Source: Ginglymostoma cirratum (Eukaryota). Taken from it: a stretch of DNA of 64,000 nucleotides. The translations under genes were made by a program, and so were the position numbers. Under the pieces are notes generated by a model. It searched no databases. It was not told the DNA's origin and worked only from the letters and a program-made list of their open reading frames with translations. The stretch spans positions 7,577,126-7,641,125 of the forward strand of contig JAHRHZ010000101.1 in the NCBI GenBank assembly GCA_024137785.1. The letters run 5' to 3'. This document shows, one piece after another, positions 1 through 64,000 of this stretch (the first letter of the stretch is position 1; every line of letters starts with the position of its first letter).

Positions 1-1045
1 CTGTAGGAAACAGAGAGTAATAATGGAAGGATGCTTCTTGGACTGAAAGTCTGTGAATAGTGGTGTGTCTCAGGGGTTGGTGCTGGGCCCATTGCTGTGT
101 TTTTTTTTGTCTATTTCAATGATGTGGAGGAGAATGCACAAGGTGAATTACACTAAAATAGGCAATATCGTGGATAGTGAGAAGGTTATCAGAAATTGCA
201 ACAGGATCTTGATCAGCTGGGGAAGTGGGCTAAGAAAGGGCAAATGGAGTTTAATATAGATAAGTGTGAGGTGTTGCATTTTGGAAATTCAAATCAAGGT
301 AGGAGTTTCATGGTGAATAGTAGGGCCTTAAGGAGCGTAGTGGAACAGAGGGACCTTGGATTTCAGTTGCATGGTTCTCTGAAAGTGGAGTCACAGATAG
401 ACAGGGTAGTGAAGAAGGCGTTTGTCACACTGGCCTTCGCCAGTCAGGGTGCTGAATACAGAAGTTGGGAAGTTATGTATATCTTATGTATATAAGGTAT
501 ACAAAATTATTGGAAAAAGATTCTGATTAAGGTATACAAAATTATGAGAGGCATGGTCAGTCGGTCATCAGAATCTCTTCCCAATGACAGACGCATCTAA
601 GGCCAGAAAACACGATGGAAAGGTACCAGAGATAAAAGGTACTGCAGATGCTGGAGAATCCGAGATAACAAGGCGTGGGGCTGGATGAACACAGCAGGCT
701 CGGCCCGAAACGTCAAGTTTTCCTGCTCCTATGATGCTGCTTGGCCTGCTGTGTTCATCCAGCCCCACGCCTTGTTACCTATGATGGAAAGGTACAATTG
801 GTTTAGAGGTCTGACAAAAAAAAAGTCACCCAGAGGGTTGCACATATAGGCAACCTGCTGCCTGAAAGGGTGGTGGAAACAGGTACTCACACAACATTTA
901 AGCATCTGGATGAGTACTTAATATGCCAGGGAAGTGTCAGCTATTTCCCAAGTGCAGATAAATGGGAATAGTGTAGTTTGTTGTTTGTTGTTTAACAAAG
1001 ACACAGTAGGCTGAAGAGCTTGTTTCTATGCTGTATGACTCTATG
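1..1045 (+). mobile_element. CR1 LINE fragment (RT 3' part and tail), interrupted by a Penelope-like cassette
   Basis: SGVSQGLVLGPLL, QQDLDQLGKWA..FNIDKCEVLHFG. Confidence 0.85.
627..782. mobile_element. Penelope-like inverted terminal-repeat cassette
   Basis: Fold-back of the repeat seen at 49720; TSD gatggaaaggtac at 614-626 and 783-795. Confidence 0.8.
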
Positions 1046-2534
1046 AAAGCAAGCTGATTCACTGATGTGCTTCAGGGAAGGGAACTTGCCAGCAGGTCTG
1101 GGCCTTTGCAAGACCCTGGTTTCTATGGGAGGACAAAGTGGTAGATGGAAGAGACAGGAATTAGAAGGAGTATAAACATTTAAAACTCATCCAGACCTTC
1201 AACGGAGTCTGCCAGCCCCTCACTCTCTCAAAATCTCAACCTCCACCATCTAAAAGGACCATATTATCAGATGTGACAACCATCATATCCCAGTCACACA
1301 CCATCCTGGTTTGTTTGATGTCCAGTGCTGGGTGAGCAGAAATTTCTCTATTGATGTATTGGGAAAGACAGAAGCCATTGTCTTCACTTCCTGTTACAAA
1401 CTCCACTCCCTCATCACTGACTCATTCCCTCTCCCTGGTAACGGTCTGAGGTTGAATTATCATGTTCACAACCACCATGAAATATTTCACCCCAAGTTCA
1501 GCTTCCAGCCACATGTCCTTACCACCACCAAGATCCCCTATTTCCACCTGAGAAACATCACCCGACTTCACCCTAGACTCAGGTCATCTGATATTGAAAC
1601 TCCCATCCATTTTTTTTTTGTCTCTGGAATTAATTATCTTCACACACTCCTGGCAAGCCTCCCACATTCAATCTCCCAGGATTCTTGAGGTCATGCAAAA
1701 CTCCCATATACTTACTCACAACCAGTCCTTCTCATCCTGCTTTCACCCTGTGCCCACTGACCTACACATCTTCTGGGTCACAAAGCACTAAGATATTAAA
1801 ATTCTTATTCTTATTTTGACATTTCTCTCTAGCACCTCCTACTCCAAACTCACAACCCTGTGAGATACAGTTTAATATAAATTTCAACCACATTAGAATT
1901 CTTGATTTCAAGTGTCGTAACTCTATCATCCTGCTTTCACATTCCAAGTGCATAAGCTCTTGCGCTACTCTGTAACCCTCCCTGATTTTCAAGCTGACTT
2001 TCTTTCTTCAAATTGCTCCTTAAAACCTACCCTTTTGGCCCAGTTTTTGGTCACCTATCCTAATATCTCCACATGTGATCTGGTGTCAAATATTGCTTTA
2101 TGACTACCTTGTGTAATATCTCATCATTGTATTACATCAAAAAGTGGGAAAAAATACAAACTGTTGTCAATTTGGACAAATTTCCTGGTTCTTGACGGTC
2201 ATTTGCTAATAACTTACCTAACAGCACTATGGGGGCACCTTCACCATAGGCCTGCAAAGGTTCAGGAAGGTCAAATATCACCTTTTCCATGGGTAATTGG
2301 GGATTGACAACATTTACTTCTTTCTGTGGATAGAGACACAGAGTTAATGTTTCAGGATATGCAGAAAGAATTCCAGAGAATAAACATGAAGCAGAATTTG
2401 ATGGTTAATATAAGCTCAGAAGCAGTAGAGGCACGGACTGCAATGCAGAAATGACAATAAGTGACAGAGAAAGATATCGTGGGAAGGTAAAGCTCCTAAA
2501 TTCACTATGCGTGGTTAGGAGGTGGTCTAACTAG

Positions 2535-3012
2535 AGAGTGTACAGAAAAGACCAACAAGGATGTCGCTGGGGTTGGAAAGTGTGATCTACAGGAAAAGGG
2601 TGAATATGTGGGGGTTATTTTCCCTGAAGTATCAGTGCCTGAGAGGTGATCATATCGAGGTTTATAAAATCATGAGGGGCATGGATAACGACAATAGTCA
2701 ATGTCTCTTTTCAAGGGTAGTGGAGATGAATACTAGAGGGCATAGGTTTAAGGTGAGTGGAGAAAGATTTAAAAGGGATCTGAGGGCAACATTTTCACGC
2801 CAAGAGTGGTGCATGCATGGAATTAGCTGCCAGAGGAAGAGGTGGAAGTTGGTGCAATTGAAACATTCAAAAGACACCTGAATGGGTACTTGAATAGGAA
2901 AGGTTTAGAGAGCTATGGGCTAAATGCTGGAAAATGGGACCAGATCAGATTAGGATATCTGCTCTGCATGGACAAATTGAACCAAAGGGTATGTTTCCAT
3001 TCTGTATGATTC
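2535..3012 (+). mobile_element. CR1 LINE 3' end
   Basis: LFSL...LRGDHIEVYKIMRGMD...TRGHRFKV. Confidence 0.8.
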
Positions 3013-4416
3013 TTTGAGATATGTTAGAAATCTCATTTGGACACACGACAAAACTAACATCGACAGAGAGAGGACAGAAGTGAAACAGCACAATGTATTC
3101 AAATAGATGCACATCCACACAAAAGGAGACACGCTGGTCACGGAGCCACAGAATCTCTCACTGGTAACAGACACAACAGTAAAAGCTCAAAATTGTTGAC
3201 GAATAGTCAATAATATTAAGTAATGTCACTATTTTCAATTTGAAACTCTCTTCCGGGACTCTAGAGCTGGAAATATATCAGAAGTACTGAAGTTTGAGAA
3301 AAATTTCATGGTTGAGGAAATCCCCGGGCGTGAGTGATGTCAGCATGCAATTGTTGTTGCATGATGACATCACCCACAGGAGCACAGAGGATCTAGGTCT
3401 GTGCAAACAAGCGATCACCCACACATTGGGAAGGATGGCAGCATCATTGGAGGGGCTAGATTCGTTTTTTCACCAGAATGGTTCAGGACTGAAGAACTTA
3501 TGATGATTAAAGCCAAAGGGAGGTTTGACAGAGCTGCCTGGATCTATGATTGGTTTAGGTAAGTAGGTTTAAACAAAATGTTCACATCATTTGATAGGAA
3601 ATGGGTCATCGGATACAATTTTAAGATATTAGACATGGTTGACAGGGAGAATGTGATGAAGAAATTATATGCAGTACATGGTAATGACTGGGAAGTCCAC
3701 ACTTACACTCAAAATCCAACGATATTTAGTATCTGATGAATCCATGGATTCTGTCAGATTCTTATGTGATGTTTGGTTGGAATTTCAAGTCTGTGAATGC
3801 TCTTCAAATATTCCGGAAAGGAAGTTTTGAAAAGACAGTGTCAGGAAAGCATATGACTCATACAAATTACTCCCTTTGATTTTTCCGTGTGTATGTGCGC
3901 ACTTCTGAGCCTCGGTGAAAGAGACTTCCAACGCCTATCACTATTGTAAATGCTAACATTGTTTCTCTATCCATCAAGGCTGCCAGTCCCACTAAGTTTC
4001 TCCAGCACCTTCTATTTTACTGTAGAAAATCACTTTATCCCCTTCTCCTGGCCCAGGGCAGCCACAAACGCTCCCTGCTGCACACTGCACCTCAATGTGA
4101 TTGGAAGCCCTTCAATTCGATGGTGACATCTAATCAGGGTCGTGAGCAACTACCCTGGGTTTTCATGTGACTGAACAGAACCGCCAATCTTTGGACACAG
4201 GAGGCAGGTTGACTCATCAGGCAATGGGATCTGGATAACAGGATTTACTTCCCCTTCTTTCATTTTCTGCCACCTCTCCGCTTCATAAATAAGACATTGG
4301 TGTGAAAGTCTGAAATAACTTGATTGACGGGTTGTCTCCATCCTGAACAATGGGCAGCAAGCTCCTCCCACTCTTTCCAAATATTGCCCGTACAAACATG
4401 GCCTCCTCACACGCGC

Positions 4417-5087
4417 CCCACAGTACAATGCCCCCAATAAATATAGTGGGCGGTCCCGACGCCTGCAAACGTGGACCTAATGGTTTCCGTTTCTTCTTTG
4501 GGTTTGAGATTTGCACAAGGTATTTAAGAAGTCTCCCCGTACACCTGCTTGATCAACCAAACTCTGCGATCCGCTTCATTTTCGCCGTTCGTGGAGCCGG
4601 AAAAAGTATCTCAATCCGTCACTCAGAGATAATAAGAACTGTTGATGCTGAAGTTAGATAAGACAGTGTGGAGATGGAGGAACACAGCAGGCCAGGCAGC
4701 ATCAGAGGACGAAAGTTGACGTGTCGGCTCGGGACCTTCTTCGCTAAAATAATACAGCATCAGGTTCACTATGTGAAGGAGGAAAGTCTGAAGAAGGGTC
4801 CCGACCCGACACGTCAACTTTCCTACTCCTCTAATTCTGCCTGGCCTGCTGTGTTATCTCTGACTCCAGCATCGGGAGTTCTTACTATCTCTGAGTGACG
4901 GATGGAGAGTATTTTTTCGGCTCCACGAACGGTGAAAATGATGGGGATCGCAGAGTTTAGTAGATCCGGCAGGTTGACGCGGAGACTTCGTAAATATCTT
5001 GCGCAAATCTCAAACCCGAAGAAGGAACCACTGGCCCCATGTTTTCGGGACCGTCCATTATCTTTATTGGGGGCATTGCACTGTGGG
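4417..5087. repeat. Large imperfect inverted repeat with Penelope-like terminal repeats at its centre
   Basis: cccacagtacaatgcccccaataaa (4417) versus tttattgggggcattgcactgtggg (5087); atccgtcactcagagata versus tatctctgagtgacggat. Confidence 0.85.
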
Positions 5088-5376
5088 AAAATCTGAAGAA
5101 GGGTCCCGAACCGAAACGTCAACTTTCCTGCTCCCCTGATGCTGCCTGACCTGCTGTGTTCCTCCAGCTACACAGTTTGTTATCTCCATCCATCACTATC
5201 TCTCACTCTGCACATGCTCTGTTCGGCAATCAGTGTCGCGCCTGTGCACTGCTACTGTACTATGTCTAGGAGACATTCAGCAGTGCGCTGAATGCTAGGT
5301 AAACATGCTTCATACGTCTATTCATTTCCGCGTGAATTTCTTGCGGCTCCTGATATCTCTCTTGAGGAGAGACCTT

Positions 5377-5790
5377 AGGGAAGGCGACGACCTAGTGGTA
5401 TTATAGCTGGAATATTAATCTAGAGACCTAGGTAGTGTTTCGGGGTACATGTTCAAATCCTGCCGCAGCAGATTGTGGAATTTGAATTCAATTGTCGATT
5501 GTCGAAGAAAAATCTGTCTGGTTCACGGATATCCTTTACGGAAGGAAAAATGTCATCTCATCCTTAACTAGCTTGGCCAACATTTGACTCAGACCCACAG
5601 CAAGGCAGGGTCACCGGACCCAAAACATTAACTCTGTTTTCTCCTCCAAAGATGCTGCCAGACCTGCTGAAATTTTCCAGTAACTTTGTTTTTGTTCCAC
5701 AGCAATGTGTTTGATTCTGAGCAATTGAGGGATGGCCAATGAACACTTCCCTAGCCAGCGACGTCCTCATCACGTAAATGACATTTTTAA
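5377..5790 (+). mobile_element. tRNA-derived SacSINE/DeuSINE-like element with nested Penelope-like piece
   Basis: A/B-box-like head (ctagtggta...gttcaaatcc), core tctggttcac..tccttt.cggaaggaa; insertion flanked by ccacagcaa. Confidence 0.6.
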
Positions 5791-8029
5791 TAATCCTCTG
5801 TCAAAGCCTTTCCTCGTTTTGAGATAACACAATGCTCATTAAGGTGTCTTGCATCACTAAAATGCCATACAAAGGAAGAACAACAATTTAAACCAAGGTG
5901 TATCCTCAGATTTGATGAGCTGCAGCCACTGACTTTGCTTTTCCTCCTTCACACAGTGAACTTGGCGCTGTATTATTTTTGTATAATTTTAAAATGTCAA
6001 GATCATTCCCAGTATTCCTCAGTGGCATTTGTTAACACTCTCATGAAACAAATGCATTGTTTTTAAAGTATATTTAAAGATTCCATACTTTAACTTAATT
6101 CTGAAGTGTAAAAGGGATCCTGTCTCAGAATTCTGAAAATGCCTTCAGGATTACATTTTGTCGATAATACACAGCAAACGCCAGAAGAAATTAACAGTTC
6201 TTCTGGAATGCAGATGGTCTGGTGAAATGGGTTGTCCTTTTTACTCACCCAAAGTTTAGCTCCATAACCCCAGACAGGGACCTTAACCATGCCTGTCCTA
6301 TTTCATATGCTGCCTTTAGCACATTCCTCCATCTCTGACTCATGTTCAGGTTCTCCTTGTTACCATTTCTCTCACCACCAGGCTCACTTCTCTTGCTTTT
6401 AGTTCCAACATGATGCCACGACAATAAATTTTCCATCTAATCTGGACTCTAAAGGGAGATTTCACTGTGTAGCCCCAGGTTCATACTTCTATTATCATCA
6501 TACCTGAATTGTATCATTTTAAGATATTAATATAATTCTATTCATCAACATGTTTACACGTTGTCATAGGAAGAAGATTTGTTAATTTTCTTTCCACCTT
6601 CCTCACTGTTCAAAGCTCCAAACATCCTTTACAAGTGATTTTCAGCTTTATTTATACTTTAGCTAAGCTAATTTATTGAATTCATTGCTCAGAACGCAAT
6701 CTCTTCTGCACAGGAAGACTAACAGAGACTGGGTGACCACTTCACAGAACACCTTGATGTAACTGCAAGCATGAACCGCAGCTTTGTTTCTCCTTCCATC
6801 ACACCGCTGAGCATTTACCAGATATTGTGTGTGTGTGTTTTTTTAATTTCATGTTAACATCAGCTGCAGTATTTGATTTTTAATCAGCAGACATATTATG
6901 AAAACACAGAAAAGACAGTGCCTGATTACCTGTTTTGATTCTGTAAGCTACAGTTACAGTGTTTGAAGATGAGGATGAAGGAGGTAAGGAACAACGAAAG
7001 CCTTTAAAAGGAATTAAGTTGATTTTGAGATATTAAAGAGTTGCAAAACATTGTGTGTTGAACAAATACTGATATATTTGATTCACAACTAACTTTACTT
7101 TATTAACAGTGGTAGAAACAACGCCAATGAACAGAATTCAGTACCGTTGTGGTTAGCAGCAAACTCTCACCCAAAACTTACCCTACACTGAAAAATACCC
7201 ATCAAACATTATCATTTTCTGAAGAAGGGTCTAGACCCGAAACGTCAGCTTTCCTGCCCCTCTGATGCTGCTTGGCCTGCTGTGTTCATCCAGCTCTACA
7301 CCTTGTTATATCATCCATTTCCTACTGGTTTCATAATGCAGCAAGATTCCGTGTCATATCTGACATGGAACTGGAAACCAGACTCGTAGGATGACAGTTA
7401 AATGGTTCCAAACATTCCATCTAGTTTTTAGCTCAAGCCTGTTTTGTATCTTCTTTCAGCACATTGCTGTACAAGATAAGGTTACCACTTTTCCTCTTTC
7501 TTCCCAGTTAGAAAACGTGTTAAAATACGCATCATTCCAAAGGTTACCGGCATGCACAAGACTGGAGAAAATGGAAGGGGATAATGGGCATTGGGCAATT
7601 TTGAATAACTAGTATGTTGGAGAAACAAGAAGATCAGCAACCTCTGTCAGTTGCACTGCCATCTATAATCTCATATCTTTATGTCTTACATTCCCACTCC
7701 TTGCTTTCCAGGTAAAACTTGGATCTACCATTAGTCTGTAAGTACACAAAGCAGCTAATTGACCCTGTAACTGGACCAACAGAGTGATCTCGAGTCAATG
7801 TTGAGATAGAAGCAGCCAGAGTATCAGAGAGAGGATAAAGTATCATCAACTGTGTCAGTGAGAGGAACCAATAATTAGAACAGATAAGCATTGACACACT
7901 TGACAAGCAGGAACCGAAATAGATCAAACAGCCCATCACATCTGCTCCCCTTGTCCACAAGATCATGGATAATCTGATAAGGTTCAGACTCCAGTTTTGC
8001 CGCATACGCACAGCCATTTATTGCCTAAA

Positions 8030-9110
8030 TAATTAAAAATATCTAACTGGGCCTTGATTATGCTTATTGACAGCATGATAATCCTCTATGGTAAAGAATT
8101 CCATAGATTCATCACCCCAAAAAAGAATCCTCCTCCTCCTCTGTGTCCTAAGTAGGTGACTCTTTAAACTGAGATCATGCCCTTTAGTCCTAAACTCTTT
8201 CACAAAAAGGAAACAACCACTCCACATTTACTCTGTCAAGCCCCCTAAGAACATTAAAATATTTCAATACAGTCTTCTTTCATTCTTTTAATGTTCAATG
8301 AGTACAGGCCTAAACTACTAAATTTCTCCTCAAACGTAAATCCCTCCATACCACAGACAACCCGGTGAACCTTCCCTGCACTGCCCCAATTCCAATACGT
8401 ATTTCCTTAAATATGGGTTCCAAAACTGTTCAGCTGTACATTTAAAACTATAACAATCCCTCTCTACATGTACATACTATGACGAGGGGGTATAATTTTA
8501 AGATGATTGAAGGAAGGTATGGGGGAGATGTCAGAGGTAGGTTCTTTACACAGTGAATGGTGGGCGTGTGGAATGCACTGCCGACAGTGACAGTGGAGAC
8601 AGATACTTTAGAGACTTCTAAGCGACTCTTGGATAGGCACATGAAGGATAGCAAAATGTAGGGTATGCAAGGTAGATTGATCATAGTAGCATAATAGCTC
8701 GGCACAGCATCGTGGGCCAAAGGGCCTGTACTGTGCTGTACTGTTCTATGTTCTATGTATTGTACATTTTCTTTAAAATACAGGCTACATTTCATTTCGC
8801 TTCTCTATTACGAGTTGAACTTGGATGCTAACTTTTTGTAAATCATGCATGAGGACCTCAAAATCCCTCTGTGCTGCAGCTTTGTTCGGCCTTTCCAAAT
8901 TTAAATAATATATTGCTTTTTTGTGAGCAGAGTGCATAACTGCACATTTTCCCACATTATATGCCATCTACCAAGTTTTAACCATTCATAACCTGTGTAT
9001 GTCCCCTGACGGACCCCATTGTACCATGCACATTACTTTGCTTTATATTTATTTTTGTGACATCCACAAAGTTAGCAATGTTACATTCACTTCTGTCATC
9101 TAAGTGTTGG
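8030..9110. mobile_element. Old CR1 (minus) with a nested younger CR1 3' end (plus, about 8480-8757)
   Basis: NVGKCAVMH..QRDFEVL on the minus strand; ttctatg tail at 8744-8757. Confidence 0.7.
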
Positions 9111-9700
9111 ATGTGTCTCGGGGAAAGTGACTGAAATGAAGCAACATTGAAACTCCCATGATTCAGCTAACCTGCAAGAATTCAGAGCTATGTTCTTGAT
9201 GATATAATGTCTTGGATACGGTCAGAGTACGACCCTTGATCTGGGAATGATGACATTTCTTTTGTGCATATTTTCTAAAGTGGCATGACTTGCAATGTGT
9301 TTGAAAACTAAAACGGCGCAGCAGCTTTGGCCAAATCAATGGAGTAAGGGTTGGATTTTCACATCAAATCTGGAGATCTCAATTAGTCAACAGATAAGGA
9401 ACAACAGGGAAGTTAGGCTTGGGATTGAAAGAGAATGAAAAGAAAGCGACAAGAAAATGTTAGAATGCAGTACATGGGAATGGTATAAAGAGATGGGGCT
9501 CGAAGTCTCCATGTAGGTGGTAATTCGTCAGATTCTTCTCCTGCAGTTTCAATAGACCTACACAACTATTTAAACAATGACAACTCACCTCATTTGGAAA
9601 TGTTCACGGATGTCCCTGTCACAAAATGATTCAATCATTTGCCAAGTCAGTGTCATCCTTGCTTTTTGTTACTCATCGGGGTTCTATTGCTCTTAGTGGA

Positions 9701-10497
9701 TATAGCAGATAAATGTGAGGTGATGCACTTTGGGAAGAATAATAGGAATGCAGAATACTGGGTCAATGGAAAGATTCTTGGTAGTGTGGATGTGCAGAGG
9801 GATCTTGGTGTCCAGGTACATAGATCCCTGAAAGTTGCCACCCAGGTTGATAGTGCTGTTAAGAAGGCATATGGTGTGTTAGGTTTCATTGGTAGAGGGA
9901 TTGAGTTCTGGAGCCGTGATGTCATGCTGCAACTGTACAAAACGCTAATGCGGCCTCACTTGGAATATTGTGTACAGTTCTGGTCGCCCCATTACAGGAA
10001 GGATGTGGAAGCATTGGAAAAGGTGCAGAGGAGATTTACCAGGATGTTGCCTGGTCTGGAATGAAGGTCTTATGAGGAAAGGCTGAGGGACTTGGGTCTG
10101 TTCTCATTGGAGAGAAGAAGGCTAAGAGGGATTTAATAGAGACATACAAAATGATCAGAGGATTAGATAGGCTGGACAGTGAGAGTCTTTTTCCTAGGAT
10201 GATGACGTCGGCTAGTACGAGGCGGCATAGCTGCAAATTGAGGGGTGATAGATTTAAGACAGATGTCAGAGGCAGGTTCTTTACTCAGAGAGTGGTAAGG
10301 GCGTGGAATGCCCTGCCTGCCAATGTAGTTAACTCAGCCACATTAGGGGCATTTAAACAGTCCTTGGATAAGCATATGGATGATGATGGGATAGTGTAGG
10401 GGGTGGGCTTAGATTAGTTCACAGGTCGGCGCAACATCAAAGGCCAAAGGGCCTGTTCTGCACTGTATTGTTCTATGTTCTATGTTCTATGTTCTAT
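9701..10497 (+). mobile_element. Young CR1 LINE 3' fragment
   Basis: ADKCEVMHFG...LYKTLMRPHLEYCVQFWSPHYRKD; (TTCTATG)n tail; near-identical inverted copy at 37355-37750. Confidence 0.92.
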
Positions 10498-11113
10498 ATA
10501 TCTGTGTGTGCCCTTCCGCAGGCAAACGACTTTCAGTTCCCCATTTTTTTCAAGTCCAAACTGTTCTCACGAGTTGTGTGGCTTCATATTAAAACTTAAA
10601 AAAAAACGGATTTGAAAGATGAAGGAGGAAACTATGTTCTGTATTTCATTCAGTGGAGACTATTCAGCTGCCCCATCCCGAATCGTAATAGAGTAGAGAG
10701 TGATTGAAATGGTGAGTGAACAGTTCCTTCAGTCAGGCTCGGTCCAGTTGCCCAAATCAGTCTTGCTGCACCAAATCACTCCCCACCATTATCTCACGAG
10801 CAGCTAGGAGAGCTTAATGCTGGAGTTCTCCTCAAATCCAAGAGAAGAATTTCAAAAGATAAATTTGAAGATTCTTCAAAGTTCACTCCTGACCAGATTG
10901 ATTGAATTCTAATGCATTGTCAACACTAGTCAGGGAAAGTTTTGCTCCATATTTCACTTTATCTAGTAGTGTGACCAAGATGTCTAAGGCACTGGACTTA
11001 AACTTCCTGTCTCTTGCAAGTTGTGCGTTTGAATCACACTGTGACTGATATCACAGGTATTATACCACAGGGAGTCACCTCGAAGGGGCTGTGGCAGTTT
11101 CAAGTTTATGCTA

Positions 11114-11341
11114 GAGAGATAGTAGGAACTGCAGATGCTGGAGAATCTGAGATAACAAGGTGTAGAGCTGGATGAACACAGCAGGCTAAGCAGCATCAGA
11201 GGAGCAGGAAGGCTGACCTTTTGGGCCTAGACCCTTCAGAAAGGTCTTTCTGAATAAGGGTCTAGGCCCGAAAATTCAGCCTTCCTGCTCCTCTGATGCT
11301 GCTTGGCCTGGTCTATTCATCCAGCTCTACACCTTGTTATC
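11114..11341. mobile_element. Penelope-like inverted cassette
   Basis: Palindromic; TSD tcaagtttatgcta at 11100-11113 and 11342-11355. Confidence 0.8.
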
Positions 11342-11974
11342 TCAAGTTTATGCTACTTACTTTTCTTCTTGGTGTTTGCCCCGCCTCAGGCCTCTGACAC
11401 ACTCAGTGATGAAAAGGTAAAATTGACAATAGCTTCTGTAAGCAGTGAGAGCTATGGTTCTCTGTGGCTCAATTGGTCAGCCAGGTTCAGCTGTATATTG
11501 AAAGGCTTGGCTCAAGACCACACAGGAACGGAGTTTCATTCATTTCAGATCTTACAAGCAGACAAACCATGTACCTACATTTAACCTACTTAATTTCAGA
11601 TCACACAAGAAGACTAACCACGTTTAACTTACTTAAAATCTATGCAAAAAATTAATTCAAACAAACACTTCAATGATTCTCTCTTGAATTAAAACCAAAA
11701 AAAATCCAGAGATCTCGGCGGGTCAGGTTGAATCCATGGAGAGAAAGCAAGCTAACTTTTCGAGTCTGGATGACTCTTCATCATGAAATTCTCTTCTTTC
11801 CCGGCTCCACGAGGTATGAGACAGGGACAAGCAGCAGGATTTGATCCCGCACTCTCCATACCCTCCCCTCCCCGCAACCAACAGAAAGCAGCCGCTGCAG
11901 CTTCAATCAGCAGCTTCTTGCCCCTCCCTTGGACGCGAGATCCTGCAAACCTGGGTCAAACATCTCAATATACC

Positions 11975-12278
11975 GAGATAACAAGGTGTAGAGCTGGATG
12001 AACACAGCCGGCCAAGCAGCATCATAGGAGCAGGAAAGCTTGACGTTTCGGGCCTAGACCCTTCATCAGAAATGGGGGAGGGGAAGAGAGTTCTGAAATA
12101 AATAGGGAGAGAGGGGGGAGTTGGATAGAAGATGGATAGAGGAGAAGTTAGGTGGAGAGGAGACAGACAAGTCAAAGAGGTGGGAATGGAGCCAGTAAAG
12201 GTGAGTGTAGGTGGGGAGGTAGGGAGGATATAGGTCAGTCCAGGGAGGACGGACAGGTCAAGGGAGCGGGATGAGGCT
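11975..12278 (-). mobile_element. Penelope-like 3' end
   Basis: Highly similar to 49720-50020 and 46230-46530. Confidence 0.8.
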
Positions 12279-12856
12279 TCAATCGGGAAAGCTCAGCTAA
12301 TATAACTTGTGGAAACTTCCTCCTCATGAATGGTATGAAGATGGAGAAAATCTTTTTTTTAATTTGATACTGGCTGCATGAGATTCCCACTGTCCTTTGA
12401 ATCTTTTAAGTCAAACTCTTGTCTCCAGAATAGATGTTACAATAATTATTGCCATGCAGAACAAAGTGCCAATGGTGCTGATTGTGACTCAGCAGACATC
12501 TGACCACTTCTTGCAGTTTGTTACAGAAATGACTGGGTTTATTGAAACAGATTCAGAGATTTATTCAGCATCTGACAGACTGACTGGAAATCACGTGGGC
12601 CACTCAAAGATGAGGGCAACAACATTACAATATGAGTACTGAATCTTGAATGCCATAACGAGTGCTGGAAATGAATTGGAATTTTCTGAAGGAGTTACAG
12701 CTGACAAGTGGAAGATGTGAATGACATTATTTGTGATTGAGAATAATGAAGTGGAACCTTGGGATTTTCTTGGTAGATGACTGTCAGCACCTTGAAATTA
12801 AGGTTCCAGATGGATTTGACTGAGTGTGAAATGGGAAAAGAAGTAATAACTGGTCA

Positions 12857-12923
12857 GCTCGACTAACTCAGCTGGTAGAACATAAGGCACAAAACGTTGT
12901 GGGTTCCAGCCTCACGCTAGGTG
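12857..12923 (+). pseudogene. Decayed tRNA-Lys(CTT)-like sequence
   Basis: gctcgactaactcagctggtagaacat...gttgtgggttccagcctcacgctaggtg aligns by eye to GCCCGGCTAGCTCAGTCGGTAGAGCAT...GTCGTGGGTTCGAGCCCCACGTTGGGCG; anticodon arm shortened. Confidence 0.55.
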
Positions 12924-13966
12924 TGTTCACTTTTCGGCTTCACTTTCTGAGATGAAGCCAGAGTCTTCATGTCTCCAACACTGTCACTGCACGAAACAGA
13001 GTATTTCGCCTGCTGCTTTTGATCAGATAGCAGTTTCTGAGTGAAAACATTCTCTGCTTCACTGGAAGTGCCAGACAGTTTTATAGGTACAGCCGAATGT
13101 ATAATGAATGACTACAATTTCAAAGCAGCAGGTTCCACTCCAATCCTGCACCAACAAAACTGTTCAGACTTAGAATGAGAATTGACAGTGGCATCTCCCT
13201 GTCAAATGGAGCTGAACCAGAATTAACTGATTTAGAAGATTTCGAAGAAAATATTAAGAAGTCGCCCTGAACATTACCCAATACACGAGGAAAATTATCT
13301 ATTTGTGTGATGCTGTGGGTTTATCTCGTTAAAGGAGGGGAAGGATTATGAGTTTTCAAGGTGGGACAGAAGTCATGTGGGGGAACGGGCATGTTAAACA
13401 TTCCCAGAACAAAGAGAACTGATTGGTCCAGTATCGTTCTCCCATCTTCAGTTTCTTTAAGAAAAAAATAGAAATTGCTGGAAAATAATCAGCAGGTCTA
13501 ACAACAAATGTGGTGAGTAAGCAGAGTTAATATTTTGGGTCCAATGGACCCTTCCTCAGATTTTTTTCATTACTTGTTCCATTCACATCTCCTTCTGTCT
13601 TTGAATACCCTCCCTTTTTATTGACTCTCTCCTGTCTTCCACCTTATCACAGAGATTTCCATTTATTATTTCCTCCTCTCTCTATATCACAGCCTCAAGA
13701 ATTTTTTTCAAACTTGTTCCATCTCTCACTTTTCCCAGTCCTGATAGGCGGTCGTTGGCCTGAAAAAATGAACTCTTTCTATCTCCATAGATGCTAGACG
13801 ACCAGAGACCATAAGTTAGAGGAGCAGAATTCGGCCCATCGAGTCTGCTCTGCTTTCAATCATGGCTGACATGTTTCTTCAACCTGTTCTTATGCCTTAT
13901 CCCCGTTTCCTTGACCCCCTTACTAATGAAGAGCATATCTTTTTGTAAGAGGATAATATTTTACTG

Positions 13967-14039
13967 TTTCTGTTGGCTCAGTTGGTAGAGTATGAGACTC
14001 CTAATTGCAGAGTTGGGGGCGTGAGCCCCACTCCAAGTG
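13967..14039 (+). pseudogene. Decayed tRNA-Lys(CTT)-like sequence
   Basis: ggctcagttggtagagtatgagactcctaattgcagagttgggggcgtgagcccca: full-length register with tRNA-Lys. Anticodon is CCT; B box and acceptor stem are broken. Confidence 0.6.
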
Positions 14040-16455
14040 CAGTTATATTGAAACTTCTTTTTTCGAGGTGAAACCCATATCTTCATTTCTCCAACAGTGT
14101 CACTGCTCAAAACTATCTTTCTCTCCCAACCCACCCCCACATATGCCGTAAAAATTGCAAAGTTTTGTGATTGTGCAATCAATAATCACTTTGTATCAAC
14201 ACAATACAGAATGTCTGTGATATACGATAAGGAGAGTGCATCAACCAAGTCAAGGAATGATGCCAAGTCACAATTTACACAAGAATGTTTCTCACCATCT
14301 ACTCAGGGGCATCTGTGGTGCACAATAAATGATGGATGTGGCAATGACAGCCACGGTCTATCAAATATTTTACATATGTCGCTGCCACCAGTTTGTTTAA
14401 TATTCTATTACAGAGTCAATATCAATAAACAGTAATTAGATGTATACCCCCTTTTGTTTGCTTTCCAAAAAGAAGTATGAGAAGTGAGACAATATACGGA
14501 GACTCGAATTGATATCAAGCATCATCAAGCCTTAGTTACCCTGGCCCACTTTTATCCTGTCTAAGGTTATGCGTATCAGATGAAGAAATGAATACAACTG
14601 AGATACCAGCTTAGCTTTCTTTATATGATTTTGAATCCCAGTCCTCTAAATCTTGATCCTGTTCATTTGATACAATTTCACCCTATGTGTGCTATCAAAC
14701 TACCCAAACAGCTCCTAACCCCGCCCCCACCTCATCCAGTTGGTCAATGTTAACAGTTCCATGAAATCTCAGATTATTCTTTTATTTGGTCTAAAGAAAA
14801 AAGTCCCAGCCTCTAAAATTTCTCCAAAAAATACCCATCCCTGGACTCAATAAGACAGTAACATGTGATGGCACTTTGGAAAATATTGTCAGTTGTCAGG
14901 TGGGAAGTTGGAAGGAACTGAACAGAAATCCCAGTCTGCTGCTTTGTAAATCTCTCCAAACTCTGTGGGAGACTGAATGAGAAGATAACTATCCCATTGA
15001 CCAGAAACAATTGACACCTTTCCTTTCTTTAAGACATTGGAACATTCTCTCTCATGTTCTCGCCGACGTTAACAAAGTGAGATTTTGAAAGGATTATCAT
15101 TCCTGCTTATCGGGAATTCCAATGTTACCTAAGGCTTCTGGAAAGGCAGAATAGTTAGAGAAGACACTGAAAGGTCGAAGAGGGACTGCCCCGGATGAAG
15201 AGGGAACTGGAACGGATGTGTCTGCAGTGAGTGGGATCAGACTGTTCCCATGTCTCCACAATAAATATCCCAGCTTTTACTTTGGAAGTATAAAACAGAC
15301 CAAGGACAGTTACCATTCCAGAAGCGGCGAGCAGCATTAGCTTTCTGATGCCCCGATCACCGTCATTGTGACTGAACAGGACGAGCTGGAATCTCTTGAT
15401 TGCTTAAAAAATAAATTCGGCTGATTATCATTTAATCATTAAAAGATGAGCAGTTCAAGCTTCTTGAGTGTTTTGGAGCTGTTCCCAAGTAGGCAAGTAT
15501 GGAGCATTCCATCACACTCCTGACTTGTGTCTTGTAGATGGTGGGTGGACTTTAGGCAGTCAGGCAATGAGTTACTCGCTGCAGTGTTCCTAGCCTCTGA
15601 ACTGCTCTTGTAGCCATTGTGTTTTTGTGATGAGTCCAGTTGAGTTTCAGGTCAATACTAACCCCAAGGATGTTGATCATGTTAACACCAATGAAAGTCA
15701 AGGTGCAGGGATTGGAATTTCTCTTATTGCGGATGGTCATTGCCTGGCATTTGCTTGGGGCAAATGTTACTTGCCACTTGTCACTCCAAGCCTGGATATT
15801 GTCCAGATCTTATTGCATTTGACACAGACTGCTTCAGTATCTGAAGAGTCATAAATGGTGCTGAATATTGATTTGATTTGATTTGTTATTTTCACATGTA
15901 CTGAGACACAGTGAAGAGTATTGTTTTGCATGCTAATAAGAAAAATCGTACTTCATGTACATACATCAGGGAATTAGAGCATAATGCAGTAAATATAGTT
16001 ACAACATTAGAGTAAGTGCAGACATAGATCAACTCTAATATATGAGAGGTCTGTTTATAAGTCTGATAACAGTGGTCAAGAAGCTATTCTTAAATAACAA
16101 GGTGTGGAGCTGGAGGAATACAGCAGGCCAGGCAGCATCAAAGGAGCAGGAAAGCTGATGTTTTGGGTCTGGACCCTTCTTCAGAAATGGCCCATTATCT
16201 CAGACTCCACCATCAGCAGTTCCTACTATCTCAAACTATTCTTAAATCTGCTTGTACATATTTTTAAACTTCTGTATCTTCTCTTTGATGGAAGAGGGTA
16301 TAATTGGATGGGAGGCATCTTTGATTTTGTTGGCTGCTTTCTGGAAGGAGTGGTAAGTGTAGAGAGAGTCAGTAGAAGTTTTCATGATGGAATGGGTTGT
16401 GTTCACAACTCTGTAATTTCCTTGCAGTCTCAGGCAGAGCAGTTTATTTTATTTA

Positions 16456-16730
16456 ATAGAATCCCTACAGTGTGGAAACAGGCTCTTCAGCCCAACAAGT
16501 CCACACTGAACCACAAAGCTTCCCACCCAGACCCACCTAAGCTACACATCACTGAACACTACAGGCAAATTAGCATGGCCAATCCATCTAACCTGCACAT
16601 CTTTGGACTGTGGGAGGAAACAAGAGCACCCGGAGGAAACCCACACAGACAGTCACCCAAGGGTGGAATCGAACCCAGGTCCCTGATGCTGTGAGGCAGC
16701 AATGCTAACCACTGAGCCACCATGCCACCC
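16456..16730 (-). mobile_element. HE1-type V-SINE nested in a Rex1-like 3' fragment
   Basis: tggctcagtggttagca head and V-domain core. Confidence 0.8.
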
Positions 16731-16849
16731 TGTACATGTGATCATCCTGATAATTTGTTTTCTATGGTGCATCTATAAAAATTGCTAACATTGTGGATGT
16801 GTCGAATTTCCTTAATCTTCTGAGGAAGCAAAGGCGTCACCACATGGAA

Positions 16850-17860
16850 AATAGTGTATGCTTCTATTCTTCTGAACAAAGTGCATAGCTTTTGATTTCC
16901 CCACCTTGTATTCCATCTGCTACTTTTTTGTCCACTTTCCTATCATGTCCAAGCCCTTTGTATCTTTCGTCACAATTTGTAATTTTGTCACGGAACCCTG
17001 CAGAACGTCACTAGTCACTGGATGGCATCCTGAGAAGGACCCATTTATCCCTACTGTCTGCCTTCTACTAATCAGCCAATCCTCTAACCACAGATTCTTA
17101 TCACATTCAGCAGCATCCTGTTTGTCAACTTGTCAAAGTTCTTCCAGAAATCCAAATAGGTCACGTTCACTGACTCTCTTGTGCCTCAAAACGAAATCCA
17201 ACAGATTTGTCAGGCATGAATGAATTCCTTTGGAAGAAGTCATGATGATTTGGTTGTACACTTCATACACTCATACACTTCCAAGTACTCCACAACTTCA
17301 TCCTGGATAATGCACTATAACAGCTTACCAATGACAGAGGTCAGGCCAATAGCCTATAGTTCCTTGTCATCTTCCCCCTCCGTCCTTAAGCAAGGTTGTT
17401 ACATTTGCAATTTTCCAGTCCTATAAGGCCCTACCTGACTCCAATGATTCCTGAAAGATCATCACCAATTCTCCAATCTTTTCAATGATCTTGTTCAGAA
17501 CATTGGCGTGTATGCCATTTGGCCTGGGTGATTTATCCACCTTCGGATTTTTCAGTTGCCTCACTACCTGCTCCTTAGTAATGGCTATTGCATCCACTTC
17601 TGTCCCATGATTTTCTTGAATTTCTGGTATGCTTCTTGTGCCTTTTATTGTGAAAACTGATGCAAAGCACCCATTTAGTCCCTCTGCCATTTCTTTGTTT
17701 TTTATTATTAATTCTCCAGTCTCATTTTCCAGCGGCCCAAATGACCATTCGTACACCTTTCTTACCTTTCTATATATCTAAATAAGTTATTGCAATCTTC
17801 TTTTATTTCAGTAGCTGTTTTGCTGTCATATTTCATCTTCTCCCCATTGTTGCTTCTTTT
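16850..17860 (-). mobile_element. Decayed CR1 LINE
   Basis: KEMAEGLNGCFASVFT...KVDKSPRPNGIH. Confidence 0.75.
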
Positions 17861-18805
17861 TTGCTACTGTCTGCTGGAAAACAAAATGGAGCTTCAATGT
17901 CAACGAATGGGAGATAGTCCTTCAGAAGAAACCATCTTTGAAGCGACACAATGCCTTGAGAACACTATTGGCAAGAAAATGTACAGAAAAGGAAGTGGAG
18001 ATAGGACTGCCAACGATTTCACATCTGCTGACTATACTTTCGGAGATGGAACACTAGGGCCATGTAAGTACCCACAGAATCTATGACCAATAATACGGGA
18101 GTTCCTTGGAGGACAGTCAGATTCTTTAGCCACTGATTGCTAACTGCTGTGGCATAAAAATAATGCGACAACAGCAGAAATCCTCATTCCACATCAATGC
18201 TCTTATTAGCGTCATCAAGACCCTTCATGGAAGCCAGTTAATGATAAAATGAATCAATAATTCCAGAATTGACAAATTTTTCAAGAGTCGCCAACATGAT
18301 AACTGTCATAGATTATGATAATTATCTGATATTCATAATCATGTGATTCGCTATCACCAGATCCTGACAGGTTGTGCCTACACTAGTAATTCCAAATCCA
18401 CAGCTATATCGTTGACATCAAGTTGTTCACAATTCAGATTAGTCAGAGATTACTGAAAATGTGCCCTGTTAAGTGATGACATCAGACAGGTCTCACGAAA
18501 AATGAAAGCAAAGACTAGACGACTCTTCGTTTAATCTATTGCACATAAATCGACCTATAACACTATCTGAGGACGAAAGTATTGTTTGTCAACTTTCAGA
18601 CAAATTTTCTTACTGTTATATGACAGTACTCACGTTGGCAAGCGAAGAGCCTTTATTAAAGGATGATGTCTGGATATGCGCTCACAACTTCACTTGTGTC
18701 TAAATCCCAAGGTCTTGTGGTTCTGCGCTACATACACTTATGACCATGGGAATGAATAATCAAATCCCTTGTTGTACACTCCAAAGTTGTATTATATCTC
18801 ACAAA

Positions 18806-19103
18806 GGTGGCACTGTGGCTCAGTGGTTAGCACTGCTGCCTTACAGCTCCAGCGACCCAGGTTCAATTCCACCCTTGAGCAACTATCTGTGTGGAGTTTG
18901 CACACTCTCTCTGTGTCTGTGTGGGTTTCCTCCAGGTGCTCCAGTTTCCTCCCACAGTCCAAAGATGTGCAGGCTAGGTGGATTGGCTATGCTAAACTGC
19001 CCATAGTGTTCAGGGATGTGTAGATCAGGTGGGATGCTCTGAGGGTTGGTGTGGACTTGTTAGGCCAAAGGGCCTGTTTCCACACTGTAGGGGTTCTATG
19101 ATT
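18806..19103 (+). mobile_element. HE1-type V-SINE
   Basis: tRNA head with A/B boxes, core gtgtggagtttgcac...gggtttcctcc.ggtgctcc.gtttcctcccacagtccaaaga, CR1-like tail. Confidence 0.88.
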
Positions 19104-20009
19104 GTTTATACTTTCTCATAATTAGTCTTTCGCTCTTGCACTAACCATTCAGTTCCTGCAGCCACGAAGTACCTTCCATGCGATTTGAAGTGCTTCATGT
19201 TTCAAGTTTCCCTAGCAATAATTAATAACTACAAATACTCTTATGTCTTTCCCAGACAATATTACCTAATATATTGCATACATTTGCATTTTATATAATA
19301 TTTTATTTCTGATTGCACTTATTTTGTCTACTGTTTATTGAAGTTAAGGTTTAAAAAATTTTTTGATTCTGGACTATTTTTTCTTTATTCATTCACGGGA
19401 TGAGGGCGTCACTGGCTAGGCAGCATTTATTGCCCATCCCTAATTGCCTAGAGGGCAAATAAGCGTCAACCACATGATGCGTTTGCCAGCGTTATAGTTT
19501 ATTTTATGAATGGTCAAACCTTCTCAACAGGGTCGAGGTAGAACAGCTGTGAATGATTGAAATAAGCTAAGCATTTCTGACAAGTAAAAGAAGCATCACA
19601 GAATTAAATCAAATCCAATTCCATACAGAATGCTGGGAAGTATAGTAACTGGGCATCCAATGCCGATGTTTGTGGCTGTCGTATCTTAGTGCTTATGACA
19701 TGAATATGATAGATTTATCAAAAAAAGTTCTGCAGTGAGTTTGATAACAGGAAAAATAATTATGCAACATATGTATTTGAACATGTCGAAAGAAGAATCT
19801 GCTCCTTCTTTATTGTGGTTATTGATTTCTGCTTTAGTTTCATTAGAAAGGAAGCATATTTGGATTCATGCAACATGATGCTGATAATTTAGGCTTTAGG
19901 GTTAAAAGGGTTAAAATACTTTAATTTACGAGAAGGAACAAATACGTAACGTACTTAACTATAAATTTGAAACACACATCCATTTTAAAAGAAAATTCGG
20001 AACGTAATC

Positions 20010-20265
20010 TTGGATAGCAGGAACTGCAGATGCTGGAGAATCTGAGATGACAAGGTGTAGAGCTGGATGAACACAGCAGGCCAAGCAGCAACAGAGGAGC
20101 AGGAAGGCTGACCTTTCGGGCCTAGACCCTTCTTCAGAAAAAGGGTCTAGGCCCGAAACATCAGCCTTCTGGCTCCAAGAAGGGTCTAGGCCCGAAATGT
20201 CAGCCTTCCTGCTCCTCTGATGCTGCTTGTCCTGCTGTGTTCATCCAGCTCTTCAACTTGTTATC
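20010..20265. mobile_element. Penelope-like inverted cassette with internal duplication
   Basis: TSD tcggaa(c/t)gtaatc at 19997-20009 and 20266-20278. Confidence 0.75.
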
Positions 20266-21241
20266 TCGGAATGTAATCGTATTTGTTTTACCAACGGAGG
20301 TAGTAACAATCACCCGAGCCAAACGCAAGCGTATAGTATCATCTGCTAATTGCTCTGTATCTTGATGTTTCGTTTGAAAACACATGTGAAAATTGCAAGG
20401 CTTTGTCTACAATTAACTCAGAATGTAATGAATTCTGAGGGGAGTTTGAGAACAGAGTGAGGTCAATACAAAGCTGATACTGGATGTGTAAGACCATTGA
20501 GATAGAGGCAATTGGTGGCTCTGCTATGAAACACCATCTAATGAACGGATCATGGAATATTAGTGTGGAAATATAACTTCAGTGTCTGTTCTCATGAAGC
20601 AGAGATCTTGTCAATCTAGGTTACCATTTATATTTTACAATGTCGAAAATGTAATTGATAGAGCCATGAAGGGCCTCTGTTACACTTGGGTTTTGCTAGA
20701 TCTGGTTTACACTTGCTATGGAAAAAAGAAGGCTCATAATATTGATAGCATGCATTGGTAAAAGTATTTCACGATGAATTTGTAGTATGTAAGCTTGATT
20801 GTTACTGAATAAAGCAAAAGCAATTTTAAAGCTTTTAGCCTTGCATTTATCATAGGACACTGAAAGAAAATCTGTGGAAAGCGGAGTAACAATTTACAAT
20901 CCATGAGGATGAACAGGTGATTCATTGGAAAATAGAATCTGATGGTAGACGTTTGCCATGGAGAGCATAGCAGTAAGAAAATGAAAGGTAGTTATTTGCC
21001 AAGCTGTATAACAGATAGTCTGAGTCTGGGTGTTCAACGTGTTGCCCTTACAAAAGAACTAGAGAATTACTGGCATCTGTTTGATTGTTTGAAAATAATT
21101 GCTTATGTTGCTTCTGCCTCAAAAGGGCCAAGACCTGTATCTTAATGTACATAGATTCCGTTAAACACAGGAGTATCACACTGCGCGAAGAATGGACAGT
21201 CTTATTTGTTCTCAACCTTATTACTATTAGCAGCATTTGTA

Positions 21242-21558
21242 TCATAGAATGCCTACAGTGTGGAAACAGGTCCTTCAGCCCAACAAGTCCACACCTACCT
21301 TTGGAGCATCCCACCCAGACCCATCACCCTATAACCCACTTAAGTTACACTTCCCTGAACACTGCGGGCAATTTAGCATGGCCAGCCCACCCAACCTGCA
21401 CATCTTTGTGACTATGAGAGGAAACCGGAGTACCCAGAGGAAACCCATGCAGACACGGGGAGAACATGCAAACCCCACACAGACAGTCGCCTGAGGGTGG
21501 AATCGCACTGGGGTCCCTAGCACCGTGAGGCAGCCGAGCTAACCACTGAGCCACCGTG
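21242..21558 (-). mobile_element. HE1-type V-SINE
   Basis: Same family. Confidence 0.85.
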
Positions 21559-23140
21559 TCGTATCTTCCACTGATTGATAGCTAGCCACGCTTTCGTGCC
21601 TCTGACTTATGGATAATATTTTTACTATTTTTGAATCTGCAGCTGCATGCATTAATTTCTTCACCTGACTCAGTAACTTCTATTCAACACCCAAATGCAT
21701 GTTGGATTTTGTTCTGTTAAATGACCTCTATTCCTTTACATGGGAATTAAGAGATCTACCTTGGTATTCGTGCCCACGGCAATGCATCGATGTTATACAT
21801 AACTACAGAGATTCCAACTATACCATATGCAGTAAAATTAGCATTATTGGAAAAGTTACAAACTAGGCCAGAACCAATTATTGCCCATGCAAATATGATG
21901 ATGAAAGAGGGCCCATTAAAATCATTTGCAAGATAAGTTCTGTGTTGCTCAGACTGTTTCACTCTGTTTATCACCCAGCCTGTATCAGGACACTCTAGAC
22001 AGATATGGTGTTTCAAAAGTTTAACATAGGTTCAGCAAGCCGATTTACGTATAATTCTGCAGGAGCAATTATGTTTGCCGTTAACAACTTGCTGTCGTAA
22101 AGTGAAGGTGGCTTTCCAAATGGATAAAGTGTCATATGAGTTTCAGTGAGATGCAAGGTGTATAGAATGTACACCTGAAAGACTAGGACATTGTCTCAAC
22201 AGCTTGTCCCTTTGGTTCACAACAAGCAAGAGATTGACTGCATGAAATGAGACAAAAATTGCAAAACTCAAAACATAATGCCCATCATTAGACACTAATT
22301 CCTGATTTAATTACATTTGCCTAATGTGCTTTATTATACTAAGAATTGCATTCACAACCAGCCTCTTTAGAAAACTAATAGATTCATCACAACCTGTACA
22401 AAAAAAACCACATCAAATTTCTGTACATACGTAGAGCAGGAAGTGTTCAAAATTAAGTTATGGCAATTTGGTTTCGACCTACTTGCAAAGCTATTTAATG
22501 AAGAAGGACTCGTTGATAATTAAATGACATAAATGCAATGCGTAAACCAGAGTGATACTAAATTCGGTATCCAATCAGGTCATCAGGCCGAACACTTTGA
22601 AGTCAGCATAACATTGATTATCATTCGGCTGTGCCTTGCATTGGGTCCCTTGTAATTTGAACCCCAGACTTGCCATGACAGAAGCAGACAATGCTATATT
22701 GAGCTAACCAATACTTGGCATCTCTTGCACTTCTGCAGTTTATTTTGCTGTTCTTCACTGGAAATGTTCTTGCCTAGTTTCTAGCTCAATCATAAAATAA
22801 TTGATAGAGAATGTTTATGATGATATATCACAAATATACGCTACTGAAAACGCAATAGTGAAAAGTAACCCAGTAAATGGTTATTAGGGAAGAAGGCATA
22901 CTCAAGAAATTGAATATTCTTATTTAATAAGATTCAGCTATTTATCTCTGGTATCTACTTACAATGGTGCACTATTATCAATCTATATGATTGTCTTTGA
23001 TGAAATTGATGTTGTCATGCTAATTTGGTACTAGAAAGGATGGTAATCTATTTGTATATTATTCCTCCCTTTACTGATACAGAGATGATGCTGTCGAATT
23101 GTTCCCAGTTGTCAAAGAATAGTTACAGAAGACAGTATGT

Positions 23141-23234
23141 TTCTGATGAAGGGTTTAGGCCCGAAACATCAAGTTTTCCTGCTCCTATGATGCTGCTTGA
23201 CCTGCTGTGTTCATCCAGCCCCATGCTTGTTATC
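23141..23234 (+). mobile_element. 94-bp Penelope-like terminal-repeat insertion
   Basis: Starts at the ctgatga core; 16-bp TSD acagaagacagtatgt at 23125-23140 and 23235-23250. Confidence 0.8.
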
Positions 23235-23318
23235 ACAGAAGACAGTATGTCTTCTTATATCAGAATGCATAATTGCCTTGAAATACAAATATGGTGATGG
23301 GTGGGACTTCGAGCTTAG

Positions 23319-23693
23319 ATCATAGAATTCCCACAGTGTGGAAACAAGACATTCAGCCCAACAAGTCCACACCAACCCTCCAAAGACCGACCCACTTAGA
23401 CCCGCACGCCCACCTCCCCCACCCCCCCACCACCGCCCTGCCATCCTATAACCCTGCATCCCGCATGGCTAATGCACTGAACCTACACATCCATGAACAC
23501 TATGGGCAACTTAGCATGGCCAGTCCACCTAGCATGCACATTTTTTTGGACAGTGGGAGGAAACTGGAGCACCCGGCAAAAAAATCACTCAAACATGTGG
23601 AGAATATGCAAACTTCAGACACACAGTCAATGGAGGTGAAATTAAACGTGGTTCCCTGGCACTGTAAGGCCGCAGTGCTAACCATTTTGCCAC
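23319..23693 (-). mobile_element. HE1-type V-SINE
   Basis: Same family, more diverged. Confidence 0.75.
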
Positions 23694-24004
23694 TCTTTAA
23701 CTAACCTGTTAAGCTTGATATTCCATAACATTTAGAAACCAGACTCTCTTCGTCCAATGCAAAATCAGAGACCTGTTTGGAATATCACAGTACTTGAGTC
23801 AGGAAAGGTAACAGGGGTCTAACTGATTATACTACAAAGAATTAGGTTGTGGTTTGACTCAGTTGCCTTCATTGAATCTTAAATTCACAGTTTTTTTAAA
23901 GGTATAAAGCTGTAAAAAAGAATGTGGCAGTGCAGATTGTGCAACATGGATAAAGTTGGGAAACAACAAGATATAACATAAAATTAAAGTTTTGAATTTA
24001 CAGC

Positions 24005-24455
24005 CTACTTTATGCAAAAACTTGAAAATCAGATTTAATGGGCTTATGACCCCATTACCAGACTCCTTTTTAAACTTACCCTGGGTATCTTGAATAGATG
24101 CAGGGGTTAAGACAGGAACGTAAAAGCAAGAAAACACAAAAAAAATGCATACATGCATTTTCCTCTAAAATGTTGCATCACTGAAATTGGAACATGCAAA
24201 ATAAGTTGCATTTGTTGTCTGGACATCCAGGATGGTTATAAAATATAAAACGTTTAATGCGACAAAGCTTCCCAAGATGGTAAAGAGTTTATCCGCTTCT
24301 CCATCTCTGGGTAAAGTTGTTCTCTCCATTACAGTGGACTAAGGGTCTCCTGTGGGTTCGACTGGCTTCTAAAATATTTCTGATGGCCAGAGCGTTGAAC
24401 AGTAAGGTTAGAATAAATGTAAGAAGCGGACAAATGTGACCAGAGCCCAGTCATA
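24005..24455 (-). pseudogene. GPR139-like GPCR, frameshifted TM5 to C-terminus fragment
   Basis: PLLTFILTLLFNALAIRNILEASRTHRR / PEMEKR / LFTILGSFVALNVLYFITIL / SCLNPCIY / TQGKFKKESGNGVISPLNLIFK spread over shifting frames. Confidence 0.7.
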
Positions 24456-24858
24456 TTCAGCCCATACAAGTGACTGTTAAATATTAATTTGGTAGTGCAG
24501 AACCAGCATACATTATTAATTATCTACACAAGTATAAATATAAAATACAAGAAGGCATTCCCTAAGCAATTCAATATACAGACTATTCCTAGAACCCTGA
24601 CCAAAATCTCCTATGTACAATATTTTAATTTCAACTCCTGGCAGCAAATAGTCACAAATCAAGCAAAACTAAAAACAACTGCTAATCAGGTTGAACAGTC
24701 TATTTTTGTATAAATTAGGATAATACGAAGATGGCAAATTGGAGTGATGTATAGAAAACTAAATGGGAAATTAATCTCAGCAATCCAAGTCAACATCAAC
24801 GTGGCAATAATGACAAAGAGATCAGTTATTTCACGGAAACTAGGTAGTACATATTACA

Positions 24859-25095
24859 GGAACAGAATCAAAGTTGCTGGAAAAGCTCAGCAGGTCTGGC
24901 AGCATCTGCGGAGGAGAAAACAGAGTTAACGTTTCGGGTCTGGTGACCCTATTCGGAACTAGGTCACCAGAACACCAGACCCGAAACGTTAACTCTGTTT
25001 TCTCCTCCACAGATGCTGCCAGACCTGCTGAGCTTTTCCAGCAACTTTGTTTTTGTTCCTGATTTGCAGCATCCACAGTTCTTTTGGTTTTTATC
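24859..25095. mobile_element. Inverted cassette, second Penelope-like subfamily
   Basis: Palindromic; TSD tagta(c/t)atattaca at 24845-24858 and 25096-25109. Confidence 0.7.
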
Positions 25096-25257
25096 TAGTA
25101 TATATTACATCTGGAGAGACCACATCTTCTATGAGACAGGATAGCAAACACTGCTGAATTAGCTGTTTGAGAGACAGACATATGGAGAGAGAACGTTTTG
25201 AAAAATACACACGAGAGAGACAGAGTGAGAAAGAAAGAGTGTTACTCTGTCACTGCT

Positions 25258-25737
25258 ACTAGGTTGATTCCGGAATTGAATGGTTACCTTATGAGGAGAG
25301 ATTGAGAAGACTGAGACTGTATTCTTTGGAATTTAGAAGAATGATGTGGGGGATATTATAGAAACACACAAGATTATAAAGGGAACAGATAGGATAGCAG
25401 CAGGGAGATTGTTTCCATTGATCAGTGATACTAGCCATCGGGAGCATAACCTCAAAACAAGGGGAGCTGATTTAGGAATGAGTTTAGGAGGGCCTTCTCC
25501 ACCAAAAGATTTGTGGGTCTGCGGAATTCCCTGCCCAATGAAGTGGTTGAGGCTACCACATTGATTTTTTTAAAGGCAAGGAAAGGTAGATTTTGATCAG
25601 AAAAGGATTTAAGGGTTATGGCGAGTGGGTGGGTAAGAAGAGCTGTGTCCATGAAAAGATCAGCCATCACCTGATTGAATGGTGGAGCAGGCTCAATTGT
25701 CTTGATGGCCTACTCCTGCTACTATTTCTTATGTTCC
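25258..25737 (+). mobile_element. CR1 LINE 3' end
   Basis: GDIIETHKIIKGTDRI..LFPL. Confidence 0.75.
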
Positions 25738-26244
25738 TTTCCTCATTTCAGTGTCTCAAATAATTATCCAGATGAAATAAATAATAGAATGGAATTTCAC
25801 AAAGGGCAATAATGTAACAAAAATGCATTCTACATCATGAAGCATGGTTGCAAATAATTACTGAAAATGAAGATAAGTCACAAAACCCACACACATTAAA
25901 TCCAACACACATACAGGTAATATACAGCCAATGTTCAAAAAATATAATTGTCAATCACATTATTGTCAAAATATGTAAGATTGGAAAACTTGACAATCCA
26001 CCAGGTGAAAGTATCGTTCATTTTAGAGGATAGATTGGCAAAAGTAAATGCTTTTCTGAATTTGGGAATACAGTATTTTTAGGGCCCTATCTTCTGGAAA
26101 TGCCCTGGGGATTTTTTTTTGTTTTGATTGGAGTTAGTTTTGTCTCAGAGAAGCATACCGATTAAGAGGTGCCTTCAGTGAAAGCACTTTCCCACAAACC
26201 AATATTTCCTTATCAACAGTTATCCATCTAGGAATTAACAATGA

Positions 26245-26610
26245 GGCTGTTGATTTTCTGGCCAAGCTGGCTTGTTTTCGTTCGAAAGTTTCAAAAGGTT
26301 ACATCATCAGTGAGGCCTCCGATGAAGTGATGTTGTTCTATTCCACTTGGTATTTATCCTGTATGGTCCACAATGGTGAGTAGTGTCATTTCTTGTTTTG
26401 ATCTGTATTTGGAAATGACACTACTCACCATAGCAGACCAGACAGTATAAATTCCAAGTGGAGTAGAACAACATCGCTTCATCAGAGGCCTCACTCACGA
26501 CGTTATTTAGCTTGGTGATGAAACATCTGAATGAAAATAAGCCAGCTTCACCAGCAAGTTAACAATTTCACCCAGAACCCGAGCTACAAATCTTTGCTAA
26601 ACCTTTAAAG
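26245..26610. mobile_element. Inverted cassette, third Penelope-like family
   Basis: Fold-back (tgaggcctccgatgaag / cttcatcagaggcctca); TSD ggaattaacaatga at 26231-26244 and 26611-26624. Confidence 0.6.
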
Positions 26611-27692
26611 GGAATTAACAATGAACATCACGTGTAGGATATTGAATTAGAAACCTTGCATCTAAGATCCCAAAGATACCAGGAAGTATGCCTAGAAACA
26701 TAATATGAAGTAAGAAATTAAGAGAAGAGGAAGAAAGTTGGCAGGTGAAAGCAGCAGAAGATAACTCAGGTAGAACAGAAAGTAATAAGAGCTAATGTGC
26801 ATGGGGAGAATAAAACATTGCAATCTTGGTTCTAGAGACAACATGTATCCTTCATGACCGCAATTGCTGATGTTTATGTTAAAATTTTCTGTGGAATATT
26901 GTGCATTCTATAAATTAATTCAACAAATTACTTCATAAATGATTGCTATGTCCATTTTCCAATGCAAATCAATCATTTGTTGATATTAGGTTACAACTGT
27001 AAATGTAAGTATGATAATAGATCTTCATTAAAGTCCTGTTTGGAAAAATGTGTAAATTCACAGTAGAGTGCAAACATTTACACTTTCAGTAATATCCACC
27101 AAAAAATGCATTATATGTGCATTTACACCTTGCTGGCACTGAGAACACTTGTACTGTGACAATGCCAATAGAACAATGTATATATGTTCATGCCATTAGA
27201 ACAGTGCAAGTGTATAATTGCAAGCGTCCATGAGAAGTGAACAAGAATTACATTGTGTCGGTTATTTAATATCATTATAAACAGCTACACTACCAGGGCC
27301 AGAAGTGAACTATACATAAAAAAGTGATAGTGTAAAAATGACAAAGAAACAGAATTATGAGATCAAATTATACCAATAGTACAAAGGATATAAGAAATAA
27401 AAAAAAAATCATCGTTAAAGCAGGTAAACTGCTTAGTTGATGACAAGAAATTGATTCCATAAAGATATGAGACAGTTATTATTGAATTTAAATCATAATA
27501 CTGTTGAGAAAGAGGAATTAATCAGTTAAACAAATAGTTATTGCAGTGAAGATGAGAAAAGTAAGCCTTTCAGGGTAGAAGACATTTGAATCAAGTGGGA
27601 GATGAAATACTGCTGGCATAAAAAGGAATAATAGATAAAATGAAAGTCAAGAAAGCTTACATGCTTTATTCCACTATACCAAAATTCTTCAC

Positions 27693-27768
27693 CTGGAACT
27701 CCAATAGTTGCAATGATTGGATAATAAATGGCAAACAACAAACCATTTGGTGTTTCATGCATTTCCAT
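27693..27768 (-). pseudogene. GPR139-like GPCR, first coding exon
   Basis: MEMHETPNGLLFAIYYPIIATIGVP followed by phase-1 donor G|GTGAAG. YYP...IGVP with an intron before the TM1 Asn is typical of the GPR139/142 family. Confidence 0.65.
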
Positions 27769-29027
27769 AAGAATATTAGAACGTCTTTTGTAATGCATAG
27801 GAGACTGTTACTTTTATGAATAACCCAGGCACTAGGGAGTTAATTAACAGCTTTTATGTTTAGCTCTTAAGTAATTGACTATTACGTGCAAGCAAATTAG
27901 TGCATCTACTGCTGGGATCTTATTGTTGTTGTGATGGAGTTAAATATTTTCCAACAGACCTAATTTGTTTCTAAAATCAAATCTCAGGATTATACCATGA
28001 TACATGTCACATGTCCTCCTGAAAATTAACAGTGAAAATGGGTGCTGTATAGGAGCAACTGTGGTGCTTAAACTCCTCGGGCTCACTTCAATTGTTCTTT
28101 ATAAGGTATAACACAGGACTCATATTATGGTCAGATAGGCAAATGTAATCAACTCCTCAAATTTCACCAGGACTGCATCCCTGTGATCATGGCTCAAGCG
28201 AATGTGGCAAAATATTTTTGAAACTGTACATTCACTTTTCAGTTGTCTCTGTTCACTGTGACAAGGTCCAGTTACGTGCAATTAACTTCTCTGAGTTGAG
28301 GGTTAGTTTTTTTTTTCACCAAGCTTTCCAATGTTCATTTGTGCACATCACAGATACTATTTTGGGAGAAGGTCATAACACGTGAGAAAGGTCCAGTTTG
28401 CATATATCACCTCGTTTAAGAGCCTTTTTTCATAATATATCTGGTCAGCATCTTTATTACATTCACTGTGACCAGTTTATGGTTACCAGATGTAGAAACA
28501 TGCGTACTTCAGCAGAGCTACATTTTTTGTGCACCGTTTCAAATCACTGCATCAGATAGTCATAGTAAGAATGATGTTAGCAAATGTAATCATTTGAAGA
28601 CAAAGAAATATAATATAAATGAGGATTTAAGCACAAAAATTGGTTTGCAGAGCTTGGTGAAGTGATAATTTGAAGTTGATTGTTTTTAATGAATTGAAGG
28701 GTACTGATTTGGAAATTGTTGCTAATTTTCACAGTGAACTCTGGTACAAACAACTATGTCAAAATTAGATCTGGAATTGTATTAAATAACCCTTTAGATC
28801 TATGGAGACAAAGGAGGGGTTTATGATAATGTAATAGGCCTATGTAAATATGGCATGGACTCACTAACCCAAATACACCTCCTCACCTCCACATCATCAA
28901 TTATTTTTCTTCCATCATCTTTAATTGCTGGGATTCAATAACCTAATTGCTTCATTTCTCAAACACCTGGGGTTTTGGAACTCCAATTGGCTGATCATGC
29001 CTTGTCATGGACAAGTTGATAATCTTC

Positions 29028-29350
29028 TTTTTATTCACTCACAGAATGTGAGTGTCCCTAGTTAAGGCAGCGTTTATTGCTCATACCTAGTTTCCCATAG
29101 GAAAGTTAAGAGTCAACGGCATTGTTGTTAGGCTGGTGAGATGTAGGTCAGATGAGGTAAGGATGACAGATTTCATTCCCTAAATGTGTGAACCAGATGG
29201 GCTTTGTTTTACACAATTGAAATTGTTTTCTGTTTCGATTCTTTGTTGCATTAAAATTCCACCATCTTCCACTGTGGGATCTGAACCCGGGTCCCCATAA
29301 TCGTAACAGAGTTTCTGGTTTAATAGCCTACTGATTATACCACTAACTTG
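29028..29350 (-). mobile_element. SacSINE/DeuSINE-like element
   Basis: Reverse complement resembles 5377-5790. Confidence 0.6.
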
Positions 29351-29609
29351 TGGTCTTCCCAAATATGGAAGATCGTTTGTATATGGGTTACTTTGAAAGT
29401 CAAAATGCGCAAATGTCTGGGGGAAATGAATAGTTTTATTAACGGAGGAAATTGAAATGCAATGTGGTTTAAGCATCATGGTGCAGTTTATAAGAAATTG
29501 CAGCATTGCAAGTATTACATTGGGATACTCTGGTAAATTTTAAGAATGAATCAATTAGTCAATTGGTCGATGACACAAGACTTTATTAAATGCGATAGAC
29601 AAACAGGAG

Positions 29610-30510
29610 ACTAGAAGAACACAATAATCCAAGCAGCATCTGGAGGGATGGAGAAGTCAAAGTTTCAGGTATTACCCTTCTTCAGAATTGGATGTGTGAG
29701 TAGGGGGAGCTGTAGATAAAGAGTGGTGATATGTGGACACTGGTAGTAGGTATGACCTGGTTGGAAGATGGGAGGGAAGAATCTGGTTGGTGGCCAGAAA
29801 GGAGGGTCAGAAGGCGGAATGGAAGGGAGGAGATAAGGCTGGAAAGGGAGCTGTGGAATGGGTGGGCAGGTTATCTGAAATTGGAGAATTCAGTGTTGTA
29901 TCATCTGGGCTGCAGGGTGCCCAGGTGGAAGATAAGGTGTTGTTCTTCACATTTGCATTCTGAGCCAGTACAACACTGGAGGAGGCCAAGGATGGTCATG
30001 TTGGAGCCCACTCCGGGGAGGTGGGAAATTTGAAATTGAAGTAGGCAGTGACCAGGTGGCTAGGCTGGCCAATACTGGCCAGGTGAAGGTGCTCAGTAAA
30101 ATGGTCACCTCGTCTACATTTGATCTCATCAACGTAGAGGAGACCACACCAGAGCTCCAGATACATTAGACTAGGTTGGAGAAGATGCAGGTGAAGTTCT
30201 GTCTCACCTGGAAAGACTGTTTTGGGCCCTGGATGGAGGTGAGAGAGGTGGTGTGTGGCAGGTATTGCAGCTTTTACATTTACAGAGGAAGGTACTGGGC
30301 AGGTTGGAGTGGTTGGTGGGGAGTGTAGCATGAACTAAGGAGTGGTGAACTGAATGTTCCTTGCAGATGGCCAAGAGGGGTGGGGAGTAGAAGATGTTCC
30401 TGGTGGTTGTGTTTAATTAGAGTTGGCCAAAGTGTCTGAGGATGCTATCTTGGATGTGGAGGCTGGTGGGATAGAAAGTTAGGACAAATGGGACCCTACC
30501 TTTATTATGT
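29610..30510 (-). mobile_element. Older Penelope-like element, endonuclease region
   Basis: CGLLYVDEIKCRRGDHFTEHL similar to the 50.3 kb copy; degenerate. Confidence 0.7.
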
Positions 30511-32761
30511 TTGGATGTTATTAAATGAGGTTAGGCACTTTATTAGTGGGCTGGGTGCTGGTATGTAGGAGGTTTAGGGGTTCTTAAAGGGTACTGGGTA
30601 AATTCTCTTAAGTGTTGTGTGTATATTGTTAGTAATAACAAAAATGGAGTAGTATATGGGAGTAACAGGGCAGTCCTTTAAGAGATTAGTATAATTTTTA
30701 GATGCTCTGGGTAATTGATAACATGCAGCTTGGTAGTCATATTAGAAAATGTAAGCTTGCAGGTGGGGCATGGGGAATGAGCTTGGGGATGTGCAAATGA
30801 AGAGTGGGGGTAATCCATGGCAAAGCATGTGGAGAAGGCATCTAAAAAATTAGAGGAATAAATTGGTAGGAGTACTTAGTTAATTCATTAGACGAAGTAA
30901 CTTAAATTATAGTATATTCTGCATCCTTTATAGTACATCTTTTGCTTAATATATAAGACGTCCTCAGGACAGTGAACTAAAGCTGCATCTAACTCACTTT
31001 CTGCCATCTCTTGGAATTTTTGACATAGCTTATGAGGAGAGAGAGGATTACTTCATAATTAATGTGTTATGTACATTCTGTGTTAAAATTTGATAAGGCA
31101 GTATAGTGCTGAAGGAGCAACAACAAATGTTGCCAGTTTTACATAATGAAGATCGATTGAAGAGATTAATCTTTACTTATATTTAAAAGGCGGATATGTC
31201 ACATTCTTGACATGTTTATGATTCTCAGGATATTTCACACAGTGGATTTAGTATGGATACATTGTTTTAGGACTCTTTCATTGTATATGAGATTGACTGG
31301 CTCTTCCAAACTTTTTTTTCTAAATCACACTTACTGTTGACAAATTGGAGCTGATCTGTCATCTTCATCAGCAGCAGACCAGAGGAGCTGCTATGCCCTC
31401 TGTTGTACAGAAAGTAGTCCCAGGGTTGTGATCTACCATCAGCAAAGAAATGGCGCTACAGTGAAAAGATCATATGCTGTGAAAATTGAAGAGGCACTTG
31501 GTGGTGTTCCGACGAATCTGCTCCGCTATGCGTTCTGGATGGTAGAAGTCGCAAGATTGGCAGCTGCTGTTCAAAAAAGCTTGGTGAGTATCTGCAACTC
31601 ATTTTATGGACAGTAATCACTTCTGTCACTGTGTATCTGAGTTGGAAGAACTAAGTCTTGAAGCTATTGAATACGGTTCTAATCAATTTCGAAAGCACTT
31701 TCCTGAATGACGCAGACATTCTTTCATCTCAAAACTGATCTCATTGATTGTTGCAGCATGCTGGATGGCCTAAATGGTCCGGTCCTGCTCAAAAGCTCTG
31801 CGTTCCCACCCCACTAGGAATGTTTGATAGTGTCTTGAATAACAGAATACATCCAAGCTGTTCTTCTTGGTTTCGGTCAATGTAGTTAAGAGAAGACTCG
31901 ACAACAGCAGTTCGCTGTTGAACATTTATTGAGTAAAAATAAAAGATGGAAGACGAAGGAAAAATAAAAGACTGGACTATGAACATTTACTAAGTAATAA
32001 ATGAAGACGAAAAAGGAAGGGAAGGAAAGCAATGAGCCTTATGACTTCCAGCACCTCGGGGAACCGTCATTCGACGGCTGGTCTGGAGGGTTAAGTTTCT
32101 TGCTGGCCCAGTTTGCAATTCTGTCTGAGATGAATTCCAACGATTCGGGACGAAGCTCTCACTCTAATGCAGTGTAACAAGCAACCAGTAATGAAAAACA
32201 AATACAGAGAACATTCCTGATAGTGCCGTCTTCCACAAGTGCGGGAATGTTCTCAGGATTCATTCAAAGTCATGCAGCTGTCGAATATCATCAACAATTG
32301 TTGTCCTTCTGCCCATCCTATTACAGATAGAGACAGAGGGTTATTGGCTTTGTCTCTAACTACCGATGCACGGACATTGGGATTCTTATTGTAACTCTGT
32401 CAATGAAGTTTGCATCTTTAATGTCTCGTCCTTTATCTAACAGTTTCGCCAGCTTTTAGAATGACCTGATATATGTCCGTGAGAGGAAGGAGTATTAGTG
32501 AAATCACTGAACTGTGCAATCTTGTGCATCGGAGTTTTTGATTTAAGAATATATTATCTAGAAGTAATGTTCGAAGGCTGATGAGGGCAGTGCAGTGACG
32601 ACTTCATGTAACGAGTTTGGATTAAAACAAAATCAAAGCCCAGGAATTGAGAAAATACTTGTTTTTAAACGGAAGAGGAAATGCAGAACGGATAATTGAG
32701 CTTTGATGATGGGCTTTGAGGAAGGAATGCAGCGAAATCGAAGCTCACTTTCAATTGAAGA

Positions 32762-32767
32762 TTTATT
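32762..32767 (-). terminator. Candidate membrane-form poly(A) signal AATAAA
   Basis: TTTATT on + strand about 380 nt past the TM2 stop. Confidence 0.55.
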
Positions 32768-33148
32768 AACAATTTCAGAGACAATTCACAGAATTCACAG
32801 AAAGTTTGAGAACATAATACACGGGCTGTGAGCTGCAAAATGTATGTACAGTTTTACAAATGACCAAAAATAAAGCAGCAGGACAAAATAAAGTGAACGG
32901 AACAATTCTGGATTTTTTTTAAAAAAGTGAATGTTATGCATATTGGGGAAATTATAAGCGCAATTAAATTATAGCGGTAATTATGTTTTGCAAATTTCAA
33001 ACAGAAAAACCGTAAGCTGCCTTCATGACTGTCTCCGTTACAGACTTGGAAACTACTTTGCATTTCGACTAACCAGAATTTCAAATCCGTAATGCAGAAA
33101 CCGTAATAGATAGCTGCAGAAGGTTTACAGCATCTGAAACTGAACCGA

Positions 33149-33157
33149 TCATTGGAC
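33149..33157 (-). CDS. IgM1gj: IgH TM2 exon (VQ-stop)
   Basis: Strong acceptor CCCTTTTTTTTCAG at 33158, then GTC CAA TGA, after a 139-nt intron. Gives cytoplasmic tail KVQ (cf. KVK). Confidence 0.8.
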   Translation of the reverse strand, partial: VQ

Positions 33158-33296
33158 CTGAAAAAAAAGGGATAAAATATTGAAGGGTCTACTTATGACC
33201 GAGAATATCTATGTTTCACACTTTAATGAACAAAACATTTACTAAATGCCCAAACAGTTTATCAGGTTGAAATGTGAATGGGCTAACTCTCCTCAC

Positions 33297-33421
33297 CTTC
33301 ACCAGAGTGACAGCCGCGCTGTAAAAAATGGTCAGGATGAACAGGGTGGTGAAAGTAGAAGCGGTTTTCGAAATGTTGTCATCGCCTTCATAGCCTTCAA
33401 TCCAGGGGTGATCTGCAGAAT
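33297..33421 (-). CDS. IgM1gj: IgH transmembrane exon TM1
   Basis: Acceptor CATAG at 33422, donor AAG|GTGAG at 33296, 125 nt, phase 1-0. (D)SADHPWIEGYEGDDNISKTASTFTTLFILTIFYSAAVTLVK, with the TASTF..LF.L..FYS..VTL membrane-mu motif. Confidence 0.92.
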
Positions 33422-33994
33422 CTATGACATATACGAGAGCAGATATATTTATATCGTTTATTCATCAATGCTTATTATTTTTCAATCATTTTCTTTTCGA
33501 TTTATTAAGCTATTATTAGTTAATTTAAATTTCAATATATATTTACTGCAAAATTCGCGACCTCAGCGATCTACCTATGTGAATATCTCCACAGAAAATA
33601 TATATGTGAGCACTTGACTCTGATCAGTGTTTAGATAGCGTCAGTAAACAAAAGAGCAAAATGAATTCTCATCCGTCTAAACTCAGTTTGTGATGGAAAT
33701 GTCTTTGCACATCAATGAATTAAATCACTTTCGAAGGAATAAGAATGCTTCACTGTAACTTATAGTACTGATTGGGGACAATTGTCGCAAGTCGTGTCCA
33801 TTAAAATGCATTTGAATTATATCTTTATTCTATCATTTGTGTCTGTTCTTCAAAGTTTGATTGTGAGTGCGTGAGATATTCTTGTTTTACATTACATTAT
33901 TGTTGTATTTCCACATGTGCGTAAACGTTTGCATTCATGTGCCATTGAGCATGAAGGTGTGCATTTGTCGCAGTTTGATGTATATTGCTTTCAT

Positions 33995-36130
33995 TTTTGA
34001 TTTGATTTATTCCTGTCATGTGTGCCGGGGTACAGTAAAAAATGTTGTCTTACTTGCGTTACAGGCAGATCGCACTATACAAGTGCAACACGGTAACAGA
34101 ACAGAGTGCAGGATAAGTTGGACAGCTGCTGAGAAGATGCAGCGAGTGATGAATATTAACATTTAAGAGGTTTGCTCAAAAGAGTCCTAACAGCAGAGAA
34201 GAAACTGTTCTTGAATCTGTTCCTAAGTATATTCAAACGTTTACATCTTCTACTCGATGGAAAAGGGTGGAAGAGAGTATAATCAGGGTGGGAGGAGTCC
34301 TATGTTGCTTATCCCAATGCAGCAGAAAGTATAAATGAAGATATCAAGAAGCTTTTTCCCAGAGTGGGGGACTCAATTACTAGCGGTCATGAGTTCAAAG
34401 TGAGAGGAGGAAAGTTTACCGGAGATATGCGTGGAAAGTTCTTTACGCAGAGGGTGGTGGGTGCCTGGAACACGTTGCCAGCGAAGGTGGTAGACGCAGA
34501 CACATTAGTGTCTTTTAAGATGTATCTGGACAGGTAGATGGATGGACAGGGAGCAAAGGGATACAGACCCCTAGAAAATAGACGACAGGTTTAGACAGAG
34601 GATCTCGATCAGCGCAGGCTTGGAGGGCCGAAGGGCCTGTTCCTGTGCTGTAATTTTCTTTGTTCTTTGTTTGTCAATAGATGGGTGGCTGGTTTCCGTG
34701 ATGAACTGGACTATGTTGACACTCTCTGTAATTTCCTGCAGTTTTGGGAAAAGCAGCTGCCATAGTATGCTGTGATGCATCCAGATAAGATATTTTCTGT
34801 GGTGCATCCATAAAAGTAAGGTAAATTTCTTAATGGAAGCGTCGAATTTCCTTAGCATCCTAGGGAAGTAGAGGCATCATTGTGCTTTCTTGACCACAGT
34901 TTCAACATGGTGGTCCAGAACAGATTGTTGCTGATCGTCATTCCCAGGAAATTGATGGTTTCAATCATCACCACCTCAGCACCATTGATGCCCGACAGGC
35001 TGACTTCATTCCACTTCCTAAAGTCAATGACCAGCTCCTTCGTTTTTCTGACACTGAAGGCGAGATGGTTATCCTTACACTGTGCCACTAAGCTCTACAT
35101 CTCCCTCTTGCACACCGCTTCGTTGCTGTTTGAGATCTGACCTACAAAGATGGTGTCATCAGCAAATCTGCAAGTGGAATTGGTACGGAAATTATCCATG
35201 TATTTGTGCGGGTATAGTATGAGGCTGAGTACACAGCCTTGTAGGGCACCTTTGTTGAGGATTATAGTAGAGGAGGTGTAATTGACTATCCTTTCTGACT
35301 GTGGTCAGTTGGTCAGGAAGTCAAATCTCCAGCTACAACATGGGGAGTAGAGATCTAGTGTCCAGAGTTTGAAGATGAGTTTGTTTGGAAATATAGTGTT
35401 GAAGACGGAGCTGTAGTCAATAAAGCAGGAGACTGACTTGTTTTCAAAATGTTCCTGGGATGTGTGTAGGGGCAGGAAGAGGGTATCTGCCATGGAGCTG
35501 CTGCTTCCATAGGTGAACTGCACGGAATCAAGACAATCCGGAAGGTTGGAGTTGATGTGAGCCATGACAAACCTCTCAAGGCACTTTCTAATTATGGATG
35601 TCTGACTCACCAGATGTTAGTCATTGAGGCATGCTGCAGAATTTTTGCTTGGCACGAGACTGGTAGTGATCTTCTTGAAGCAAGTGGGAACTTCAGATCG
35701 TCATAAAGAGAGGACTGTGATGTCTGTGAATACTCCTGTCATCTGGTCTATGCGGATCTGAGTGCATTGGCCAGGGACACCATCCGGGTCTTTCGCTTTC
35801 TATGGGTTCACTCTTAAGAAGAACTACCTAATGTCTGCAGTGGTGATTGTGGGTACGGGTACATCCTCGGGTTTTGGGACAGATAACGCCATTTCAATCT
35901 CCTTCTGTTCAACTCGAGCACAGAACGCATTGAGCTCATCAGCCGGTTGGGGGAGGGGGGTAAGTGGGAAGGGTGCAGTGTGATGGGTAGAGATGTACTG
36001 TTGTCTGCCATTCTGTTCGACATCACTTTGTAGCCCGTTATACCATGTAAACCTTACCACAAACGGTAGGTGATCATATGTTTAGTCTGGGTATCAAGCT
36101 TAGTTTGGTATTGCCTCTTGGCGTACCTGG
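33995..36130 (-). mobile_element. Rex1/Babar-type LINE with a nested CR1 3' end (plus, about 34345-34670)
   Basis: KCLERFVMAHINSNLPDCLDSVQF, FIDYSSVFNTI, DNHLAFSVRKTKELVIDFRK. Confidence 0.8.
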
Positions 36131-36619
36131 GATAATGTCACTAGGCACAGGAAAGCACAATGCCGCACTAAAGACATAACAACAAAAGTCGAAGTCACTC
36201 CGGCAAGCGCTTCAATTTCAATTCAATCAATAAATATTCGACTGTAAAGAAGTCTTAATATTGGTGACAGCTATTCGTAAATTCTGTTTGTCAAAATTTG
36301 CCTATCTTTCAAGTGTATATCAATTGTCTTTATGCCTACGTTTTTGAATGAAAATGTAAAAAAAAACAGTAACACACGTTTTTACAAGTGTATTAAAAGG
36401 AAACGAGTAGATAAAATGAGTAGTGCTTCTCTGGATAATGAACATGCGAACTAATAGCACATAATAAGGATGTAGTGAATGAAATATACACAAACAAATC
36501 TAGCTTTTCTGTAGATAGTACAAGAAACAGTCATCTGAAAACAGAAATTCGAGACGTGTAACAAGCAGATAATTTTGTTGACCGTGAACGCACCAGTAAA
36601 GTGGAACTAAGAAAATGGA

Positions 36620-39600
36620 CAGAACTATTGGTGCTGACAAGACTTGGACTTCATGGCCCTCATGTTATAATCTTAAAAGAAGTGGCTGCTGTGGTGCAAG
36701 ATACGGCTGCAGTAACTTTCTAAAATGCCCTGAGTCAGGAACGCTTCCATTATTCTGGAAAATAGCAAACATAACCCATACGAATATAAGATCATAAGGT
36801 GTAGAAGCGGAATTAGGTCAATCCATCCTTCATGCTGTTTTGCCGTGTAATCATTGCTGATATCTTTCTCAAACCATATAACACCTGATTCACATACTGA
36901 TCAAGAAAATTTCATATCTGTCACCCCGGTTCTCAAAAAAAGGAGAGTCTGAAAACAGCAACCATAGACCAATTATTTTGCTCTCTGTCTTGTGGAACAT
37001 TTCAGCATCAAACGAAAAGGTTTCATTGGACACTTAGAACTTGATAATTTGGTTATCTTCTTTTCGGGAATAAGATGTGTCGGGTTATTGGGGTGCTGGT
37101 GGCTGTACAATGCTTGGATTTCTGGAAGATATTTGAGAAGCTGCCACATCAATGTATAATGCAGAAAATAAATGCTTATGATGAAAGAGTGACCTATGAA
37201 TGTGAATAGAATATTGGACTGATAGGCAGAAAAGAGGATAATGTACAAATTATACTTTGCTTGATTGGCAGGATATGAAGGTGGAGTACGTATTGAATTG
37301 TGATTGGGCCTCAACATTTTTTAAATAATTATGTCAATGACAAATTGAGAGAGAGAACATAGAACATAGACCAATACAGCGCAGAACAGGCCCTTCGGCC
37401 GTCGATGTTGCGCCGCCCTGTGAACTAATATAAGCCCATCCCCCTACACTATCCCATCATCATCCATATGCTTATCCAAGGACTGTTTAAATGCCCCTAT
37501 GTGGCTGAGTTAACTACATTGGCAGGCAGGGCATTCCACGCCCTTACCACTCTCTGAGTAAAGAACCTGCCTCTGATATCTGTCTTAAATCTATCACCCC
37601 TCAATTTGCAGCTATGCCCCTCGTACTAGCCGACGTCATCATCCTAGGAAAAAGACTCTCACTGTCCACCCTATCTAATCCTCTGATCATTTTGTAGGTC
37701 TCTATTAAATCCCCTCTTAGCCTTCTTCTCTCCAATGAGAACAGACCCAAATATGAAAACAGACCCAAAGAGGAGGCGTGATAAGTAATATTGCAGAACG
37801 CAGGACCACAATGAAGAAATTACGATGTCAAGAAGTCAAGGAGTTTGCAACCCTCTCTAGATAGTCGGTACAATTAGTGTCCAAGAGTCACACAGTACGG
37901 AAACAAACCCTTGATCCAACTCGTCCATTCCGATCAGGTACCTGAAACTGAATTGACTGCATTTAGCTTGCATCCCCTTAAACCTTTCTTATACATGTAC
38001 CTGTCAAGATATCTTTTAATTGTAATTTTACCCACCTGTACCACTTCCTCTGCCAGGTCGTTCCATAAACACAGCAACTTCAATGTGAAAAAATAATGCC
38101 CCTCCAGCCCCTTTTAAACCTTTCCCCTCTTTTCTTAAAGCACTGCCCTCTAGTTTTGTACTCCACTACCCTGGGAAAATGACATTGACTGTTCATCTTA
38201 TCCATGTCCATCATAATTTTATAAACCTGTGTAAGGTCACCTGTCAGCTTCGGGAGTTCCAGGGTAAAAATAAGGTCCCAGGCTATCCAGGCTCTCCTTT
38301 TTAACGCAAACCCTTCAGCCCTGGCAATATCGTTGTAATTTTTCTTTTCTGCTCCCTTTCCAAGTTAACAACATCCTTCCTGTAGCAAGGCGATCAGAAT
38401 TGCATATGCTATTCTAAAAGTGACCTCATCAATGTCTCTTCAGCCGCAATATGAACCGCCAACTCCTCTACTCAATGCTCTGACAAATAAAGGCGTGTGA
38501 CAAATGCCTTTGTTACCACCCTGATTACCTGCGATGCCCCTTTCAAGGAACTGTATACCTGAACACTTAGGTCTCTCAGTTCAACAACACTCCTCGGGGC
38601 CCTATCATTAACTGTTTAAATCGTGTCCTACTTTGTCTTATCAAAAACACAACATTGTGCATTTATGTAAGTTAAACTTAATCTGTAAACCACGGCCCAT
38701 CGGCCTAACTGATCAAAATAGTGTTGCTCCCTCAGATAATGTTCTTCACTGTTCACCATGTCAGCAATTTTGGTGTCATCCGCGAACTTACTAACCAAGC
38801 CTCCTTTATTCGCATCCCAATCATTTATATAAGTGACGAGTGACAGAGGACCCAGCAGTGATCCTTGTGGCATACCGCTTGTCACAGGTCTCCATTCCGA
38901 ATAGTAAACCTCAACCACCACCCTCAGTCTCCTACCGTCAAGCCAAACTTGAACGAAATTGGCTAGCTCCCTCTTGGATCCCATATGGATCTAACGTCAC
39001 TAACCAGTTTACCATGCTGGACCTTTTTGAATGCCTTCCTAAAGTCCATTAGACAACATCTACCACTCTGCCTTCATCAATCTTCTTCACCACTTCTTCA
39101 GAAAAGTTTCAGTCAAGTTTGTGAAACATAATTTCCCACACACAAAGCTACACTGACTATCCCTAACCAGTTCTTGCATTTCTAAATGCATGTAAATCCT
39201 GTCCTTCAGGATCTCCTCGCACAACTTATCCACAGTTGACGTCAGACTCACTGATCTATAGTTCCCTGCCATGTTCCTTGCAGACTTCGTTAAATAACAG
39301 CACAACATTAGCCACCCTACAGTCTTCCAGCAACTTACCCATAGGTGTCGGTACAAAAATGTCTACAAGGGGCCCACAGACTCTCCACTGCGTTTCCACA
39401 ATGTTTAGGAATACACCTCATCAGGTCTCTTGGATTTGTCTGCCTTTGTAGATTTTAAGATTTCCAGCATCTACTTTTCTGTAACGTGGACTCTTTTCAA
39501 GACATCACTATTTATTTTCCCAAGTTTCCTAGCTTCCATATCTTTCTCCACTGTAAATACTGGTGGGAAATACTTATTTAGTATCTCAACTATCTCCTGT

Positions 39601-40860
39601 GATTCCATACATAAACGGCTTCGTTGATCTCTAAAGGGCCCCATTATCTCCGTAGTAACATTTTTTGCACTTCATGTACTTGTCGAATCACTTTGGATTC
39701 TCTTTCACCTTATTTGCAAAAGCTAACTCATATCCCCTTTCTGCCCTTCTGATTGCCTTCTTAAGTGTACTCTTACTCCCACTATACTCCACCAGGGAAT
39801 CACTTGATCCCAGCAGCAGGAATCTGACATATCCCGCCTCCATTTCCTTGACCACAGGTTCAATGTCTCTTGTCAACCAGCGTTCTGTATAACTACAAGC
39901 CTTGTCTGTCACACTAACAAGAACATATTGTCTCTGAACACCTGTTATCTCACTTTTAAAAGCTTCCCACTTGTCAGCAGTCCCTTTACCTGTGAACAGC
40001 CTCCCTCAATAAACTTTTGAAAGTTCTTGTCTAATACTGTCAAAATTGGTTTTGCTCCAGTTTAGAATTCTAACTTTTATATCAGGCTGAAGTACGGATA
40101 AGTATGAAGTTGCACACTTTAGTATGAAGTAGGAAAACAAAGAGAAAATCAAAGGATCAAGAACTGTTGACTTCAAAGGCATAGTTGAATTCAGATTTTC
40201 AAATGTACTAGTCATAATGTTGCCGTATGCAATTAAGGTATAGAACCTACTAAACTGAATAGGGCGGCTGTCCCTTTTTAGGAGAGGAATTGAATATAAA
40301 AATAAGAATGCCATGCTTCAGTTTTACAGGCCAATGGAGAGGCCAAATTGGTCCCTCATTAAAGCAAGGATAGAACTTGTTTTGGAAACTCTTCAGTGGA
40401 GGATTGACTAATACCTGGAATAATGGCTTGTCCCATGATATTAGATTGGATAATTTGGGATTATTTATCATGAACCACAACAGATTAAGGGTTGACGTTG
40501 TTATATTTATGAGATCTTGAGCTGTCATTGCAAGATGAACTTGGTAAGGATGTGTCGCTCTTGTCGAGTCTGAAACATGAGAATCGACTTAAAAGTGAAA
40601 AGTGAACCAGTTGAGAGAGGTATGTGGATTTTCTCTTCTCACGGTGGTTGGTGCATTTTGGGAATACTCTGGCTCAGAAGATGCTGTATGGTGGGTTTTT
40701 TTATATTAACGTTGGTGGATAGATTCTTTTTAGGCAAATAACTAAAAGGAATGTGGAATTCGAAACACGGAACACAAAAATATCAGACAAGACTTTCATA
40801 AATGTCGGAGCAGGGTTGATGGATCGAATAGCCTAATTGACTTCTCAGCCGTAATTTCCT
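36620..40860. mobile_element. Cluster of CR1 fragments in the CH4-TM intron (largest about 37890-40080, minus)
   Basis: GNYRSVSLTSTVDK, VTSGMPQGSLLGPL, VSKFADDTKI. Confidence 0.85.
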
Positions 40861-41465
40861 TAACAGAGTTATCCACTTTTAAAATGAGTCCATCTGAGTT
40901 AATAAATCCCCCATTCCTTGGTGGGGAGGGGGAGTGGTGTTTAACAAAAATACCTTTCTGCTTCGGTTTTGGGTACTCTGTAGAGCTAATGATGAAGATT
41001 TTTGAAATTATTCTTTTCTCTCTGAAGAGGGCTCGTTGCTGCTCGTGAACGTATCTGGCTGTCAGTTCACATATCAGCGAATATGTCGCAGGAACTTAAA
41101 ACTGGCGGCAATACGATGGGATGGGCAATAAGAGAAGGAATACTGATACCTAAATGTACTTTAATACAAATTGAAAACTACTAAAGAGCCTGTTTCCACA
41201 CTGTAGGGATTCTAATAAATTTCTTTGCAGAGGGAGAAAAGTTGCTGTTGTTATTTTGCACGATCCTTCATGAATGAGCTCTATGCTGTTTCTCTTCTGG
41301 GTTTATCTGAGTGAGGAGAACTGTTCATGCAAGACCTGTGAATATCTTAATCCTAGTAAACCGGTCTAAATTTCGGAAAAACGGCGGCGGGGTGGGGAGG
41401 GAGTGCGGTGGTGGTGGTGGTGGGTAAAAGCATTTTTTGAAACGTCACAGTTGGACGATAATGTC

Positions 41466-41471
41466 TTTATT
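41466..41471 (-). terminator. Secretory poly(A) signal AATAAA
   Basis: TTTATT on + strand, 32 nt beyond the tailpiece stop. Confidence 0.8.
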
Positions 41472-41503
41472 GATTTTAATGAATGCTAAGTATAAGTGAA
41501 ATT

Positions 41504-41895
41504 TCATTTACATGAATTAACGGTGCCCATTAGTGCAAGGGAAATATTCACAAAACTCAGTTTACCGTTGGATTTATCAACTGTTCTGTTGATAATTTTT
41601 AAGGGAATCGCTTCATGTCCCACCACGCAGGAGTACGAAACACCGCTGGCCCACTCCTCTGCTGCAACTGATAACAGGCTGTACATGAAGAAGGAGTTAT
41701 TGTCGTTCTCCGCTATCACTTCGGTGTTCTTGTAGTTCACAGGATTCATCAGTTTATTATTGCTAATCCACTTAACAAAGATCTCTCGGGGATAGAAATC
41801 TTTCACTAAGCAAGTGAGGGGAACAACTCTCTGAGCAGAGACTTCTTCTGTCGGGGGCAGGAGTATTGAAACGAACGGTACTCTCAGATCTCCAG
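41504..41895 (-). CDS. IgM1gj: Third constant exon (IgM CH4 homologue) plus secretory tailpiece
   Basis: Acceptor CTGCAG at 41896. [43 protein letters not shown]...[43 protein letters not shown]. Tail has an NIS sequon and penultimate Cys. Internal TM donor G|GTAAA at 41565. Confidence 0.95.
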
Positions 41896-42159
41896 CTGCA
41901 GAAAATTTTTAACAAGATCAGTAAATTGGAGCATTCCAAAGACAATATTTCGGGTATTTCAGATAATAGACATGGTGGAAATGTTCTTTGGAACAAAATA
42001 TAATGGCTCCTCTTCTCTGCTGCGGGCTTTGTGTTGTTTTGCAGCCAGGAGCAGAGACGGTTGAAAGTTTTCTCCACGAACACTAAAAAAATCCCAGGAC
42101 GATTACATAAAATGTGTAAAAACGAAATAAACAGTTCGACTCTCCTGTACTTTGAGGGC

Positions 42160-42430
42160 ATCTATTTGACACAACAGCCGCTTCACACCTTCCTATTTAT
42201 AACATTTCACAGAATCCCACCCAGACCCATCTAATCAACATACCCCTGAATACTATGGGCAATCCACCTAGCCTGCACATCTTTGGACTGTGGGAGGAAA
42301 CCGGAGCACCCGGAGGAAACCCATGCAGACACGGGGAGAACGTGCAAACTCCTCACAGAGGGTTGCCCGAGCGGGAATCGAACCCATGCCCCTAGCGCTG
42401 TGAGGCAGCAGTGCAAACCACACAACATGC
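42160..42430 (-). mobile_element. HE1-type V-SINE in the CH3-CH4 intron
   Basis: Same family. Confidence 0.82.
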
Positions 42431-42598
42431 TCTTCAATTCGTCGCCACTTCCTATTCATATCTAACTTCTGCCAATGTTCATCATTGTGATTCCCAGGGT
42501 GTTTAGTTCATGCAGTTTCAAATTATTTGTTAAAATTGCCAATTTTACGACTGAAGTAGACACAACTACTGACTTATTGTTTCAATCTCCCCGCTCAC

Positions 42599-42907
42599 CT
42601 TCCTTCTTGTGGATCGAACTTCTGAGAGGAGTTGACAGATCCTGATGATTCACTATACAGGAGAAATCATCGCCGCTCAGCCAAGCTTGTGTCGAGACGT
42701 TTAGTTTGCTGACCACGCTGTCGGGATCCTCTCTGGTTTGAACGACAACATTTGATTTCAGAGACCTTTCCCCCCGTGTCCAGGAAATGTTGACATCATG
42801 AGGGACGTTGAAGGCGATGCAGGTTAATGTCACTGTAGCCTCTAGCAAAGCCTGTTCTATTGGCGGTGGGAGGAGATTAACCCTGATGAGACTGCACGTG
42901 GGAACAT
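42599..42907 (-). CDS. IgM1gj: Second constant exon, homologous to IgM CH3
   Basis: Acceptor AACAG at 42908, donor G|GTGAG at 42598, 309 nt. [19 protein letters not shown]...[30 protein letters not shown] matches shark C-mu3. Confidence 0.93.
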
Positions 42908-44654
42908 CTGTTAAACAAAAATGATACTCAACCAAAAGCATTTTCAAAGAAATTGGAAAATCAGCATTCAGATTTCACTCCCTCAAGCACACTAAATTAC
43001 CTATGTGATATTTGACTGCACCTTTTCGGAAAAAAATACCATTGTTCTCTGAAGGATAATTATTTAGAAAAGTTGTTGTAGCTTCTTCCTATCTGTTACC
43101 TCTAGAACTCAATTTAAGCTGAACGTATCCTCTAAGTCTCTTCTAATCCCAACATCTCTCTATCGGAGCGCCCTTGGATGACTAATAAATACATACACTG
43201 AGGTCCCTCCAACTTGAAACTATTAGAGTCATAGAGTTATAGAGTCTTAGAATCATCGAGTAATACAGCATGGAAACAAGCCCTTAGGGCCAAACTGGTC
43301 CATGCTGACCATGTCGCCCACTCAACGAGCTCCAAATGCCTGCATTTGGTCCACATCCCTCTACACCCTTCCCATCCGTGTGACTATGCAAATGTATTTT
43401 TTAAAATTTTATGATTGTACCTTTGTTGCTTTGTACTTATTGTCGCAATTCTTTTTGGATCCTTCACTTCTGCCTCCGCACCCCTTTCAAATTGTGTCGT
43501 CCAGAATGGCACTAAATACTGAAATCGACGTAGAGCCACTGTTTTTGTGAATATTCCAACACTACTTCATTGCTTTTGTACTGAATGTCCCTCTTTATAT
43601 TGATCGGGTCAAATTTGGCTACTAAATCTGCCCTTGCATGCTTCTGCTTCATCAATAAATTCTATACATAGAATCGATGGTCGAGATATAGAATATTGCT
43701 AATGTATACAGGTCGCCTCAAATTTTCTGTCCCCCTCACTCTTCCAACCTACCTCCCCTGAAGTGACTCTCAGATCCAACCCTGAGTTTGCAATTAAGCC
43801 AACTAACAAAGTTGGTACTGTTATTGTCTTGCAGACTGACTTCTATATTGCAAGGCTGTGCGCCAGCTCTCAAATACTTCCTCCTATCTCATCTGGGGCC
43901 GTGACCCCAAAACACTATCATGTCCACAATGGTTACTGTGCTCATTTCATACTCGCCACCAGCCCCCTGCTTCCGTGCTCATAATCTCCCAACACCGTAC
44001 AGCTCTCGTCCACCTAATACAGCCATATATTTGTAATTTGAGATTTAAGTTATTGTTTCTGGAGTTCTCCTCCAGAAGAATACTCTGTCTACATTCAACA
44101 ACGTTAATGTATTTAAATTTCTTCATTATACCACTGTTTTATATTTCATACACAAATTAAGACGAGTCTAGTCTTGGCTAACTTTCGCTGCTCGAATTGA
44201 ACTTGTAGCACAAATAGAAACCATATCCCTGCTTGAAATTGAATGTTGCTCAACTATTAAATTTCACACGTCTAATTCATGGCCGAAAGGATTGGCTGGT
44301 TTGAAACAAAACTGCATTTGATTTCTCTTCAGTTACTCTCCGAAATAACAACGAAATAGTAACCTTACTTTGGGAGTTAATGAAATTTCAAACAGCGAGA
44401 ATGTCAATCCTGAAAGTCAATGGGTTTAGAACTTTCCCTCTTTCTCATTCAGATTTATTTGTCCTCCCACTATAGAACTTCGAAGATAGCAAGAAATTAA
44501 CTACGTACTCAATAATTTTACTCTAATATAACCCAGCTCTCCAGAATCTTAACGTAATTTATGTACTTAACATAATTAAATTGCACGTTATCCGACCATC
44601 CTCTCTCCCATTCTCGTACAGCCTTTCACGTCCATTGTATTCTGAGAAACCAAC

Positions 44655-44954
44655 CTGGCATTTCCACTCGCCAGACAGACCTGCTGTATCGAACTTCACA
44701 GTATATCTTGCAGCATCTCATTTCTGAATCAGTGAAGGTTAACTGGCTGCTCAAAGCGTAGTTTCCCTCCTTGTTTCTCACTGATGGATAAGTCATAAAT
44801 CCAGTGATTATCGGCTCCCTGTCTTTCTTCCACGTCACTCTGATGACGTCAGGGGAATAATCCGTCGCCAAACAGACGTAGGTCACGGAACTGCCGGTGT
44901 TATGTTGTTGGTTGAATGAGATTAGGCCGTAGAGTGTGGGAGGAAACGGTTTCT
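44655..44954 (-). CDS. IgM1gj: IgM-type CH1 exon
   Basis: Acceptor CCCTAG at 44955, donor G|GTTGGT at 44654, 300 nt, phase 1-1. [43 protein letters not shown]...[17 protein letters not shown], shark C-mu1 pattern. Confidence 0.93.
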
Positions 44955-46198
44955 CTAGGGATGAATGCCCGTTTGTACAAGTTAGACACGGAAATTATCA
45001 TTTATCAAGCAACCACAAAAATCAAAATTTAACCGAAGGTATAAACTTATTCTAATAATTTTCAATTACAACATATGCCTGCATGAGTACGTCCGTTTGT
45101 TCCATAATGTAGTGGTCATCCCCTGTCGGTTGCTTCGGCATAAACCCATTTTCCTCTCACTTTTACCATATTGCTGATGACTACGAGCCTTTTCAGCCTA
45201 TCACAACGAAATATATTCTATTGGATTAAAATATAAAATCGGCTGAGATACCCATTTCATTCTACCATTTCCTGCTTCTCTGTTAGAAGTTCTCTGTAGA
45301 AAATTAAGTGTCATAATTGTTAGCATGGTACTTGCTGTCGTTTTCTGCATTCCAATTGAGTGCTGGAATTTTATTCTAAACCTGGCAAATTAAAAACAAA
45401 AGTGAATTGGCTTAAAGACTACTTCGTAATATATTTTGATAAAATGGGCGCAAAACTCTAAATGTGGACACCAAATGATATAATTAAATAAGTTTCGCAT
45501 CAAAACAGGCAGAGGCAGTTTTGGAAGACTTTGACAAGGAGCCTTAGTGAGTTAATACAATGCATCTTATAGATGATAACCAGTGGCACCATGATACGTT
45601 GGCGATACGTTGAATATGGAAAAGTGGTAGATGCCCTGCATTTCAAACGGCATGATTTGTTTTGGGTGTCTGGAAGCTTCTTGAACATATTTGCACCTAC
45701 AGCAATCAAGAAAAGTTGGGATGATGTCATCAGATTCTAGAACAGTGCTTTTTCGTGGTGTCCAGCGTTTAATGTGCATGGAGGAGTATTACTCACTGTA
45801 AGTTAACTAGTCTACTCTTGGTGACTACTATATATCTAGATGGTTCAGGTGAGGGTTTTTTTTGGTAATAGTAAAAGTGAGAATATTGACAGTGGTTGAG
45901 TTACATATTGAATGTAAGAGAGGAATCGTTAGAATACATCAGTTGGAAATCGTCATTTCCTTCCACTTCTGTGACTCGAATATTATATCCAAATCATGCA
46001 CGTGCATGCTGTCACTTTCATGTTGCATAGGACTGCTTCTGTATCCGTAGAATTGTGAATATTGACGAAAATGGCACATCAATTGTCAAACCCCAATTCT
46101 GAACTTCGAAAGGAGAAGCATCTTTGGTGAAGCAAATGTTGCAATTGACTGTAAATCTGTACGCTGAGGAACTTTGGGAGAGTCCTGTTGTAGTGAGA

Positions 46199-47526
46199 GA
46201 TAAAGGGTACTGCAGATGCTGTAGAATCCGAGATAACAAGCATGGGGCTGGATGAACACAGCAGGTCAAGCAGCATCATAGGAGCAGGAAAACTTGACGT
46301 TTCGGGCCTAAACCCTTCATCAGAAATGGGGGAGGGGAAGAGGGTTCTGAAATAAATAGGGAGAGAGGGGGAGGCGGATAGAGGATGGATAGAGGAGAGG
46401 ATAGGTGGAGAGGAGGCAGACAAGTCGAAGAGGCGGGAATGGAGCCAGTAAAGGTGAGTGTAGGTAGGGGGGTAGGGAGGAGATAGGTCAGTCCAGGGAG
46501 GACGGACAGGTCAAGGGGGCGGGATGATGTTAGTNNNNNNNNNNNNNNNNNNNNNNNNNNNNNNNNNNNNNNNNNNNNNNNNNNNNNNNNNNNNNNNNNN
46601 NNNNNNNNNNNNNNNNNNNNNNNNNNNNNNNNNNGGGGGGGGTAGGGAGGAGATAGGTCAGTCCAGGGAGGACGGACAGGTCAAGGGGGCGGGATGATGT
46701 TAGTAGATAGGAGATGGGGGTGTGGCTTGAGGTGAGAGGAATCTCTCCTCCCCCAACCGCAAAATCCCGCACATCTCAAATGTCCTCATTCTTCAAGGAC
46801 CGCAACTTCCCCCCCACAGTGGTCGAGAACGCCCTCGACCGTGTCTCCCGCATTTCCCGGAACACATCCCTCACGCCCCGTCCCCGCAACAATAATCAAA
46901 AAAGAATCCCCCTCGTCCTCACATACCACCCCACCAACCTCCGGATCCAACGCATCATCCTCCGACACTTCCGCCATCTNNNNNNNNNNNNNNNNNNNNN
47001 NNNNNNNNNNNNNNNNNNNNNNNNNNNNNNNNNNNNNNNNNNNNNNNNNNNNNNNNNNNNNNNNNNNNNNNNNNNNNNNNNNNNNNNNNNNNNNNNNNNN
47101 NNNNNNNNNNNNNNNNNNNNNNNNNNNNNNNNNNNNNNNNNNNNNNNNNNNNNNNNNNNNNNNNNNNNNNNNNNNNNNNNNNNNNNNNNNNNNNNNNNNN
47201 NNNNNNNNNNNNNNNNNNNNNNNNNNNNNNNNNNNNNNNNNNNNNNNNNNNNNNNNNNNNNNNNNNNNNNNNNNNNNNNNNNNNNNNNNNNNNNNNNNNN
47301 NNNNNNNNNNNNNNNNNNNNNNNNNNNNNNNNNNNNNNNNNNNNNNNNNNNNNNNNNNNNNNNNNNNNNNNNNNNNNNNTCCGCCTCCCCCTCTCTCCCT
47401 ATTTATTTCAGAACCCTCTTCCCCTCCCCCATTTCTGATGAAGGGTTTAGGCCCGAAACGTCAAGTTTTCCTGCTCCTATGATGCTGCTTGACCTGCTGT
47501 GTTCATCCAGCCCCATGCTTGCTATC
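46199..47526. mobile_element. Penelope-like element with inverted terminal repeats (two N gaps inside)
   Basis: Terminal repeat in both orientations, internal PLE ORF piece (RIPLVLTYHPTNLRIQRIILRHF), 16-bp TSD tcctgttgtagtgaga at 46183-46198 and 47527-47542. Confidence 0.85.
47435..47462 (+). ncRNA. Minimal hammerhead ribozyme motif in a Penelope-like terminal repeat
   Basis: CUGAUGA-A-GGG-uuuagg-CCC-GAAA-CG-UC, with short helix I (auuu/aagu). Confidence 0.65.
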
Positions 47527-48049
47527 TCCTGTTGTAGTGAGATTGTCCTTATCCCTGAACCGGGAGGCTAAGTTCAATTCATAACTGTTTCAGTGATGCG
47601 TATTAAATTCTTTGAACAGGGTGATGAGAAAAGGTCTACCCTAAGGAAGCCTTCTAATAATGTTCGACAAGTGAAATAAAGTTTTCCAACAACTGCAACC
47701 ATCTTCCTTTGTGCTACGACTGACTTCAAAAAGCAGAAAGATTTCACCTGAAACTATTGACATCAGTAATACAAGGACTGCTTGACTGTGTTCTCTGTTC
47801 GAGGGTGCATTGCTTTCATGATCAGTTATTTTCGCGTCAGTTCTGTAGTTTAGCGCTTTTGTTCATGTTTGCAACAAGACTTTAATGAGGCCGGGAGGCG
47901 AATGAATCTGGTGGAATTCATGCTGAATGTCAGTGAGCAAGCTCTTCCTTTGCGGCGAACACGTGGTAGCACTGTCGCTCACGCATCTGGAAATTTGTTG
48001 ATAATCGAGACTGGACTGAGCGGGCAGCAATTGTCTGATAATTGTCTGG

Positions 48050-48375
48050 ACCGTCACCGTGGCTCAGTGGTTAGCCCTGCTACCTCACGGCAACAGGGAC
48101 CCAGGCTTAATTCCAGCCTTAGGGAAGCGTCTGTGTGGAGACTCCTGTGCCTTAGTGGGTTTCCTCCGAGAGACCTGGTTTCATCCCACAGTGCAAAGAT
48201 GTGCAAGTTAAGAGGAATGGAAATGCTAAGTTGCCCGTTGTGTCCAGGGACATATGGGTTAGCGATGGGAAATGCAGGCTTACGAGGATAGGGCAGGGGA
48301 TTGAGTCTGGGTGGGATAATCTTCTAAGAGTTGGTGTCGAATCGTTGAGCTGTTTCCACACTGTCGGGATGCTGT
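48050..48375 (+). mobile_element. HE1-type V-SINE
   Basis: Same family. Confidence 0.78.
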
Positions 48376-49719
48376 GACGAAGGAAATACTCTCTTTTTTC
48401 ATATTGTTTTTCTGGTATACTGTGCTGTAGATGCCAGTGTTATAACTGTAGCGCAAAAAAAATGCTCGTGACGCAATTATTTCTGAAGCACAACTTTTCA
48501 ACGGTGTTGATATAGTTCAAAATATAGAAACTTGATTGTTGTTGCTGGACAGTTCCTAGAGAGAATCTAACTGGCTGAGGACTGACTCTGCGATGCTGGA
48601 GACCCCATATGGAGAACAAAATAGATCGTCAGCACTTTGGTTCTGGTTTCTGGCTGTTGCAAATATTTTACCCTTGACAGTTTGTGTTCTCCCAACAGAG
48701 AATAAAGATATTCGTTTTTTTCAAACCTCACAACGTTTCTGACAGGAGATTAATTGAGCTTTCAGTACAAAAATTCCATCCCAGATTTAAATTTCATCCT
48801 ACTTGTAATGATGCTGCTTGTAACATTTCTTGCGAAGAGACATTCCAGGCCCTAACAATCTGTAATGTAGGAAAACAGATTCTTACTCTCCCCCGCCGTT
48901 GCTTCTCTGTTCGTATTGCCTCATTATTCTCTACATATTAACTCAATGTTGTAGAGAAACAAAATGTTCAGAAATGTTGAGTGAAAATAAAAGACATTCT
49001 GTTTGCAAAACAGCACTCAGTGAGCCTGAAATAATCTCCGTTATACTCGACTATAGTTAATTGTTGTAACAATCGGTTGACAGCCCATTACAATGTGAGC
49101 TAAATCATTCAGTGCACAGATTGATAATTTACCATAATTTAGTAGCTGGAATCCGAACACTTGATGATTTTGCACTAACGATAAACTATTTCATTTATTT
49201 TCTGTACTTAATGCACAGTGATGAACTTGCAGTTCTTGCCCTATTCTGACATTATTAAAGATATCTCACAAAACACGGTTTCCCAACCCAAATCAATGGG
49301 TTGTGCGAACTGAACTTAAATTACCATTTTCTTCTGGGAGAGGGCTGTTATTTTCATCATCTGTTTCATTTTCTAGCACGCCTACCACTCACCAGTGAAA
49401 ATGTTATCATTAACTCTTGTTCTTATACTGTTCTCTGAATTGAATATTAAATATATTGCTTCCATAAAATCCTTATTCTGACGTTATTTAGATATTTTAA
49501 ATCTAATAGTGTCAATTGCTCACATTCAAGAAGGAGCATCACTAATTAATGTGTTTATTGTTGATGTGCTCTGCCTTCCCTGTTGTTTTGATTCGATAAT
49601 ACAGCCATAGCTGGTGAAAGTTCCATTGCTAGCATTAAATCTAAAATATCTTAGATGAAAGGAGGTCTATATAGAAATTTGAATTGCTTCAGATGCAAAG
49701 AGTTGTGGTAAATATCTTA

Positions 49720-51334
49720 GATAACAAGGTGTGGGGCTGGGTGAACACAGCAGGCCAAGCAGTATCATAGGAGCAGGAAAGCTTGACGTTTCGGGCCTAG
49801 ACCCTTCATCAGAAATGGGGGAGGGAAGAGGATTCTGAAATAAATAGGGAGAGAGGGGGAGGCGGATAGAAGATGGATAGAGGAGAGGATAGGTGGAGAG
49901 GAGGCAGACAAGTCGAAGAGGCAGGGATGGAGCCAGTAAAGGTGAGTGTAGGTGAGGGGGTTGGGAGGAGATAGGTCAGGCCAGGGAGGACGGACAGGTC
50001 AAGGGGGCAGGTTGAGGTTAGTAGATAGGAGATGGAGGTGGGGCTTGAGGTGGGAGGAGATAGGTGAGAGGAAGAACAGGTTAAGGAGGTTGGGACGAGC
50101 TGGGCTGGGTTTGGGATGCGGTTGGGGGAGGGGAGATTTTGAAGCTTGTGAAATCCACATTGATACCATTGGGCTGCAGGGTTCCCAGGCTGAATATGAT
50201 TTGCTGCTCCTGCAGCCTTCGGGTGGCATCACTGTGGCATTGCAGGAGGCCCAGGATGGACATGTCGTCTGAGGAATGGGAGGGGGAGTTGAAATGGTTC
50301 ACGACTGGGAGGTGCAGTTGTTTGTTGCGAACTGAGCGCAGGTGTTCTGCAAAGCGGTCCCCAAGCTTCCGCTTGGTTTCCCGATGTAGAGGAAGCCACA
50401 ACGGGTACAGCGGATGCAGTATACCACATTGGCAGATGTGCAGGTGAACATCTGCCTGATGTGGAAAGTCTTCTTGGGGCCTGGGATTGAGGTGAGGGAG
50501 GAGGTGTGTGGGCAGGTGTAGCACTTCCTGCGGTTGCAGGGAAAAGTGCTGGGTGTGGTGGGGCTGGAGGGGAGTGTGGAGCGGACAAGGGAGTTGCGGA
50601 GGGAGTGGTCCCTCGGGAAAGCAAATAAGGGTGGGGAGGGAAAAATGTCTTTGGTGGTGGGGTCAGATTGCAGATGGCGGAAGTGTCGGAGGATGATGCG
50701 TTGGATCCGGAGGTTGGTGGGGTGGTACGTGAGGATGAGGGGGATTCATTTTTCGTTATTATTGCGGGGACGGGGTGTAAGGGATGTGTTACGGGAAATG
50801 CGGGAGACACGGTCGAGGGCGTTCTCGACCACTGTGCAGGGAAAGTTGCGGTCCTTGAAGAATGAGGACATCTGAGATGTACGGGAGTGGAATGTCTCAT
50901 CCTGGGAGCACATGCAGCAGAGGCGAAGGAATTGGCAATAGGGGATGGCATTTTTGCAGGAAGGTGGGTAGGAGGAGGCGTATTCCAGGTAGCTGTGGGA
51001 GCCAGTGGGCTTGAAATGGACATCGGTTTCTGGGTGGTTACCCGAAATAGAGTCAGAGAGGTCCAGGAAGGAGAGAGAAGTGTTGGAGATGGTCCAGGTG
51101 AACTTCAGGTTGGGATGGAAGGTGTTGGTGAAGTGGATGAACTGTTCGAGCTCCTCGTGGGAGCACGAGGCGGCGCCGATACCGTCATCAATGTAACGGA
51201 GGAAGAGGTGGGGTTTAGGGCCAGTGTTGGTACGGAAGAGGGATTGTTCCACGTAACATACAAAGAGGCAGGCATAGCTTGGGCCCATGCGGGTACCCAT
51301 GGCCACCCCCTTTGTCTGTAGGAAGTGGGATATC
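49720..51334 (-). mobile_element. 5'-truncated Penelope-like element (RT C-terminus, GIY-YIG endonuclease, terminal repeat)
   Basis: QTKGVAMGTRMGPSYACLF, FLRYIDD, FLDL RT motifs; ETKRKLGDRFAEHLRSV..PVVNHFN endonuclease; frameshifts; 16-bp TSD tgtggtaaatatctta at 49704-49719 and 51335-51350. Confidence 0.9.
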
Positions 51335-54256
51335 TGTGGTAAATATCTTATTCGTTGGCTTTCTGAATATTTCAAGCACAATTGAAATACTTGAAGATGA
51401 TAAAAAAATTAATAATGATCATATTCCATAATTACCAGTAGCGCATAAGATAATTAGATCCTAAGGAGGAGGAACAGGAGTAGGCCGTTCGGTCCCTCTA
51501 GTTTGCTCCACTATTCAGTAGAGCTCATTGATCTGGCGTTCCTCACATCCACTTTCCTGCCTTTTCCCCATCGCCTTCGATGCCCGTAGTGTTCAAGAAT
51601 CTATTTCAGCCTTAAAGGTATGTAATGATTCTGCCCCCACTGCTGTCTGTGACAATGTGTCCCAAAGACACATAACCCTTACTGAGAGAAGAAATTTATC
51701 CTTTACCTAGTCTTAAATTCGTGCCTCCTTACTCTGAGACTTTCTCGACTCTCTCATGCATAGCATCGTCCTCTCAGCATTTACCCTGTCGGGCTCTTTA
51801 AGGATCCTGTATGTTTCAATGAGATCACCTCTATTTTTCTACACTCCAGTGAGTGGAGTGTTAACCTGATTAGCCTTTGCTCATAAGATAATCGGTCCAT
51901 ACCGGGTTGTTGTTCATCTAATAAATTTGAACTACATGCAGCACAGAGGTGGAACACAGATGTTGTCTTCAGTTTCTAAACTAATACCAATTCTGCCTCT
52001 TTTCAATTAAATTTATTTATTTGCGTTTATAAACTACAATTGTCAACCATTACTAATGTCCATACTGCACATTCCTATAAATAAACCTATATAGACGATT
52101 CATTCTTCATCGGTTATAAGCACCTCTCAGAAAAATTGAGATTAAATTTAATGTTTGACTAAAAACACTAATGGAACTGCATAAATGGGCATACATACGG
52201 ATATTGTAATAATCAGAAACACGTCTTGTTAAACTAAAATTTATAGTTTTAGCAACTAAAGTGAAAATGTGTATTTATCTGTTTCATTCAAGGGGTAGTG
52301 GGAATCGGTTGGGGGTCAACTACGTGCAATTGAGCATGCGGCAGAATTATTATTTGTGCTGAAATAGCTTCAGTCCTAATCAAAACATTGATCCAGCCCT
52401 TAAATATTTTCAACCTCAACATTGGGGTGCAGCACGCAACAAAAGAGTGAGATCTGACTGCATATTATAAACAATTAACTGAAGAGTAACCTTGTTCAAT
52501 ACCGAAATCTGTTAAATATTTTCTGAATTTATTTGGATATAATCATTATTTTGTCCAATTTTCACATCTACTAGTTATAAGATGTGCGACGGCTACATTA
52601 TTTTCTGATTCAGCATTCGTCTTTGTTTAACATGATGTGGACGTGCCAGTGTTGGGCTGGGATGGACAAGGTCTGGAGTCAAACGACACAAGGTTATAAT
52701 TAAACAAGCTTATTTGAAATTACAAGCTTTCAGAGCGCTGTTCATTCGTCAGATAAATTTAGTCGCTTCACGCGCTGACCGTGCAGCGGTTCGAAAGCCT
52801 GTGATTTCGAGTAAACCCGTTGGACTATAAGCTGGTGTCGTGTGATTTCTGACTTTTCCTACATGAAATTGCTACTAAGACGAAATGTGGAACTTGTTTT
52901 TTAAAAAAAGCCTTAATTTCATGTTACAAAGATGACCATTTTCGATCAGGGATTATGATTTAAGCAATTTCGAAGCAATTAATGTTTGCGTTTAATAAAA
53001 AAAAAAATGTGCTACCATTGAAGTTTATCGCATTTAAGCAAACGTGCAACAAAGGTGAAACGCCGAGCAGCTTCAGAAATGTAATTAATTCAGACCAAAA
53101 CAACGTTGTCTTCAGCAGAAGTACTTCAAATCACAATATTGCGCTTTTGAGAAGTGTCTCATGGACCATTATCTCAATGTTTCAAACACTCCCTTTGGAT
53201 CATATGGAATATCGTAAGGAATTCTCAGTACAAATTCTGTATCCACTGCTCGTCACCAAACTAATTAAAGATAAAATGACACAAAAATATGGACTAATAA
53301 CAACAGCATTGTGGGCAGTCAGACCATGAAAAATAAATTAAAACTGAAGCTTTAGCACATTTTGTTAATGATACATTATTTGTTGTTTCACCACATTATA
53401 ATAGCTGTTCTGAAGACTATATAGTTGTATCAATTTATATCTGAGAAAAGATGAAAATTTATTCTTAAATAAGAATAATTATTAATGGTCATCTTTGTAA
53501 CATAAAGTTACGTTTACAAAGAATTTCAAGTTCAGTGGTAATAACGTGTTAAATAAAGACATGGGTTAAGATGCTTATTCAGAAAATAATGCCTTACAGT
53601 CGACACGCGTCTTAAAATTAGTAAGTGTGAAAATTGGAGAAAACAAGGACTATATTCAAACAAATTTGTAAAACATTAAACAGACTTAGTTAAATCAAAA
53701 TTTTTTCTTAGTTAAATCAAAAGTTGTTTCCTTAAATTTAGGCATGTCTGTACATTTGGCAAATAAACGAACACTTAAAGGTCACAAGTAAATTACACTA
53801 TTATTAGTTCATCATATTTTACCCAGTCTTATTCTTCCCTATAATCTCCCAAGACTAAAATGTATGCAAATATCAAGCTGTAGAAAACTTTATTTATTTA
53901 ATATCATCAAACAGTAATTGGATCTTTCAGCAACATCTTTTGCGGAGAAGCAATTGACTAAGAAAGCAAAAAGAAGACACTGTTCATAGTGGACAAAAAC
54001 AGAAATAAAACTGTTGGAGAAACACGAACGGTTTGAAAACGTCCATCAAGAGAGACACAGAGCTGTTGTTTTGAATCCGATGCAAGTTTTCCTCAGAAAC
54101 AGGGAAGCCTATAATACTTCTGCAGAATTAAATCAGACTTTGCAAACATTTTCAAGACACAATACACAAAATCAAAACTCCTGTGAATGAATGAATTGAT
54201 AAAATGGAGAGAAAATGTTCATACGTTTCTTAAATAAATAAATGCATGATCCTTAC

Positions 54257-54619
54257 CTTCAGTTACCGTTACTCTGGTCCCTTGTCCCCAGTAGTCCAAC
54301 GCCCACCCAGTCGATCCTCTTGCACAGTAGTAGATGGCACTGTCCTCGGTTTTCAGGTTCACTATGTCCAATGCAATCATATTGTTTGAAATGTCCTTCG
54401 ATGCAGTAAATCGGTTGCCAATCCCTGGGTTGTAGTGAGTGTCTGATACAATGTAATAATAAATTAGCCACTCCAGCCCCTGTCCTTGAATCTGCCGCAC
54501 CCAATTCATGCCATGGTACTCCAGGTCGAAACCGCTGATTTTACAAGTCAGTTTCAGGGAGCCTCCGGGAATGCTAGTCTCTGCCTCTGGCTGTGTCAAC
54601 ATAATATCCGAACGGATAC
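54257..54619 (-). CDS. IgM1gj: Pre-joined VH-D-JH exon of an IgM1gj-like heavy chain
   Basis: Acceptor TACAG at 54620, donor G|GTAAGG at 54256, 363 nt open. [10 protein letters not shown]...LTCKISGF...[13 protein letters not shown]...[25 protein letters not shown]. No heptamer/nonamer between V and J. Confidence 0.95.
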
Positions 54620-54966
54620 CTGTAATAATATCATAACAATCCGGAGGATTAATCATTGTGAAGTAAATCCCGCCTGCAACATTGCAGAAAGTGATTGTCA
54701 ATGAGACAACCCAAGCGCGAGACTCGGACATTAAAAATACATCGCAAACCCTAAGTACTAATCCTTACTGAATTAATTATTACTGAATCTGTATCATTCC
54801 AACGATAGACTAACAGAAACAGTGAGAGTTTAGGACAAAAGCAAATGAAATTTAATAAAAACAGACTTTAATACAGCTGAAATGATTACATCCTGTATAA
54901 CACTCTAAAGATAGACTAACGTTAATACCATATCATTGGGGCATTTTGGCAATAATAAGTTCTTAC

Positions 54967-55012
54967 AAGATATGGAAGTCAGCAACAAACTGAGGGAAAT
55001 CGCTGACTGCAT
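54967..55012 (-). CDS. IgM1gj: IgH leader exon (MQSAISLSLLLTSIS + first base of Cys)
   Basis: ATG at 55012, 46 nt, phase-1 donor T|GTAAGA at 54966. Hydrophobic shark-VH-type signal peptide completed by CIRS in the next exon. An in-frame upstream ATG lies at 55024 (MIRR). Confidence 0.9.
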
Positions 55013-55107
55013 TCTTCTGATCATATTGTTTCATATAAGTTGCTTTGACTAGAACTCACTGAGCAAACCAGCTCCCAGGTTCTGGTATGACGGTCCCAGT
55101 GGTCGGC

Positions 55108-55118
55108 TCTTAAATATC
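55108..55118 (-). promoter_or_regulatory. TATA-like element of the VH promoter
   Basis: GATATTTAAGA on the minus strand about 100 nt upstream of the leader ATG. Confidence 0.5.
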
Positions 55119-55936
55119 CTGCAGAAGTGGGCAGGTTTACAGACACTTTTTTTTTCCCGGTGTTGATCGAGTGACTGAATCCTGTCGCAAATTCCACATT
55201 CGAAATAGAATGGCCTCCTATATTTAAAATAGGTTATTATTAAAGTTGGAGATTTCAGACGTATCAGGATATTTGTCAGGTTGAATATTTTAAATTGAAT
55301 TTCCTTCTTCGGTTCAATATTGAAGTTATAGTTAGTATCTGCTAATAACGCAAGCAAATAATTTTGGAGAAATCTAATTAGCAATTCAATTTCAAATTAA
55401 GTTTCTATGCTGGTACGTAATCATTTAAACCTACCTGTTTAAAGTAAATTGCAAGGGAATAAAGAGACTGACATCATATTTTACAATAATTACACGTGAC
55501 TATCACATTGCAGTTCCTCATATTACTTTCTGATCCAGTTTGATTATGAAGTGAAAATGGTATATCGTGAAACAATACATGTGATTAAAAACAAGCATAT
55601 AAAACTAACTTTCTGTTTGTTGACCAGTAAATTATTCTTTGTCATTCAATCGCACGTTTGTTTATTTGCATTCACCAGGACTTTTCCAAAAGTATTTGGC
55701 AACAATCCAACCAATTACAAGCAGCGAGTCTTATAATGATATCTAACAAAAGCATCTCGTGACCTGATCCTATAAAACAAAAGTCGGCTTCGTCCTTATT
55801 GACAGCGTGGCTGAAGTCCAATTACCATTCATAAATAATTCTCCCATGAAAGTAGGTATAAACAATGTCCAATCGTCTACATATTGAGTGCAACATAACA
55901 TCGGGATCGTTAAACATTCAGACAGGCAGAGGGCAA

Positions 55937-56041
55937 ATGGATGGATCAATAGATAGTTGTATAGATGGATAGATGTATAGATAGATAGATGTATAGATGG
56001 ATGTATAGATAGACAGACAGACAGATAGATGGACGGATAGA
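55937..56041 (+). repeat. Compound (GATA/GATG/GACA)n microsatellite running into an N gap
   Basis: Directly visible. Confidence 0.9.
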
Positions 56042-58419
56042 NNNNNNNNNNNNNNNNNNNNNNNNNNNNNNNNNNNNNNNNNNNNNNNNNNNNNNNNNNN
56101 NNNNNNNNNNNNNNNNNNNNNNNNNNNNNNNNNNNNNNNNNNNNNNNNNNNNNNNNNNNNNNNNNNNNNNNNNNNNNNNNNNNNNNNNNNNNNNNNNNNN
56201 NNNNNNNNNNNNNNTCGCTGATTGATGTGAACCCCCATCTGATTCAGTAGTGTTCGCCAGGAACGAACGTGTTGTCGAGGCTCCATGTGGTGCAAGAATA
56301 GAATAATAAGGGCGACTATTAGCTGAATTCTAAGAAGAGCTTGGAAGCCATTTATTATAAGAGCAATTACGGATTGACAACAAATTGCCAGTGACAATTA
56401 GGGACACTGTTAAAATAGTAAATATAAAACAAATGGCTTTAAGACTCGTCAAATGAACATTAATATTCCTGTGTCCCTCTCTACACTGTCATGTCATCAG
56501 AATGAGGCTGTTACCATACAGTTTAGATGCACAGCAAACCTTCGTCTGCACTGGCCATTCAAACACACCCATGTCAGTAGCAATAAAGTTTTCGCACAAA
56601 AGTAAGATTCAGTTAACATTTCGTGTCAAATGCTCTCAGGTCAGTCACATCCCATATCAGATACAGAGTAAATCTCTCCATACACACACACACACATTCT
56701 GACATCCAAAGCAATCAGGACATAGGCAGTGCATGTCAGCTTTTGATAAAATCTCCCTGTTCATTGTCCCATTAATTACATCCATGTCCGAAAGAAAGCA
56801 ATTTATAAGCTATATATAGCTCCCTCTAAAATACCCCATTAAACCATCCCAGTTCATATGCAGAGGCGGCCATCGTCTACACTGCAATGTATCACATCTC
56901 CAGGAGGTACAATGCCCTAAAATAATGAGTGAATCTGTCGCTACTTTTTAGATACAATAAAGTTTTATTACTAAGTAAAACTTCCCTTGTTTGCATTTAG
57001 TTTGAAACGAATCAATTGGGTTAATAGAATAAGTTGTCCGACTGTGAAGTACAATAGCAAGAATCACACAGGGTGAGTACAGCGATGTGTGATTGGATAC
57101 AGGAATAAACCATAAATTATTTCCTATTTTACAATTATTTACGATTAGAAGAAAGGCATTTAATCATTGTGAACATTTGTGTCATCAGTATCTACTGTCG
57201 TTAAATTGTTGTTATTTTAATTTTTGTCTGTACCTATGGTCTGTTAATGGAAAAATATTTGTTTCGTTTCCTGGTTAAAGAAACTAATTTAGAACGACTA
57301 TTTATGATCGTATTTGCATAAACGCCTCGGTGATTTCAAGTAGCATTTACAGCAACAAAAACAGATTTTAAAAAAAGTCACTGATTAGTTCACTTCAAAA
57401 GAAAAGTATTTCAAGACATTGACAGTTGAGTCAAACGAATACACAATGCTAAGCATTTTTTTAAAAAAATGATATTTATTTCCGAAGAAAATCATAGTTT
57501 TGTAATTTTATTTTAGTATTCAGGACTATAGGTTATACTGCCACAACTAAAGAAATATTTCTGACAAGCTGGAGCTACTCCTAAGACCTATTTGATTGAA
57601 ATTTTAAAACATTTAGACCAAACAAATAACAGAGCTTTCAAAATATCTCAAAATCCAATTGAAAAGTGAATATTTATGTACCATTAGCATGTCGGAGAGC
57701 ATTTTGATTCTATTGATATGTTTTCTTTGGTGAAGTTCAGCCACTTCTGTATTGTTGTTAATCCGACAGGTGCGTTGAGTACAGTAAAAGAGTTGTAACA
57801 AATGCGTCGGTTATATGTGATTTCAGTCGATAAATAAATAATGGCGCAGAAACTGGTAGAACTATCGTGCCTTATAGAATAATACTGGAGCCTCTTCAGC
57901 CGCTCATTGACGTGACAAATCTACCTGATTCTCTCGCTCCATATTCTCATAAGGTAGAATCCATCGAATCATAGTATTCGTCTGATTAAGAGGAACAACC
58001 GAAGTTAATACACAAAAATGTTCGTGGTTTGTATATGATCATGCTTTTATAAAACATTTTAACTTAATGTTTGCAACCGCGAGGCACACAGATAAATTAT
58101 TATCTTCAGAGTTATTCTCTAGCATTTGACGCCTTCACCTGTTTAATCCCTCAGATCTGGAAGCACCTTCCTCCTCAATAGTTTACCTTACTATATTCGC
58201 TTGCGTTATTTCATAGAACCTGTCGCTTTGCCCAAGCTTTTAGTCAATTAATCTATTGTCTCCTTCGGTAGGTGATCAGCCTGCGTTATGTCCTAAAACT
58301 CCTCTGAAGGGCTTCACAGTGTGTTTCCCCCCATTTTTTTAAAAAAATGAGCTCTCTGAGTATAAGTTATTGCAAGTTCTTACTGTTACATACACTGAGA
58401 ACTGCAACGATCAGAAAAA

Positions 58420-60120
58420 TGGAGACATAGAAAATAGAAGTAGGAATAGATCATTCGCCACTTCGTGGCTGCTCCGCCAATTAGAATGATCAAGCTGTTC
58501 TTCCAACTTAGCAAAGAGATAGCAAGGTGTAGAGCTGGATGTACACAGCAGGCCAAGCAGCATCAGAGGAGCGGGAAGGCTGACGTTTCGGGCCTAGACC
58601 CTTCTTCAGAAAGACCCTTCTTCTTCATTTCTGAATCTGTTATCTCAGATTCTCTAGCATCTGCAGTTCCTACTATTCTCTTCCAACTTAGCAGCCTGTT
58701 CTTGCTTTATCCGCATAACCTTTGATTCTTTTAGCTATAAGAACTATATCTGAACTCTTCTGAAAGCATTATCGTGAGCCTCAATCTCTTGCTAAGGCAG
58801 AGAATTTAAAGACTCAACACTCTTTATTTGAAGAAAATTCTTCTCAACGTACTCCTATACGTATCACTAAACTGATACGAATGGTTCTGCATGAGCCATT
58901 TATGGGGGCCATACATCCCAGGTTTCGTTCTTTTATAATTTATAGTGTTCAATGAGAATTTTCCTCCTTCTTCTAAACTTCAGTGAATATTGTCCAAGCT
59001 GATTCAATCTCTCTTCACACCGCAGTCCTGCTACCTCAAGAAGCTGATAAACACCCTCTATAGTCAGCATTTCTTTCCTCAGATAGGGAGAGAGGAATTG
59101 TACACAGTACTCCAGCTGTGGGCTTATTAAGGTCATATAAAATACAAAGATGCATTTCTGCTCCTGTACTCGAATCTCTCGCTATGAAAGTCAGCATGCC
59201 ATTTTGCTTCTTCATCACTTGGTGCATACACATGCTTAATTTACTTGGGTCACAGTAGTTTATAATATGTATCAATGATTTGGGTCTGCAGATCAAATGT
59301 AACATGTCCACAATTGCAGATTATGTAAAGCTAACTAGAAATGTGCACTGTGAGGAAGATGCAAAACCTTTCAGGGTGATTTGGACATTATGACCAAAGA
59401 CCTTGCAGATGGAATGTCAGGTTGTCCTCATCGGTAGGACGAAAAATACGGATATGATTTCTTTAACTGTGAGCGGTTAGAAAGTTCAGATCTGCAAAGG
59501 GACTTGGAAATCCTTCTTAACAAGTCACCGAAGTCTACCATGCAGGTCCACCAGCCTATAGGGAAAGTCGATAGAATAACAGCCTTCATTGCAACAGGAT
59601 TTGAGTACAACAGTACAAAAGTGTTTCTTCAAGAGGAGTTGGGTAGACTGCGTGCATTTTGTTCTCATTATCTTTGGGAAACTATTGCCACAGAGAGTGC
59701 AATCAGACGTGTTCCTTAGATGGCAGGACTTTTCTCTGAAGAGGGGTTATGAGATATGATCGCATTAAAGCCTGCAAAATACTTAAGAGATAATCCATGA
59801 CACGTGCAGTTTTCCCCTTTTTTGGGGCATATACAACCAGAAGACTCATTTAAAAATATGCTGTTACAGTTTATGACCGCGATAAAGATAAATTGTTTTA
59901 CTCAGCAAGAGTTTAATCTTTGTAAGCCCAGCCGTCTGAAGGATGTGGGAGCTCTGTCTTTGAATCTATTGAAATAAGATCTTGATTTTCTTTTTTAGTT
60001 TAAAAATCAATGACACAAAGAGAGATGATAACAGAGTAGGTAAAATGAATTGCATTGTTCGATCAGCAATGGTTGCATGAAATAGCTACATGGGCTACTC
60101 CTGTACCTACGTTCATCTAT
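58420..60120. mobile_element. Decayed CR1 fragments in both orientations
   Basis: LISPQLEYCVQFLSPYLRKE (minus); QRDL, FIATGFEY (plus). Confidence 0.7.
58514..58678. mobile_element. Penelope-like cassette nested in a CR1 3' end
   Basis: TSD tcttccaacttagca at 58499-58513 and 58679-58693. Confidence 0.75.
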
Positions 60121-60642
60121 TATTATGTTCTCATAAAGCCTTATCTTCACTGATATCATTTCTAAAGTTACGTTTTACGGACTCATCACGCTGAGAACAA
60201 ATCTTTCTCTCCCGGTATTCAGGTGTGAGTTAACTTTCATTAATGATAGTGCGCAGCTTCCTTCTGGTTTCTGTGTTTTTATTTTTTTTTTGCCAAGCAA
60301 TCACCTTAAATCGCAGAAAGAAAAAAATCGGTTTGCAAATTTTACGTGTTGAAGGATTTGTTCAGGTGGTAACAAAATAAATGAAGTTTTAAGTCAGGAG
60401 AGGAAGAAAGGCCCACAATTACCTATCTTAGAATGTTAGTCCTTGCAAGAGCCTTTGTCTTAATTGCTATCACAGCAGAATGCATACTTGTTTTGTGTCC
60501 TGCATCAATAATCACTAAATTGGGCCCTGACATGTTTTGTGGCATTCTCGCTTTGATAGCAGTAGTCACTGACATAGGTCCTGGCATTCCTACTCTTCTT
60601 CTACGCTCTACACCAGTAACTTATGCAATAGGTCCTGTTTCA

Positions 60643-61306
60643 GAGATAAAAGGGACTGCAGATGCTGGAGAATCCGAGATAACAAGCATGGGGCTGGATG
60701 AACACAGCAGGTCAAGCAGCATCATAGGAGCAGGAAAACTCGACGTTTCGGGCCTAAACCCTTCATCAGAAATGGCATTTCTGATGAAGNNNNNNNNNNN
60801 NNNNNNNNNNNNNNNNNNNNNNNNNNNNNNNNNNNNNNNNNNNNNNNNNNNNNNNNNNNNNNNNNNNNNNNNNNNNNNNNNNNNNNNNNNNNNNNNNNNN
60901 NNNNNNNNNNNNNNNNNNNNNNNNNNNNNNNNNNNNNNNNNNNNNNNNNNNNNNNNNNNNNNNNNNNNNNNNNNNNNNNNNNNNNNNNNNNNNNNNNNNN
61001 NNNNNNNNNNNNNNNNNNNNNNNNNNNNNNNNNNNNNNNNNNNNNNNNNNNNNNNNNNNNNNNNNNNNNNNNNNNNNNNNNNNNNNNNNNNNNNNNNNNN
61101 NNNNNNNNNNNNNNNNNNNNNNNNNNNNNNNNNNNNNNNNNNNNNNNNNNNNNNNNNNNNNNNNNNNNNNNNNNNNNNNNNNNNNNNNNACCCTTCATCA
61201 GAAATGGCATTTCTGATGAAGGGTTTAGGCCCGAAACGTCGAGTTTTCCTGCTCCTATGATGCTGCTTGACCTGCTGTGTTCATCCAGCCCCATGCTTGT
61301 TATCTC
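60643..61306. mobile_element. Penelope-like inverted cassette spanning an N gap
   Basis: Perfect inverted arms; TSD-like caat(a/g)ggtcctgtt on both sides. Confidence 0.8.
61213..61240 (+). ncRNA. Minimal hammerhead ribozyme motif
   Basis: Same motif; inverted twin at 60742-60769. Confidence 0.65.
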
Positions 61307-61937
61307 AATGGGTCCTGTTGTCGCTTTATTATTTTAGGCTCTTTATCAGCAATCTCTGCACAAAATCCTGCTCAATTAATATTAAGCGAAGCCTTGCATC
61401 TGTAAGCATTTCATTATCTGGTCTTAGTTTATATTGACCTGGACACTTCATTAGTAATTTCCGCACGAGCTCTCTCTCAATTCAATTTAATTGATAAACG
61501 CTGCCCAGAATTAATGCAACCATTCCATTTCAGCTTATATTAACCAAAGCCCTTATAAGTAAACATTGAATTCCTCTGTTCCAATTAATCTAAGCCTCGT
61601 AACATTCTGTTTCTAGGCCTTAGTAATTCTGACTCTGTTTTGTAACTCCTGCACCTCATGCTGATTCGTTTTATTTCATACCTATTTCTGTGTCTGTAAA
61701 GGTTACGTTACGCACTCTTTTGCTATTGCTACGCCAGACAATTAGCTATATTACAGATGCCTCTTTGTTAAGTATTCCTGCACTGGGTACTATCTCTGAG
61801 AGTATTATATATTTGACCATATATTTCATTTATCAGATTTCCCTGCAGTAGGTCCTGTCGTTGTTTACGTCATTAAGCCTTTAGTTTGTTATTTAAACAT
61901 TAGACCACACTTTACGAACATTTCACATGGCTGCATC

Positions 61938-62272
61938 CATAGAATCCCTACAGCGTGGAAACCAGTCATTCGGCCGAACAAACCCATACCAACTCTCCAA
62001 AAAGCATCCTACCCAGACTCACTCCCCTACCTCGTATTTCCCGTGGCTCGTCCACCTAACCTACTCATCCCTGGACACTATGGGCAATTTAGCTTGGCCA
62101 ATCCACGAAACCTGCATATCTTTGCACTGTGGAAGGAAACCGGAGCACCCAGAGGAAACCCACGCAGACTCGGGGAGAATGTGCAAACTCCACACAGACT
62201 GTCCGAGGCTGGAATTGAAACCAGTTTCCTGGTGCTGTGAAGAAGCAGTGCTAACCACTGAGCCACCGTGCC
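61938..62272 (-). mobile_element. HE1-type V-SINE
   Basis: Same family. Confidence 0.85.
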
Positions 62273-62658
62273 GTATCATCAGGATGCAATTTATCTTTTA
62301 CTCAAAAGTCTGTTTGCTCGCCCTTCATTGGACCCTTTATCAGATACTGCATCACTTGAAAACGTGGTCATCTTATTTTAAAAAATTCTTTCTCTAAGTC
62401 ATGGTAGCACTAGACCATTTCTTATTTCAATCTTCTCTAAATGCTGTGCCAGTGCATATGCGCTATGTACAATTTAATCTACGGTCATACAGAGATTCAG
62501 GCTACGCTATGGTGTGAGATGTGTTTAACTCCTGCCCTGGCAGCGAATTGAATTTTAATGCATTATTAAATCTGAAATTGCGATATCGTTTCAACATTGG
62601 TGATCAAATAACTATCATTGACAATTTCCATAAGCCTGACGTGTAACCCAATTGTCAT

Positions 62659-62680
62659 TATCTATCTATCTATCTATCTA
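62659..62680 (+). repeat. (TCTA)n microsatellite
   Basis: Directly visible. Confidence 0.85.
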
Positions 62681-64000
62681 TTTTTCCATCTATCGATAAC
62701 ATCAGAACCAGGAGCAGCAGTCGTCAACCCAGGCCCACGACCCTCGACTATTTAATACAGTGATGGTTAATCTCATCATGGTCTCAATTTACATTTCTTC
62801 CCACTCTTTATAACACTTGAAACAGTTGTTAATTTAAAATTTATCCATCTCATCTTTAAGATTCCGGAGCATCCCAGAATCTGCATAACATTATGGTAAT
62901 AAAGACCATAGACGCGTGAACCTTTGAAAAAAAAGTCCTCATCCATGTTTCAAATCTGCTATCCTTTTTCCTGCGACTTCTTATTCTATATTTTCCCACA
63001 TGAGGACATGTCTTTTGATGCTTAACTTGCACATTGCCTTCAGCATCTTATATACCTCAATTAGATTTCATTTCATTCTTCTACAGTCTCGTGATTTTAG
63101 GCATAATCTCTCTTCATAAGACAAACACCTTATTCTCTGGAATCTATCCAGTCATATATATGTATAAATTCTAATCGGGCACTTCATCAATTACCTTCTG
63201 CAAAACCAAGTTAAGTACCATCATCGATTTCATTTTATCTATATCTAATGTTGCTTCCGCTATGTTCTGCAGTAAATTCGTTCGACAACTACTCAAAATC
63301 TTGCCAATTCTGCCTGGTGACTTTGAACGATTCTGAGTGTTCCTTCACATTGTCTTTAATAGCAGCTCATAGCACTTTCCTCATAACATAATTTAAGATG
63401 GCTGGCCTTTGATTCTTCCTTTCTTTTTATTTTCCATTTTGAAGAAAGGATTTTTCCCACGATTTTCCAATCTGATGGGACATATATTCCAAACATTTTA
63501 TGTTTATATGAAATCCTTTACATGGGAATGGCAATGAATTCAGTGTTTAGACCACAAACAATGGGCATGTTCTCCTTATTGTCAGAGCGAATTCGCCCTC
63601 ACAGGCAGAAAAACAGTTCATGGTGATAACATAAAATTAACACCAGATGTTCCATTCTCATGTGGTTCCTGTTCCTCCGCTGCCGTCTCTGAAACAAACA
63701 ATTCACTTCTGAGCTGAAAATAAATCCAGTGGTACAATCTAGTGGAACATCTGCCGAGGTAGTGACATCTGGGTGCTAAATATAAGGTTTCCGAAAGATC
63801 ACATTGCAGCGAAACTTAATAATGAGCCAGTTGTGATCTGCTTGATGCTCTGTTTCCAGAACTTTGTTCTGAGTCTGTGAAACACTTACTATATTCCACC
63901 TTAATGAATTCCTAAAGACATATACTGCCCTCCTTTCATCATATATTTTCACCTTTCTCTTTCTTCCTCGTTTCCTCTCACTCTGTAAAATGTCATATTT

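What the first reader, a model, noticed from the sequence alone, without database searches (positions are those of the whole stretch)
33149..33421. Intact TM1 and TM2 exons: a possible pre-formed invariant B-cell receptor
Seen: an open TM1 with canonical splice sites, TM2 VQ-stop, a downstream AATAAA, and the matching donor G|GTAAA kept in CH4 at 41565 in the right phase. None of this is in the ORF track. As I recall, IgM1gj was characterised as secreted with no membrane form shown. Inference: the locus could make a RAG-independent surface receptor, with implications for allelic/cluster exclusion and neonatal B-cell selection.
Basis: partly seen in the sequence, partly recalled or inferred. 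Interest (0 to 1): 0.85.

Follow-up and report, generated by a model that had tools for sequence, protein, structure and literature searches.

The report
Intact membrane exons of germline-joined IgM
A shark antibody gene whose V, D and J pieces are already joined in inherited DNA also keeps intact membrane-anchor exons, so it could make a fixed cell-surface receptor without gene rearrangement, but I could not test whether that form is ever expressed.

Summary
On the minus strand, TM1 (33421-33297) and TM2 (33157-33149, Val-Gln-stop) lie 8.1 kb downstream of the CH4 exon. They have good splice sites, the in-phase CH4 donor G|GTAAA (last exon base 41566), and an AATAAA 381 nt after the stop. They are the only Ig membrane exons in the window. 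They belong to one complete heavy-chain cluster: leader, germline-joined VDJ, CH1, CH3, CH4 with secretory tail, and no CH2. That is the architecture published for nurse shark IgM1gj.

TM1 is homologous to the mu membrane segment of other sharks (57-71% identity, same splice junction) and of human and mouse membrane IgM in solved B-cell receptor structures. It keeps every residue that deep mutational scanning of mouse IgM found necessary for surface expression. Neutral drift cannot explain this.

So the coding capacity for a rearrangement-independent membrane chain is real and looks maintained by selection. The primary IgM1gj papers are not held, so prior knowledge of a membrane form is unresolved. 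Other first-reader notes in this scan flag a CH2-less IgM gene and IgM TM exons elsewhere in this genome. This is an expected feature of a known gene type; interest is moderate.

The parts
54967..55024 (-). Leader exon. The ATG is at 55024 (an alternative ATG is at 55012) and the donor is T|GTAAGA. A 347-nt leader intron follows.
   Evidence: The signal peptide resembles the catshark mu leader in P0010. The exon ends in phase 1.
54257..54619 (-). Germline-joined VDJ exon. It reads V-set framework, then Cys-Ala-Arg, a fixed CDR3, and Trp-Gly-Gln-Gly of J without interruption. There is no recombination signal sequence. The donor is G|GTAAGG.
   Evidence: Sequence read. Pfam V-set at E 7e-17.
44655..44954 (-). 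CH1 exon (C1-set), phase 1 in and phase 1 out.
42599..42907 (-). Second constant exon, homologous to conventional Cmu3. No Cmu2 exon exists between it and CH1.
   Evidence: Residues 107-208 (Cmu2) of the conventional chain P0005 have no hit of their own in the window.
41504..41895 (-). CH4 exon with the secretory tail and its stop (41506-41504). The internal donor for the membrane form follows base 41566.
   Evidence: ATTAAA and AATAAA lie at 41480 and 41471.
33422..41565 (-). CH4-TM1 intron, 8144 nt. It holds a decayed LINE-type reverse transcriptase in the same orientation as the gene (about 38.1-39.4 kb).
33297..33421 (-). TM1 exon: an acidic extracellular spacer, the membrane-spanning helix, and the first cytoplasmic Lys.
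33149..33157 (-). TM2 coding part: Val-Gln-stop. The 3' UTR continues downstream.
32762..32767 (-). First AATAAA after TM2, the likely poly(A) signal of the membrane mRNA.

Best explanation
These are the genuine membrane exons (TM1 and TM2) of a complete, germline-joined, CH2-less IgM-type heavy-chain cluster of the IgM1gj kind.

The gene has the standard mu-secreted / mu-membrane layout. Transcripts that end at the poly(A) site just after CH4 give the secreted chain. Transcripts that run on for 8.1 kb can splice from the weak donor inside CH4 (after base 41566) to TM1 and TM2. That replaces the secretory tail with an acidic spacer, a 19-22 residue helix and a Lys-Val-Gln tail.

Because the VDJ exon is already assembled, this membrane chain would need no RAG activity. 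Paired with a light chain and CD79a/b, it would form an invariant B-cell receptor on the cells that later secrete this antibody.

Shown here:
- the exon anatomy
- the homology
- retention of the residues needed for receptor assembly

Inferred:
- that the exons are spliced in
- that the chain reaches the surface
- that it signals
For: - **Anatomy and phase.** These are exact. All exons are phase 1, so the reading frame is kept.
- **Ownership.** The window holds only one set of Ig exons, and TM1 lies downstream of it in the same orientation.
- **Same junction as conventional chains.** Bamboo-shark models join Lys-Ser-Ser to Asp-Ser-Ile-Asp. The published nurse shark membrane probe primer mem1 starts GATTCGATAGATCAC (PMC2435157). 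The window reads G + ATTCTGCAGATCAC.
- **Conservation.** TM1 is 57-71% identical to conventional shark mu TM segments, and CH4 is 59-75% identical. Simulated drift at 0.3 or more substitutions per site keeps an open frame with at least 71% identity in 0.4% of trials or fewer.
- **Critical residues.** I aligned TM1 to mouse IgM in structure 8EMA and used the numbering of the mutational scan in PMC11300204.
  - A5, F8, L11, F12, Y18, S19, V22, T23, K26 and V27 are all kept.
  - There is no charge or proline from T7 to position 25.
  - L13 to Ile is within the allowed set.
  - The lost Trp (W2) is a position the scan found tolerant for surface expression.
- **Hydropathy.** The core scores 1.85, against 1.97-2.11 for known mu TMs.
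Against: - No transcript evidence exists. The run search for the TM-3'UTR stretch listed no RNA holder.
- No database protein carries this TM sequence.
- TM1 is somewhat more diverged than TM segments are among conventional mu genes (57-71% against 70-86%). It has a one-codon deletion, and Trp-Thr is changed to Ser-Lys at the outer membrane edge. The scan found Lys or Arg generally unfavourable there.
- The tail ends in Gln instead of Lys.
- The CH4 donor is also the Gly-Lys codons of the secretory tail, so its conservation is not independent evidence.
- The 8.1-kb intron carries a sense-oriented LINE remnant and 10 poly(A) hexamers. These could limit read-through to TM1.
Confidence: 0.6

Rival explanations
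1. The exons are an unused relic. The gene is expressed only as a secreted chain in plasma-like cells of the neonate, and TM1/TM2 are intact but under relaxed constraint and rarely or never spliced in.
For: - No RNA holder was listed for the stretch.
- Accessible reviews mention only serum forms.
- TM1 is more diverged than conventional TMs are from each other.
- The conserved Trp is lost, a Lys is gained at the outer edge, one codon is deleted, and the tail is KVQ.
- The long intron holds a sense-oriented LINE and many poly(A) hexamers.
Against: - Every assembly-critical position is kept and no stop or frameshift is present.
- All four splice sites and the stop position are kept.
- Identity is as high as in CH4, which certainly is under selection.
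- The changed juxtamembrane positions also vary in the horn shark mu TM peptide AAB20992.1 (P0006), so they are not strongly constrained in sharks.
Confidence: 0.25
2. The exons are used but the receptor is non-canonical. The membrane chain is made, but the altered outer edge (Ser-Lys for Trp-Thr) and the KVQ tail change its behaviour. Examples would be weaker CD79 assembly or altered internalisation and antigen presentation, so it acts mainly as a developmental or survival signal.
For: - In mouse IgM, W2L leaves expression and signalling intact but lowers antigen presentation.
Against: - This extrapolates from mouse to shark.
- The horn shark mu TM peptide also lacks the Trp.
- No functional data exist.
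Confidence: 0.12
3. The TM exons belong to another gene or are a chance open frame.
For: The 8.1-kb distance from CH4.
Against: - No other Ig exon exists anywhere in the window on either strand.
- The orientation and phase are the same as for the cluster.
- tblastn gives E 2e-13 to mu TM segments.
Confidence: 0.02

Closest known systems
Conventional shark membrane IgM heavy chains (for example Chiloscyllium punctatum chiPu_0018444 = P0005, and Scyliorhinus torazame models)
   Same: - Two TM exons after CH4, with the same CH4 internal donor and the same junction.
- An acidic spacer.
- The helix core: Ala-Ser-Thr-Phe, Leu-Phe, Phe-Tyr-Ser-Ala-Ala-Val-Thr-Leu-Val-Lys.
- A two-residue TM2.
   Different: - Here the V region is germline-joined and Cmu2 is absent.
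- The spacer is one codon shorter.
- Trp-Thr is replaced by Ser-Lys.
- Ile-Thr becomes Thr-Thr, Phe becomes Ile and Ser becomes Thr in the helix.
- The tail is KVQ, not KVK.
Nurse shark IgM1gj (Rumfelt et al. 2001, as summarised in PMC5192425, PMC4279169 and PMC6795676)
   Same: Germline-joined VDJ, three C domains with Cmu2 missing, and a canonical secretory tail with the penultimate Cys.
   Different: Identity to the published cDNA could not be checked, because no IgM1gj sequence or primary paper was reachable. The accessible reviews describe only serum monomers and dimers and say nothing about a membrane form.
Mammalian membrane IgM in the B-cell receptor (PDB 7XQ8, 7XT6, 7WSP, 8EMA, 8E4C)
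   Same: Homologous TM helix (E 1.4e-4). All positions that the mutational scan of mouse IgM found essential for surface expression are identical or within the tolerated set.
   Different: About 55% identity over 31 residues. There is no Trp at position 2, Lys sits at position 3, and Gln at position 28. Partnership with CD79 is untested in sharks.

Membership tests
Membrane-form mu heavy chain (mIg TM exons) | Two small exons downstream of the last CH exon in the same orientation, with TM2 encoding two residues and a stop | tested here: met
   TM1 33421-33297 and TM2 33157-33149
Membrane-form mu heavy chain (mIg TM exons) | Internal 5' splice site in CH4 upstream of the secretory tail, in phase with TM1 | tested here: met
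   AAC G|GTAAAC with the last base at 41566, phase 1. G+AT gives Asp. The donor overlaps the Gly-Lys codons of the tail, so it is not independent evidence.
Membrane-form mu heavy chain (mIg TM exons) | Sequence homology of TM1 to known mu TM segments | tested here: met
   All four hits among 1.84 billion representatives are shark mu TMs. PDB membrane IgM hits at E 1.4e-4.
Membrane-form mu heavy chain (mIg TM exons) | Residues needed for BCR surface expression (A5, F8, L11, F12, Y18, small residue at 19, V22, T23, K26, V27; no charge or Pro at 7-25) | tested here: met
   Alignment read against PMC11300204. This extrapolates from mouse to shark.
Membrane-form mu heavy chain (mIg TM exons) | Short three-residue cytoplasmic tail beginning Lys-Val | tested here: met
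   The tail is Lys-Val-Gln. The third residue differs from the usual Lys; catshark models have Lys-Ile-Glu.
Membrane-form mu heavy chain (mIg TM exons) | A CH4-TM1-TM2 spliced mRNA exists | not testable with these tools
Membrane-form mu heavy chain (mIg TM exons) | Assembly with CD79a/b and surface display | not tested
   Needs experiment.
IgM1gj-type gene | V, D and J fused in germline DNA, with an open frame and no RSS | tested here: met
IgM1gj-type gene | Three constant domains, with Cmu2 missing from the genome | tested here: met
   Three C1-set exons. No hit for Cmu2 of P0005.
IgM1gj-type gene | Identity with the published nurse shark IgM1gj cDNA | not testable with these tools
   Neither the published sequence nor the paper is reachable. 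The nearest database proteins are from carpet sharks at 74-79%.

The most novel reading that the evidence does not exclude
The germline-joined, CH2-less IgM gene is expressed in embryos and neonates as an invariant, RAG-independent surface receptor. Its altered membrane-proximal edge (no Trp, an added Lys) and KVQ tail tune it for tonic or self-ligand-driven selection of an innate-like B lineage rather than for antigen uptake. Its presence on the surface would have to be reconciled with exclusion of the rearranging IgM clusters.
Probability: 0.25. Interest if true: 0.65.

Novelty: new member of a known kind. Interest (0 to 1): 0.4.

Why it matters
How the cells that pour out the neonatal, pre-determined shark antibody arise is a small but real open question. 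They may be selected through a surface receptor, as mammalian B-1 cells are, or they may bypass receptor-dependent development. Intact, constraint-bearing membrane exons make the first option concrete. They also give exact primers and junctions for a one-day RT-PCR or read search. If the membrane form is expressed, it is a natural case of a B-cell receptor made without RAG. It would also be a test case for how multi-cluster sharks enforce one heavy chain per cell. The feature is nonetheless what one would expect of any mu-type gene, so the surprise is limited.

Tried and rejected
- **RNA evidence.** The look-up of sequencing runs on 32740-33430 listed no run. I report that none was listed, not that none exists.
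- **Paralogue or orthologue DNA.** No shark DNA could be fetched for dN/dS or for comparing intron sizes.
- **Homologues of the stop-free ORF around TM1** (region 14-55). The search found no candidate, because of the tool's length window.
- **Homologues of CH4.** The search found only carpet-shark and whale-shark fragments at 74-79% identity, none from this gene.
- **Literature.** Rumfelt 2001 (PMC29333, PMID 11172027, DOI), Castro 2013, Lee 2008, Rumfelt 2004 and Hsu 2006 are not held. Text searches for IgM1gj and spelling variants gave only three reviews, none of which mentions a membrane form.
- **Joined model.** Exons were searched separately by reference. The only joining was a local translation of the single split-codon base plus TM1, to check phase.
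- **Typed peptides.** Three short TM peptides copied from tool output were typed into one local hydropathy script.
- **New Asn-Ile-Ser sequon.** I considered it as a functional change and set it aside. It lies about eight residues from the strictly embedded helix, which general knowledge of oligosaccharyltransferase distance limits puts too close for glycosylation. This was not tested.

Full report
**1. The observation**

- TM1 runs from 33421 to 33297 (125 nt), behind the acceptor ...GTCATAG|A. It ends at the consensus-like donor AAG|GTGAGG.
- A 139-nt intron ends in a run of eight T followed by CAG. It leads to TM2 at 33157-33149, which reads Val-Gln-stop.
- The first AATAAA follows at 32767-32762, 381 nt after the stop.
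- In CH4, the sequence AAC G|GTAAAC places a donor after base 41566, just before the secretory tail.
- That single G plus the first two bases of TM1 makes an Asp codon, and 42 codons stay open.
- The secreted end has its own ATTAAA and AATAAA, 26 and 35 nt after the CH4 stop.

**2. The gene these exons belong to**

tblastn with the window's own exons and with full-length shark mu chains finds one set of Ig exons only. All are on the minus strand and there is no second TM-like hit. Pfam calls one V-set and three C1-set exons. Exon borders read from the sequence:

| Exon | Coordinates |
|---|---|
| Leader | 55024-54967 |
| VDJ | 54619-54257 |
| CH1 | 44954-44655 |
| Cmu3-like exon | 42907-42599 |
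| CH4 (starts at) | 41895 |

- All exons join in phase 1.
- The VDJ exon runs without interruption from the framework through Cys-Ala-Arg, a fixed CDR3 and Trp-Gly-Gln-Gly to its donor. It has no recombination signal.
- The Cmu2 part of a conventional chain (P0005 residues about 107-208) has no counterpart in the window.
- This is the architecture that reviews describe for nurse shark IgM1gj: a germline-joined VDJ and three C domains with Cmu2 missing.
- I could not compare it with the published cDNA.
- The nearest database proteins are from carpet sharks and the whale shark at 74-79% identity. That fits an orectolobiform shark whose own proteins are not in the collection.
- Notes by other agents of this scan call the genome nurse shark. 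I did not test that myself.

**3. Homology of TM1**

A search of 1.84 billion representative proteins with TM1 returned four hits, all shark mu membrane segments. One is the horn shark peptide AAB20992.1. A region search seeded with the TM of bamboo-shark P0005 added catshark and skate chains.

Two lines of evidence place the conventional junction at the same site:
- The gene models join ...Asp-Lys-Ser-Ser to Asp-Ser-Ile-Asp...
- The published nurse shark membrane probe primer begins GATTCGATAGATCAC (PMC2435157).

The upstream acceptor at 33421 is therefore the homologous one. Against the PDB, TM1 matches human and mouse membrane IgM in the B-cell receptor cryo-EM entries 7XT6, 7WSP, 8EMA, 7XQ8 and 8E4C (E 1.4e-4).

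**4. Is TM1 maintained or decaying?**

Per-domain identities:

| Comparison | CH4 | TM |
|---|---|---|
| Window vs conventional chains | 59-75% | 57-71% |
| Conventional chains vs each other | 56-85% | 70-86% |

- The window's TM has diverged somewhat more than usual, but no faster than its own CH4, which is certainly functional.
- I ran a simple drift simulation starting from the present sequence. At 0.3 substitutions per site, an open frame with at least 71% identity survives in 0.4% of trials. At 0.5, it survives in none.
- CH1 and Cmu3 are only 53-63% identical to the shark conventional chains, and about 40% to the skate-like one. The neutral distance is therefore very likely larger than 0.3. 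This last step is inference, because no paralogue DNA could be fetched.

**5. Residues that matter**

I mapped TM1 through the alignment to mouse IgM, using the numbering of the deep mutational scan of the mouse mIgM transmembrane domain (PMC11300204).
- **Kept:** A5, F8, L11, F12, Y18, S19, V22, T23, K26 and V27.
- **Helix interior:** there is no charged residue or proline from position 7 to 25.
- **Tolerated changes:**
  - L13 is Ile, which is allowed.
  - S15 is Thr, which is not aromatic and so is allowed.
  - Positions 20 and 21 are Ala. They are among the most tolerant positions, and Ala is also found there in other sharks.
- **Lost Trp (W2 to Ser):** the scan found this position tolerant for surface expression. 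Earlier work cited there links it to antigen presentation.
- **Possibly costly change:** Lys at position 3, because basic residues are generally unfavourable at the outer edge.
- **Shark variation:** the horn shark mu TM peptide has Ile-Asp-Asn where others have Trp-Thr-Thr. These positions evidently vary in sharks.
- **Hydropathy:** the core scores 1.85, against 1.97-2.11 for known mu TMs.

**6. Mechanism**

The layout is the classical choice between two mRNA ends. Either the transcript is cleaved just after CH4, or it reads through and splices from a weak internal donor to the TM exons.
- The weak donor (no G at +5) and the nearby secretory poly(A) site are as in other mu genes. This is established knowledge of mu-secreted / mu-membrane processing.
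- The 8144-nt intron holds a decayed LINE reverse transcriptase in sense orientation, plus seven AATAAA and three ATTAAA hexamers. These could lower the yield of the membrane form.
- In nurse shark lymphoid organs, the membrane mu transcript is in any case far rarer than the secreted one (PMC2435157, Figure 8 legend).

**7. What could not be done**
- The decisive test, junction reads, was not possible.
- The primary IgM1gj literature is not held. I cannot say whether a membrane cDNA was already reported, and I put that at roughly one in three from memory alone.

**8. Verdict**

The exons are real, belong to this gene, and look maintained by selection. The feature is expected for a mu-type gene, so I rate it a new member of a known kind with moderate interest.

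Noticed in passing
window 33412-33421 (minus strand): A second AG lies 9 nt inside TM1 (TTCTGCAG|ATCAC). It would also splice in frame and drop three residues from the start of the spacer. The conventional nurse shark cDNA primer shows an AG at the same place (GATAG|ATCAC), yet the upstream site is the one used there.
   Followed up: partly
window 38083-40005 (minus strand): A decayed LINE-type reverse transcriptase (weak RVT_1 hits, broken frames) sits in the CH4-TM1 intron, in the same orientation as the Ig gene. Similar RT-like ORFs are scattered through the window.
   Followed up: partly
window 54967-55300 (minus strand): The leader exon has a catshark-like signal peptide and a 347-nt intron. 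No Ig octamer (ATGCAAAT or its complement, one mismatch allowed) lies in the 276 nt upstream of the ATG. The only near-match, ATTTGCTT, is inside the leader intron at 54846.
   Followed up: partly
window 44655-44954 (minus strand): CH1 lacks the early Cys that conventional shark mu chains carry (Ser-Ser-Cys-Gln is Ile-Ser-Phe-Asn here). It has an extra Cys-Cys pair just before the second domain cysteine, so the light-chain disulphide may be made elsewhere.
   Followed up: no
protein P0014 (MCY5962400.1): A 66-residue fragment that clusters at 90% identity with a shark IgM CH4/secretory-tail fragment (P0002) is deposited as a Salmonella enterica hypothetical protein on a 336-nt contig. It is probably contamination of that assembly.
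   Followed up: no
protein P0007 (Chiloscyllium punctatum chiPu_0016370): A bamboo-shark gene model joins V-CH1 directly to the TM segment (276 aa). It is either an annotation artefact or a short membrane form. All Ig exons are phase 1, so such joins stay in frame.
   Followed up: no
window 46535-46634, 46980-47379, 56042-56214, 60790-61189: There are four N runs, two of them in the VDJ-CH1 intron. None lies between CH4 and TM2.
   Followed up: no

Follow-up and report, generated by a model that had tools for sequence, protein, structure and literature searches.

The window, which is the whole 64,000-nucleotide stretch of nurse shark (Ginglymostoma cirratum) DNA analyzed here, carries on its minus strand an IgM-type heavy chain gene whose V, D, and J elements lie in a single exon (Table 1). 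Every intron of this gene (the window gene) has GT..AG ends, four introns belong to the secreted form, and the three constant domains are of the Cmu1, Cmu3, and Cmu4 types. Cmu2 is missing. A tblastn search with a Cmu2 query found the exon in four other clusters but not in the window gene, and blastn with three Cmu2 exons against the C1-C3 intron gave only a 15-base chance match. A Cmu2 remnant in that intron was rejected since neither search found one. None of the twelve other open reading frames in the window has a Pfam match at the curated cut-off. One short frame on the minus strand at 27400-27800, also with no Pfam match, presumably corresponds to the beginning of a G-protein-coupled receptor of class A; a stretch of 100 bases recurs as near-copies at the two ends of 26300-26550. 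Searches of the ESM Atlas and PDB returned generic antibody matches only.

Table 1. Features of the joined IgM gene and the evidence for each (positions in the window)
Feature	Position	Strand	Evidence or remark
Leader exon (MIRRMQSAISLSLLLTSIS)	54967..55024	-	Matches AAK07642.1 N-terminus; spliced to V in transcripts of runs X2, X7, and X16
Leader intron, 347 bp, GT..AG	54620..54966	-	Absent from spliced contigs and reads
Fused in-frame V-D-J exon, no RSS	54257..54619	-	Pfam V-set E 2e-17; mature part 100% identical to AAK07642.1
Fixed 11-residue CDR3	54291..54323	-	No alternative letter in contig X2; in X16 only minority letters, from reads differing further
Likely D2 remnant inside junction	54302..54310	-	7 bases equal the 3′ end of D2 from split cluster L004
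J-C intron, 9302 bp, repeat debris and two N runs	44955..54256	-	J-to-C1 splice in X2 and 19 X16 reads
C1 exon (Cmu1 type)	44655..44954	-	Pfam C1-set; 100% to AAK07642.1
C1-C3 intron, 1747 bp, no detectable Cmu2 exon or remnant	42908..44654	-	tblastn, blastn
Second C exon (Cmu3 type)	42599..42907	-	Pfam C1-set; identical to AAK07642.1; best match Cmu3
Third C exon (Cmu4 type): secretory tailpiece, penultimate Cys, stop	41504..41895	-	Pfam; 24 residues differ from AAK07642.1
Internal splice donor for membrane form, in Cmu4-type exon	after 41566	-	Joins TM1 in frame (model)
TM1 exon, open, AG..GT intact	33297..33421	-	71% to bamboo shark IgM TM; in-frame model
TM2 exon, Val-Gln-stop (usual tail: Val-Lys-stop)	33149..33157	-	In-frame model

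Analysis of the junction confirmed that it is fused in genomic DNA, as an earlier note made from the sequence alone had claimed. The second Cys codon (54326-54324) and the J Trp codon (54290-54288) lie in a single open frame on the minus strand, and the 16-residue stretch 54326-54279 is uninterrupted in that frame. The J Trp is 34 bases past the second Cys, compared to 428-1240 bases in unjoined control loci (J was in range at four of five). The note's claim that no RSS is present was also borne out. Scanning 1500 bases from the second Cys with an RSS consensus gave 0 matches at the window gene, whereas five IgM-type V loci of this genome that are unjoined had 2 to 7 matches each, and this rules out a rearranging IgM minilocus with RSS-flanked V, D1, D2, and J. 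The scan found none in three other joined V genes of this genome. Between 44955 and 57000, the sole RSS-like match is at 49097, with four mismatches, deep within the J-C intron. Another feature pointed out in the note, the GLEW light-chain interface in FR2, is read directly in the window V exon. Together with the WGQG retained in J, it would fit pairing with a light chain.

The constant region and the J-C intron also show features of their own. In the C1 exon (44655-44954), the N-terminal Cys found in other shark Cmu1 domains and the C-terminal Cys are both missing, and in the alignment the exon carries a Cys-Cys pair ahead of the second canonical Cys. The N-terminal Cys of Cmu1 is the usual link to the light chain, and the position of the heavy-light disulfide may have moved in the window gene. 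Inside the J-C intron, at 49700-51400 on the minus strand, lies a degraded retroelement that matches reverse transcriptase weakly; it is ∼92% identical to copies within other IgM clusters.

Both the VDJ and C1, used as protein queries, returned AAK07642.1, "immunoglobulin heavy chain IgM1gj [Ginglymostoma cirratum]," at 100% identity. Like this record, the spliced product of the window gene is 473 residues long; the two differ at 25 positions. The first 363 residues, including the entire VDJ, agree at 362 positions, the single difference being at residue 21 (Ile in the window, Val in the record); the other 24 differences fall in residues 364-473. The window gene is almost certainly nurse shark IgM1gj, with its V, D, and J fused most likely by RAG in the germ cells of an ancestor and then inherited. 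The fusion is therefore already known rather than new, the gene and its germ-cell explanation having been published in 2001. Rumfelt et al. 2001 (PMC29333) is the source cited for IgM1gj in the relevant passages of three reviews (PMC4279169, PMC5192425, and PMC6795676). As summarized in the passages of two of these (PMC4279169 and PMC5192425), IgM1gj has a fully germline-joined VDJ, lacks Cmu2, is the main IgM of neonatal nurse sharks and the dominant serum Ig in neonates, and has the germline-joined sigma-2 light chain as its preferred partner. Public runs show allelic differences at window positions 54525 (silent, in CDR1) and 54617 (Ile/Val 21), which are seemingly linked. The Val allele was found in X7 and in 5 of the 12 leader-spliced X16 reads. 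Word-based protein searches found no orthologue in other sharks closer than 66% in V.

Transcripts in public data provided a view of the junction beyond the assembly. Four runs (X2, X7, X9, and X16, with X2 and X16 coming from different studies) were compared with window positions 53800-55300. Two of the four, X7 and X9, do not cover the junction; X9, though listed as DNA, was not counted because its 50-base tiles with constant adapters look like a synthetic probe pool. X2 gave one 1523-base contig in which the leader intron is spliced out and no alternative letter occurs across 54257-54616. This contig reaches into C1, of which the first 30 bases were read, and extends 1040 letters beyond J, a length consistent with three C exons (1001) followed by 39 letters of 3′ untranslated region. 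In X16 (raw poly-A RNA), 106 reads matched, 59 of them at 99% or higher; the J-to-C1 splice is present in 19 reads and the leader-to-V splice in 12, of which 7 carry Ile21, as in the window, and 5 carry Val21, as in AAK07642.1. No other letter was listed in the X16 junction at the 5% listing level. Two minority letters were seen in J, each in 3 of 26 reads, and since these reads carry at least three further differences, the letters come from other clusters. X16 thus holds both leader variants, yet no second junction above 5% apart from letters on reads that differ elsewhere. The window gene is transcribed, spliced from leader to VDJ to C1 (X2 and X16), and represented by secreted-type mRNA.

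The earlier note had suggested that part of the junction may be a remnant of a D segment. When six germline D segments taken from three split clusters were compared with the junction, it shared exactly 7 bases with the 3′ end of one D2 (split cluster L004) and 6 with another (shuffle P = 0.053). A D2 remnant is therefore likely, although this match is weak when taken alone, with P about 0.05. For four joined IgM-type V genes (window, L002, L006, and L008), the summed D2 match was 25 bases (P = 0.00075, mononucleotide shuffles). The junction would then consist of the V end, a few untemplated bases, a trimmed D2, a few more untemplated bases, and a trimmed J, and the signal DNA would have been cut out during joining. 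RAG would have joined V, D, and J once, in ancestral germ cells, and the product would have been inherited. Passages of Lee et al. 2000 (PMC2193156) argue that joined light-chain genes arose by RAG-like activity in germ cells and describe such joints as rare but stable when fixed. With no rearrangement needed, newborn sharks would get one ready-made, IgG-sized secreted antibody, which would pair with a germline-joined light chain, as the parts of the literature consulted indicate.

The germline status of the joined VDJ rests on the recurrence of the junction and on the literature. The junction does resemble an ordinary RAG product, as would be expected if a rearrangement made somatically in a B cell had entered the assembly with blood or spleen DNA. 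However, a somatic junction with untemplated bases would not recur, yet the same junction is present in AAK07642.1 and in both of the two runs that cover it, which come from other studies; a somatic join in one cell is therefore very unlikely, and the CDR3 is fixed, as the note had it. Nor does the assembly contain a split form: the window V is single-copy, its next relatives are at 63% (protein) and 73% (DNA), and no split twin was found among the 150 of 164 V candidates that were scored. Somatic capture can be given virtually no weight. Only marginally more credible, and still highly improbable, is the proposal that germ-cell RAG played no part and that the fused exon is the relic of an ancestral V that was never split, or came from reverse transcription and gene conversion. 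As this proposal might have it, the window gene sits on a long branch and is not a member of the group formed by the conventional IgM of nurse and bamboo sharks, and the assembly holds no closely related split gene against which the joint can be compared. However, the gene is nested within elasmobranch IgM, with chimaeras as the outgroup, contains a J and a D2-like core, and retains all its introns. A processed retrocopy is ruled out by the four retained introns of the secreted form with their GT..AG ends, and the note had excluded it on the same ground, from the leader intron (347 bp) and the J-C intron, both of which are kept. The fossil germ-cell join proposed in the note is thus supported by the retained introns, the identity of the VDJ with the IgM1gj record, the recurrent junction, and the lack of a split twin, and from these we infer the action of RAG.

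The last domain raises a different question, whether this locus is IgM1gj itself. Residues 366-473 of AAK07642.1 match the Cmu4 exon of L033 (G000:C115:713339-713710; on contig C115, within a four-domain cluster that is split) at 108 of 108 positions, compared to 79% identity with the exon of the window gene, whereas residues 344-354 follow the window gene. The switch point is near the start of the last domain, within sequence that the two exons have in common. Judged by these alignments, the record looks chimeric. The simplest explanation would be a chimera formed during cloning or PCR, with real recombination between clusters or another allele as the alternatives. The X2 contig is unbroken over its 1523 bases, and no 31-mers are shared with other loci; both points fit the presence of the window gene's own last exon in mRNA. 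The 24 differences in this domain might also mean that the window holds a closely similar duplicate of IgM1gj, in which case the real IgM1gj would have a conventional-like Cmu4 and would either be absent from the assembly or represent another haplotype. The assembly indeed seems incomplete for IgM (L004 has no C3, C4, or TM within the 30 kb examined), and the search for copies scored 150 of 164 V candidates and 120 of 120 C4 candidates. However, no second copy of the V was found among those scored, and the complete agreement of the record with L033, with the switch in a shared stretch, is what a template switch or clone overlap would give. A duplicate is therefore improbable, though less so than the two alternatives to a germ-cell join. 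With the locus taken as IgM1gj itself, the deposited record probably has the wrong last domain, and this matters for probes, antibodies, and arguments about Fc or polymerisation.

The membrane exons of the window gene are open and correctly flanked and lie 8 kb past the tailpiece. They are altered at conserved places: a Trp before the helix is replaced by Ser, and the cytoplasmic tail is KVQ compared to the usual KVK. The passages on IgM1gj in two reviews (PMC4279169 and PMC5192425) describe it in serum only and leave TM exons unmentioned. That the gene keeps open, predicted membrane exons may be new, and it raises the question of whether B cells make use of a RAG-independent receptor.

Other loci of the genome also hold joined or unusual V genes. 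At G000:C130:2494839-2479846 (L006, L036, and L064-L066; the C130 gene) lies another intact IgM gene that is fully germline-joined, has three C exons, and lacks Cmu2. Its leader starts with MIRRM, as that of the window gene does. Its fused in-frame VDJ has a 15-residue CDR3, ARQIYTSDWEFASGC, unlike the window junction, and FR2 reads QTLES compared to QGLEW. The secretory tail is longer by 9 residues with two more Cys, TM exons are present, and all exons are open. The two genes are 46-67% identical per domain. The D-like core of the C130 gene is read in a different frame from that of the window gene, and the two joins were therefore probably separate events. A sister pairing of the two genes was not recovered (p-AU 0.03), but the difference is only 2.3 log-likelihood units and the branches are long. 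A review, in the parts that concern the point (PMC4279169/PMC5192425), states that, apart from IgM1gj, the nurse shark lacks canonical germline-joined IgM. The literature searched holds no mention of a second such nurse shark gene, which may nevertheless be described in primary papers and supplements, as these were outside the search. A second three-domain joined gene would make Cmu2 loss and a fixed binding site a repeated or an old design. We put forward, as a tentative proposal that is rather more likely to fail than to hold in full, that the nurse shark has a second intact, expressed, undescribed, and independently joined IgM without Cmu2; that hard-wired IgG-like antibodies are a small, old shark class; that IgM1gj can be a membrane receptor; and that its true Fc differs at 24 residues. 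What may be new is the chimeric look of the record, the open membrane exons, and the C130 gene. Two further joined VDJ genes appear to be dead. L002 (G000:C115:77773) lacks the J splice donor and has only C1 and part of the TM in 30 kb, and in L008 (G000:C127:1576604) V is interrupted by a stop, with no C exon within 28 kb. Finally, L017 (G000:C130:1354275) is a split VH cluster unlike the two-D clusters, with J just 428 bases past V and a 12-spaced RSS before J.

Two trees of shark IgM proteins were built, one of 16 rows from C1, C3, and C4 and one of 15 rows from V, C1, C3, and C4. Rows without C3 or C4 and the deposited record were left out of both, and one pseudogene was left out of the second. 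In each tree, conventional IgM of nurse and bamboo sharks formed a supported clade (97/96 in the first, 96/94 in the second) that did not include the window gene. Grouping it with four conventional nurse shark IgM genes gave p 0.026 in the AU test, a comparison that is not clean because the constraint also expels the bamboo shark rows. These placements hint that the cluster is old, although its branch is long, and the trees do not date the join itself.

As a textbook example of RAG-type joining that became fixed in the germline, the flagged junction by itself changes nothing; what the genomic view supplies for shark immunologists is an exon map of IgM1gj. Compared to the conventional nurse shark IgM miniloci (V-D1-D2-J-Cmu1-4-TM; L003, L004, and L005), the window gene shares the exon order, splice phases, tailpiece, and TM exons at 50-81% identity per domain, but the miniloci are split, bear RSS, include Cmu2, and diversify their CDR3 somatically. 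The joined IgH clusters of horn shark and skates and the joined NS4, NS3, and NS5 light chains of the nurse shark, as covered in the sections consulted of PMC2193156 and PMC5192425, likewise have fused V(D)J, no remaining RSS, retained introns, and early-life expression. They are four-domain IgM or light-chain genes, however, whereas the window gene lacks Cmu2, and according to the same sections many other joined heavy chain genes are silent or broken, whereas the window gene is expressed. The closest counterpart is the IgM1gj record AAK07642.1, in which the leader, the VDJ with its CDR3, C1, and the second C domain are identical save one allelic residue, and which has the same three C domains, no Cmu2, and a secretory tail; the genomic gene differs from it at 24 residues of the last exon and in also having open TM1 and TM2.
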